Shown: positions 1 through 64,000, counted from the stretch's first letter. The stretch is 64,000 bases of DNA from Tubulanus polymorphus (GCF_964204645.1 NC_134034.1:11606962-11670961), one strand, 5' to 3'. Notes: generated by a model from the sequence alone, not told the origin. A program made the numbers and translations.

Positions 1-327
1 TATAATAGGGACCCATGAGCCGCGAGATAAATATTGAAATATCGAAAAATAAACAAAACTCAAATCACGGGAAATTAAACTAGAATCGCGCGTGTCGTGT
101 CATACAACAAATGGCTGGTGAATTTCTATGAGTAAAAATGACTTTAATTCGAAAATGCTGAATTTCTAGTAAAACCGTTTAAAATGTGGAATTTCTTGTT
201 AAAACCATAAAATAGGTCTCTCGTTTTCTTAAGAGTTTCTATTCAACGTGTTTCTATTCCTGGCTTTTCTAAAAACCAACCAACACTTCGAAAACCGTAG
301 CTCAAGGCTCCCATACTAATAATGGAA

Positions 328-492
328 CATGGTTCCTACAGATAATTTTTTACGGAGATGATTTCCAGAACTTTAGGGGTATTTTAGGGGCCTGAGGTTC
401 AAAAGCCAGAATTTTAGGGTATTTCTTCCCTAAAAAATGGAATTCCGGAATTTTAGGGTATTTTAGGAATTTTAGGGGCTGTAGGAACCATG
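328..492. mobile_element. MITE with CATGGTTCCTACAG TIRs and 5-bp TSD
   Basis: 14-bp TIRs at 328-341 and 479-492, flanked by TGGAA on both sides (323-327, 493-497). Confidence 0.7.
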
Positions 493-888
493 TGGAACTG
501 CAGAAAGAATTTCTATGAATCAGAATTTTCCTTATTGTTTTTCTTAAAAACAGAAAAACTTCAAGAAGTTACGAGCGAAAACGTCAATGTACAGACAGTA
601 TAGCGCGTACAGCGGTGAAGTATGAAATGGCACAGTGGCCTATTAAACCAGAACACAATAGATCAGGTCTCTCCTCTACCCTAGGCTAATTCAGTACAGA
701 CATTTTTTTACCTCAACTATTTCCTTCCTAAAATAGAAGAGAGAAAATTTTAAACTACATACACAACGACGGCGTAGAGATCGTACTATAAGCGCAGCCA
801 GACAACTGGCTTAAAAACTGTTTTTAACTATCTTTGTAAGAAAATTGGGCTCAGTCTAGTCTGATTATCCAGAATCAAATCTTAATCG

Positions 889-1425
889 AACCCACACAAC
901 TGTGGAACCGGGTTCAAGGTGAAATCAAACCCACAACTGTGGAACTGGATCCAGAGTCAATTTAACCTACACAACTGTGGAACTGGATCCAGGGTCAAAT
1001 CAAACCCACACAACTGTGGAACTGGATCCAGAGTCAAACTAAACCCACAAAACTGTGGAACTGGGTTTAGAGTCAAATTAAACCCACACAACTGTGGAAC
1101 TGGATCCAGAGTCAAATCAAACCCACACAACTGTGGAACTGGGTCCAGAGTCAAACTAAATCCACAAAACTGTGGAACTGGGTTTAGAGTCAAATTAAAC
1201 CCACACAACTGTGGAACTGGATCTTGAATCAAATCAAATCCACATGAATGTGGAACCTCGATCCAGAGGCAAATTAAACCCAAACAACTGTGGAACTGGG
1301 TTCAGAGACAAATTGAACCCCCACAAATGTGGGACTGGACTCAACTGGAGACAATAAGCCACACAACTGTCAAATTAAACCCACGCGACTGTGGAACTGG
1401 GCTCGCCATACAACTGTGGAAGTGG
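889..1425. repeat. ~42-bp tandem repeat (AAACCCACACAACTGTGGAACTGGATCCAGAGTCAAATT)
   Basis: About 12 copies. The core is the terminus of the family C MITE. The same repeat occurs at 28020-28265. Confidence 0.9.
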
Positions 1426-2482
1426 GGCGGATATTAAGCAGGGAATTCATGAGTAATTTATTCCGGGCAGTGAGTAGATAATTGTGGTGAAATTATCTGT
1501 GTTCATTTCCATTGATCTATGATATAATTAATAGATTAGCCTAGTGACTACAGAATTACACGCACACACACCAGTCAGTGAGAGAGAGCGGAGAGAGCAA
1601 CATTGTCAAATAGTTTCATCATGAGTAACAAAAGCAACTAAATTGACGAGTTCTAATAAAACCACATAAGGTCTTTGTCAACAAGAATTATTTATTGAAA
1701 TGCATATATTGGTTTTATCAACGTCGACACTAGAATGCTTTTATAGAATGCTTCTTAGTATCAATTATTAATAAGAAATCTTTGTAAGTCTTGTTGTCGT
1801 ATCGAATGGGGGTCTGTTTGTTTAACGATACCGGTATCAAATTTATGGAGAAGTGATGACTTATCCGACTCGCGGAGTCGTAGTTTATTGAACCCACATC
1901 TTGAGTCACCTGTGGGTCTTCCTAGAAATTGTATATTTTGGTTTTCCCCAATACGTTCCCGGAATGGAATAGAGTTGACCGAGCCTACAATATTTTTTAA
2001 ACTTTATTTACGCTCTTAAGAGTTTTATCAAAACGAAGGTAAATTACTTTGTTTAATTAAACTTAATTACTTCGTGATTTTAATTCCTTATCATTTCAAA
2101 TCCTACTAATCCATGATTCTATAATATCAAGAAAAATATTATCAATTCATGGTATAAAAACAGCAAAAAGCATCAAAACTGATAAAATCTAAAATCCGAG
2201 ACGTTTTCAGTCAAATCCGTTCGTTGTTTTTGAGTGAAAAATTTGTAGACCGGTTTTTTAGAAGATTTAAAAATTCAACAAACAGCTGAAAAAAGATCAA
2301 ATAGGAATTGACAAGCACTGTATCGTGGAAGAAAGACATTATGAACATACTCTGAAAATAAAACAACATTTTAACAGAAGAAGCAAAGACGATATAATAT
2401 TGGAAGAGAAATGGATGGAACCAGGTCCGGGAGGCTGGGGAGTGATTGACTTTGAGTTTGAGCAGAAGAGATTTTTACTTAC

Positions 2483-2676
2483 ACACTTTGATTTGGAGTC
2501 GGCGCTCCTAAAGCTATAATGTGTTCCGCTACAGAAAATCCGAAATAAGAATCCGGGTGTCCAGTTTTAATCAGCGGTATATGCGTATCCAGATTAAACG
2601 TCAAAATACACCGGTAAAACGTAAATAAACACCAGCAACTTAAATATAAAATCCACCACCGAGCCGTAGCCGCCAT
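2483..2676 (-). CDS. Integrin alpha subunit, first coding exon (gene continues off the left end of the window)
   Basis: ATG at 2676 gives MAATARWWILYLSCWCLFTFYRCILT-FNLDTHIPLIKTGHPDSYFGFSVA: a signal peptide followed by the integrin-alpha mature N-terminus FNLD and the first FG-GAP motif SYFGFSV. The exon ends at a GTAAGT donor (2482). No further exon was recognised in 1-2482. Confidence 0.85.
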
Positions 2677-4167
2677 GTTTACAACTACTGCTAGCAGTGT
2701 GTGTGCGTGTTCGTTAACAGGTGGCAGCACGTGCCGGTCTAATGCCCGCAGGACGGGGCCGTGGCGGGCGCCGGCACCAGCACCGGCACCACCTGTATTT
2801 CGAAGAAAGTCTCCAACATAAAAACATTAAAACCGGATATAAAACCATAAATTCAAACTGGAAAGCTTATGATTAACTAAACAGTCTTTGATTTAATTTT
2901 CATTAACATTATTTTACAAGATAACTAGAGTTTTGCCTCCCTTGCCTTAACTTTGAGTTTTTCAAACATGATCAAATTGGTTATTTTCTCAAATGTTACA
3001 TTTAATGCAAGTATTTTGGAGACGTATTCTCTTCTATGCACCATATAGACATTGGTAAACCATGGGTTTAGAGTCCGTATATAGCTAGCACAATCTACTG
3101 ATTAATTCTGTTCATATATCCTCATTTATCAAGAGACTGCTATAGGGTTCCGAGCTATTTTCCATAAGGACCTTAATGAAAATAGTATTTTATGAACCGG
3201 TGAAAAGCACCACAGTGAAAAAGTTGCGATACACGTAACTAAACAATTGAAAAGTTTTAACATGACTGACGAACATGTAGGCCTATGTCGTTTTATTCTT
3301 ACACAACTAAATCAGTTATTCAAAAACAGTTCAAAATAAAAACATTGTACTACACTAAACCTACAAATACACTCACTCTGAAAAGTGTAAGGTTAACTAA
3401 TCAATCTTCCTTCTTATAAGAAAACAAAAAACGAGTTTTCTTCATCTTTAAGAGATTTCTTCATAGACTCGACTCCATTTCATAGTAATTCCTCAGCTTT
3501 GCGACTGAGGGCGCTTTTCTAATTATTTCTTGTATAAGTTCTTGTTTTTGTTTTTTGATTATGCTACTATGTATTATGTATTCTCTATTTAATGTCATTC
3601 TTTAATGTTTTGTCCTGTAAAATTATTGCATGTCTTATCCTATGTATAAATGTTATATACGGCGCAATAAATATAAGTTCAAGTTCAAGTTCAAGTTCAA
3701 GTATCGGCTGCATTTTCTTCATTTGAGGCACAGAGGCACAAAGCCATTTCCAAAAATTACGAAACACTAACTAAACAACAATTATTGAATATTCTCATTG
3801 TAATAATTTATATTTCAAAATGTAAATTGTGGCACGATTTTACACGAACATATATAACCTGGACGGATCGATATCAACATCTTAAAATCACATTCAAAAT
3901 AATAAAATTCTAATATAAAATTGCTATGGGTGAAACATGAACTTATTCTAATAGCGTTAAAATGAAGTTGAAAAAGTAGCGAAAATATCCATTCTTACAA
4001 AATAGGCACTTTAGATCATGATCCGTTAACTCAAGCCTTAGGCATTTGGCCTGGGTATACTGGAAGCTAAAAACAATAAACAATCTATCAACGAATCATA
4101 ATTGAAGGTTTAAACGAGGCTCAAGTCTTCCAGAAGCACGAAATTGAGGCCGCGCTTAAAGCATCAC

Positions 4168-4347
4168 GGGCCGGCTTTGTAGACTGGTATTATCTTTAAC
4201 CCAGGGCTAACTCAATTCATTTTTGATATGATAAGTTAATGTAATGTATAAAAGGATTAAGTAAGTATCATGTGAGGAAGGATTTTAGGGGTGTTCTCGG
4301 ACGGTCGGACCGGGTTTAAGTTAATAACCAGTCTATAACACCGGCCC
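4168..4347. mobile_element. MITE family D (GGGCCGG..TAGACTGGTATTA TIRs)
   Basis: Inverted termini GGGCCGGCTTTGTAGACTGGT / ACCAGTCTATAACACCGGCCC. A related copy is at ~35069-35185. Confidence 0.65.
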
Positions 4348-4464
4348 CAGTATATTCATAGTATTTTTCATAAAACAGATTAAAAGAAATCACAGCAGTC
4401 TTGATGAGAATAAAATATGTAACAGATTCTATAAGTTCCAGATTCCATCAGTACCGGTAGTCAA

Positions 4465-4628
4465 GGGATCATTCATTTATTACGTACGCATAAAATTTGA
4501 ATTTTTCAACCCCCCTCCCCCTCTGTACGCAAAATTGGCCATCTAATCATATACATTAAGCATTACAGTACGCAATTGCACTGACCCCTCCCCTGTCCCC
4601 TAATGCGTATGTGATAGATGAATGACCC
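4465..4628. mobile_element. MITE family E (GGGATCATTCATTTATTACGTACGCAT TIRs)
   Basis: Near-identical copies at 5079-5241, 27458-27621 (inverted) and ~46178-46335 (degenerate). Confidence 0.8.
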
Positions 4629-5078
4629 CATAGACTCTAACACTAACATTTATAACCTAATCAACGTAACACAACAAATTGTCGTACGGAACCCGGTTCC
4701 ACTGTTTGTTATCAATATTTGACTCACAGGTTAAAATCAGTGGCCAAAAACTATTCTCAACTGAAATTCGACCAAGAACTGGTTGTAGCATGATTCTATG
4801 CAACAAAAATACACGTTGGTTCGCGCGGAAGTACAGTAGACACCGCGGTGGCCTCAGATCTTGTGGGACCAATAAATTCTCTCAGAGATGGGCGAATTCT
4901 GGGGCAGTCAGAGCAGGAATAGGTTGTCATCATCATGAAAATGTGGGGCAAGTGATAATCTGATCGGTAGTCTAGTACCTAGCCATTGTTCCTGAAACAA
5001 CTGGTATTCAGACTATCTGATCGGGAGTCGACTCCGGGGTAAACATGGTCTGGAGAACGTGATAATCTGAGGCAGTCA

Positions 5079-5241
5079 GGGATCATTCATTTATTATGTA
5101 CGCATAGAATTTGAATTTTTCAACCCCCCTCCCCCTCTGTACGCAAAATAGGCCATTTTTTCATATACATTAAGCATAACAGTACGCAATTGCACTGACC
5201 CCTCCCCCTCCCCTAATGCGTACGTAATATATGAATGATCC
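5079..5241. mobile_element. MITE family E copy (just downstream of the CERKL stop)
   Basis: Same sequence and TIRs as 4465-4628. Confidence 0.8.
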
Positions 5242-5347
5242 CTCAACTAAACGTCTGCGTATCTCACTGCATTCCTAGATGAACGTTCTCGCACTGGGTG
5301 ATCCTACCCCCCTGAACGGGCGCACGTGGGGTAATGAACTATTTCTA

Positions 5348-8300
5348 TCATATTTGTGAAAGGAATAAATATCTAACATTGTCATCAGCTACGTTGATGT
5401 CATGAACTCCGTCGCCGGTTATTTTCAATAATCGCGGCTGGACGCTGAAAAATATGGAAAAAAATGTTCAAATTAATCAGTTTGCAAAAAGTAAAACACC
5501 AGTAACATCTTTCATATTTCTGTTCAAATTAATCAGTAATCAACAGTAAGACCCTCGATCAGTAATGAATCAGTAATCAAGGGGGGTTAAAACCCATGGC
5601 AACATCCTTCAAATGTTTCGTATTTCTGTACGCATCAAACAAATTAAATCAGTAACAAATACTGAATATCAGGAATCTAGTTGCCAGCTCTGGACTCTGG
5701 TTTTCACGTAATTGGATATGAATTTATTTTGAAACCATGAAACGAGTCCCGTCCGAAAGTTGATACAAACTCGATCTCCAAACAAACAATTGATATTTTA
5801 CTCACGTGAAATGCAGTTCTGTAAACGTGTCGTCGAGAATCTCGTTATCGACGCACCAATTCGACCTTGACCTCGATTCTTCTTTCTCTTTGCGTTTCTG
5901 CTCTTTTCGTTCTCGTTTCAGTTTACGTTTCACCGAGTTACGTTCCAACAGAGCGATGCTGCTGCGAGGTTTCGACGACGACGGCGGCGGTTTCGACGAC
6001 GCTGGTCCAGCAGGTGGCGCCGCCGGCGTGCTCGATCGTCTGCTCCGCAAACCGCCCTTGAACAACGACGATAAACTCAGACGCCGTTTTCGTAGCGTCG
6101 GTTTTTCGTCGTCCTGAGAAGAAAAATTGAGAGAAATTTTCCTCTTAAGGCTAAACAAAAATGATACCTTGTTTCTCCGCAGCGGCCGGGTCATTTTTGT
6201 AAAATATGATAAAATTTATAAACAGTTCATTTCTACAGCGGCCGGGTCTGTTATGGTAAAATTGATCACGATTTTAAAAAAAGTAATGTATAGGGTAGAT
6301 AGGCGGCCGGCCGGGTCAACATTTAAGCTCAACAGAGCGGAGAAACAAGGTATCAATTTTTTTTTAGCCTAACAATTATCCGGCACATTTTGCTGATGAC
6401 TGATGAGACTATTTTCAGTCTTGATGAATGTCACTAATGGAAACCCACAATATCAATTGAAACGACTGTTATCGTTTTTTTCTTACGTTTCGGATGGAAT
6501 CCTGCCACCTGTACTCAGAGTTTATTTGGAAAATTCAATGTTTTGTTTTTCAAATAATCTCTGAAGATTCCACCTGAAACAGTTTACATTGATATTATGG
6601 GTTTCTCTTAATCATTTCTGACAACTCCGGACCTAAATCCATCGTTGTTGGTTAATTTCAGGGGCCTACACCCAGCTACTGTGGAACAGAGGTCTCGGGG
6701 CCTGCACTCAGTTCCATAGTTCTAAGTCAAATCATTACTAGACTTCGAAAAGTTGTGTCTGTTGACTCTAATTTTTGATAAATTATTTTTGATTCGAATC
6801 TAATTGAAATATAAAAGAAACTGAGGCGCAGTTAACCAGCAACCAATAGCGACGCCTGGTGGATTATCACAGAATCCTCGCTTGCCGCAGTAGACGTGTC
6901 AGTATCCTGCTAAAATTCACTTTTTGATCAGTGATTTTCTTACTTTTTCATTGTCACCATTAATCGATGTATTTTCACTGTTAGCACCGGTAGTAGTTGT
7001 CCCTATGCTGCTGCTATCATCGTCGCCATCCTCTTCGTCATCGGAATCATCATCGCTCAAACGATCTGTGTCTATTACGTCCATTGACGCCGATTTCTTC
7101 AACTATAAACAAACAATCAGTAAAATATCGAACGCGAAATCCGAATAAAAAAATCATAAGAACATGAATTTTGTTTCTATTTTATGAAAATCAAATAGTC
7201 TTCGCTGAAATGTCTAATCGAAAATCTGAATGAAAAAATTATAAAAACGTGAATTTTGTTTCTTTCATATGGAAGTGAAATAGTCTTTGCTGAAATATCT
7301 AATCTCTTCTTGTTTATAAACGTAACAAAATAAAATCTGAATGAAAAAATTATGAAAACATGAATTTTGTTTACTATCTTATGAAAATATTTGCTGAATT
7401 ATCTAATTTTTTTTTAAATAAACGTACGGTTCGTTTGAGTTTTACGTTCGCCATCTGTTGCTCGATTTCGTCATTGTAGCCGTTGTCTTTTTGGTGCCAC
7501 GTCGATTTCAATTGTTGTTTGAATTTCACTTCTTTAACGCGATGAACCTCGACGAACGGATATTCAAACTGCAGAAAATATGAATATACAGGAAAAATTA
7601 ACGACATTTTCTAGCTATATCAACAAATTTCTCTTGACTTTTGACTTTTCCCTGATTTTTAGCTTTTTTACAAAATTCCCAGACTATTCCCTGATTTCCA
7701 GATACAGGTGGCCACCCTAATTATACGTTTAAAACTACAAATTGATAAGTTTCAAAAATTAAATTCCCTGTGGGCACCCTGATTATACGTTTAACACCCA
7801 ATATATACAAATTGAAAAGTTTTAGAAACTAAATCGAAAATTACACAATGTTTCGGACTTTCTCTAGGATGAATCATCGTCAGGTGTGAATTGAACAATT
7901 CACAATAGAATTTGTAGAATCTAAGGATCCCTGGGGCCGGTTCCATAGACAGGGCTTAGACTTAAGACCAGTCTAAGACCGTCTTAGATCTATAGCCAAT
8001 CTATCGACTTAAGATTAGTCTTAATATTAAAGACCACTTTTGGACTTAAGTCTCGACTATGGAACTGGCTCCTGGAGCGTAAGCACGTCGAGACGAACCT
8101 GATTTTTATAGTTGCCGTGGCGTTTCAAGAATCTCAAGAACGATTTACGATCGGTGCTCGTGACGACGATCAGATCCATGTATCCGTCTGCTAGATGAGC
8201 GTATTTACTGAATCCACGTGGCGCCATCTGGCAACGACCCGGATTCGACATGATACTGACGTTGATGTAAGGACCTTGTAGTTTTTTCCAGTCTTGTTCG

Positions 8301-11300
8301 ACATCGCCGTTTCTTAAATCTAAAAAGAATTAAGTATTTCTACAATGTACCCGGTGAGTACTGGTACCCCTTTGTTTAGTTTAACTGTTTTCATGCTGTG
8401 TATATTACACAAGCTACTTTGTATCGCATTTCAGACTCTTATTCATTCTATTTCATTCATTTTCCTATCAACATTTCAAGTTCCATTCTGAAAATTTTGA
8501 TGACAATTCTTTCTAAATGGTTTCGTTCAAGCTTACCGGTTATTATGCTGCTGCTGCCGGATTCGGCTAGCGGATCAAATTCGATCAGTTCATCTTGTTC
8601 AGGGCTGTCATCATCAACGCTATCTTTATTACCACGATCACACGTGCTACAACTAGAATGAGAATAAAACAATGTGAATTATTTGTAAAATGTGAATTCA
8701 GGGGCACAAGCGGCACAAGCTACCCCCGCAGTGAAAACTTAGAAAGCTATGACTATTTTAATTCGATAGCCAATCTAACAACTCAAGACCAATCTAAGCT
8801 CATTTTAGTTCTATAACCAATCTAACAATTTAAGACCAATCTAAGCTCATCTTAGTTCTATAGCCCATAAAACAACTTAAGACCAGTCTAAGCTCATTTT
8901 AGTTCTATAACCAATCTAACAACTCAAGACCAGTCCAAGCTTATTTTGGTTCTGTAGCCAATCTAACAACTTCAAACCAGTCTAAGCTCATTTTAGTTCT
9001 ATAGCCAATCTAACAACTCAAGACCAGTTTAAGCTGATTTTTGTTCTATAACCAATATAACAACTTAAGACCAGTCTAAGCTCAATATAGTTCTATAGCC
9101 AATCTAACACCTCAAGACCAGTCCAAGCTTATTTTGATTCTGTAGCCAATCTAACAACTCAAGACCAGTTTAAGCTGATTTTAGTTCTATAGCCAATCTA
9201 ACAACTTAAGACCAGTAAAAGCTCATCTTGGTTCTTTAACCAATCTTACAACTTTAAGACCAGTTTAGGTTCTATAGACAATCTAACTAAGACCAGTCTA
9301 TGATTCAAGACCACTTTTAAGACTAAAGACACGATCCCTGCCGTCATTGCTTCAAGACACATCTACGTAAACACCATATCAGTACACGGTAACATCATTC
9401 GCGTACATCAGGGGCCGGTTGCATAGTCATGACTTAGACTTAAGACCAGTCTAAGACCAACTTAGTTCTATAGCCAATCTAACAACCTGAGACCAGTCTT
9501 AAGATTAAAGACCACTTTTGGACTTAAGTCACGACTGTGCAACTGGCCCCAGTACACAAATATCAGGTACACGGTGCTTACTTGTAATGACAGATTTTCC
9601 CATCTTTCGGGTGACTTTTCTCTTCATTCGGACTCGGCACGTATTTTATATTACAGTCGTACGACCTACAAAATAATAAGTGAATTGTAAATCAATTTCT
9701 CTTCTTCCAGGCGATTAAGACTGAACGGTAGTTAGGGAATTATTACCAGGGCCCGGTTTCATGAAAAAGTTAAACTCAAATTTTTGGTGTAATTGCCATT
9801 GGTTACTTCATGTTTTCAATGAGGACAACAATTCAAACTTAACCGTTTTAGGCTTAAACTTTTTCGTGAAACTGGACCCAGGGGCCAGTTGCACAGTCGT
9901 GACTTAAGTCAAAAAGTGGTCTTAAATCTTAAGACTGGTCTTAAGTTGTTAGATTGGCTATAGAACTAAGTTGGTCTTAGACTGGTCTTAAGTCTAAGCC
10001 ATGACTATTCAACTGGCCCCAGGTTTCAGGTTCCCTAAATCAAGACAAGGACTAATGTCTATTTCAACCTGACTTGAGAGCATTCCGGGTGGCCTAGCTC
10101 AGTCAGTTTTGGTAGTACATACCTGATAAAGGTCTTATTAGGACCAGAAAGGACAGGCAGTCGACCTAAAACATCATTTTTAAATCCATTTTAAACTGTT
10201 TTAAAGGATATCCAAAAAGTCAGCATTGAGAGGGATTCATGAGAGAAAAGAGACTCCATGATTTAAAAGTTTGACAATATGTTTCCATGCCTACCAACTG
10301 AAGTTTGGTACGTAGGCATGGAAACATATTGTTAAACTTTCAAATCATGGAGTCAATTCTCTTCATTTAGCCGCTTTCAGTGAACACTTTTTGGATATCC
10401 TTCAATACAGTTTCAAATGGATTAAGAATTAATGATTTAGGTCGATTGCCTGTCCTTTCTGGTCCTAATAAGACCTTTATCAGGTATGTACTATCAAAAC
10501 TGAGCGAGCTAGGCCACCCGGAATGCTCTCAAGTCAGGTTGAAATAGACAATAGTGACGAAGTAATTCTGCTGACATACTATGGATTTAAACCTATGAAT
10601 TCTGAATTGCGACCGATATCATTAATAGACACCGACAATATCAATTTAAACAACTGCTATTGTTTTTTTCCCATGTTTCAGATGGAATCATTAAATGAAA
10701 GTCGTTTGAATAAATATCGTGGGTAATAGTTTCATCAAGACTGGAAATAGTCTCAACATTCACTAGCAGCAAGTGACCAGCGCCATTTGTAAAAAAAATT
10801 CAATCTTCTGGTTGAAACATATTTTTGATATGAGAACTGATTAAATGTAACCGACCTGAAACGACGAGTGCTCAGCGATTTCAAATACGACAATTCCAAC
10901 TGACGACCTCGACGATGCGTGAAGGTCGACCGATGAGACTGCACGTTGCCGTAGAAACCGTAATGAGAATTTAACGACCAGCCGATGAATTTATCCATCG
11001 AGAAAATCGAATTGACGTCGATATTCATCGAATAACCTGCAGACGAAAAAAAAAAAAAAAACTTTTTTTCTTAGAGAATTGTTTTGAAACCTGAAATAAG
11101 GATAGCGAATGATCCCGCAACTGATGACACTGTTTGATTACTATTAAGATAAATCTCAAATCTGTTCGAATGATGATAAATGTAAGATATTACGAACGAC
11201 AGTTTTGCAGACAGGGGGTCCACAGTTGCTGAAAGGTTGGTTAGAAAATAGCTGGTAGATAGATTACATAGTAACGATGAACTTTTAATTGTCGCTATGT

Positions 11301-14300
11301 CAACTATCCACCATGGTTAACTCTAACCAACATTTCAGCAAATGCGCAGCAACAGCATGGTTTATTACTAACATTCATTACTGTTTCTGCTAGGATTAAA
11401 TTCTGATAAAACTATCGACTGAAAAATCATCATTGTGCATTTGTTTATCATCACTGAGTTTGAAGCAGTAGTTTATGTGTCTCAGACCGGCAGACGACAG
11501 TACGTACCTAGCACCATATTTAACGTGGCTGTGATGACGTTATTTATACCTTGGACGGACGTTACGATGTTGTTCGTTATACCTGCAAAACGAGTTAACA
11601 ATCAAACGCTTCTTAATTTCGGGTAAATTTCGACAACAAAAACTCGAGCAAAATCTCTAATAGAGTCACAACCAAGACAGTTCCACAGTTAAGAATTACG
11701 TAGATTTCGGGTTAAATTTACTAAACTAATAATGCTTTAAACATGAGTCAATTTTTAACATCAAACTATGGATGGAAAAAGGCTGCTGAGATTGACCCCT
11801 CCCGCTCCCTATCTCTCTTGTACATACCACAGGGAATAATAGCTATCGGTATCTGATTTGAGACAGGTTTAAATCCTGGTTTGATTTCGACGTGGTTTTC
11901 CGATTGAGTTTTATTGAGTACGGCGTTGATAAGCTTCTTAGCGCTTCCATCTCCGCCCATCACTGCCAAACTGTTAAACAAAAAAACAAAACCGGGTCGT
12001 ATGATCGAGATCATAAACTGTGGCAATCAAGGATTCAACGTATGGCAGGCGAGGATCCGAGTTTCGGTGATAATAAATGGATTCAGGAGTCTAAAAATCG
12101 AGTTCAAATATAATGGGATACCGGCGAGGCTACGGACGGAAGCGAGGATTCAGCGATAATCTGTCAGGATCGCTAGTTGCAATGGGTTACCGCGCTTCAA
12201 TTTCTTCTACATTTCAATAAACTTCGAGTCAAATTTTCTGATTAGTAAATCAATTTTCAGTGAAATCAGTGAGAGAGAATGGAAATCGTATATCAATTCG
12301 ATGACTCGTTTGATAATTTCCGGATTTGGAAGCTCAAAAATAATGTTCAAATTTCATTGAAAGTGAACTGATTTTCACCACGAGTAAGCAAGTGTTTTGT
12401 TGCGCCATCTGGTGTTGCCGGTATCTCATTGAAAATGAACTTATTCTAATTTTGACGATGAACAACCTGCTGCTCGTCACGCCATCTGGCGGGATAGCTG
12501 GTTTAAAACCTACCAATCATATTCGTCGAAATCAGTATGAAGAACCTTCTGTTTGATAGCCTCGTTGTGGTAAACTTCGACGTAATCGACCTCGACGCCG
12601 GCGAGATTTAAAATCGGACCGACGAACTTCGTGTAGAGAGACGCGGCCTCTTTATTCCCGGCGTGAGGCTGCAGAAATAGTTTTATCTTCTTCGGTCGGT
12701 TTTTGAGACCTACGAAACAAACAGACAGACAGTCGATTAGTAGAATATACCCCGACACGGAGGGGGGAATAGACTCACTTAGTAGAAGAACTGGCACGTA
12801 CTCTTGACATGGAGAACAGATAGATAATAGCCTAAAGGTTAGGAGCACACAAGGGTATTTATTCGTAAGTCAACTTGAGCTTAGCTTAAGTTTCAGGGGC
12901 GAATCTAGACCCTTGCGCCCCCCCTATTTTTTGCCGACCAAAGAATATTTTGAGGCCACTATAAAGAAAACTAGTTTATGATTGCTATGGTAGCCGCAAA
13001 TCTAAATTGCGTTACCGAGGATCGACCCAATTATTTTCATTCTTTCTTTCTATATTTCCAAAATTTTATTGACAATATTAAGCGATATATGTGTTGTTTG
13101 CCAAGGCGTCAACAAACTTATGAAGTCAGTTTTCTAACATACCTTCGATGTAAGAATGAATCCTCGAGATGAATTTCAAACACAGGTCGGTGCTCGGATG
13201 TTGGAAGAACCAGATTTTCGTGTGAAGTTTGTTGTTTTTCGCGCGGTATGTGTAAATCTCGAATCCCTGACACGCGCCCTCGGCCGTCGGGTCGCTGCGA
13301 GTGGCGCCTCCTACTTGATGGCGTTGCTGCGGCGATTTCAAACGTCTGATCCGCGCGCAGTAAACTCCGTGAAGCTCGATTACGAATTTAAACTCATTTT
13401 TAGACTTCTTAACTGAAAGTAAAAAAATTAAAAATTTACAGTATAAATTTTCATGAAATCAAGCATCTTAGATTATATTCATATTAAGGGTCCACGATAA
13501 AAAATTATTTCAAAAATAATTTTTCCAAATTTTTCTTGTGAGCTATAAGCCTCTTTGTTATTATATAGGCCCCTTATCTTAGTTCATTCCTTGTTTAAGC
13601 TAACCCGAAATAATTTCAACATACATTCAGTATTTTTTTTTGAAAAAAAAAAAAACATTTCACACGGAAAGATTTAAAACAGGAGTTTGAATTGTTGTCC
13701 TCATTGAAAATTCTAAGTAGCCAATGATAATTAATGTTGGGTAAAATGGTGCATAGAGTGTATACATCTAGGTATTGGCCTTTATTCTGTTAAGCTGCCT
13801 CCACGCCTGAATGACCTAAATGCGTGATTTGAGTTCAGAAATAAATTTGGATATAGATTTATTATATGTTTATTCCTGTAGTATCGAGGAAAATTAAAAC
13901 AAAATTTTGATTCATCTTTTATGATGGAACTGGACCCAGATATTCCTCAAACGTTTCTCAAAACTGGTGAAAAAATGTATCTTCTTGATCCTGGTTCAAA
14001 AGAAACCATATTTTTTGAAAAATAATGTTTTTGATCTACAATTAAAAATTGTGAAAAAGACAAGTTTGTTGGTTCATTCCGGTTCGGTATAAATATCTCT
14101 TAAATATCTCGATTTTAGATTCGAGCTACTAGAAAATAGACACAGATCAATGTCCTATTAATGATATTGCACTGAAGCTCTCGAAGCAATGTCGCAATGT
14201 CGCTAACGAATCCTATACACTCAATCAATTATCAATGTCGACATTGTTGTCGAGTGTCCTCCGAATCGCGGCAGCCCGCCGGCTGCGTGGCACGATTCTC

Positions 14301-17173
14301 ACCGCTAACTCTACCGTTTGTTTATTCGTAACCACGACAACAACATCCTTTCACTTATTCAATAACTTAATAATGTAGGAAAAATCAGGGCGTTTATTAA
14401 CAGTCAATATCGTAGTCAGTTCAGGATATCAGGTGATGGTGATTTTTTTGATGGGAGCTGATAATAGAATGTACTCCTCAGAAATAGACTGTAGTTTGAC
14501 TATTTGTACATGTCAGAATATTCAATACACTTGTACTATCAATTTGAGACTCATTTGCACAGTTCAGAAGTCAGTTCCACAGTTCAGAAGTCAGTTCCAC
14601 AGTTCAGAACCCAGTTCCACAGCTCAGAACTCAGTTCCACAGTTCTGAACCCAGTTCCACAGTTCTGAACTCAGTTCCACAGTTCAGAACCCAGTTCCAC
14701 AGTTCTGAACCCAGTTCCACAGCTCAGGACTCAGTTCCACAGTTCAGGACTCAATTCCACAGTTCAGGACTCAGTTCCGCAGTTAAGGGACCCAGTTCAA
14801 CAGTTAAGGACCCAGTTCCACAGTTCAGGACCCAGTTCCACAGTTCAGGACACAGTTCCACAGTACAAATTCCAGTTCCGCAGTACAGGATCCAGGTCCA
14901 CAGTTGACTATGGTGTTAATACACTCAATTTAAATTTATAAGTTCTATAGTTAAATTCGTGCTGAGAACTGTGAAAGCATCCTCCATTTTCACATTCATT
15001 CTCAAATATTGATCAACTATTGTATATATCTATATTTATATTCCACATTCTACCAGTTTTTGGATCTAACACTAATTGGTGTAAAGTGTAACGAAAAAAA
15101 GAAAACTTGCGGTGAAAGAAACTATTTGATAAAATGATATTTCAAGAAGTGATTTCAAGAACCAATTGAATGTGATTATAAGGAACCATTCAAAAAGCGT
15201 CACGGTTCGCGAATGCTTTAAAAATCGAATTGCTAAGACATCCAATTATTTGATACATCCATTTTGAGGTGTTTTAGCAATATTTTTCTAAGTCTCATGA
15301 CATAGTTCGTTTAAACAGAGAAATCTAGTAATTCATGAATGGAACCTGTTATAGATCTTTAGAAAAGTATTTTCCGTGTATTAGGAGCACGATATAGCCT
15401 GACCTAGTAGAATTCAAATACATCATGTATTTTCAAGGTTTTACATCTAGGAATTATGTAATCTATAAAACGAATCAGTCATAAAGCTTCGAAAAAAGCA
15501 CTCATTCCTAGTACAGCCTACTTTATGCCCTATACAAACTACTGTCTGTCACACATGCTCTTCGTGCGACGTTTTGGTCCGTAATTTCGTTAATAATCGG
15601 TTGATCTGTAAATATTATGCATCAATTTGTTCAGTAAGGAATTTGCATTCAGAAATAAATCATGAACTGGCAGAAATTTGTTTGTGTTTTCTTCTATCAG
15701 CGATAGTTTACCTAGCATACGCTCGCGTAATGCTGAAAAACGGCTTTTATGGCCCGTCATGAGGCGCCACCTACTGTATTTTAATGAGCAGGTGATGACG
15801 TCACTGTAACGTTTCCGAGCGTCCGCGGAGTGGATTTTTCAGCATTACGCGAGCGTATGCTGAGTAAACTATCGCTCATAAATGAAAACAAAAACAACTT
15901 AAGTGAAAATTGTTGTTTATTTCTGAATGCAAATTCCTCACTGAACAAATTGATGCATAATAAAGGTAGATAAACCGATTATTAACGAAATTACGGACCA
16001 AAACGTCGCACGGAGAGTCGGTGTGACAGACAGTAGTCGCATTGGAATATTTGCTAATATATTTGGCTTGTCAATAGAATACTTTAATGATTAACCTGCT
16101 ATAAATATTTAATGCTCTGTTCACCGCTACAGATAATTGTGTCAATGCAGCAATAACGATCTTAAACTTATAGTATCAATACGTCATATGGTCGGTCGGT
16201 CAACCTCGGAAAAATCTCGTCTCAACCTTGAAATGTTCATTTTCAGATAGATAACTAATAAACCGATGATTTTCGACCCGATATGAAACGGTTATTTTAA
16301 CCCTTTCAGCGAGTCTACACCGCACTTCTGTAGAGAATTAACTTCTTCGTGGAAATAAAAGTCAGAATGAAAGATTAGGCGACCTGCGATCACTAACTAG
16401 GTAGTAGTAAAGATAAAATGATTTAAGACTAGCCGATTCATGTCGAGGATTAAAACATTTGAAGGACACACAAAAATATATTCTAATCGGCAATTTAGAT
16501 TCTAGTTTTTTCAAAATGATTAAAATGTTAAGGTAGCCCTATATGACATTTTCAAAACTTATAATCTCATGCATTAGGTGAGGTAGATAGATCAGACTTT
16601 AGTCTTTCTAAGACGTTCTTTGACTAATTTCATGTATAGATTCTGTATAGAGATATATAGAAAGTCGATACCTGGTATATTGTCTCCGGCGTCTGTCCAT
16701 GATAACTGAGACTCTTCTAAAACCAAGTCGATGGCTTGACCCTTGAAATTAAACAAACCGGTCAATAGAGAATTACTGCCGCTGTTACTCTGCAGACCTA
16801 AACTCGACCGACTACTGGCGAGTGATTCCGAACCGGGAGAGTTTGTACCCGCGCTATCCCGCCCTCCTCCGCCGCCGCGGACCACTACTGCCCGAACCCC
16901 GCCGCGCCCGCCGGGCGAGATGGGGTCGATCCGATCGCTGCGATCCGCTATCCGACCTGCGGGTGAGGCCGAATCATCTCGCCAACCTCTAGGCGTCGGG
17001 TCTCGGTGACTCCGACCCCCGGGACTCTGTTCCTCGGAGCAACCCGTATCCTTCCAGCCTTCTTTCACGGTAATCCGATTTTTCCGGTGATTTTTTCGCA
17101 TTTGCGGAACGGGTTCGACTCCGCTTATATCATAAACTACGTCACATTCATCGAATTCGTCGGATGAATCCAT
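5348..17173 (-). CDS. CERKL: Ceramide kinase-like protein (CERKL-type; PH-like plus DAGK/sphingosine-kinase domain), 13 coding exons, ~830 aa
   Basis: Exons in transcript order: 16672-17173, 13143-13412, 12514-12709, 11828-11970, 11508-11582, 10856-11036, 9582-9665, 8537-8652, 8099-8319, 7428-7568, 6944-7102, 5806-6113, 5348-5444. All introns are GT-AG with consistent phases, total 2493 nt. Motifs: RPKKIKLFLQPHAG, VMGGDGSA, IAIIPCG, APRGFSKYAHLADGYMDLI, FEYPFVEVHRVKEVKF, WCVDNE. GGDGSA matches CERKL rather than CERK (GGDGMF). Confidence 0.85.
6148..6370. mobile_element. MITE with AGGCTAAA..TGATACCTTGTTTCTCCGC TIRs (Kolobok-like, tentative)
   Basis: ~35-bp inverted termini in a TTAA/TAA context. 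Partial copies at ~19455-19535, ~20665-20780 and ~58648-58730. Confidence 0.65.
6437..6610. mobile_element. Degenerate palindromic PLE-like remnant with hammerhead-like motif on the minus strand
   Basis: Arms GAAACCCACAATATCAAT..ACTGTT and AACAGT..ATTGATATTATGGGTTTC are inverted. Minus 6481-6520 reads CUGAGUA..GGUGG-CAGGAUU-CCAUC-CGAAAC-GUA. A deleted sense copy (CTGAAGATTCCACCTGAAAC) is at ~6561-6580. Confidence 0.5.
7843..7904 (-). mobile_element. Degenerate PLE-type hammerhead remnant plus hairpin centre
   Basis: Minus strand reads ACAC-CUGACGA-UGAUU..AGUC-CGAAAC-AUU-GUGU, next to the hairpin TGTGAATTG-AA-CAATTCACA. Confidence 0.5.
7934..8071. mobile_element. MITE family A (Harbinger-like, CWG TSD)
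   Basis: GGGCCRGTT termini with CTG TSD. Copies at 9412-9549, 9882-10019 and 58461-58598; degenerate copies at ~33635-33730, ~44128-44238 and ~56312-56428. Confidence 0.8.
8765..9330. repeat. ~49-bp tandem repeat derived from the MITE A interior
   Basis: Unit TAAGACCAGTCTAAGCTCATTTTAGTTCTATAGCCAATCTAACAACT, about 11 copies. Confidence 0.9.
9412..9549. mobile_element. MITE family A copy
   Basis: TIRs GGGCCGGTTGCATAGTCATGACTTA / TAAGTCACGACTGTGCAACTGGCCC, with CAG TSD on both sides. Confidence 0.85.
9750..10019. mobile_element. Abutting MITE B (9750-9878) and MITE A (9882-10019) sharing a CAG
   Basis: Layout is CAG-[B]-CAG-[A]-CAG. A second MITE B is at 23974-24102 with CTG TSDs. Confidence 0.8.
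10030..10555. mobile_element. ~520-bp foldback (whole-length imperfect palindrome), family F
   Basis: Starts ACTAATGTCTATTTCAACCTGACTTGAGAGCATTCCGGGTGGCCTAGCTC and ends with its reverse complement. Copies at 36067-36695 and, partial, ~32974-33262. Confidence 0.85.
14560..14905. repeat. 20-bp tandem repeat (CAGTTCCACAGTTCAGAACC)
   Basis: About 17 copies. The reverse-complement array is at 23101-23400. Confidence 0.9.
15538..16037. mobile_element. ~500-bp foldback element, family H
   Basis: ACTACTGTCTGTCACAC...GTGTGACAGACAGTAGT, with inverted arms of about 200 bp. Confidence 0.85.
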
Positions 17174-17267
17174 ATTTACAGATTTTAGCGACTCCCAGTC
17201 GACTGTATAGTCCCGGTATTTCACAGTTTTCGCCACCGAGTGTCACAAACGTCAAAAGTTGTTTACA

Positions 17268-17312
17268 GCCGCCATTTTAGTTGTTAAGTCTGACGAGTGG
17301 GTTCGAATCCCG
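17268..17312. promoter_or_regulatory. CERKL/RFC5 divergent promoter region with YY1-like GCCGCCATTTT and B-box-like GGTTCGAATCC
   Basis: The head-to-head start codons are 640 bp apart. Motifs at 17268-17278 and 17300-17310. Confidence 0.45.
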
Positions 17313-17813
17313 TAAGAAGATTTTATTTTTTAAATTTTTTATCATCTTATATTTAGGTTCGCAGATAGCCATCATTGATATCAAACATCACGAAAATTGT
17401 CTCTTTTCTATCGAATTACCACAAATTAAAATCATGATATTCTCGACTCCGAAATGAAGAACACGAGAAAGATTGTTTCGCAGTCGGCGTAATAATTACC
17501 TAGTGCCGCCTTGCCGCGAAATTCATGAAGATTTGAAGCGAATTTGATGAATTAAAGTGCAGATTTAGAGGCAGGTATTGTTTTTGATTGTCATAAGTTT
17601 AAATGATTTGTTTTTCAATAAAGTGAATCTCCGGTAAAGATATTTAGACTTTGAATTGAGGTTCTTTTTCAAGATTTTTCTGGGCCTGTTCAGTGTTCGA
17701 TTCGAATCGGAATCGATTGAAAATCTGGATGAAAATGAAATTTGTTTCTATCTGTGTGTTACAGATCTGAAAGTGACTTGTTCGAGAACGCACCAGCAGC
17801 AGAAATCTGAAAA

Positions 17814-18845
17814 ATGTCTTCGACAACCGAAACCGGGACGACGTCGACTTCGGACGAGAAAAAAACGACGAATCTTCCGTGGGTCGAAAAATACCGTCCG
17901 AAATCTCTGAACGATTTAATCTCTCATAAAGACATCATAAACACCGTGAACAAATTCATCAAAGAGGACTGTCTGCCGCACCTGCTGCTTTACGGACCTC
18001 CGGGTACGGGTAAAACGAGTACGATACTTGCGGTCGCGCGTCAGCTGTATTCGCCGGCCTCGTTCAACTCGATGGTCTTAGAATTAAACGCGTCGGACGA
18101 CCGCGGAATTGGGATCGTACGCGGACCCGTGTTGTCGTTCGCGAGCACGCGTACGATCTTCAGCGGCGGATTCAAACTGGTGATTCTCGACGAGGCCGAC
18201 GCGATGACCCGCGACGCGCAGAACGCCCTACGACGAATCATCGAGAAATTCACCGAGAACACGCGATTCTGTCTGATCTGCAACTACCTGTCGAAGATCA
18301 TCCCGGCGATTCAATCGCGGTGCACGCGATTCCGATTCGGTCCGCTGTCGCCCGAGCAGATGATTCCACGAATCGAGCACGTCGTGGCGAGCGAACGAAT
18401 CGACGTGAATCGCGACGGTATGAACGCGTTGGTGACGCTGGCGAGCGGCGATATGCGACGAGCGTTGAACGTGTTGCAGTGTACGGCGATGGCGTACGAC
18501 GGCGTCGTCGACGAGAATAACGTCTACTCGTGCGTCGGGCACCCGTTACGACGAGACATCGAATCCATTCTCAACTGGATGCTCAACGAGGATTTCTCGA
18601 CGGCGTATCGCCGGATCGACGCGTTAAAAACGTCGAAGGGTCTCGCGTTGCAGGATATCATCACCGAGGTTCACGTTTACGCGCATAAAATCGATTTTCC
18701 CGTTCACATACGCGTGCATCTGTTAAACAAGATGGCCGACATCGAGTATAATTTGACGTTCGGTACTAGCGAGAAGATTCAGTTGAGCGCGTTTATTGCA
18801 GCGTTTCAGGGCGTCAAGGAACTCGTCATCAAAGAAGCCTCTTAG
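17814..18845 (+). CDS. RFC5: Replication factor C subunit 5 (clamp-loader AAA+), intronless CDS, 343 aa
   Basis: NLPWVEKYRPKSLNDLISH, Walker A GPPGTGKT, LELNASDDRGI, Walker B ILDEADAMT, SRC motif IQSRCTRFRF. AATAAA at 18947-18952. Possible 5'UTR intron at 17575-17764. Confidence 0.96.
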   Translation: MSSTTETGTTSTSDEKKTTNLPWVEKYRPKSLNDLISHKDIINTVNKFIKEDCLPHLLLYGPPGTGKTSTILAVARQLYSPASFNSMVLELNASDDRGIGIVRGPVLSFASTRTIFSGGFKLVILDEADAMTRDAQNALRRIIEKFTENTRFCLICNYLSKIIPAIQSRCTRFRFGPLSPEQMIPRIEHVVASERIDVNRDGMNALVTLASGDMRRALNVLQCTAMAYDGVVDENNVYSCVGHPLRRDIESILNWMLNEDFSTAYRRIDALKTSKGLALQDIITEVHVYAHKIDFPVHIRVHLLNKMADIEYNLTFGTSEKIQLSAFIAAFQGVKELVIKEAS

Positions 18846-20910
18846 GTCCAGCATTATCATTCACTTTCTTTATTCTCATGTATTGAATGTTTGTAAATCT
18901 ATCCAATAGTTTTCAAGTTTTTGTAAAATATTCATAAATTGTGCTCAATAAAAACAACCTTTAACAAATTCATTGAATATTATTTTCTATTCTCAGGATT
19001 TTTGGAGCTTTAGCAAAGTCCTTTCTTCCATTGGTATGAAATTACTTCCGAACGAAGCTTAGTTTCTCTTCGGAACTTTCAAAACATTCAATGCAGTAAT
19101 AATATCTCTAACCCTATTGAATTTCATCGGAGTCCGTTGCTCTTATTTATCAATTTAGTTATTTGTCGACGGAACTACATTTCGTTTCGGAAGAATATAT
19201 GCCCTTTTACGTATATTCACGCACGTGCGCGCCACAAGACTCGTTGCAATGTGATCTGTGAGTGTATTCGAAAACGTTTGGCCTAGTGAAAGTTTTCCAG
19301 GAAACCGCAACTGTTTCAACTGCCAGAGTTTGTAAATGATTCACGGGCCGGCTGTGAAAAGCAGAGTGAATTCTATAGAAGGGCAGCGAAATTGGGGGTG
19401 TTAGTTTAGTTAAGAAATCTGTTAATCCAGTGTGGATTAACAGATTGTGCAGGGGTATATAGACAGACGGCTGGCCGGGTCAACTTTTTAAGCTCAGCAG
19501 AGATGAAATACAAGGTATAAATTTCTTTTAGCCTAATGCATGAAGTCTTAGAGAGCTGTGGGCTGAGTGCTTCCTTACAGCCAGCGACATCAACCTGTCC
19601 AGGGTTATACAGCAATATAGGCCTTGTCAATGACTTTTTGTGGAAACTTGCCTTTTCCGAACAAAGAACTGAGAAGAGTCCAGTGGAATAAGGGAGAGGA
19701 ATCTGAAGAGGCTGTTCATCGGAGTGGGAATCAGACTGGAGGAGAGGGCCGTGTTCCTTTCAGTGCACTGAGAGACCAATTCAATATTAAATACATAAAC
19801 AATAGTTTTTTCTTATTCGATTTATGATATTTTAATGATAAACAAAAAAAGAAAAAATTTACACATAAATATGAACTATGATATCGTATATAAATAAATA
19901 TATAATCATTTGTAGAATTTACGATCAAATTTTCCAGATTATCAATGTCATAAACATGATATAGCAAAAAAGTCATAAAGACGATCTATTTTTACTGAGA
20001 GTGCTGCTGCTTTCAAACTTGATTCAATTACAAACATTGTCATAATTCATACTAATTATTTGTATATAGTGCGTGTAGGCAGACAAAAGATAAATAAAAA
20101 CAATTCATACATCAAATGAACAGATCAGAAAAAGTCAAAAGATCTGAAATTCTTGTCCATTCATTTTCGTCTGACAAGATTTTTTGTGGATATTTCTCTT
20201 AATCTTTCTCACACATACCTCAATTTGTTCTCGATATCCCGAAAAGATTGATGTCAGATGAAAATAAATAGACATTCGTAATATAGTCATGTCCTGAGTT
20301 GATGGATGATTTGTGTCATGTAAAAATCAATTGAATGAATTCTATCACAGAATCTTATATATATATTACTGGAGCTTTATCTTAAATGGACGGAACCTTT
20401 TCTATCAGTTAGATCTAGTTATTCAGACAATATTTACGGATACCCCGTACCTATTTTCAAATATCTCTAACTGAAAATTTTCTTACTCTGATTACTTCGA
20501 GACCCATCAACTTGCACACTCCCCCTATGACATCATCAAACTACGCTGAAATGAAATGATACCTAGTTTCTCCTAAACTGGCCGCGCCATTTTGTAATCA
20601 GCTGATTTCTATATCTGCTGGGTCTGTTATTGTCAGCTTGATCATGATTTAAAAAAAATCAATATACAGGATAGATAGACGGCCGGCCGAGTCAACTTTT
20701 AAGCTCAGCAGAAATGAAAAACAAGTTATCAATTTTCAACTTTTTAGCTCAGCAGAAACTAGGTATCGAGCTTCATAGCCTTACGGGATATTTTGTCCTA
20801 ATCAAGCTCTAACCCCCACAAAAAGATGGCCGCCTCAGATAACCGAGTGATTTGAATTGAATTACGAGTGATTATTTCGAGGAAGCAGTTATCTCTCTTC
20901 GGAACGAACC

Positions 20911-23900
20911 TCACGCGTTCAACGGTTTAAAAACGCTCCCGACCGCCGGTAGATCCTGACCCTTCGCGACCGGTCGACCCGATTTCACCGTTATTTGACG
21001 TTGAGCCGGTTGTTGTTGTTGTTGGTTGTTCGACGGATCAGAGTTTTTTAACCGCCGTTCGATTATTATGGCTGGTATAGCAGCGTGTGCCGCGCCGCCG
21101 CCGATCGTGCGCTGCATGTGCGCCGGTGCCGAGGCTGCTCGCAGTTTTTCGCGCCGTCTTTCGCGCATCAAAACTTGACTCGTTTTCGGACGTTTGCCTT
21201 GAAAAAATACGAGGAAAGAAGAAGGTTAGAAATGTGAAACGTCGCGCCGGAAAAAAGGGCAAGAATTTTTTGTATGAAGGGTTTTTTAATGAAGAGTTTT
21301 TCAGTTTCTCGAAAACGGTTCAATCGGAATCGTTGATCTCATGGAAAACATGAAGTAACCAATTCAGCAATCAAACCAAATTTTCGATGAAACAGGATTT
21401 TCTGTAAGTCAACTTTTCAAACGATGAAAACCACTTGAAAATTCAAACTTATAATGGTTTGAATTGTTGAACTTATCGAAATAGTTTAAGCTGAAAAACG
21501 GTTAAGTTTGAATTGTTCGCAATAACCGAGCAGTAACCAAAAATGAACTAAAAATTTCGAATTTAACTGTTTCGTGAAATTGACATCGGACAAACTGAGG
21601 ACAATTTTGCCAGAATGCCCTTTTCTCATCAATTCGTGCTGAAAATATTTTTTTAGACCCTCGCGCAACATGCCCCTTGATACACAACATGAGATACAAT
21701 ATGTAGTGTACGCAGCTGTGGAGGGAAGAGGGTTAACAACTAGCCATCGCTTTAGTGTAAACATTAAGCTCGCTAAGTACGTGTGAACTTGGACGGTGGG
21801 AATTTTTGGGATGTCCTGAAACCCAGAGACGCAAAGAAATCAAATACACAATCGCAAAAATATAAATGCTTCACAATATAACGGAGAAATCAAAACACTT
21901 TGTGCATAACTATCACAAACAACCAACAATGAGGTTACCGTGATGACTGTAGGACAGCCGGAGTTGACCTTGGTCTCGATAGTGGACGTGGGCTACCCAG
22001 CCACAGAAAACATGAGGCAGACACTTTTTCAACGAAACAGGAAAAATGGATATTTAAAAGAATTAATTGATTTTCAATCCCCCAAATTCAATAAATTATT
22101 TATGAATAGTTTATGTGTGTGACGAAAAGTGAAAATACTTACCGACTTTTTTCACCGGTGGTACAACAGGGGGGCCGCCATTGATCTCCAAACTGAAAAA
22201 TTCCAAAACAATTCTATTTAAGAATCCTTGCTCGGAGTTACATGTACATGTAGTAGGAAATCAATGTTCAGACTGATTTCATATTTCTCCATGTAACAAA
22301 TTTCATATTTGCCTGTGAAACTGATTTCATATTTCCCCCCATGAGACTGATCAGATATTTTGATATTCCCCCATAGAACTGATTTGATATTCCCCCATAG
22401 AACTGATTTGATATTCCCCCATAGAACTGATTTGATATTCCCCCATGAAACTGATTTGATATTCCCCCATCAGACTGATTTGATATTTCCAAGTGAGATT
22501 GATTTGATATTTTGATATTCACCGGTGAGACTGATTTGATATTTACCGGTGAGACTGAGTTGATATTTTGATATTTACCGGTGAGACTGATTTGATATTT
22601 ACCGGTGAGACTGATTTGATATTTTGATATTTACCGGTGAGACTGATTTGATATTTACCTCTGCGATGGAAGTCCTACGATCTTCGCTCGACGGAAATCG
22701 TCGACGAATTCCGGAGATATTTTCGGATTCGGGCCGATATTGTCGATGAGTTGCTCGTAGAGACCGGGGTCGTTACGACACGACGACAGCAGCTGACGAG
22801 CGGCCGTACGATTATACGACAGGTACCCGAGTGCGACCGCAGCTGCCGAGCGCACCTGTTCGCTATCGCTATGCAGGTGTTTCACGAGCATGTCTCCGCC
22901 TCCGGTTGTAATGATCGCGTCTGGTATACCGGCTCTAGTGTGAGCTAAACTAGATATTAAACTCGCTAGAAATAATGAAATAAATACAAATCAATCATGG
23001 TCAGAGGTCAGAATTACTTAAATGGGGGTTGAAGTTATCAAAGATGTTTCACTCAAGAGCTAATATTCGACTTAACAGATAATCAGTGGAATTAGCTTCA
23101 GATCTGTGGAACTGGGTCCTGAACTGTGGAACTGGATCCTGAACTGTGGAGCCGAGTGCAGAACTGTGGAACTGAATTCTAACTTCTGAACTGTTAAGCC
23201 AAGTTCAAAACTGTGGAACTGGATCCTGAACTGTGGAACTGGATCCAGAACTGTGGAGCTGGGTCCAGAACTGTGGAACCGGGTACAGAACTGTGGAACT
23301 GGGTCCAGAACTGTGGAACCGGGTACAGAACTGTGGAACTGGGTTCAGAACTGTGGAACTGGGTTCAGAACTGTGGAACTAGGTTCTGATCTGTGGAACT
23401 GCATACGGTACCTGCTAATATGATAGCATTGTCGTCTGAACAGTTCAATGTTTCAACTAGAGACGTAATTCCTAACGCGGTCAGCGCCACCTGGTCCATA
23501 TCAACGATTACACGAGCTAGTACAACAATCTGTGCGAATAGAAAAGAAAAACATCGGCAATTCAGTAAAATTATGATTAGCTACAAATGACAACCTTTTC
23601 ATTCACGATGACTAGAACAAGTCAGTAAAATTATAATCAGTTACTAGCAAATGACGAATTTCTCATTCACTTCAACATTTCAGTTACTAATAATGACTGC
23701 GTTATTGCTCACCTGGAAAGCCGCGCTGCATTTGAAGAATTCATTTTCCGACTCGAGGTAATTTTTAAACACACTGAACTGAATCCCTCCAGCTTCACGT
23801 ATAGCGAACTGCTGCGGAGTGTTATTGAACGCGAATATAGTCAACGCGTGACCAGCCTTCAGACGGATTTCCTAATAAAAACGACGATGAATCATTATGA

Positions 23901-26900
23901 TTACGAGTTCAATAATTTGAACCGATGCATATTCGACAGTCAAACTTCATAGATCGCAAATATCAAAGTTCTGGGCCCAGTTGCACGAAAAAGTGTAAGC
24001 TTAAAACAGTGAAGGTTGAATTGTTGTCCTCATTGAAAACATGAAGTAACCAATAGCGATTACACCAGAAATTTGAGTTAAACTTTTTTGTGAAACTGTG
24101 CCCTGGTAGAAATCCTAGGTCCAGTTCCACAGTTCGGAGTTAAAATTTGACCCCGAGTTAACTCATCGAAAATGAACTAATTTCAACTCGGAGTTAACTC
24201 TAACTCACATCTGTGGAACTGGGTCCTAGAGCCTAGTGACTACTTGATAAGAGCTATGAAACTAAGTGATTAAAATGTTGCTAGTGGGGTCTGTTCTAAA
24301 CGTATGGCTGAAGTAATCACTGAACGCAAAGACAGTTACAGACAGTTGATATCAGTCTATCACTGATTTATACATGATGAAATGGCTATGGCCAGGCCCA
24401 CGCGTAGAAGTCGATACAAACCTCCCTTTTCGAATGTAATAAATCTAACAGCACGTTGAATCTAAACGCCGGCTGTTCGCGCAACAGCTCCTGATTGGTC
24501 GGATTGCCGAGCACGACGCAGCCGATCGCGCACGCGACCTCGACCTCGATCTCGTCGCTCGGCGGATTCATCAACAGATTGACGAGGATCGTCAACGCTC
24601 CTTCCTCGGTGATCAGACGCTGCGTTATCTTATTATTGCGATGAGCGACACCTACAAGATCAAATAGATACTACTCTCATCGATTCACGAATCTCAGTTC
24701 ACGAGACTTCGATCCAAATGTGGTCTGAAATTTCAAGACTGGTCTTAAGTTGTTAGATTGACTATATGTAACTTAACCCCAATGCACTGAGACTGGTCTT
24801 AAGTTGTTAGATTGACTATATGTAACTTAACCCCAACGCACTGAGACCGGTCTTAAGTTGTTAGATTGGCTATATGTAACTTAACCCCAACGCACTGAGA
24901 CCGGTCTTAAGTTGTTAGATTGACTATATGTAACTTAACCCCAATGCACTGAGACTGGTCTTAAGTTGTTAGATTGACTATATGTAACTTAACCCCAACG
25001 CACTGAGACCGGTCTTAAGTTGTTAGATTGGCTATATGTAACTTAAACCCAACGCACGAGACTGGTCTTAAGTTGTTAGATTGGCCATAGAACGAAGATG
25101 GCCTAAGACAGGTCATAATACTATGGGACCAGCCCCTGTATTCTAACTACATTAGACTCCAGCTTACCGCTCAAATACCGAAGTTTTAATTTTCCCAATT
25201 CTCAGCTCAGTATCCGGTCAGACCTCGGTGAGATATTTACAGTCTCCCAATGCTACTGCAGGGTCCAATCGAAGGAATGAAATCCACTTGCCCGGGGGGT
25301 GCCCCCTCCAAAAGCTACTTGCCCTACACAGGCAGTCCGATTGGTGTTACCATCATCCGTTGTATCGAGTGGGAAAAAAGCTTTGTGACATAAAATTGCA
25401 CTAGCCCGGCGGACAAGTGATGATGATAACCTACTTGCCCTGATGAGAATATACTTGTCCCGGGCAATCGGACAAGTGCTTAGATCGGACCCTGTACTAA
25501 CTAACGCAGTCTATAGCATCAAATCCTTAGAGGAGAAGGGAGAGGATACTTTATTCGCCGAGGAATATTTGAACGTGAATCTCACCTACGCAAAGAGTTC
25601 CTAACGTTCGGATCGCCATGTGAAGAACTCGACCGGAAGCTTTACCCGAACGTATCAATCGAACCAACGGTTGAATTCCGCCTTCTTGACAAATCTTTTT
25701 CTGATTGTCCATGTTTTCACGTCCCAGCGCGATCAGAGCCATACAACCTGAAAACAATACCATAGAATCTCATAATCATTGGTTTTTACATAGACAAGTG
25801 AGTGTCTGTTATTCAATTAGAGCTAAAAACCCATTATAACGTGGAAAACTAAAGAGAGTATTTGACGTTTAGACTCAATTCTATGAGCCATTTACAAAAA
25901 TTAAGAGAGTATTTGACGTTAAGGCTCAATTCTATGAGCCATTTTCAAAAACTAAGAGAGTAGTGACGTTTAGACTCAATACTATGAGCCATTTGCCATT
26001 TAGCCTCAATTCTATGAGCCATTTTAAAACTAAGAGAGTAGTGACGTTTAGACTCAATTCTAGGAGCCATTTACAAAAACTAAGAGAGTATTTGACGTTT
26101 AGACTTGATTCTACGAGCCATTTTCAAAAATTAAGAGAGTATTTGACGTTAAGGCTCAATTCTATGAGCCATTTTGAAAACTAAGAGAATAGTGACGTTT
26201 AAACTCAATTCTATGAGACATTTTCAAAACTAAGAGAGTAGTGATGTTTAGACTCAATACTATGAGCCATTTACAAAAATTAAGAGAGTATTTGACGTTA
26301 AGACTCAATTCTATGAGCCATTTTCAAAACTAAGAGAATAGTGACGTTTAGACTCAATTCTATGAGCCATTTTCAAAACTAAGAGAGTAGTGACGTTTAG
26401 ACTCAATTCTATGAGCCATTTACAAAAATTAAGAGAGTATTTGACCTTAAGGCTCAATTCTATGAGCCATTTTGAAAACTAAGAGAATAGTGACGTTTAA
26501 ACTCAATTCTATGAGACATTTTCAAAACTAAGAGAGTAGTGACGTTTAGACTCAATACTATGAGCCATTTACAAAAATTAAGAGAGTATTTGACGTTAAG
26601 ACTCAATTCTATGAGCCATTTTCAAAACTAAGAGAATAGTGACGTTTAGACTCAATTCTATGAGCCATTTTCAAAACTAAGAGAGTAGTGACGTTTAGAC
26701 TCAATTCTATCAGCCATTTTCAAAACTAAGAGAGTAGTGACGTTTAGACTCAATACTATGAGACATTTTCAAAACTAAGAGAGTAGTGACGTTTAGACTC
26801 AATTCTACGAGACATTTTCCAAACTAAGAGAGTAGTGACGTTTAGACTCAATTCTACGAGACATTTTCCAAACTAAGAGAGTAGTGACGTTTAGACTCAA

Positions 26901-29900
26901 TTCTACGAGACATTTTCCAAACTAAGAGAGTAGTGACGTTTAGACTCAATTCTACGAGACATTTTCCAAACTAAGAGAGTAGTGACGTTTAGACTCAATT
27001 CTACGAGACATTTTCCAAACTAAGAGAGTAGTGACGTTTAGACTCAATTCTATGAGCCATTTTCAAAACTAAGGGAGTAGTGACGTTTAAACTCAATTCT
27101 ATCAGCCATTTTAAAAACTAAGAGAGTAAAAGTACTTTTTCATAAAAAGTACCGAATTCTCCCGCTTATTTTACTGCTCACCGACGTATTGAAGTTTTTC
27201 GCTGTTAATCAACAGAATTTCGATTAATTGTTGAATTCCGACACGTTCCGCGATGTATTTCTGTTGAGTTAACGTATTTCCGGCCAACGCCCACAACGCC
27301 AGCGCCCCCTGTTCACGTACTTCAACCGACCAAATCTATCGCAACAGACATACAACACAATGATTAACTGTTAGAAACACGGGCAGAGTTACTCAAGGGT
27401 CCAACTAAACTTGCACGAGTCCATCAAATTTTTTTTTGAATGCTCTTTTTTGCAAAGGGGTCATTCATTTATTACGTACGCATTAGGGGTGGGGGGAGGG
27501 GTAAGTGCAATTGCGTACTGTAATGCTTAATGTATATGAAAAAATGGCCGATTTTGCGTACAGAGGGGGAGGGGGGTTGAAAAATTCAAATTTTATGCGT
27601 ACGTAATAAATGAATGATCCCAAATTGAAATAATTGGTGCATTTCACATAATATTGTCTTAGTGGATATCAAAGTGCGCTTTTGAGATGGGACAAGTTCT
27701 TCAAAATTGGCCTCTAGATTTGCCCCTGGAATAGTGTCCTGTTCCACGGTTGTAAGAATAAATCAATTTTTATGATTTGACTTCTATCTATTCAGATGAT
27801 TTGACTTAACTCAAGAAAATGAAGCTTAGAAAAATCAACAAACCTTTAACAGTTTAATGAGAGCTTTCGGAGCGTCCAAGTCGAGAAAAGCTTTCTGACT
27901 TTCCGGGTTATTTTCGGCGAGTGATTCGAGGGCGCTGGCAGCTTTCACCTGAACGGTCACGTTACGTCCTTTAATCAAATTCACCAGCGGCCTGAAAATA
28001 CAAATACCGGACACTTTTAATCCACACAACTGTGGAACTGGGTACAAAGTCAAACCCACTCAACTGTGGAACTGGGTTCAGAGTCTAATCAAACCCACAC
28101 AACTGTGGAATGGGTACAAAGTCAAATTAAACCCGCACAACTGTGGAACTGGGTTCAGAGTCTAATTAAACCCACACAACTGTGGAACTGGATTCAGAGT
28201 CAATTCAACCCACACAACTGTGAAACTGGGTTCAGAGTTAAATTAACCACACGGCTGTGGAACCGGATTTAGAGACGAATTCTAACTAGTTCTAACCAGT
28301 TCTCACGAATAGTTAATCGAATATCATTAAAAAAAATTTTTGCACCAGCAATATCAATTTTTCTCATTAAACCATCCAACATAGAATCAGATTACTGAGA
28401 AGCAAATGTAAAGTCCAATTACTTTCCAGCCAGAGGCACTACCCAGCATGTGTAAATGAATTATATATAAAAAGTGATCAGATTACGGCTCATTAGAGGT
28501 GACTTTCACACTGTGGTCTACACTGCTCGTAGTTAGACACAACGTCCTCACCGCAGGTACACGAGTAATAACCGCATCAACTACTGATACATATTCTCGG
28601 TCGGTACTGGTTTCCTGCACACATAATACTGAAATACGCTAATTCTACTCGAGTTTCCAACACAACTGAGGAATCGTAATTTTCTCGAAACTCTTTTCGC
28701 AAACGTCTGCACAGATTTCACGAGTAATAACGTTAGTCGCACACATTACCAGTTTTTGTATTTCTTGTCTCGGAAATATATAACGTGCTCGAATGTGCAT
28801 CGGTATTTTGTGTCGATATCGAATTCTCTTAACACCTCCCAATACTTCGACCCACAAAAATAAACGGACTACTTCGTCGTTATTCCGATGTACGTCAGAG
28901 AAATTTGGTCACAAAAACTCGACTTCTTACTAAATCCGGTAATCCGGTAATCGCGAAGCCTAAACAGGCTACAACGCTGCTGCCGTAATCTGCTACGATG
29001 CTCGCTCATTTAAAACCTCTCGTTTATGCCGGCGGCAACAAAACGTGCCAGGCGAACGCGATCGTATGGTCGCGTATATACATACACACGTTGATAAACG
29101 GTCCGATCGCCGCGATCGGGACCGTTTTAAACGTCGTCTGTTTCCTGGTCGTCCGTAAATTCGCTCACCGCCCGACGTATTTCTTACTGGCCGCGTTGAC
29201 CGTAGCAGACGGACTGTATCAGTTGGTTTCGATTCCCGAGTACAGCGTCGGTTTACTACTGCGTTACCTCGAGTACGGCGACAAACTCATCTACCTGCAT
29301 CCGGCGTTGACGCTACCTCAACTCGACGCGTACCTCGCGCCGGTACGGTTCGCCGCGTTCCACGAGCGCAACTGGCTGATCGTCTGCGTGACGTTCGAAC
29401 GACTCGCGTCGATCAGTTTCCCGTTGCGTTCGAAGTCGTGGTTCGGTAAACGCGTGTTGCGTACGATCGTCTGCTCAACGGCGGTCGTCAACGCGTTACT
29501 CGTCCTACCGCTTTTTCTCATGGAGATACGCGGACCGATCGCGTTTAGAAAGTGCGATTATTTCCGCGGCGAAAAGTTCTATTTCGGGTCGTACATTAAA
29601 TGGAACCCGCTGAAAGGCAGGTATACGCGGACTCTGTCCACGTACGTCGGGAGCGCCGTCCCGTTTCTGCTTCTATTCGTCGGCAATATCTGCCTGATAT
29701 TTAAAATCGTCGCCGCGCGCAGAAATCGCCCGCGTAATCTAAATTCGAACGCGAAAGACGTCGCCGCCGGCAACCGAATGGCGTTCGTCGTTACCGTATC
29801 CATAGTAACGGCGCATTTGATTTTCGAATTTCCGCACGCGTTTTTCATGTTGAATTACGATTTCGCGTGGATCGAATTCCGATTCCCGATGATCGGACAA

Positions 29901-32900
29901 ATCGGCAGTCAGATCGATTCGTTGATCAACGTGTTCATCTATTCGGTGATCAATCCGAAATTTCGTAAAACGGCGAAAGAAACGTTTTGCGCGAAGAAAC
30001 GAATTTGACGAAAGTTTTTCTCATCATTTCGCTCGTTTTATTCCACCGTTATTCCTATGATTACTATTTCATATCAAACTTACTATTAAATTACAAGACT
30101 ATGATCGATCAAAATGAATTACATTAAAAGGTACAAGACCTGCGCCCGGTTTAGCAGCCAAAGCATGGACCTAAGACAAATCTTAACATATCCTAGTATT
30201 AGCATTAGAGGCCTGTGGCTGTTCTATTAAGATAAGTTCATTTCTATTGTTTCATCTGAAGAGGAGAAAACTAATTGAGAACTGAGTGGAACTGTGGGGA
30301 ACTGAGTGGAACTGTGGAGAACTGAGTGGAACTGTTAGGAACTGAGTGGAACTGAGGGGTTGTTAAATGTGTGTAATCAATAGAACTCACTGAACAGCTC
30401 CGTCGTTAACTACAGCATCCTGATTGACACGATGAGATTTAGTGAGAGCGGCGAGAGCAGCAGCAGACGCCGCCTGTAACATATCTGAAACACCGAATAA
30501 AAATAGATACGAGTAAAATCTTCATTATCATCATTTAAAAATATTCTCAGTCTCGAATGAAACGACGACGAACCTGAATTAACCGTTAGAAATTCGACTA
30601 ACGGCTCGATTCCGTTGTTACGGGCGACCTCCGTCTGATTGTCGGCGTTGTTGTCGCACATGACGCGTAACGCGTTCACCGAGTTAACGAGCACGTCCTC
30701 GAGTTCCGAGTCGAGCAGCGCGACGAGCGGCGCAATGCCGCCCGACTCGGCGATCGCCGATTGGTTGTCGTCGACGCACGCGAGGTCGGCGAGAACGATC
30801 GCCGCGCGCGATTGGATGTCGTCGACCGACGACGCGAGCAGACGGATCAGAATACGACCGGCGTCTGCCGACGTTAACCCTTTGCGTACAGCGTCGTGTT
30901 CGGAGATGTTACACAACACGGACGCGGCGACTGATTGTAATTCCTCTTGATCGAGATTCAGTAATCCAACAAGCGCCGGTACTCCATCTAGAATAAACAA
31001 AATACAGTATCTTTAACAAGGGTCCTTACAGATCAGTCATTCCTGATCCTACAGATCAGTCATTCCTGATCCTACAGATCAGTCATTCCTGATCCTACAG
31101 ATCAGTCATTCCTGATCCTACAGATCAGTCATTCCTGATCCTACAGATCAGTCATTCTTAGATATAAGGAGTTTTCAAGGAGAGAATTTCAGCGTCTGCA
31201 TCACTTTCATATCCCAATTACTGTAGACTCCTCCTAAATCGGTACTGTTTATCTTAGTGAAACATTCATTCAGTGGTTTTGAAAGCAAAGCAGCCAATCA
31301 GTAACTGCGTCATCAATTGTGTTATGTGTATTGAAATTCACTTAAAGATTTCAAACAATTGATGAAAATGAACGTATTTTGAGGTCTTCTAATTTTACAA
31401 GCTGCAGAACTGGAGCTTACCGGCGTCTAATATAGCCTTCCAGTGAGATGTTTCCGACGTTGATAACGGCTCCAGACATTTCACAGCGCTGTCCTTTTTC
31501 TGTAAATCGTCGTCATTCAACATTCCTAAAATCAGACAGCGATTTAGAAATTAGACGGCGATTGAAGTACATAGAAAGCCTGAATTCACAGATTCAGTAT
31601 TTCAATGGTGATTTTTCCAGATTTTCCCATGTTGAAATGAACTGCAGGGATATTGTCATTTGAATAGTGGTGACTGGTTGATAAAGGGTGATTCTAAATA
31701 TCGCTGAAGAAAATGCTATGTGAAGTGGAAAATGAATTTCCCAAATATTTCGCGAGTCAGAAGAAAATTTATCGAACATCCAAACCAGGAAAATATCATT
31801 TCAAAATTCCCAAGCATTTCTTGATTTTCTAATTCAGTGGGAACTAATTTCATGAAAACCTGGTCAAACCGTACCGACTAATAACTTCCAGACCGGCACG
31901 TCGGGGTGATTCCATTTGATGAAGTAATCGAGTATGTTAGTATGATACCGAAGCGCCGCCAAGTGGACCATATTGTTACCGGCGGCATCGCAAGAAACGA
32001 TACTGGCGCCGATATCGATGAGACACCGGACGGCGTTCAGCGCTCCCGAGCTGGCGGCCAGTAACAACGGGGTCGATTCTAACCTAGAAAATGAAAAAAA
32101 AACAAAATCAAACTTATTGATTGATTATAGCATCGAACACCAGGGGGCAGGTTTCGCAAACCTAACTAAAATCAAATCACATTGTTTAAGTCATCGAAAA
32201 TGAGAAGGTCGTCATGATCATTCTAGCTACAATAGCGGGGGTTAATAGTCTCATTTGTTCAATGACTATTTTTATTCCGATTCCAGGACTTAATAATCAT
32301 ACAACTGTCATTTCATTTTCATAAATCCTGAAATCTCAGTTTCCCAGACATTCTTATATCCAGTAGATTCTAAGAGCTGTAACAGTGAACTTGTATCTTG
32401 GATCTGCAGATGATGACTAATGGACCATAACCATGATTTAAGGATTTTAAAGCCTATTTCATGATTCAAGGCCTTGAACTGACCTACTCCAATCTAAACA
32501 ATTTTAAGGACCTTCAAGGACTACTATGAACCCTGCAATAGATCTCGCCTTACTCAGAAATGGCCACCTCAGACTTTCGACTAACTCTGGCAAGAACTAA
32601 ATCATTTTTTCGACTTTCTAATGTATTTTCCGATCCTAAATTTACATTTAACAGACGAGGTCCAAATAAGACGAGGTCAACTGTACTCGTTTTCCCGAAT
32701 GATGTAACAACTTACTCGGATTTCGTTTTCAGTTCCAGTAAATTCGGATGTTTACGGATGAACAACTTGATGACTTGTTCGTGATCGAAGAACGCGGCGT
32801 GATGGATCGGCGCCCAGCCCTGTTTATCGGTAACGACGATATTCGCGTAGTTCGCCAATAAACACGACACGGCGTCCAACGCACCGCACCGAGCTGCGAG

Positions 32901-35900
32901 GTGCAACGCCGTCGGACCTGTCGAAAAATAGAACGCGCATAACTTACAATAGCATCAAACGGTAAATATAAAGCTAATGTCTATTTCAACTTTGCTTGAG
33001 GGGATATCGGGTGGCCTAGCTCTGTCGGTTTTGTTAACAGGCCCGGCAAAGGTGGGCAGTTGACCTAATCATCCAATCTTAATCCATCTTATACTGTATC
33101 GTATTTGTACCGGATTGCCAGTGTTCTTTGAATGGGGTTGAAAAAAGAAAAGTGATTCCATGGATGTTTAACAATGTGTTTCCATGCCTACATACCATGA
33201 CGTTTTTTATGATTCGAAAAAACTTCAGTCGGTAGGCATAGAGACATATTGTTAAACTGAAAAAATGGTGTAGACGCAATGCGGTGTTGTAGACGCACTG
33301 AAAGGGTTAACGTAATTCAAAATAAGCACAAAAATCAAAACGATACAGAATGCAAATTTCTAAATGTGAAAAAAAGCTGCTCTTATGAATCGACGAAAGA
33401 AACAAAATTCACCGCAGGACAAGAACGAAATCGAAGAAAAAAATACATCAAACTAGTAACGTAATTATCTTACCGTTATTAGGCAACTGTTGATGTCGGT
33501 GTCGATGTCCTTTTAATTGAGTTTTAATTAATCGTAATCAGATGTTAATTAGATTCATAGATCATCATTAATATCTATTAGTTTCGATTGGATATAGATT
33601 CATCAATTCAGTGACACTCAATAAACTAACTCCGGACCCAGTTGCGCTGCCCTGACTGACCAAAGTCCAAAAGAGGCCTTAAGTTGTTAGACTGGTCTAA
33701 AATCTAAGTCATGTCTTCACAACTAGCCCCGGTTTTGGGCACCATTTTGAAGTAAAAGTGGTTAGATTTACCTGTAGATTGTAGAGTATTGTGACGTCTG
33801 ACGTTGACGTCTATAGATTGTAAAATGAGACACGCGATGATCTGAGGTCGGTTGTACATCGCGGCGTGGTGTATCAACGACAGGCCGTATTCATCCTGTT
33901 TCGCCAGACGCGCGGGCGGACATTTCCTCGCCAGAGTCATAAACATCGCGATCAAACCGCGTTGAGCCGCCGCGCGTAGTCCGTTCGGTAACGTCTGCAA
34001 ACAGATCAGATCGATCAGTACAGAGTCATTCCTGGATATAAGGAGTTTTAACAGGGTCCCCTACAGATATCAGTCATCGTTGGATTAAAGGAGTTTTAAC
34101 AGGGTCCCTACAGATATCAGTTATTCCTGGATATAAGCAGTTTTAACAGGGTCCCTACAGATCAGTCATTCCTGGATATAAGCAGTTTTAACAGGGTCCC
34201 TACAGATCAGTCATTCCTGGATATAAGGAGTTTTAACAGGGTCCCTACGAATCAGTCATTCCTGGATATAAGCAGTTTTAACAGGGTCCCCTACAGATCA
34301 GTCATTCCTGGATATAAGCAGTTTTAACAGGGTCCCTACAGATCAGTCATTCCTGGATATAAGCAGTTTTCAGGCATTTTGTTCAAATCATTAAAAAGCA
34401 TTTTCTTTCTAGAAGTTTTTAAGGAATCATTGAGTTGTAGGGACTCTGGAAAGTCTGAATTATTAACAAGGCCTCAACCGACCTAGGGCCTCAATGGACC
34501 TAGGGCCTCATGTAGGGTCCAGGATTCCGTAGGGTTTATTTTGTTATGTCTGAGAAAACCTATCATCGGGGTCCAGAGATATTCAAACATTCAAAAATGT
34601 GGAAAAAAGATGCTAAAAACTTTTGACTTAAATTTCTTATAATGAAATGCACCGAACAACTAAAAATTCACCTTGTATTTTATGGCTTTTTTGTAGCCAA
34701 AATATTTTTTGAATTGCTCGTGCGTGTGTACGTCTTGTAGTGGTAACCGACGCGGTTTTAGTTTCGTGATCTCTTCGCACATCGCGTGTACCCAGCTCGG
34801 TTTCTGCGGACTCTGCGAGTAGTACGTCTCAAACTCTAAACTGAATATCCAATAACTGCGAAAATAGACAAACGGAATATCGGATCAGGACCCAGTTCCA
34901 CAGTTCTGAGTTAAATTTGACTCTATAGAGTTAAAACATTGAAAATGAACTGATTTTGACTCCGAGTTAACTCTAACTCACAACTGTAGAACTGGGTCCT
35001 GATATTTTCGTATGGAATAAATTAATGATTCAAACAGCTGCTACTTTTTGCTCATTTTCTAATCCCCTGTGCCCGGTTTTATAGACTGGTATTATCTCAA
35101 ATCTGGCGGTTAAATTCAATCAATTCATTTTCGATTGAGTTAATCCGCAAATTGAAGTTCATACCAGTCTATAAAACCGGGCCCTGAATTTTCCATAATA
35201 TAACACAAAATTCCCCGCATATATCCAAAGAATATTTTGGTTTAAAATGTTCATTTTTCATTCCTTTTCATTGAATCACGTATTTACGAAATAAACACGA
35301 TCCATCCAAATTCCCTTCACAAGTTTTCCAGGTCAGCTCTCCAGCTGTGAATGGATGGCTAGCTGGCCAACGCTGGAAAATAGCGGATTAAGCATCGTGG
35401 AAAATGCACAACAAGTCTCAAACGATCAGAGATGAAAACGACCCATATTGAAAAAGTCGGAAAATATTTTCCAAAAAAAAAAGAATTTTTTGGGGAACAA
35501 AAATCAGTAACTTTTAGCCAAAAAACTTACTTCCTTTTGGTCAAAATGTTAATAGTTTGGGCCTGAATTAGAGCGGCTTTTTGAATGAGACGCCATATCG
35601 GTTTCTCCGACTCCGCAGTTGTGCTAACAACTGCCGAAAACCGTCTTAAGGAGCACTCCTAACTACGGAGCGCTCCGATGTGACGCCCGCGATTGAGGTG
35701 ATTAAAGCGATTGAGGTGATTTACACTGTTCTCAGGAATAAAGAAAATGTTAGAAAAGGTCGGAAATCCGTCTATGGTCGGAAGATTTTCATCCCGGAAC
35801 GATAGAATTCTATCTGTAAACGAACCTTTTGCCGTCGATGTCGATGGTTGATAGCGGATAATGTTCTTGTCGCGGCAGATCCGGGTTCGTCCATTTATTA

Positions 35901-38900
35901 TGAACGCGTTTCGCCTCCGAGATGATATAACTGTATTGATCGATAACCGATTGCGAAACGTCGTTCAGCGAATCGGTGTGATGATCTATCTGGATTCCTG
36001 CAACGAGAGTTTTAAAACGTGACTGCTTCTCTTTAAATCCCCCTATGACATCGTCGTATTGATACAACTAATGTCTATTTCAACTTGGCTTGATAGCGTA
36101 TCAGGTGGCCTAGCTCGGTCAGTTTTGTTGGAATATACCCAGTGTTTTCAATAAGAAATTAACAAGCCCTTTGAAAAACAGGAGGGTCCCATTATATGTC
36201 ACAGTCCCTGAAACAAAAGGTGGTTTGAAAAAACAGACGGGTCCTTTACAAACAACAGACGGGTCTGGGACCTGGGACCTGGCTCTTATTGAAAACACTG
36301 CATAACTGATAAAAGTCTTATCAGGACCAGAAAGCACTGGCAGGTGACCTAAAACATTGATTTTCAATCCATTCATCACTTTACTGAAGGATATCCAAAA
36401 ATGTCTGCACCGAAAGGGGTTGTGAAGGGAAAGGTGACTCATACATACATAAAAGAAACTCCATGATTTGAAAGTTTAACAATATGTTTCCATGTCTTCA
36501 TACCAAACTTCAGTTGGTAGGCATGGAAACATATTGTTAAACTTTCAAATCATGGAGTTTCTTTTATGTAACCCCTTTCAGTGAAGACTTTTATGCAATC
36601 CTTCGATTCAGTTTAAAATTACTTTTATCAGGTATAAAAAATGAGCGAGCTAGGCCGCCTGATGTGCTCTCAAGTCAAGTTGAAATAGACATTAGCGATT
36701 CGATCTATATAGATGTATCTTACCTCCGTGTAGATGGAAATATTGATTGTGAAATGAGAAATTTTTGCACTTGAAATCGCTGCCCAGAATTAACGGAGGC
36801 AATTCTCGTTCCGTTCTAATATCATCACCTGAAATCAGACCCGAATTCTTACGTTTATTTTTTTTGTTTGGTTTTTATCCAGTTACGAAATTCTTCTCTT
36901 AAAACCACGGAAGAGTGTGAGATGTCAGAGAGCAAAATCCAGTTCCACATTTTTGATTTTGTGAAACTGGATCCTGAAGATCAAGGGCAGATCTAACATT
37001 CTTTGACGGTGTGGGCCTGAAAATTCGAATTTAGAAAACTTAGGACGAAAAGGGCACTTATCAGGGCCCGGTTGGTTTTTATATTAGTGTTTTTAAAATT
37101 TATGCAAAATTTCACCCAGTCCTGGCAGTGTGGCTGTCTCCACAGTGATCTAAGTTGCTCTACAATCCTAGAGTTCTGTGGTACATCGGACACTAAGGTT
37201 CTTAGTGAACGCGAAATATTTTTTCAGAAGGCACGTTCGAATCTTTAAGGGCTGAACAAGTTTATCCGCTAAAACCGCCCTTAAAGACTGTGAAACCGGG
37301 TTGAGTTAGAGCAGCTTACCGATGAGAGGAACGAGAAGTTGATTGACGTCCGGTATTTTCATACGTTTTCTCATGCCGATCAGAAACGGCGTCAGAAACC
37401 CGATGAATTTCAACACGGCGAGCTGTCGCCGCACCTCCGGTTTATTACCGAGATTCTGTCGTATGATCTGCTGATGCAGCAACAATCGAGCGTTCAAACG
37501 TTCGTAGCCGTCGTGATCGATACGATCTTCGGTCAGACGTACGACGTTTCCGACCAGCCAATCGGAGTCGAGCACGAACAGGTTTTTGAACATGCGCACC
37601 GAGCGTTGGTACAACGTCATCGACATCGACAGGTCGTCGACGTGACTCGCGAAGAATCGTCGCTCGTCGGCGAGTTCCGCGTCCGACGTCTGCTCGTCCG
37701 GCAGCTGATCGTAAACGCGGGAATAATCCGGATCTTTAGTGATATCCATCATCCCTACAAAAACAATATTTACATTAAAAACGTCGATAATATTTTGATA
37801 TCGGTCGCAAAAAAAATGTGAGATCTGTGGCAATAGATGAAGTTACAATATCCACCACCAGACGGCGTGACTGTTCAGTGAATCAATATTAACTGTCCTT
37901 CAGCATACTCGCTATATAAATTGGATCCTCACTTGCCACAAGTGGAATCCTCTATTGTCGCAGTAGTTGATGCCTTACTGCAGACTAGCGACACCTGGTG
38001 GTTCCTCACTTGCTACAAGTGGAATCCTTTATGGCCGCAGTAGTTGATGTCCTACTACACACTAGCGACATCTAGTGGATCCTCACTTGCCACAAGTAGA
38101 ATTCTCTATTGCATGCTCGTAAATGTTATACTGCACACTAGTGACACCAAGTGGATCCTCACTTGCCACAAGCAGAATTCTCTATTGCATGCTCGTAAAT
38201 GTTATACTGCACACTAGCGACACCTAGTGGATCCTCACTTGCCACAAGTGGAATTCTTTTTTGCATGCTCATAAATGTTATACTGCACACTAGCAACACC
38301 TGGTGATATAAAGTGTAAACGTACGTACCTGCGGTAGTGAATTCAGTTAACAATGGTTTCCTCGTTTCGGGTTTCCCGTTGGAATTCACGTCCAAATTCT
38401 GTCGCCAACGTTCCGAGAATTTCGTGCGTTTCTCCTTCGGGAAGTAAGCGCCGTGCCAGAGGGCTTTCATCGTGTAGTCGACGTTGATCATGATCTGTCC
38501 GACTTTGGTGTCGATGTACGCGGGCGGTATCTGACACGCGGTGCTCTGATCGTAGTTCGGCTCCAGCGCGCAGCACGGCGTCTGATTCAGTGAGTAAATA
38601 CCGACTGTTAACTCGCGTACGATCTGATGCAACTCGCGCATATCCATCGCCGCGACGTCCGAGTCGATCGGGATTAAAAACGCGGCCGCGGACTCCGAAA
38701 ACGCGGGTATCTCGGCGACCAGTCCGTGCGGCGCGTCGGTCGGGATGCGGAAATCGTCGGACGATAGCATCCAATGAGACGCCGTGTAACCGAGCAGTTC
38801 TTGACATTCGTAACGGTCGCATTTTTCGAAACTTTGAATCGCGTATCGCGCCGCGGGGGACGAGGTGATGTCCTCTTTCTCGGACGCGGTGTCAGCATCG

Positions 38901-38953
38901 CGAGCTGAGTTAGCGCCACCTTTATTCTGTCCGATAACCGGGGTACTGGACAT
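20911..38953 (-). CDS. ANKAR: Ankyrin and armadillo repeat-containing protein, 20 coding exons, ~1460 aa
   Basis: Exons: 38329-38953, 37320-37754, 36724-36828, 35826-35997, 34672-34855, 33772-33994, 32716-32917, 31875-32083, 31421-31525, 30574-30987, 30391-30484, 27844-27991, 27182-27335, 25586-25747, 24422-24651, 23713-23871, 23412-23529, 22659-22965, 22143-22192, 20911-21197. All GT-AG and in frame, total 4383 nt. Ankyrin repeats (GPTALHLAA, GWAPIHHAA, STPLLLAA) are followed by ARM repeats (GGIAPLVALL, GGIQPLVRLI), after an N-terminal region containing IPPAYIDTKVGQIMINVDY. Confidence 0.88.
22268..22658. repeat. 23-31-bp tandem repeat (ACTGATTTGATATT...) starting at the ANKAR exon 18 donor
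   Basis: About 14 units with a graded change from ..TTACCGGTGAG to ..TCCCCCATAGA variants. Confidence 0.85.
23101..23400. repeat. 20-bp tandem repeat (AGAACTGTGGAACTGGGTCC)
   Basis: About 14 copies; derived from the MITE C terminus. Confidence 0.9.
23974..24225. mobile_element. MITE B (23974-24102) and MITE C (24118-24225)
   Basis: MITE C has TIRs G(G/A)(T/C)CCAGTTCCACAG. Other C copies are at 34889-34998, 41220-41327 and ~45462-45551. Confidence 0.8.
24735..25090. repeat. 52-bp tandem repeat partly derived from MITE A
   Basis: Unit GAGACTGGTCTTAAGTTGTTAGATTGACTATATGTAACTTAACCCCAATGCACT-like, about 6-7 copies. Confidence 0.85.
25259..25494. mobile_element. MITE with CAGGGTCC(A/G)ATC TIRs (hAT-like, tentative)
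   Basis: Inverted termini and subterminal ACTTGCCC/GGACAAGT repeats. Confidence 0.6.
25843..27130. repeat. 49-bp satellite (AAACTAAGAGAGTAGTGACGTTTAGACTCAATTCTATGAGCCATTTTC), about 26 copies
   Basis: Direct inspection; it fills most of ANKAR intron 13. Confidence 0.95.
27458..27621. mobile_element. MITE family E copy (inverted)
   Basis: Reverse complement of 4465-4628. Confidence 0.8.
28020..28265. repeat. ~42-bp tandem repeat, same family as 889-1425
   Basis: CCCACACAACTGTGGAACTGGG units. Confidence 0.85.
28998..30008 (+). CDS. Intronless class A (rhodopsin-like) GPCR, FMRFamide/peptide-receptor-like orphan, nested antisense in ANKAR intron 11
   Basis: 336-aa ORF with 7 hydrophobic segments. 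TM1 GTVLN, TM2 LAALTVADG, TM3 VTFERLASISFP, TM5 VPFLLLFVGN, TM6 FEFP, TM7 DSLINVFIY and helix 8 NPKFRK. It lies inside the ANKAR intron 27992-30390. Confidence 0.9.
   Translation: MLAHLKPLVYAGGNKTCQANAIVWSRIYIHTLINGPIAAIGTVLNVVCFLVVRKFAHRPTYFLLAALTVADGLYQLVSIPEYSVGLLLRYLEYGDKLIYLHPALTLPQLDAYLAPVRFAAFHERNWLIVCVTFERLASISFPLRSKSWFGKRVLRTIVCSTAVVNALLVLPLFLMEIRGPIAFRKCDYFRGEKFYFGSYIKWNPLKGRYTRTLSTYVGSAVPFLLLFVGNICLIFKIVAARRNRPRNLNSNAKDVAAGNRMAFVVTVSIVTAHLIFEFPHAFFMLNYDFAWIEFRFPMIGQIGSQIDSLINVFIYSVINPKFRKTAKETFCAKKRI
31025..31158. repeat. 23-bp tandem repeat CCTACAGATCAGTCATTCCTGAT x6
   Basis: Direct inspection; related to 34020-34370. Confidence 0.9.
34020..34450. repeat. ~45-bp tandem amplification of a CAGGGTCCCTACAG MITE left end, with the right TIR (TGTAGGGACTCTG) at ~34436-34448
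   Basis: About 8 units of AACAGGGTCCCTACAGATCAGTCATTCCTGGATATAAGCAGTTTT. Confidence 0.8.
36067..36695. mobile_element. Foldback family F copy with a nested TIR element (36140-36300)
   Basis: Same termini as 10030-10555. The inserted element has TIRs CAGTGTTTTCAATAAG / CTTATTGAAAACACTG. Confidence 0.8.
37922..38306. repeat. ~76-bp tandem repeat x5, each unit with a CTCF-like motif
   Basis: Units TGGATCCTCACTTGCCACAAGTGGAAT...ACTAGCGACACCTAGTGG in ANKAR intron 1. Confidence 0.85.
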
Positions 38954-40236
38954 TTTGCTGCGTCCCGGCGATTTTTTAGGATACTGGGATTTTGGGATTA
39001 CAATGATTACATATCTATCTTAAGATTCCAGAAGGGATTTAGGTTAAGGATACGGACGCGGTACCGGTACTCGTCAGGGAGACGCCTCTAAAAACTGCAG
39101 TCTCCAGCACAAAAGTTTATTACATTTTCGCTTCAAATTTGCTGTAAATTCGTAAATTCTGTCACTATGGACGCCATACATAAATTCGGAATCGATACCG
39201 GACTTCCCGACCGGGCCCGTTTCCGAGACACTTGCCCGCCATATTCGCTTCCCTAAGTTGGAATTTGACGGGTTCTGGGATAATCGCGTCACTGCGTTCG
39301 TCTTTGGACGGGTTTTACGGCAACTCGCTTGCCTGTGTTCGTGCCATTCTCCAAAGTGGCTGAATAGTCACCTTACCACTAACGATTAGATCAAAATCGA
39401 GTGAAGCACTTAGAAATAAACACCAAAGTGTTTTCCGAAATTGACAAGTGTTCATCAAATATCCTGTCGATGATCGCATGAACAAATTTTCTAGATCGTT
39501 GCCTTTGTCGTTGGAAGTATCTCGCCCGATGGCACTTCGGATCCAGCGTGACACCCGAATGGTGCTTTAAACAGATCACAGATGTGAAATTTCGATTCGG
39601 CCCGATCTTGTATTTAAAACCGAAACTAATCTTCTCGCTATTCATTGCTGATGAGGCAGAGGCGAATTGTAGCAGCGACAACGAGTTCAGAAGGTAGGAT
39701 TCAAATGACATGAGTGCGCAATTGTCGTCGACATTGATTCTCTAAATGTGTTTTTTACAAGGGTAGCCTTTAAAAAGCAACCGCGAGTTCAGAGCTACAA
39801 CCAAATATCAAATGATTCACTAGGATAAAATAACTCAAATAGCAATGGACTACTAAAATTAAATGCGGATGATTTATTTACGAATTTGAACTACTAAAAA
39901 ACGAAATCTATTTATTAAATCGAAAATTCGAAAGAATTGGAGTTACCATCGTAATTGTAAATCATTTATAGTTTTAACAATGATAAAATGAAAATATAAT
40001 AGTAAAACTAGTAATTTTTTAGATAAAATCTGACGATGGTTGGAAACGTGAGAAAAAACAAAAACAGTTATTTCACGCGATGCGACCATATAAGAGACTT
40101 ATCGTTATTCTATTTCATAAAATTTTCAGCGCCTCCTGTGTGCGGCCATTCTTCTATTGCGGCCAAGTCTTGTGATAAATACTTTTTGATGTGTGGTGAC
40201 ATTTTCAATATTCTCTTAACAGAATCGACGCAGAAG

Positions 40237-40764
40237 ATGTTTCGTGTAGCGGTCTGTGTTCTTGTAGTGACGCTTTTACTTCAACGAGTAGAATCCAAAC
40301 CCGTAAACAGTAAGGCCAATATCAGCGCGGATCAGAATCAGGCTGATGCAGAAAAAGCTGTGAAGAAAATACTGAAAATGCCAGTCAATGGCGTGAAAAA
40401 TGAAAACGAAGAGGTCGAAGATATCGTGAAAGCTGTCAAAGATGGCCGCGTCAGCGACATCGCAGAAGCTGTGAAATCAATCGATGTCGATTACCTGGTA
40501 AACGCTGTGAAAGAGAAAGGTGTCGCGGGCGTTGGACAGGCTCTGGAAACTATCAAACGGGACAGTTCGAAATTGAAACAAGAGTACAGCGCAGCGGCTA
40601 GAATACTGTATTCGCGGAAACGGAAAGCCGACTCGCAAGCCGATCAGATCGTCAGAGATGTCGATGATATCGTGAATGCCGTTGAACGCGCAGACGTCAA
40701 AGATATCGAAGCGTTGAAAAATGCGGACGACATCGAGAAAGTGGTTAAGGATACAAAACAATAA
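40237..40764 (+). CDS. Orphan secreted protein/peptide precursor, 175 aa, with amphipathic helical repeats
   Basis: The ATG at 40237 follows a polypyrimidine-AG acceptor (40221-40222). Signal peptide MFRVAVCVLVVTLLLQRVES; internal repeats [DE]V[DE]DIV[KN]AV; basic clusters KK, KR, RKRK; AATAAA at 40935-40940. Codon style matches the neighbouring exons. Confidence 0.7.
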   Translation: MFRVAVCVLVVTLLLQRVESKPVNSKANISADQNQADAEKAVKKILKMPVNGVKNENEEVEDIVKAVKDGRVSDIAEAVKSIDVDYLVNAVKEKGVAGVGQALETIKRDSSKLKQEYSAAARILYSRKRKADSQADQIVRDVDDIVNAVERADVKDIEALKNADDIEKVVKDTKQ

Positions 40765-42054
40765 ACCGGTGATAATGAAGATTTGGGCCCCGTCTTCAAT
40801 TTTGGTCATTTGTGATCCTTAAAACACGGTTAATGAAACACAAGTGATGACGGATCGACTAAGGGAAGGCCGTGTTACAGGGGTGTGCGCAGCCCCTAAA
40901 AATATCAAGTTGCCTTTCTTGAAATTATATGCAAAATAAAAAGCATTAAACCGATACCTGAAAAGTTGAAATTCATTGTTCTTCGTATTTCCGAAGTGAG
41001 TTAATATTTTCCGATGAGTATTTTTCAGGTTAGATAGTATGACCTATTGCGCCGGATGCACCCCCACTAAATCAGACCCTTCCACCCATGATACTTCTAT
41101 CATCTAAAAAGATGATTGTCGAAATCTTAACTGCCAGTGTTGAATTGGACCCAGTTCTGCCTCAGTTGTGAGTTAGGACTTCGGATTTCTATTATTGGAA
41201 AACTTAATTTCGAACCCTGGGTCCAGTTCCACAGTTCTGAGTTAAGATTTGACCCTGGGTTAAAACATTGAAAATGAACTAACTTTAACTCAGAGTTAAC
41301 TCTAACTCACAACTGTGGAACTGGGTCCTGAGTTTTAAAATCTACCTATGGAGCTGGGTGGATCAACACTCAGAATCAAAGTTTTTACTCGAGATGAGGG
41401 TCCAATAGGTGGCTATTTGCAGGCCTGCTGTTATCAAGAATAATTAAACGTTTCCGCCAATTTTGCAAAAGACTCAACAAATAAACTAGGGTTGAAATGG
41501 TATTTCCCTAGCAGTTAGTTAATTTGTGCGGTTTTACAATACTGGAGCATTCCGAGCATTCCACGGATTTCACCCATATTTGAAACGATAAGACGCGGCC
41601 CGCCCAACAGCTCTCCCGTCACGGCTTGATTTCTCCTAGGAATAATATTGACGTTCCCCAGGAGGGGCTTCCACTGGCAGGCGAGCCACGACGTGGCTAA
41701 ACTCGGCACTACCTCGACGCAATCCACGGTCCAGAGACAACAGAAATTCGAGCTTGATTGTCGATGCATTTTATAGCCACATTTGGAAAGAAAATCACTT
41801 GAATATCATTCTTGAACTTTTGTTTACATAGTTTAGATTTTTCTCACCAGTCAAACAATAGAAAAATAAATCTAGACACAATTTTACACATTTTACCGAT
41901 TTGAATGATTCGGGATTCGAACCTACTCCATCGCGAACGAGCCGTCGCGAATGTCATCGAATACCGGCGAAATATGACATGTCCGCAATATGAGGAAATA
42001 AACATCAAAATTTACCCTTAATAACGTCGGATTTCTAGCGATTTCGACCCCGAA

Positions 42055-45000
42055 ATGTTCAAGAAACTTCGCCAGAAGATAGAACAGGCGGCCGAGCAGA
42101 TACCAGCTAAAGCTGAATCTGTAGTTCGAGCGGGAAAGGTAAAAAATCCAACTATTTCGACGACATCTGTCAAAAACTCAAACCCGGAAGTAAAATTGGT
42201 GTTTTCGTTTTTTTAATGTTTTCGGCGTCATCGTCGATTCCGATCGACCAGGACATTTGTAAAATTGAAAAAGTTAATCGTTTATATAATATGTGTGAGC
42301 ATTTTGATGGTTTTCTTTTTGTCTTAAGCTTGTAATTTTCCTGGAAGCATTTCCCAAAAAAGGAGGGACTGGTGCCGGTGATGGGGACCGAGGGGAGGCT
42401 GGAGATTTTTTAAGTTACATTTTGAATAACTTCTCAAATCGTTTGAATGCTCCTCCCCCAACTTACGTCCTAGGACAGATTTTCAGGACTTGTCCCTTCC
42501 CGAAAAACATCATGACGGCCCCTGCCCTTCTTTGCTCTGTAATAGGCCTATGTCTAACCCCCTCCCCTACCCCGTTTATTGAATGTAAAATAGAATTGAT
42601 ATGAATTTTCAGCCATCGGAAGTTGATGCGTTTGCCGGACCTGCCGGTTTATCCAGTAGAAATGAGGTATCTATATAACAACTCTATATCCTCGATTCCT
42701 CGTCCTACCTACACTCAGGGAGTGGGTTTCATCTCTTTCTAGATCAGACACGGTTGAAGACAGTTTCAAGAACTCATCTCACAAATCAATATCCCATTAT
42801 CCATTTTGACCAAAATGCTTCTGGGACCAACCAATTATTGGTGCAGAGTTAGCCTACCCCCATTCCATCAGATTCAAAATTTAGCCAATTTTGACGCGCA
42901 GCTTTTCATGCGTTTATTATCGGGCCTAGATTTAAGTTCTCGAAACTGAGAAAGTGTCTTGTGATATTCTTTTAGCTTCATATCGTAGACTCTCTTGGCT
43001 TTTAGCTGCGGTCAAACCCGTTGTTAAAGAAACCGGTGAAACTGTCGTAGAAAAAGTTTTGGAAGATTTCTAAACTTCAGTTGTTAGACTTAAATAGAAA
43101 TAAACTCCTTTTCTATTACCTGAATTGTATTGTTTACCCCTCAGGAGCTTCAATCTTTAAAGCAAATTTGAGTTCAAAACTTGTTCGTTGTTTGCAAACA
43201 AATCTAAACCGCTGAAGATAAAGTTTAAAAGTTTGAAAAGAAGAGCTTTTTTCTCGGGTTGAAGTCCAAAAGTCGTCTTAAAGTTGTTTCCGGGGGATGA
43301 GCTTATGAGCTATAAAAGTTATTAGCGACTATAGAACTACATGCAAGGTTTTGAATTTTTTTCTGATTAGTTTAAGATTGAGAACCAAAACCTGGGCTTA
43401 GACCGGTCTTGAATGTAAGCCTCGCAACTGGACCTAGTCTGAATACAAGACAACGGTGCCCGTTTTTTGGGAACAACAGCTAGATTCATTTTAGACCTTA
43501 ACTGGATCCTGCTAAAGTTAGTTTAGGCCCTATTCCAGGATATTCTTAATTGCTCTAATTCATGTGTGTCGTGTGTGTATTAACTTTGCTTTTAGAAATG
43601 CTAATCGAATCAAAGCGGCGTGTTTGTTTTTAACGCTGTTCATTTTGTTTATAATTTAGGACGGTGGTGTTGATGAGGTAATGCATTCGTGGTTGTGGTA
43701 ATCCCTCTCCCTCACTCGCCAGCGGTTGCTCCGTCGATTCTACCACTGGCGAGTGTGGTATATATTTTGTGGTGGTAATTTCAACGTTAATCGCTATCAT
43801 CATCTATCTTACTCTCGAAGTTTAATGGAATTCTTACTGATTATCGATATGATGATATTTGAATCTACCCGGTCTCCAGTTCCGCAGTTGAAGTCAGATC
43901 TGATCAACTCAGAAGAAGAGTTCATGTTGGGTGTTTATTGAAATATTATCTGTCTGATCATATTTTTGAATTATATATGCAGTCGTCCGTGAATTTCCAT
44001 CTATCATTCTCTCTCAATTTTGTCCTAAAACATCCAACTTCGAGCGGGTTCTAGTAAGCCTACTCCGTACCGGTGATTTTAACACTTCAGACACAACTGT
44101 CGAATCCGTCGGGTTCTTTAAACCCTGGGCTCAGTTGCACAGTCAAGTCCAAATGTATTCTCAAATCTGAAGATAAGCCGTCAGTTGTTAGATTGGTTAT
44201 AGGACACCGAAATGACTGTGGTTATATGTTGATAGATTGATTGCGCAACTGACCCCCATAATTTGGTAAATTACTATTAGATTTCTCTGCCTCATATTTT
44301 CCTATCTTTTATATACATATTGAAATTATACCTCGACAATAATTCGACGAATCGGTATCATCTGTGAAAGTGCATTTCACGTCAATATTTTACCTATTCT
44401 AGCGGAGATAATTATTGCGTTTTAATTTGTTTGTATTATGAAGTGGTAACATGTGCGATCAGTCAGATATATTCGATACTGTTCGTACTGTATTTATACA
44501 TCAGTCTATGTATGGTGGTTCAGTTTAAAGGTTCGTAGCTGAAAAACCTTTTTCATCCGGAGGAGACCAGTTTCCACATTAGATTGTCCGAGGCAAAGTG
44601 AAATTATCGATTAATTTGAAATTTTGCTGTTGGTAATTTCTTGTTTTTGATACTGAAATGATTATTTCGAGGGTAAACCCATTCAAAACGTCTGTGAATA
44701 ATTTAATATCTTCGTTATTTCATTTCAGCCGAAACCTGTAATACCGAGTGACGATGGCCCCCACCGACATAACCCAGCGGTATGTATGCTCTGACTTTGT
44801 TGTTAGATTGGCTATGGAACCAAAATGAGCTTAGCCTGGTCTTAAGTAGCTCGATTAGCTATAGAACTAAGTTGGACTTATACTGGTTTTAAGTACCGGT
44901 AGTTCGATTAGCTATATCGACTGATCGTCTTAGACTGGTTTTAAATGAAAGCCATGAGACTGCAACCGATTTTACTCGACCTCAGTGTAGACCGTGCACA

Positions 45001-48000
45001 GTTTTGAATCAGTTTTTATTTCCTGCTCACAGGGGGCGTACGGAGGTGATCTCATGGCGTTCGACTCCGCACCACCGACTCCGACTAAAGATCCCTCTAT
45101 TGGTACATCAGTAGACGAACTGCCGGCCACGTTGCAGTTAGACGCGTCGAATTCGTCGCAAATAGTCGAAAATTCACGAAGATCTTCGATCAGTTCTATC
45201 ACTAGTGAAGGTATGTGTAAGGCATTGAAGTTATTTATAGAAAAGCCCGGGCTGATCTAACGCCTGGAAAACCTGGAAAAATGAGGGAATCAGAAAAATA
45301 TGGAAAAAACAGGGACAACTCACTGAATTTGGATATACCTTGTGTTTTATCAGTACGAGATTAGATGAATTGATTGAATAGTAACATTTTAAATCTACTA
45401 ATTTCTCTGATTCATTCAGGGATTCTGTGTAATCGCATGAAATAATCATGGAAAAATCAGTGCCAGTTCCACAGTTGTGAGTTAAGATTTGACTCACTGA
45501 AAATCTTTAACTCAGAGTTAACTCTTTAACTCACAACTGTGGAACCGGGCCTAGGGGATTTGTAAATGGACGGAAAGTGTAGGCACCCTGAAGCCCTATT
45601 TTCAGATTTTAAAAGAAAGATTGATGCGATACTAAATTGAGTTTTAAAATGTTTTCTCTCCGCGTGTGAACAGGGCCGATGAATTCATCGATGATGTCGA
45701 CCCCCGGTAGAGCGCCGTCGTACGTCCTACAGTCGGATATCGAGAGCGAAATAGACGAACCTCCGTCGTTTAACCTCGACAATTACAGCAAGGATGAAAT
45801 ATTCGTACAATTCCAGAAAGCGGTGAAACGTCTGCAGCGATACAAAACTAGATTCAACGAGGTAGAACTACATCCGTCTGCTGTTAACCCTTTCAGCGCG
45901 TCTACACCGCAGTGCGGTGTACGAATCAGTGATAGATTATGCTAGTACACCGCACTGCGCTGTATTGATGTTATTAGTAGTTATCTCTTGAAAAATGGCA
46001 GCACGTGTCAAACATAGTGAAATACTAGTAACTAACGATACACCGCGCCGCGGTGTAGACGCACTATAGTGGTATTCCCGTTAATCAACACACTAGGGTG
46101 GAATTTTTCAGAATTTTCAAATTATCTTCAGCACTATAGGGTATTAATTAGTCAGCACTGAAAGAACTAATGTCTGTGGGGTCATTCATTAATTACGTAT
46201 GCATTGTGGGTGTCAATCTCAATTGCGTACTGTAATGCTTAATGTATATGAAATAATGGCCTATTTTGTGTACAAGGAGGTGAAGGGTTAAAAAATCAAT
46301 ATTTTATGCGTACATAGTCATAAATGAATGATCACTGTTTTCTGATTCTTGAGACTTATGTTAAGCACAATTTTTGCATCGCGTAGCTCACATAGGTTTT
46401 GAACTGACCAGGAAGATTGTCCAGTATAAATGAACCACCAATTTGAAGAATTCGCTAAAAAGGCTTTGCTCAACTTGAATCAGAGAAAAAAGAAAAGATT
46501 TCTTAAGTTTGAATATCGTTGGTTACGATCATGGCATGATCTTGATGTTATAACGCATGAAAACTTGACCTAAACTCGCTGGCTTGGTATTTTAACAATT
46601 GTATTACAAAATTTCTCAAAATGTACTGAAAAAATAGACCAAAGCACTGCTTAGTATTGATAACTTGTTATACATGAAGAAAAATTTGTTGAAATCTTGA
46701 AATTTGAATTTTCAGTTGAAAGTCGCATACAAAGACATGGACCATGACCGAGAGAAACTGAAAACGGCATTGGCAATGAGCCAAGATAAACAGTTCCGTC
46801 GGATATCGGAGTTGAAAGAGCAGACGCAACTCGATCAACTGGCGAAACAAGACCTCGAGAATAATTACCGTTTGATGTTAGAAGAAAAAGATGAACTCGT
46901 ACGAGTTCTACAAACTCAGGTGAGTTCATTAGTAACTCAAGTGAGTTTGTTACTAGCACGAGTGAGTTCCCTTAACTCTGTTGTGAGTTCTACAAATTGT
47001 GCGACCTATTTTTGTTTGAAGTGGTATCTACTGCAGAGTTCTACAGATCAGGGGAGTTTGTGGCACAAGGAACTTTATGATAAAAAACATCCCCCACTGT
47101 CTGAGGATATCTTAATCAGGGAATTTGAATTTTTGGTGTCTTGTTGTTCTTACTGGTGATGAGTGACACAATGAACCTCTTGATAAGAAACAGCTCCCAC
47201 TGAGGATATCTTATAATTTAATCAGGGAATTTGAATACCTTATATCTCATTGTTCTTGCTGGCGACGAGTGGAACAAGGAACCTCTTGATAAGAAACAGC
47301 TCCCATTAGGGTTGTCTTGTAATTTTTTGTCAAGGATCAGGGAAATATCCGGGATTTTGGATTTCCTGAACAGTGAGATCTCCGTACGAGGCAAGATTTT
47401 GAAACTGCTAGTAAAAACATGATTCATGTTTTAGGTGAAACTCCTCAAAGAAGGAAAAGAAATCCCTCCAGAATTACTCGGTGATTCGGAACCAGCGTCT
47501 GCTGCACAGAGCGGCGACCAAGCAGACGGACACGCTGCCGACGAATCGGCTACAGTTACCGCGTTGAAAGAAAAGGTAAGAAATACAGGACCAGAATAAA
47601 CACAGACCTGGAAACCTGACTCGCGTCCAGACCTGACACAAACCCAACCTTAGACAGATGTCATCCAAACTCATCTAGTTTCCCCATTCAACTCGTTTTT
47701 AGGTGAAACGTCTAGAAGTTTTATTGAACAAATGCAAAGACACGATAAAATCTAACAAAGAAAAACACGCTCAACTGATCAGTGAAAAAGACTACCTTCA
47801 AAAACAACTTCTTGAAGCTCTTAATTCACCGGTAAATTATACATATGTGCATCGATGTTATTACCTATGTCACCATCGTATTATCTGGTCTGTGTTCTCA
47901 TAGTAGAGTGGCTTTGATACCCGGTCTATAAAACTGGGCCCAGGTTGAGAATCTACCCCCAACTTTGATACTCAGTCTTTGGAACCAGGCCAAGGTTGAG

Positions 48001-51000
48001 GATTTACCCCTAGGGGTAACTTTGATACTCAGTCTTTAGAACTGGGCCCAGGTTTAGTATCTACCCCAAAGGGTAACTTCGATACCGCACTCGGCTTGTG
48101 AAACTGGGCTCAGGTTAAGAATTTATCCCAAAGAAACCAGGGTACCTGGTCTATAAAACTGGGTCCAGGTTGAGAATTTACCCCTAGGGTTAACTTGGAT
48201 ACCCAGGCCTGGTTTGTTAACAATATCTGCCTTAAGGGTGATAAGAGTTTACAGGGGCAGCCATTGTTAGCGAGGTGTGCTATGAAATTAGGTGCCTATC
48301 GTAGAGTTTAAGGACTTCAGGACAATGAGCTGAATCTCATTGCTAGAGAGTAAAATCATCTTCATGAATTTGTAAATGTGATTGTTTGGTTTGGATTTGT
48401 ATAGAAGACCGAGGGCGACGAAGACGACGAAAAACTACGCGCGCAAATCTCCGAGGCTCGTAAAATCATCGAAGACCTGGAGACGAGTAAAGTGATGGCG
48501 ATCGCCGAGACTAAACAAGAGATGCATTTAGCGTTGGAGTCGAAGGACGACGAATTGAAACAGATGCAAGAGACATGTTCGAATTTAAAACAGCAGCTCG
48601 CCGAACTGAAAGAGTCGAACGATAAACTTCAACAACTCAGTGAGTTATTGAACATACTCTAAACTACTAAAAGTGTAAAACTCAGTGAGTTATATTAGAT
48701 ACACTCTTAACTACAATGTACTAAAACTGTTAAACTCAGTGAGTTATATTAGATACACTCTTAACTACAATGTACAAAAACTGTTAAACTCAGTGAGTTA
48801 TATTAGAAACACTATTAGCTACAATGTACTAAAACTGTTAAACTCAGTGAGTTATATTAGATACACTTTTAACTACAATGCACTAAAACTGTTAAACTCA
48901 GTGAGTTATATTAGATACACTCTTAACTACAATGTACAAAAACTGTTAAACTCAGTGAGTTATATTAGAAACACTATTAGCTACAATGTACTAAAACTGT
49001 TAAACTCAGTGAGTTATATTAGATACACTTTTAACTACAATGCACTAAAACTGTTAAACTCAGTGAGTTATATTAGATACACTTTTAACTACAATGCACT
49101 AAAACTGTTAAACTCAGTGAGTTATATTAGATACACTCTTAACTACAATGTACAAAAACTGTTAAACTCAGTGAGTTATATTAGAAACACTATTAGCTAC
49201 AATGTACTAAAACTGTTAAACTCAGTGAGTTATATTAGATACACTTTTAACTACAATGCACTAAAACTAAAGCTTTGTGAGTTAAACTACAGTGCTAACA
49301 TTGCAACATTTCAGGGAGTTTTTGAACATTATAAACTTCTAAAAAAGAATTGTCATCTTAGCTAGGATATTCAGACTCATTTTGGTTCAGTTCAACAGTT
49401 GAGACTTTCTTGTGTTGTAGGTAAAGAACAGCTGGAAAAATCTCGCGAAATCATAAGAAAATTACAGGAAGAGAAGAAAGCGCTGGCGCAAGAGACCGAC
49501 GAGAAAATCGCGCTTGCGGAAAAGAGTTTAGAGGAAGAACGGTCGAATCTCGTGCAAGAATTACATCGCGGGAAACAGGCGACTGTTTCATTGTTACAGG
49601 TTAGTACGGTTACATGTGCATGTACAGTAACATGTGCATGTATGTTTACATGTGCATGTACATTAACATGTGCATGTACGGTTACATTACCTCGAGAATT
49701 TACATCGCGTATCATCGACGTTTCATTCTCTGTATAATTACGCGCAGAAAGAAAATGAAGATAAGTTAGAACAAGCGATTCAAGAACAGGAAAAAATCTG
49801 GCAAGAAAAGTTCGCGCTGAAGGTACGTAACAGATGATATTTCGAAAACAAATATTCTATCATGAAGAACAGTCCCTGAAAATACTGGACTTCAGATGAT
49901 TTTATATTAAATATTTGAGTTTTTGGCGCAGTTTGACGAAGAGTAAAAATTAGTTCTTTTCCGATATTTGAAATTTGATTCAGATTTGAACCGAGAACCG
50001 TTTATTATTAAAACGCGTTTAAATGTTGATCGTATTATTTCTAGGAGCGAGAATACGAGCACAAACTGCAGTTGAAACTCACAGAGAAAGAGGACGACAT
50101 GAAACTCGCCATCGAAGAACGAGATCTACAAAAGATGGCAGCACTGAGTCAACAAGATTCGGCCAAAGACGAACTTCAAACCGAATTACAGTCGATGAAA
50201 TCTGTAAGCCGGGAATTTTATCGTTGAAATTCATTCTATTTCGTTGAATTATTTCTCAGTGATTTCGACTTCGGTATTTTTATTTGTTTAGAAAACTGTT
50301 GAATTGGAAAACGTTATTGAGAAACTGAAGGCTGATCATAAAACGCAGTTAGATTCGTTCCTCGCTCAAATGGAGTCAAATACACTCAGACATAAAGAGA
50401 CTTTAGCTGAAATTAAAGTGAAATTTGATACAAAGGTAAAATGGCATTCGCTTGATTACTTCTTAGTGGGTCTTACCATTCTTGATATCTCAGGGATTTT
50501 GTGTGGGTCTTATCCTCCTTGATATCTGATTGATACTTAGAGGGTCTTACCCTCCTTGATATTTGATTGGTTCTTAGGTCTTACCGTCCTTGATATTTGA
50601 TTGGTTCTTAAGTGTTACCCTTCTTGATATTTGATTGGTTCTGAGGTCTTACCGTCCTTGTTTTGATTGGTTCTTAGGTCTTACCCTCCTTGATATTTGA
50701 TTGATTCTTAAGAGGGTCTTACCCTCCTTGATATCTGATTGATACTTGAGAGGGTCTTACCCTCCTTGATATCTGATTGATTCTTAGGGTCTTACCCCTC
50801 TTAATAACTGATTAATTCTTCGGGATTTATTCCCCTTGATTACTGATCACTTGTGTGGGACTTTTTGTGGGTCATTTTACACATTGTCTTCAATTCTTAG
50901 TTGAAACAAACATTCATCTGATTAGTTATAGCACTTTTAGAGGTAGTTCAGAATTTTGCTAACGAATCTGTTTGATTATGCCTCCGTTTCAGGTGAAAGA

Positions 51001-54000
51001 AATACGCGAGAAATGTTCGCAAGATTACGAAACGAAAATCGACCAACTGCGCCAGGATTATCAGACGCGCACGGAGGAGCTGGAGCGACGTCACGAGCAG
51101 ACGTTGAATTCGTCGAACTCCGACTTCGAGGTGTCGCGTAAACAACAGATCGAACGACTCGAAGCGAAACATCACTCGGTGCTCGAGGAAAAACAACTTC
51201 AAATCGAACTCTACGCGAACGAGATCGCCGATTTAAAATCGAAAAATGTCGATCTGACGAACTGCGGCGACGAGCTAACCGCTCGAATTGTTGAATTAGA
51301 AACGAGTTTGAATTCGGAGCGCGAAACGTCGGAGAAACTGATCAAAGACGTGGAGAATCTACAAATACAGTTCGAGGTCGACCGGTCGAAACTGGTTGAC
51401 GAGTCGACGAGTTTCGCCGCTCGGTGCGACGAGTTGAACGTGAAAATAACGCTGTTGACCGACGCGAATTTCGGCATGAACGAAAAATGCGACGATTTGG
51501 AAAATCGTTTGAAAGAGAAGGACGCAGAAGTCGGTAAAACGGAGCAGCAGGTCGCGGCGCTGGAGCAGCAGGTCGCGGCGCTGGAGCAGCAGCTCGCGGT
51601 GCTGGAGGAGAAACTAACCGCGATCACGGAAGAGAAAAACGTCGTCGACGGTTACCTACGCGAGAAAGAGCAGACGATCGGTGAATTGACCGCCGAGAAA
51701 TCGGATCTGACGATGAACGTCGAAGCGAAACGGAAGGAAATCGACCTCGTCGTCGAGCAATACGAGGAACGAATAAAATTCGCAGCGGAGAATCACGAGC
51801 GAGAGATCGCGAGACGAGTCGAGGTCGCCGAGTTACAGCAGCGCAGCTCGGTGACGGAGATATCGAGCGAGTTAGGCGAACGTCTCGAGCGCGCGAATAA
51901 AACGATCACCGAGTTGGAGAACGTCGTGCAAGAGTTGAAATTAACCGAGAGCGAACTTCGAAGTCGGTTGGACGTCGAAAAAACGGACTTCGACGCGAAG
52001 TTAACGACGATCGCGGAAACGAAAACGATCTGCGAAAATCGCGTCGTCGAATTAGAACGGAAGTTGAGCGAACTGTGCGAGAGACTGGCGGCGGAAAAGA
52101 CGGACGCGGACTGCAGTCTGGCGGAGGCGCAGGCGGCCGGGCAGGCGTTACGCGACGAGCACGCCGCCGAGAAAGATCGACTGAATAACGAAATTAACGA
52201 TCTGCGAAATAAACTGGAGGCGAAAATAACCGACGCCGGAACGCTCGAAGGTAAGATAATTCACTTGCAGGAAGTTTGTGATCAATTGCAGAGAGAAAAC
52301 GAAGACAGTCGAACGCGCGAACGCGAATCAGAAAATAAATACGACGAAATGAAACGAACGTCCGATGAACACGTGGAGAACTTGACGACCGAATTAAACG
52401 CGTTGAGAGACGAACGTGGAAATAACGAACTTCTCGAACAGAGGAAATCGGAATTAGAATCCGCAATCGATTCTCTGCGCGACGATCGCGAGAGTTACGT
52501 GAAACGTTTGGACGAAGCGTTAGTTTCGATGACGCCGGATGTCATCGGGGAAGAAGCTGGCGATCCGACCGTGAAATTAGAACGGATTCTAGAAGCGTTC
52601 GTCGCGTCGAGAACGGAGCGCGATAAACTGACCGCGGATCTCGCGGAACGCGACGCCGAGGCCGTCGAATTAAAACGGCTAAACGACGAATTGAAAACTG
52701 ATTCGCAAAATCGGATTCGCGAATTCGAAGAGAGTCGCGTGGAATCGAGCGAAATTACGCAAAATCTTGAGGCGAAGTTAAACGAGTCGAACGGTAAAAT
52801 TTCCGACTACGAAAAACAGTGCGAAACGTATCGGACGACTTGCGAAAATCTCGAGAAGAAATTATCGGAAGAACATTCGCTGCATAACGAGGTGTTGACC
52901 GAGCTGAAGGAATCGCATTCGAGAATGTACGCGGACAAACAGGAGGAGTTTACGCGCGAGAAGGGTGAAATCGTTCAGAGTTACCGAGCGGAGGTCGAAC
53001 AATTGAAACAACAAGTCGCCGCGGAGAAGGAGAACCTGGCGCGGTTCCAGGACTCGGTGAAGACGAAATTCGAAGAGCGCGAACAGAAGTTCAAGGAAAG
53101 TTTGTCGAAACTGAGGGAGAAACTGCAGCAGAAGTTGAAACAGAAGGAAGAGGAGTACAAGAAGAAGGCAGACGCGCTGGTCAGCGAAGGGCAGGAGAAC
53201 GTGACGAGAAACCTGCTCACCTCGCATCAGCACGAGCTAGATAGTGTGCGAAATACACACCAGGCGGAGCTGAAAGAAAAGGAGCTAGAAATCGAGAAGT
53301 TGACGAGTGCTCACAAAGAAGAGTTGAACGCGTTGGAGAAAGAGAATGCGGAGAAGATCGAGGAATTCGAGGAGAGATCGCGCAAAATGAACGAAGATTT
53401 CGTCGTGAAACAAGCCACGTTTGAGGAAAAGCTGATGAACTCCGAAGCTCAGAGTGATCAATATAAAACGTCTGTGATACAACTAGAAACGGCAGTCGCT
53501 GAACGAGATGCTAAGATATTAGGACTGCAGCAGAAAGCGCTGACACAAACTCAGGATCAAAACAATCAAATGGAATCTATGCAAGAGGACTTTCAGACAA
53601 AGGTTAAAGAGAAACAGGATGAAATTAAAGACTTGCAGGAGAAGCTGGCCGAAGTTATTGAAAGTCAGGAAAGAGTCGAAGCTGAAAAGGCGACGCTTTT
53701 GGAGAAAACTACCGCCCAACACGCAGGGGAGTTGGAATCGGCGGCGGCAGAATTGGAATCGAAAACGAAACAGATCGAACTGTTAACGGAGGAGCTCGAT
53801 TCGTTGAAGCAACTGCTCGAATTGAAAGAGGAAGAGATCGCTCAAAACGACTTCAATTTCAAGGAGCAAAAAGAAGTGATCGAGAAATTCGAAAGCGTCC
53901 TCGTGCAGAAGAATTCGCTCATCGAAAAGTATTGCGACGAGATTCGCGAAAAAGATGGCGTCATACTTCGGAAAGAGGAGGAGTCGAACGAGGAGTCAGT

Positions 54001-57000
54001 CGGAAAGGATGACAAAATAAAGGGATTGAAAGAAATGGTGGCGGCGTTTGAGACGAAAGTTCAGGAAACGGAATCTGCCTTACGAGAGTCTGAGGAAAAA
54101 TCTATTGGAAAGGATGATGAAATAAAGGAATTGAAAGAAAAAGTAGAGACAGAGATTCAGGCTAAAGAAGGTGCCATACAAGAGTTTAATGAGAAATCTA
54201 TTGGAAAGGATGATGAAATAAAGGAATTGAAAGAAAGGATGGCGACGTTTGAGATTGAAATTCAGGAAAAAGATGCCGCCTTGCAAGATTCTGACCAGAA
54301 ATTTGTCGGAAAAGATGCCGAAATAAATGAACTAAATGAAAAAATTGCCGTATTTAAAACTTTGGAGAGTGAAATGGAGAAGTTAAAATCGGAATTAGGG
54401 GAGGCAGAAAAGTTGAATTTAGAAAAGAAGGATTTGATACAAATGCTTGAAAACGATAATTCGGAGACGCGAACAAAATTGAAAGCGGTCGAAGAAGAAT
54501 TGGAGGAAAAGAAGGAGGTGTGCGACGAGAAGATATCGTTGATTACGAGTTTAGAGGAGAACGATCTGGAATTGCAAACAAAACTGAAAGAATTGACGGA
54601 TAAATTGGAATCGACCGAGCAGAAATTACAGGAGTGCATCGCGTCGTACGAGCAGACGATCGATCAACATAAACAACAAGCAGACGCGTTGAAACATGTC
54701 CTCGCCGGGCAGAAAGACGAACTCGAACTGCTACGCAAACAGACGTCGGATATGGAGAACCAGTCGAAGATGAATCATGCCGATTTGGAGAACGCGTTAC
54801 AAACGAAAGTTCGCGAGAGCGAGCAGGAGCTGTTGAACGCGGCAGAAAAACATCGCGACGAGTTAACTCGAGTTAAAAACGAAACGAAAGAGAAAATCGG
54901 TCAAATGAAACAGAAATATTCGACGAAATTAAAAGAGATTCAGTCGGTGAATAGCGAACACGTCGGTGAGTTGGAAAGTAAGATCGAAGCTCTGCAGAGT
55001 GGCGTCGAAGTTTTAGACGCCGAGAAATGCGAAGCGATCGCTGACAACGATAATCTACGCGTTAAAATCGACGAATTGGAAACTCGTTGCGGCGACAAAG
55101 ACGCGGAAATATCATCGCTGAAAACGCTAGTGGCAGACGCGAATTCGGCGCTGGATTCGACTAAAACCGACAACGAAAAATACGAAAGTGAACTCGGCGA
55201 AAAGAATTCGTTATTAGAATCCTATTCTAGTCAAATCGACGAGTTGAAAAAGACTCACGACGAACTGAGCGCTAAAAACGACGAATTGCGGAAAGTTATT
55301 TCGGAACTGGAAAGTTCTAGCGTGGACAGCGCGAAACTGGAAGAAACCGCTCGCGAGAAACACGTTCTAGACGAGAGAGTCGTCGAATTGTTAGCGAATA
55401 ATCGGGAATTGAACGAGAAATTGTCGGAATTACGAAACGAGAAAGAGCGTCTGCAGAACGATTCGGTCGGACGCGACGGGGAAATGCAAACGCTGCTGTC
55501 GGAGTTAGAATCGGAAAAACGTCGTTTGGAGGCGAAGCTCGACGCGGAGAAATCCGAACGCGAGACGTCGACCGCGGAGCACGAGAAACTGATCGTCGAA
55601 ATGAAAGCCGATTATAAAGAAAAAATGCAGAAACTCGTCGACGAGGGTAACAAAAAACTGACGGAGCTGAAGAAAAAAGCCGAGCTGAAATTGACGCAGA
55701 TTAAACGCACAATGCAAGGAAACCGCGACGACGTCATCACCGAGATGACCGAACAGATCGCGAGACTTCAAGATCAAATATCCACGTTCGAAGAAACGGT
55801 CGATCGACTGACCGCTGAGAAGAACGACCTGAACGCGGAATTCGAGTCGACGAAATCGGAGAATTCGAAGTATCGCGACGAAATCTCCGAGAAATTGGCG
55901 ATTAAAGAGGCCGAGTTGACCGAGGCGACCGCGGCGACCGATTCCAAACTCGGCAAGTTTAAAAAACTGATTCAGAGTTTGAAAGCGGAACAAGAAGAGC
56001 AGACGCGGATGGTCGCCAGGTTGGAGAAGGAACTCGCGGAATCGGAAACGCAACGCAAGACGCTCGGCGAACAATTCGAGTTGGCGAAACACGATTTCGA
56101 CGTCGACATGCGAACGTTGAAACTCGAACACGAGAACGAAGTCGACGCGATGCGACGCAATTACGAGGATCGCATCGAAGACTCGGAAACGATGACGAAC
56201 TCGCGATTGAAACAACTCGTTAAAGAGTTCAATCTGAAAATGGCCGAGAAAGAGAAAGAGTTTCAATCGGTTTTCGGTCAGGCTTACGGTGAGTGCGTGC
56301 GTAGCGATCCCGGGGCAGGTTCCATAGTCATGGCTTAGACTTAGACCAGTGTCTAAGACCAATTTCTATAGATAATCTAACAATTTAAGATTTAAAACCA
56401 CTTTTAATCTCAACTATGGAACCAGCCTCTAGTAGTACTATCAATAACCCTCTAGTCATAGAGGTCTTGCAGCTCTGTGCCATATTGGTTGGCAAAAACA
56501 ACTGATTTACTACATGACAGACCCTTAAACTCTGTAAACCCCCTGATTGTGTTCTGTTTTTATGTTCATCAAACTATGAAGTCACATGCAAGACCTCTAT
56601 CGACCTTTCTAGAAAATATGGCTGACTCCACGAATCCTCCAATGACATCATCAACTTGCCTTTTACTGATACAAGAAGGGATTATATTATGATGTGGGGC
56701 ATCCTATTTTCTGGAAGGGTCTCTTAACAAATATTTCATGTATTCTGTTAACCACTCCTCTGATAGACCACAACAGTAGCTTTTACTTAGATCTACAGTG
56801 AACCCTTATTGTTGCAGTCAAGGCTTAGAGTTTCTAGATTGAACCTATTCTGGTTTAAGAATATCAATTCTAGATAACAAACTCTCTACCGGTCGCTTCT
56901 ATCAGGTTTACTGATTACAAACTCTCTACCGGCCGCTTCTATCAGATTTACAGATTATACTATTCTGGATTAGTTAGAGATCGTATTCTGGTCGAACATA

Positions 57001-59652
57001 GTGCGCCAGAAGTCAATTTCAAAGACAATTTAGAAGAGAATTCTGGAATCGGTAAAGACCGATTAAAACCTGCCTAATGGCGCTTGTGGTCATGACAGCA
57101 CTGCTGGGCCACGGATTCATTGAGGTCGTCGATGAATGTTGTCCTCGTTCTGAATATAATTTGTGTTTGTAAACAGAAAAGAGTCAAGCTGCGGAGAATA
57201 AAATCGGCGCCGAACATCAGGAACAGATGGAAGAACTACTGAAAGACTTACACGAGAAGGATCAACACATGGACAAGTGTATCGAGGAGTATGAACAAAA
57301 AATTAAAGTAAGTGAACATGAAAATGTAAATGTTACCAGCGTGACCTCATTCTTCAAAGATTCAGTAAAATATAACTGTAACAAAATCCATCCTTGACGA
57401 TAAGATATTACCATTGATATATGTAAAGTATTAATAAGCGCAGTATTTACTTAGTATTGATAATTGTTTACTTCTGCTGTGGGCTTGTAAAAACCCTTCC
57501 GTACATAGCTAATTTCATATATTATACCTGATGAAAATTATGGAACAAGCTTCCTGTCAGTCGGGCGCAATCACTTCCATCAATGATTTTAAGAAGCAGA
57601 TAAAATGCTTTCTTTTTAAGCAGGCATTTCATAACATGTTAAGTGTTCTGAGCGTGCTGGCTGTATTTAGCACTATGTAAATCACATTATTATCGCAAAT
57701 TATTATAAGCCCATCCCAAAATAATTGTCTGTTTGCCGTAACACCGACTCAAGAGTCGGTAGGTATGTAGAAATATTTTTTTGCAAACTTTTAGGGCAAA
57801 AAACAAATTTATCACCTCTTATATGGAAATGATATCAAAAATAAAATTTATTTCAATGAATCCCAAAAAAAGTTTTCACTCGGTGCCTTTGAAGTCGGGT
57901 CGGTCGGGTTACAGCAAACAGACCATTATTTTGGGATGGCCCTTATTATGGCTGAAGTGATTCAAGATTGTAAAAATCTCAAAATAGTCGAAATGATATG
58001 ATGATGTTCTGATGATATTCTAAAGGATTTGGAGGCCGAACGAGATGGAACCGTCGATGAACTGCATCAAGAGATCGACCGTTTGGATAAACTGTTGATT
58101 CTACGCGACGAGGAACATCGCATGGAGGTCGCCGGCATCGAGAGTCGAATCGACGAGACCGTCGACGCTCGTATGAAACAGAAGCAGACGGCGCACGCCG
58201 AGGAACTCGACGGATTGATGAAAGAATGGAACATCGAACGCAAGGTAAAAACGAGAGAAAGAAAGAGAGACCGTGAACAAGCGTTTGAACGTTAAAGGGT
58301 TAAAGGTCGATTATCATAACGTCTGTCAATGTCAACGCACCAGCTTACTCATCCTCCCTCGCGTACGGATTCCAACAATCACGATCTAGCTATGAATGGA
58401 AAAACCCAAGCTGAAATGAGGCTACAAGGAAATGATGCTTTGTTTCTCTTAATTAGCCAGGGGCCAGTTGCACAGTCGTGAGTTAAGTTCAAAAGTGGTC
58501 TTAAATCTTAAGACCGGATCTAAGTTGTTAGATTGGCTATAGAACTAAGTTGGTCTTAGACTGGTCTTAAGTCAAAGCCGTGACTGCGCAACCGGCCCCT
58601 GGTCATTTTGAATTTAAAAATCATCAGAATTCTAGGAATAGTAATGTACAGGGTTGATAGGCGGCCGGCCGGGTCAAGTTTTAAGTTCAGCAGAAATGAA
58701 AAACAAGGTATCAATTCTTTTGAGCCTAAAACATGATTTCTGATCGGCTATTGATGGCTGCGACTAAGCTGCAATCAGGCCGTTATCCCAGCCGAGGGAG
58801 GATGCGGCTTACTACTCCTTCCCCTGACTCACCATTTCTTCATCGTCCCTGTTCTTTTTGATGATTCTCATTAACACAATTTCTTGATAATTGAGAGTCA
58901 CGTTTAGATGATGCACCTATAAAAATTTGTTCTCGAAATTCTCTCCAAAAAATGAATTTTGGAAGAGTTTTTTTTTTTCTTAAATTATTATTTCATTGAA
59001 ACATGATAAACTCACGACGAGATGATGAGAATTAACCCTGCCGAGGTGATTACACTGTATTTAGCCGTACACCGTAAACGATTGGTACATTGTGATCTTC
59101 TATATTGTTTTTATGCTTTTATCGGATTGTCAATGCATTGTAGAATATTTTGCCACCGGTCTCTTTGCTCAAAGGTTGTCGAATATTTTTCCAGTTTTCG
59201 CCGACATGAAATTTGATTCTTAAGAGTGAGAATAATTCATAATGAATGGACTTTAAGCGAGTGAAATCTTAAAACTGTAGAACTGGGTCCAGCAATGTGA
59301 AATTGTGAAGAAAAAAAACTATTTTCACTTACTGGTAATTCACAATGCGTGAATTTTGGTCTCCAGAACCCAGATCCACAGTTTTGAGTTGAAATTTCAC
59401 TCTACAGTTTGTGAACTAATCAAAGAAAATTAAGTAATTTGATTACGGAGTACAGACAGATCCCGCACGGATTCGAATGCCATCGCGTTCGAATCCGTGC
59501 CGAGGGAAGACGCCAGATCCGAGGCCACCGCGCGAAGATCCAACTGATATAAAAAACAACCTTTCAGTAATTGAACTGTTTATTATTTCTCTCACTCACG
59601 TCTCGTCTCGTTGCAATGTTTATTTTTTCTGATCTGTTTTGTATTGTTGATA

Positions 59653-59683
<31 letters not shown>

Positions 59684-62600
59684 TATTGTATGGTTATTAT
59701 GTTATTTATTTGTAGCCGATTGATAATTCGACCGACTGCTCCCCCGCTGCAGTAGCTTACGTACAGGTATTAATATCATCGATGTTTCATCTCTCTCTAG
59801 TCTCTCTCTTACCCTCGTTTTTATTCACATTCCGTCCGGTTTGGTTGTGGTTCTTCTGAATTTTTCTATAATCGTTACCCCCGGTGATCAATTTGGAGAC
59901 CGGGATTTCGTCTATATTTTTTTCCGTCGTTCGATCTTTCGTTTACCGGATCAAAAACCAGCGGCGTAAGGTATCAGGAAATTCAACGGTTTTGGGTTGA
60001 AATATTGACACCAGGGGGCAGTTTTTGAAAAGTTTAAGGCTAATGATGATTGAAAAAAAAAACTTCAGTGTGTTGAATTACGGGAATACCACTTTAGTGT
60101 GTCTACACCGCGGTGCGGTGTACCGTTAGTTACTAATATTACACTATGCTTGACAGGTGCTGCCATCATTTATTAGGGATAAAAACTAATAGCATCAATA
60201 CAACACAATGCGGTGTACTAGCAAAATCCTTCACCGCTTAATACACCGCACTGAAAGGGTTAAGAGAGTGTTGTCATGTACATAGAGAAGTGATGAAATT
60301 TTTTGAGTGAATGCTCTTCAACGGCCCCCAAACCAGACCTTAACCCGACACACTTTTACGATACTTTCACCATCAAGAACATGAAAACATTTTAATGAAT
60401 GTTACTCGTAATGAATATTTGTGACGATGGCGTATCTTATTCCATGCAGCTCCGCACAGCCTTGACCTGTATTCGTCACATCAGACATTCAATGGATCAT
60501 TTCATTCCTGTAGTTCATGATTCTATGTTGATCTTGCAACGAGGCACGGATAATTAATACTGGTACTGTCAATCAATGCATGCTAGCCCCACCCCACAAC
60601 CCTCTCTCTCTATCCATCCTCTACGGTCATTTCCCGGTTAATCGACTGTCCTCTCTAAATGTTATTCGAATCAAAATTTCTTTCTTCGAGAAATTAAGGA
60701 CATTTTTGAATTCATCTAAAAATGTTAAGCAGATGAGGGTTTTTCGACGTATCGATTCAATAGAATATTGTGTGATGCGTGTTTTACAGGAACTCGTACG
60801 TCAGAATCAGTTGGCGTTAACGGCGTTCAGTAGCAGTTCAACGGGCAGTGAATTACTGAGGCAACAGATTATACACCTTACTAAACAGCTAGACGAATGG
60901 AAATCAAAATACAAGTAAGCAATATACATTATCAGTGTTTTCCGACCACGCCTTTCATTCATTTTACATCCATCAATGTCAATATTCTATCAATGCTGAT
61001 AACTGCTTTGAAATATATTGAGCTAATGTGAATAAAAGAAGATTACCCCAAAAATGTTCTGTATTTTTTGGGGGAATTGAAAGCCTCGCTATTTCAGCAG
61101 CTGCGATGTTGTACACTTAACAATGCATGCAGCCCTTTAAGAAATTTGTAAAACAAAACTATTTCATCAGTCCATTCGTGTTAGCTTAATAACCAAATAC
61201 AAGTAAGCAATATACATTATTAGTGTGGACAGGTTTAAGAGGGGCGGCTCCATCCATTTCTTTTTTACATCCACCCTTCTGAAAATCAGCCACCCCTTAT
61301 AAGATATTTGCTACCGCCACCGGAGTGGATGTCAATATTCTACGAATTCTGATAACTGCTTTGAAATATATTGAGCGAAAAATGTGAAAAATACGAGATT
61401 ACTCCGAAATTAAGCTTCGATTTTCTGTATTTTTTGGGGAATTGAAAGCCTCGCGACTTCATCTGTAAACTGCGATACAATCTTTCATCATAAGTTCGTC
61501 GGTCTGTGACGTTTAGCTTTAAAAAAGTAATGGCTGACCGGACGAAGCTCGGCGGAAATGAGAAACAAGATTTCTATTTTTTTAGAGCCTTACGCGAAGT
61601 TTTCAAAGTCTTATCGTCTATAATTTATTATTTACTATATTAAATTTTTTGTTGAAAATCGATGACTCTGCCCGTAAATATAATGTATATGTATTATAGC
61701 GATGATTATAAGTAAAATAAAATCTAAATCTAAAATCTAATGATGTAATTGATTTTGAATTCAGATTGGATATCGCTGAACTGTCGGGCAATAAAGAGAT
61801 GGTACTGAACAAACTGGACGCGCCGTTGCTACAGTTACGACCGACGGTGAACGATGACGGCGAAGAATTAAACGAAACTCAACAATTAGAATTGTACAAC
61901 ATGAATCTACAGGCTCACATTTCGCAGCAGAACGCCGAAATAGCTCAATTGAAGATTAAAGATCGAGACTTCGTTCAAAGGGTAACGATCCCCATCGATA
62001 TCTAGATGAGGAGAGAATCGCACAATGATAATGAAAAGTCCGAAAATGAAACTTCGAGATAGTAGTTTATTTCAACGTTTCGACTATATTTTAATAGTCA
62101 TCGTCAAGAATAAATCATTATTCCTGAAGATGACTATTAGAATATAGTCGAAACGTTGAATAAACTACACTAGTTTAAGGAATACAGTATTCCTGAAGAT
62201 GACTATTAGGATATAGTCGAAACGTTGAATAAACTACACTAGTTCAAGGAATACAGTATTCCTGAAGATGACTATTAGGATATAGTCGAAACGTTGAATA
62301 AACTACACTAGCTCAAGGAATACAGTATTCCTGAAGATGACTATTAGGATATTGTCGAAACGTTGAATAAACTACACTAGCTCAAGGAATACAGTATTCC
62401 TGAAGATGACTATTAGGATATAGTCGAAACGTTGAATAAACTACACTAGTTCAAGGAATACAGTATTCCTGAAGATGACTATTAGGATATAGTCGAAACG
62501 TTGAATAAACTACACTAGCTCAAGGAATACAGTATTCCTGAAGATGACTATTAGGATATAGTCGAAACGTTGAAATAAACTACTATCTCGAAGTTTCATT

Positions 62601-64000
62601 TTCGGACTTTTCATCATCATTGTGCGATTCTCTCCTCATCGCGTCAACACGGATATAGTGTTCTACCAATCGTGATCGATATCTAGACCCTACGACCCCT
62701 TTCAGGATGGCCACTGACCTGGAACACTCAGGGAATCGGAAAAATCGAGAAAAAAATCTGGGGGAAAATTTTACCAAAAAAACTGAAGAACTAAGGGAAT
62801 TTGGATAATGCTATTTCACTCAGGGAATTTGGGTAATCGCATGGAAAAATTAGGCAAAACATGGGAGATTTGACAAATTTTTACCAAAAACCTGGAAAAC
62901 TCAGGAAATTTAGATAATGCTATCGACCACGTGTTTGTTAATCAGTGCGTGATTCAATTAAAGATGAATGAATCGTAACGTTTTGAGCCTAGAAATTTCG
63001 TCGAATCTCTGGAGGGGAATTTTGTGATTCACATGGTTAAATCAGTAATAATTCAAGGGATTTGTAAATGGGCTGAAAGTGGTCACCCTGGCTTCGAATT
63101 GATATACATGTATGGTTATAATCGACTCCGTTTTCAGATGGAAATGATGCAAGCTCGGTTGAATTGTTACGAAAGAGGTGAAACGCCGCCACCTAGCCCG
63201 TGTAACATGAACCATTCTGGTATAAACAACTCATCGTCAGTCGGTGGCGGTCTGTTGTGTGAAGCCACTGAATATGAGGTATGTTTCGCCTAAAACTGAC
63301 CCAAATTAAGTGCTGGAGATAATTTGAAAATTTTGAAATATCCCACCCCAGTATGTTCAATAACGGATATACCGGGTACTGCTATAGTGCGTCTGCACCG
63401 CAGTATTATTTCATCAGTTCATATTCATCGCTTAAAAGGATTTGTTTTTGTCGTTATTTCAGTATTTAAAGAACATTCTTTATCAGTACATGCTCGGCAA
63501 AGAAACAAAAGTAAGTTGTGTATCTCAACTGGCCCCTTGTATCCTAGACCCAGTTCCGCAGTTGCAACATCAGAATTGAACTCATTCTGAACTGTTAACC
63601 CTTTCAGTGCTGGCTAATTAATACCCTATAGTGCTGAAGATAATTTGAAAATTCTGAAAAATTCCACCCTAGTGTTGAATAACGGGAATACCACTATAGT
63701 GCGTCTACACCACAGTGCGGTGTATCGTTAGTTACTAATATTTCACTATGTTTGACAGGTGCTGCCATCTTTCAAGAGAGATAATTAGTAATTACTAATT
63801 AAATCAATACACCGCAGTGCGGTGTACTAGCAAAATCCATCACTGATTCATACACCGCACTGCGGTGTAGACGCACTGAAAGGGTTTTAAAGAGTCGGAT
63901 TTAATCAATAGTTCATAGCTGAGTTTGTGTTTTCGTATTAAGTGACTGATTTGATTTGTATTACAGGTTTTAGCGCGAGTTCTATGCACAATAATGCGAT
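42055..64000 (+). CDS. GOLGA4: Golgin subfamily A member 4 (golgin-245), coiled-coil plus C-terminal GRIP domain; truncated by the window end
   Basis: Starts MFKKLRQKIE, the golgin-245/97 N-terminal motif. Exons: 42055-42138, 42613-42666, (43660-43677), 44729-44779, 45033-45210, 45674-45861, 46716-46919, 47435-47575, 47703-47831, 48405-48639, 49421-49599, 49748-49822, 50045-50203, 50292-50435, 50993-56288, 57177-57307, 58026-58244, (59716-59766), 60790-60914, 61765-61981, 63138-63278, 63463-63510, 63967-end. Conserved ALAMSQDKQFRRISELKEQTQLDQLAK segment; GRIP domain EATEYEYLKNILYQYMLGKETKVLARVLCTIMR. Confidence 0.9.
45888..46164. mobile_element. piggyBac-like MITE family G (TTAA-CCCTTTCAG termini)
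   Basis: TTAA followed by CCCTTTCAG. A full inverted copy is at 63599-63884 (TIR CCCTTTCAGTGC/GCACTGAAAGGG). Partial copies at ~60065-60259, ~33263-33306 and ~16300-16330 have TTAA at the retained end. Confidence 0.8.
48681..49270. repeat. 54-bp tandem repeat x~11 containing copies of the upstream splice donor
   Basis: Unit CTCAGTGAGTTATATTAGATACACTCTTAACTACAATGTACTAAAACTGTTAAA. Confidence 0.92.
50455..50840. repeat. ~35-39-bp tandem repeat (GGTCTTACCCTCCTTGATATTTGATTGGTTCTTA)
   Basis: About 10 degenerate copies. Confidence 0.85.
57708..57943. mobile_element. MITE with GCCCATCCCAAAATAAT..TCTGTTTGC.GTAAC TIRs
   Basis: ~40-bp inverted termini. Confidence 0.7.
58461..58598. mobile_element. 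MITE family A copy (inverted)
   Basis: Same orientation and near-identical to 9882-10019; flanks are CAG and CTG. Confidence 0.85.
62007..62674 (+). mobile_element. Penelope-like (PLE) derived palindromic insertion with tandem minimal hammerhead motifs
   Basis: Direct repeat ATCGATATCTAGA at 61994-62006 and 62675-62687 (TSD-like). Inverted arms of ~105 bp (62005-62112 versus ~62533-62640). The interior is 7 x 69-bp units. Confidence 0.75.
62119..62577 (+). ncRNA. Array of 7 minimal type I hammerhead ribozyme motifs (69-nt period)
   Basis: Each unit reads UAUUC-CUGAAGA-U-GACUAU(loop)AUAGUC-GAAAC-GUU-GAAUA. CUGAAGA starts at 62124, 62193, 62262, 62331, 62400, 62469 and 62538. Confidence 0.72.
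63599..63884. mobile_element. piggyBac-like MITE family G, full copy
   Basis: TTAA-CCCTTTCAGTGC...GCACTGAAAGGG. Confidence 0.8.

Follow-up and report, generated by a model that had tools for sequence, protein, structure and literature searches.

An intronic array of minimal hammerhead motifs most likely derived from the terminal repeat of a Penelope-like element in Tubulanus polymorphus

Results

The window analyzed here, a 64,000-nt stretch of the Tubulanus polymorphus genome (GCF_964204645.1 NC_134034.1:11606962-11670961), contains a plus-strand coiled-coil gene whose open reading frames (ORFs) include an exon of 1788 aa. One exon of this gene was placed at 61762-61981 (plus strand) on the basis of its sequence, an ORF at 61766-62005, and contig alignment, and a GT donor follows at 61982-61983. 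A search of the public runs turned up none recorded as RNA, and the four runs compared with the stretch consisted of Logan contigs. A 3236-nt contig from Logan run X2 aligned to 61758-61981 alone, which corresponds to that exon, and the contigs of run X5 (Logan, possibly RNA) gave no match on the stretch. Twelve nucleotides inside the intron begins the target site of a 668-bp insertion: two identical 13-bp copies of ATCGATATCTAGA, at 61994-62006 (left) and 62675-62687 (right), flank the whole insert, as a preliminary description of this DNA had reported. The same description placed the insert sense to the GOLGA4 pre-mRNA. The plus-strand ORFs, the exon at 61762-61981, and the GT donor bear out the sense orientation; the name GOLGA4 is unconfirmed, and Pfam and Atlas searches for this identity returned only generic coiled-coil matches.

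The insert opens with an inverted arm (62007-62112, minus strand), an antisense piece of a Penelope-like element (PLE) terminal repeat that covers one hammerhead and the tail as far as a short 3' end (position ~66); this antisense hammerhead (62071-62112, minus strand) has the inactive core UUGACGA (C3U). The arm matches positions 313 to 421 of a 455-nt 3'UTR-plus-pLTR reference, cut from the PLE copy at locus L044, with 93% identity. A head-to-head junction, AATCAT (62113-62118), in which TCAT corresponds to the 4 nt lying 5' of the hammerhead in the parent pLTR, leads into six complete 69-bp units on the plus strand (62119-62532). Each unit consists of a 44-nt minimal hammerhead and a 25-nt linker, and the hammerhead reads UAUUC, CUGAAGA, an extra U, GACUAU-AUAGUC, GAAAC, GUU, and GAAUA; stem II is mismatched in unit 4 (AUUGUC). 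A seventh hammerhead (62533-62577, plus strand), in which the 3' strand of stem I is GAAAUA, runs into the PLE tail and not into a linker. The proximal part of this tail (62578-62640, plus strand) extends to the short alternative 3' end, its pairing partner in the left arm being 62007-62069; a 34-nt distal extension (62641-62674, plus strand), present in the right arm only, reaches the longer of the two alternative PLE 3' ends. TRF reported 62119-62583 as the sole array (period 69, 6.7 copies, 97% matches). The inverted arms, 62005-62112 and 62533-62640, are 108 nt long and 95% complementary, and the insert places the resulting ~100-bp hairpin 25 nt 3' of the host splice donor. The window copy has no ORF. 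Together, TRF and reading of the sequence agree with the preliminary description on the array of seven units, their layout, the departures in copies 4 and 7, and the antisense copy with its altered core. The cleavage positions that it predicted also hold: they fall after 62157 and then at 69-nt steps (62226, 62295, 62364, 62433, and 62502) to 62571.

The core by which PLE minimal hammerheads are recognized comprises CUGANGA from C3 to A9, G12 to A14 plus A15.1 (GAAA), U16.1, and an H17 that is not G. All seven sense units carry this core (CUGAAGA ... GAAAC GUU), and the antisense copy (UUGACGA) does not. Among the published hallmarks of these motifs is a nucleotide left unpaired between A9 and G10.1 (PMC4209133). 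Every unit has an unpaired U at that position together with the G10.1-C11.1 pair; the remaining main families of the motif in the genome share the extra nucleotide and the G-C pair, and one PLE family has an extra A. Helix I of the 69-bp units has 5 bp and helix II has 6 bp, within the ranges of 4 to 5 and 6 to 8 bp given for the class. Helix III is a loopless ACGU palindrome at 15.2-16.2 with U17 directly after it, in support of the earlier assignment to the PLE-type minimal hammerheads with a palindromic, loopless helix III. Covariation of stems I and II, which the preliminary description had named as a check on genomic copies, was found among PLE families: in a small sample of three families, compensatory changes occur in 8 of the 11 stem pairs, and 97.6% of the cells are paired, compared with 22 to 37% when the pairing is slid. 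Further helix II covariants occur among the motif families of the genome.

The hammerhead motif is far more abundant than expected by chance, since CTGANGA-N10-30-GAAACGTT occurs 2958 times in the genome, versus 26 times for a reversed control. The preliminary description had suggested a search with Rfam Hammerhead_1: a covariance search over 61500-63200 at E<=10 matched no hammerhead model (Hammerhead_1, Hammerhead_3, or others), as expected, because those models require a helix III hairpin and this motif has none. On the palindrome formed by the antisense hammerhead and unit 1 (62071-62160), the search gave only miRNA matches below threshold, which were discarded as artifacts of a perfect hairpin. 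Sequence and pairing mark the motif as a genuine minimal hammerhead of the PLE type, for which activity would be possible only as a dimer. Across 251 units from 19 arrays, the core varied by 1.4 events per position and the linker by 1.8, so there is no excess conservation of the core; such a lack of purifying selection fits inert copies without proving inertness.

A parent PLE with RT and GIY-YIG domains and the same terminal repeat, the existence of which had been predicted, was found in the same genome. Locus L044 holds one 2.86-kb copy inside a 15- to 16-bp duplication, and its 800-aa ORF matches RVT_1 (5.8e-10) and GIY-YIG (1.5e-5); loci L043 and L050 hold the same PLE in tandem, with a period of 2856 to 2863 bp. 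Both pLTRs of the parent carry a 50-nt hammerhead identical to that of the insert and a 100-nt tail with 94% identity to the insert tail. GIY-YIG matches number more than 150 in the genome, and many of them lie in open frames of 817 to 841 aa, which suggests recent PLE activity; as far as these sequences indicate, the family is probably active in this genome. Among the genome loci examined, no full-length PLE carrying the array in its own pLTR was found.

The 69-bp unit with the same linker is present at no fewer than 19 separate loci, in 6 to 40 copies each, and every complete array terminates in a single tail. Target duplications were checked at the nine array loci with outer boundaries, which are approximate: five have flanking direct repeats of 10 to 16 bp (13 bp in the window and 10, 10, 13 with one mismatch, and 16 bp at the others), one has a 9-bp repeat lying off the ends, and three have no clear repeat. 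Lag analysis revealed block periodicity of 2, 3, 5, or 7 units in four arrays, for which TRF reported no higher-order periods. These periods are locus specific and show that amplification at the DNA level does occur in arrays elsewhere, and closely related insertions differ in unit number. Such observations would be expected if a pLTR fragment with a single hammerhead had been inserted into the intron and had grown to seven units in place by slippage or unequal exchange, as a local satellite. We regard this origin as unlikely, however. One specific linker and one junction are common to all 19 loci, which implies that the unit arose once and reached the window already as an array. Moreover, three further insertions, with 6, 11, and 12 hammerhead units, have the GAAAUA variant of the last unit and the same tail type, pointing to a common array-bearing source.

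The ends of the inserts cluster at tail position ~60 to 66 or at position 100, in arrays and full-length PLEs alike, and each arm of the window insert stops at a different one of two alternative 3' ends, which are separated by 34 nt. Two RT start sites and priming on both strands have been demonstrated in vitro for a lizard PLE, that of Anolis, which also has an optional 30- to 40-bp tail (Frangieh et al. 2024, PMC11167929), and the end points at two tail positions match this published tail signature. The inner junctions of the inverted arms vary from locus to locus, from which it follows that the arms arise anew with each insertion. These features support the view, put forward in the preliminary description, that a PLE retro-inserted here, leaving a partial terminal copy in inverted orientation and a duplication of the target site. 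With its 108-nt inverted arms and its flanking direct repeat, the insert has the outward look of a MITE, and it might be taken for a DNA transposon of the fold-back or MITE type, in which terminal inverted repeats (TIRs) enclose a minisatellite and the hammerhead is incidental. The arms are PLE 3' ends, however, and are unequal by the 34-nt tail; their inner junctions are not constant, and in some copies the inverted arm is absent or is replaced by upstream pLTR sequence; and the flanking repeats range from none that is clear to 16 bp. Lacking equal TIRs and a fixed length of target duplication, this very improbable explanation was rejected.

The arrays at loci L003 and L005 pass from the linker directly into a variant tail, indicating that the linker is tail derived; a candidate origin of the linker as a small inverted piece of the hammerhead 5' end was dropped because these arrays rule it out. 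A repeat with a 167-bp period has the same linker start and then continues with tail sequence. Partial and degenerate copies of this 167-bp type, together with a table of spacings, make it most likely that the 69-bp unit is a deletion derivative, with ~98 bp lost, of a 167-bp repeat composed of the hammerhead and the whole tail.

The preliminary description read the array as an extremely small retrozyme: double hammerheads would cut after GUU and release 69-nt monomers or circles. Under such a model, the monomers would circularize and serve as rolling-circle templates for new tandem insertions. The geometry allows for this, since in a tandem dimer a nested double hammerhead can form, in which stem I pairs GAAUA with the UAUUC of the following unit and the two units share an ACGU:ACGU helix III. 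Dimers of motifs of this class show weak cleavage in vitro (PMC4209133), the array fits an operational definition of an "active non-LTR retrozyme" (preprint 10.64898/2026.07.22.740005; consensus lengths, 51 to 972 bp), and array-holding contigs occur in run X2, which is possibly RNA (contigs cannot show RNA ends). Folding predictions and the makeup of the arrays nevertheless argue against a working element of this kind. For the dimer, the double-hammerhead fold has a predicted energy of -11.2 kcal/mol, and the best structure containing it has one of -15.8, versus -27.1 for the MFE structure. Thermodynamic folding pairs the 5' strand of stem I and core positions C3 and U4 with the linker at p of ~1.0 (in the trimer, C2.1, C3, and U4 pair with AGGAAUA of the linker at p of 0.92 to 1.0), a prediction that uses nearest-neighbor energies only and ignores proteins and cotranscriptional folding. 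Unit 7 and the antisense copy are predicted to be buried in the ~100-bp stem. None of the 19 arrays starts at the cleavage site, where GAAUAAAC would be the 5' end expected from cleaved templates, and the single tail at the end of every complete array fits linear array-plus-tail templates. The unit lacks tail positions ~28 to 100, the region in which both insertion end points lie, and for this reason a 69-nt RNA or circle is unlikely to serve the enzyme of this PLE as a template for reinsertion. Published PLE hammerheads cleave poorly, and cleavage is dispensable for insertion in vitro (PMC11167929); among the retrozyme dimers of the preprint cited above, 1 of 9 cleaved. Because the tail region is absent, stem I is predicted to be masked, and no array starts at a cleavage site, the proposed release of 69-nt monomers or circles is unsupported, and we consider a functional mini-retrozyme improbable. 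Monomeric or circular RNAs of 69 nt would be far below the 170 to 400 nt of known retrozyme circles, and no smaller circular RNAs with a ribozyme would be known if the units did cleave and circularize; no present result points there.

Discussion

We propose, with a probability of roughly 0.8, that the insert is a noncoding, 5'-truncated PLE copy made from an array-plus-tail RNA that was mobilized in trans, and that it is now most likely inert and carried passively in the intron. What was retained from a PLE pLTR would be its 3' part alone, namely, the minimal hammerhead and the ~100-nt tail, and in the source lineage the hammerhead and a short stretch of tail would already have become a 69-bp tandem unit before insertion. 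The PLE enzyme may then have copied the array-plus-tail RNA into the intron by target-primed reverse transcription. Following the published PLE biochemistry, both nicked strands would have been primed, from two internal start sites 34 nt apart, and such two-strand priming would account for the sense orientation of the array on the right, for the short arm in antisense on the left, and for the duplication of 13 bp. Unit number would shift between loci, partly through local block duplication at the DNA level. In units of 69 nt, the hammerheads are predicted to be largely inaccessible, since the linker pairs with them and the arm-arm stem takes in those at the ends of the insert. Mobilization in trans and priming on both strands are inferred, as is the activity state of the ribozymes.

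The insert could conceivably have a more active part, to which we assign a low probability: double hammerheads might cut in vivo, perhaps aided by the PLE protein, so that monomeric or circular RNAs accumulate, and the pairing of the linker with stem I would then switch the RNA between a cleaving and a ligation-safe conformation, as in viroids; or the ~100-bp arm-arm stem in the host pre-mRNA might give rise to small RNAs that silence the PLE family. For the host gene, a hairpin so close to the donor might conceivably affect splicing or trigger small-RNA production. For the element, the series suggests that a 2.86-kb PLE has shrunk stepwise to a 167-bp repeat and then to a 69-bp repeat that still spreads by means of the 3' tail of its parent.

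The insert belongs to an already known kind of element. It shares with the minimal hammerheads of PLEs (Cervera & de la Pena 2014, PMC4209133) the type I topology and the CUGANGA...GAAA core with its unpaired nucleotide and G10.1-C11.1 pair, a long helix II (6 bp) and a short helix I (5 bp), a palindromic 15.2-16.2 without loop 3 such that helix III can form only in a dimer, and location of the motif in the pLTR of an element encoding RT and GIY-YIG. PLE minimal hammerheads are also treated by Lunse et al. 2016/17, as cited in PMC6765202. Those motifs lie ~3 kb apart, in tandem PLEs, or are scattered singly, whereas here they are 69 bp apart in tandem, and the deletion-made linker of the window array is complementary to stem I and to core positions C3 and U4.

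Insertions with the PLE tail signature (PMC11167929) resemble the present one in having alternative 3' ends 30 to 40 nt apart, inverted partial copies, tandem or partially tandem pLTRs, and target duplications of variable length. They differ in that the window copy has no ORF, and in the Anolis PLE the hammerhead and tail overlap the start of the ORF, whereas here both lie upstream of the start codon. The insert offers genomic support from an invertebrate for the model of two start sites and two-strand priming, for which the evidence had come only from in vitro work on a lizard PLE. Newt satellite 2 and Schistosoma Sm-alpha are likewise tandem or dispersed repeats with a weak helix III and double hammerheads, but their units are several hundred base pairs long and have a real, though short, helix III hairpin.

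In classic retrozymes, the hammerhead is canonical, with contacts between loops, and the units measure 150 to 450 bp; these retrozymes are seen as circRNAs of 170 to 400 nt (Cervera & de la Pena 2020, PMC7229834). In contrast, the window array has a minimal hammerhead in a 69-bp unit that lacks the tail at which insertions end and shows neither the loop 1-loop 2 contacts nor the 150- to 450-bp unit of the canonical definition. It does have a complete type I hammerhead in consecutive tandem units, which is the operational definition of a non-LTR retrozyme (10.64898/2026.07.22.740005; Li, Clavereau & Pollet 2026). Like animal non-LTR retrozymes (PMC7229834; 10.64898/2026.07.22.740005), it consists of noncoding tandem repeats with a type I hammerhead in each unit, originates from a PLE pLTR, and is dispersed with target duplications of >4 bp, and it lends support to a recent proposal in which animal retrozymes derive from PLE pLTRs.

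Structure of the insert and its host gene

The seven hammerhead units form a single tandem array (62119-62583; period 69, 6.7 copies, 97% matches by TRF). Reading of the sequence gave UAUUC, CUGAAGA, U, GACUAU, a 6-nt loop, AUAGUC, GAAAC, GUU, and GAAUA across the seven sense copies and bore out the departures noted in the preliminary description: copy 4 has a mismatched stem II, copy 7 reads GAAAUA, and the antisense copy (62071-62112) has the core UUGACGA. A 25-nt linker follows six copies of the motif, and copy 7 continues into a different 100-nt sequence (the tail), whose last position is 62674. A repeat search recovered inverted arms (62005-62112 and 62533-62640; 108 nt, 95% complementary) as well as the 13-bp direct repeat that had been described around the insert (61994-62006 and 62675-62687). 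The right side carries 34 nt (62641-62674) that are missing from the left arm. Rfam hammerhead models had no match on the array, as expected for a motif that lacks a helix III hairpin. Sub-threshold Rfam matches at 62071-62160 were to several models of miRNA precursors from plants and animals (MIR7994, MIR837, mir-788); the antisense hammerhead and unit 1 form a 43-bp near-perfect hairpin there, and a miRNA reading was rejected, since the matches mirror only the hairpin shape.

The host gene lies on the plus strand, with a 1788-aa open exon (50972-56338) and an exon at 61762-61981 that ends at a GT donor; the target site is therefore 12 nt inside an intron. A 3236-nt contig of sequencing run X2 (record 9) aligns to this exon only (61758-61981), has both flanks unlike the window, and looks like a spliced transcript. 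Together, the open frames, the GT donor, and this contig confirm that the hammerheads are sense to the host gene, as had been claimed. Pfam and protein Atlas searches with the host protein returned only a generic coiled coil and gave no support to the name GOLGA4. X2 may be a transcriptome, in which case its array-bearing contigs would imply transcription of arrays from some part of the genome. A contig of a second run, X1, crosses the left junction with the insertion present; behind 61992, adjoining the target-site duplication, it carries an additional 8 letters (CAGAGAGA), and it departs from the window at four bases of exon and intron, which makes this an allelic difference beside the insertion. 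Just downstream of the insert (62717-62900) is another short dispersed repeat, unrelated to the hammerhead element, in which copies of ACTCAGGGAATTTGG... and AAATTTTTACCAAAAA lie 28 to 110 nt apart; it shows high summed contig depth, with parts of it missing from many contigs.

A minimal hammerhead derived from a Penelope-like element

The hallmarks of minimal hammerheads of Penelope-like elements (PLEs) have been catalogued by Cervera and de la Peña (PMC4209133). All are present in the window motif: besides the core, it has a base left unpaired between A9 and G10.1, G10.1 paired with C11.1, a helix II that is long and a helix I that is short, and a palindromic 15.2-16.2 that lacks loop 3. Three PLE families of this genome have the core and GAAACGUU in common and differ in both stems. 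Among these three families, 8 of 11 stem pairs are changed on both sides, upholding the proposed covariation of stems I and II; paired cells reach 97.6%, a figure attained in 0 of 500 shuffles, versus 22 to 37% when the partners are slid. Further versions of helix II also keep their pairing (GACUAU/AUAGUC, GGCUGU/ACAGCC, GGCUAA/UUAGCC, and GAUCUC/GAGAUC). Because the hallmarks are complete and the stems covary between families, we assign the window motif, from its sequence, to the PLE minimal hammerhead class as a genuine member.

The element is abundant: the insert has more than 500 matches in the 268-Mb assembly, and the pattern CTGANGA-N10-30-GAAACGTT occurs 2958 times genome-wide versus 26 times for the reversed control. 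A search for the GIY-YIG domain gave at least 150 matches, many in open frames of 817 to 841 aa and often arranged as tandem or head-to-head pairs, and because of this number and arrangement the PLEs look recently active and abundant. At least three families with such open frames have distinct hammerheads (CUGAUGA-U-GGCUAA..., CUGACGA-A-GAU..., and the window's type); they were seen genome-wide, at loci L038-L040, L045, L046, L049, and L051. When the unit and tail were sought in ten regions around GIY-YIG matches, the anticipated parent PLE, with RT and GIY-YIG and the same terminal repeat (pLTR), was found at three loci: L044 holds one 2.86-kb element flanked by a 15- to 16-bp duplication, and L043 and L050 hold L044-type elements in tandem with a period of 2856 to 2863 bp. 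The 800-aa ORF of the L044 element matches RVT_1 and GIY-YIG, and its start codon lies directly behind the tail. Since both L044 pLTRs contain the first 50 nt of the window unit without a difference and, behind them, the insert's 100-nt tail at 94% identity, the hammerhead and tail of the insert are the 3' part of an L044-type pLTR.

Insertion ends and origin of the 69-bp unit

The 3' ends of 19 array loci and of the full-length PLEs cluster at two tail positions, ~60-66 and 99-100, which are 34 to 40 nt apart. The window insert shows both: its antisense arm, on the left, stops at the first position, and its sense arm, on the right, extends to the second. The Anolis PLE begins reverse transcription at two adjacent internal sites, has an optional 30- to 40-bp genomic "tail" corresponding to the stretch between them, and encodes a protein that nicks and extends both DNA strands (Frangieh et al., PMC11167929); by analogy, this two-start-site, two-strand model would explain the unequal inverted arms of the insert. 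In nine array loci checked for flanking repeats, with outer boundaries approximate, direct repeats of 10 to 16 bp were found at five (13 bp in the window; 10, 10, 13 with one mismatch, and 16 bp elsewhere); one locus had only a 9-bp repeat off the ends, and three had no clear repeat. Inner junctions between arm and array vary from locus to locus. Because these junctions and the flanking repeats, including that of L044, differ, the array loci are independent insertions rather than copies of a fixed fold-back element, which excludes a MITE reading.

The remaining 19 nt of the unit are absent from L044. In the arrays at two other loci, L003 and L005, the last unit passes through the linker start (ACACTAGCTCAA...) straight into a tail (...GTAACATTTTCGGAC...), and loose contig ends repeat this continuation. 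The linker start plus tail sequence has 301 genome matches (none for the control), many of them in long arrays of 167-bp period, as on contig C8 (for example, 196093-197188 and 372152-373846, outside the window). These C8 arrays are probably the hammerhead-plus-whole-tail repeat ancestral to the 69-bp unit. Degenerate units of the 167-bp type at L052 and L027 consist of a hammerhead, the whole tail, ~10 nt, and the next hammerhead. We infer a first step in which a PLE tandem unit that had lost its ORF would have given a 167-bp retrozyme-type repeat, and a second in which a ~98-bp deletion between short AACATT(T)CAG repeats would have produced the 69-bp unit. Since the linker and junction are identical at 19 of 19 array loci, the unit arose once and was dispersed as arrays. 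At L052 (G000:C2:31460000-31469999), a degraded minus-strand PLE stands head-to-head with a plus-strand array of 23 69-bp units, and the degenerate units separate the two; the array lineage may have arisen near this composite locus.

Four insertions share the GAAAUA last-unit variant and an L044-type tail and differ in unit count (7 in the window and 6, 11, and 12 elsewhere), so unit number changes between or after insertions; one of the four includes 150 nt of upstream pLTR with 99% identity to L044. Unit-to-unit mismatch counts revealed higher-order periodicities of 5 units (C10, 3176755-3182013), 2 units (C10, 12997568-13001315), 3 units (C60, 1-3046), and 7 units (C9, 1277678-1281420). These locus-specific periodicities indicate block duplications after or during insertion and point to local DNA-level amplification as one cause of changes in unit number.

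Predicted folding and the release of 69-nt RNAs

The preliminary description proposed that the array could act as an extremely small retrozyme releasing 69-nt RNAs or circles. A tandem dimer is indeed predicted to be able to take a pseudoknot-free double-hammerhead fold, in which GAAUA of one unit pairs with UAUUC of the next, loop 1 is the linker, the ACGU tetrads of the two units pair with one another, and an outer stem I closes the whole. However, this fold has -11.2 kcal/mol (-15.8 for the best structure containing it) versus a dimer minimum of -27.1. It ranks low because the deletion junction made AGGAAUA, which is predicted to pair with UAUUCCU of the same or next unit; the local linker hairpin has -5.8 kcal/mol versus +1.5 for a stem I that the linker closes. 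For a trimer, pairing of C2.1, C3, and U4 with the linker is predicted at probabilities of 0.92 to 1.0, so the linker would mask stem I and the core C3/U4, and in the full insert the arms form a ~100-bp stem burying unit 7 and the antisense copy (MFE, -286 kcal/mol; z = -33). The 69-nt unit also lacks tail positions ~28-100, where all insertions of this PLE family end; a 69-nt RNA is thus probably not a template for the PLE enzyme, and the mobile form would be a linear array that carries one tail. No array among the 19 starts at the predicted cleavage site, and within arrays the core is conserved no better than the linker. Published work is likewise consistent with low activity: PLE hammerheads show poor cleavage even in dimeric form (PMC4209133), the Anolis PLE inserts in vitro without a need for cleavage and gave no reads ending at the cleavage site (PMC11167929), and only 1 of 9 retrozyme dimers was cleaved (preprint 10.64898/2026.07.22.740005). 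We therefore consider release of 69-nt RNAs or circles conceivable but unsupported, and very unlikely.

Comparison with known systems

This analysis brings out a two-end tail signature, the predicted masking by the linker, a reduction series from 2.86 kb to 167 bp and, by the putative deletion, to 69 bp, and evidence for arrays moving as array-plus-tail units. The window motif belongs with the PLE minimal hammerheads, and the insert is a non-autonomous PLE derivative. It is not a retrozyme in the stricter sense of 2020, which describes a canonical hammerhead, 150- to 450-bp units, and circRNAs (PMC7229834). In contrast, the operational definition of a "non-LTR retrozyme" by Li, Clavereau, and Pollet (2026 preprint, 10.64898/2026.07.22.740005) takes in tandem repeats whose hammerheads, canonical or minimal, are complete, with reported consensus lengths of 51 to 972 bp and a stated origin in PLE pLTRs, and under that definition the insert qualifies.
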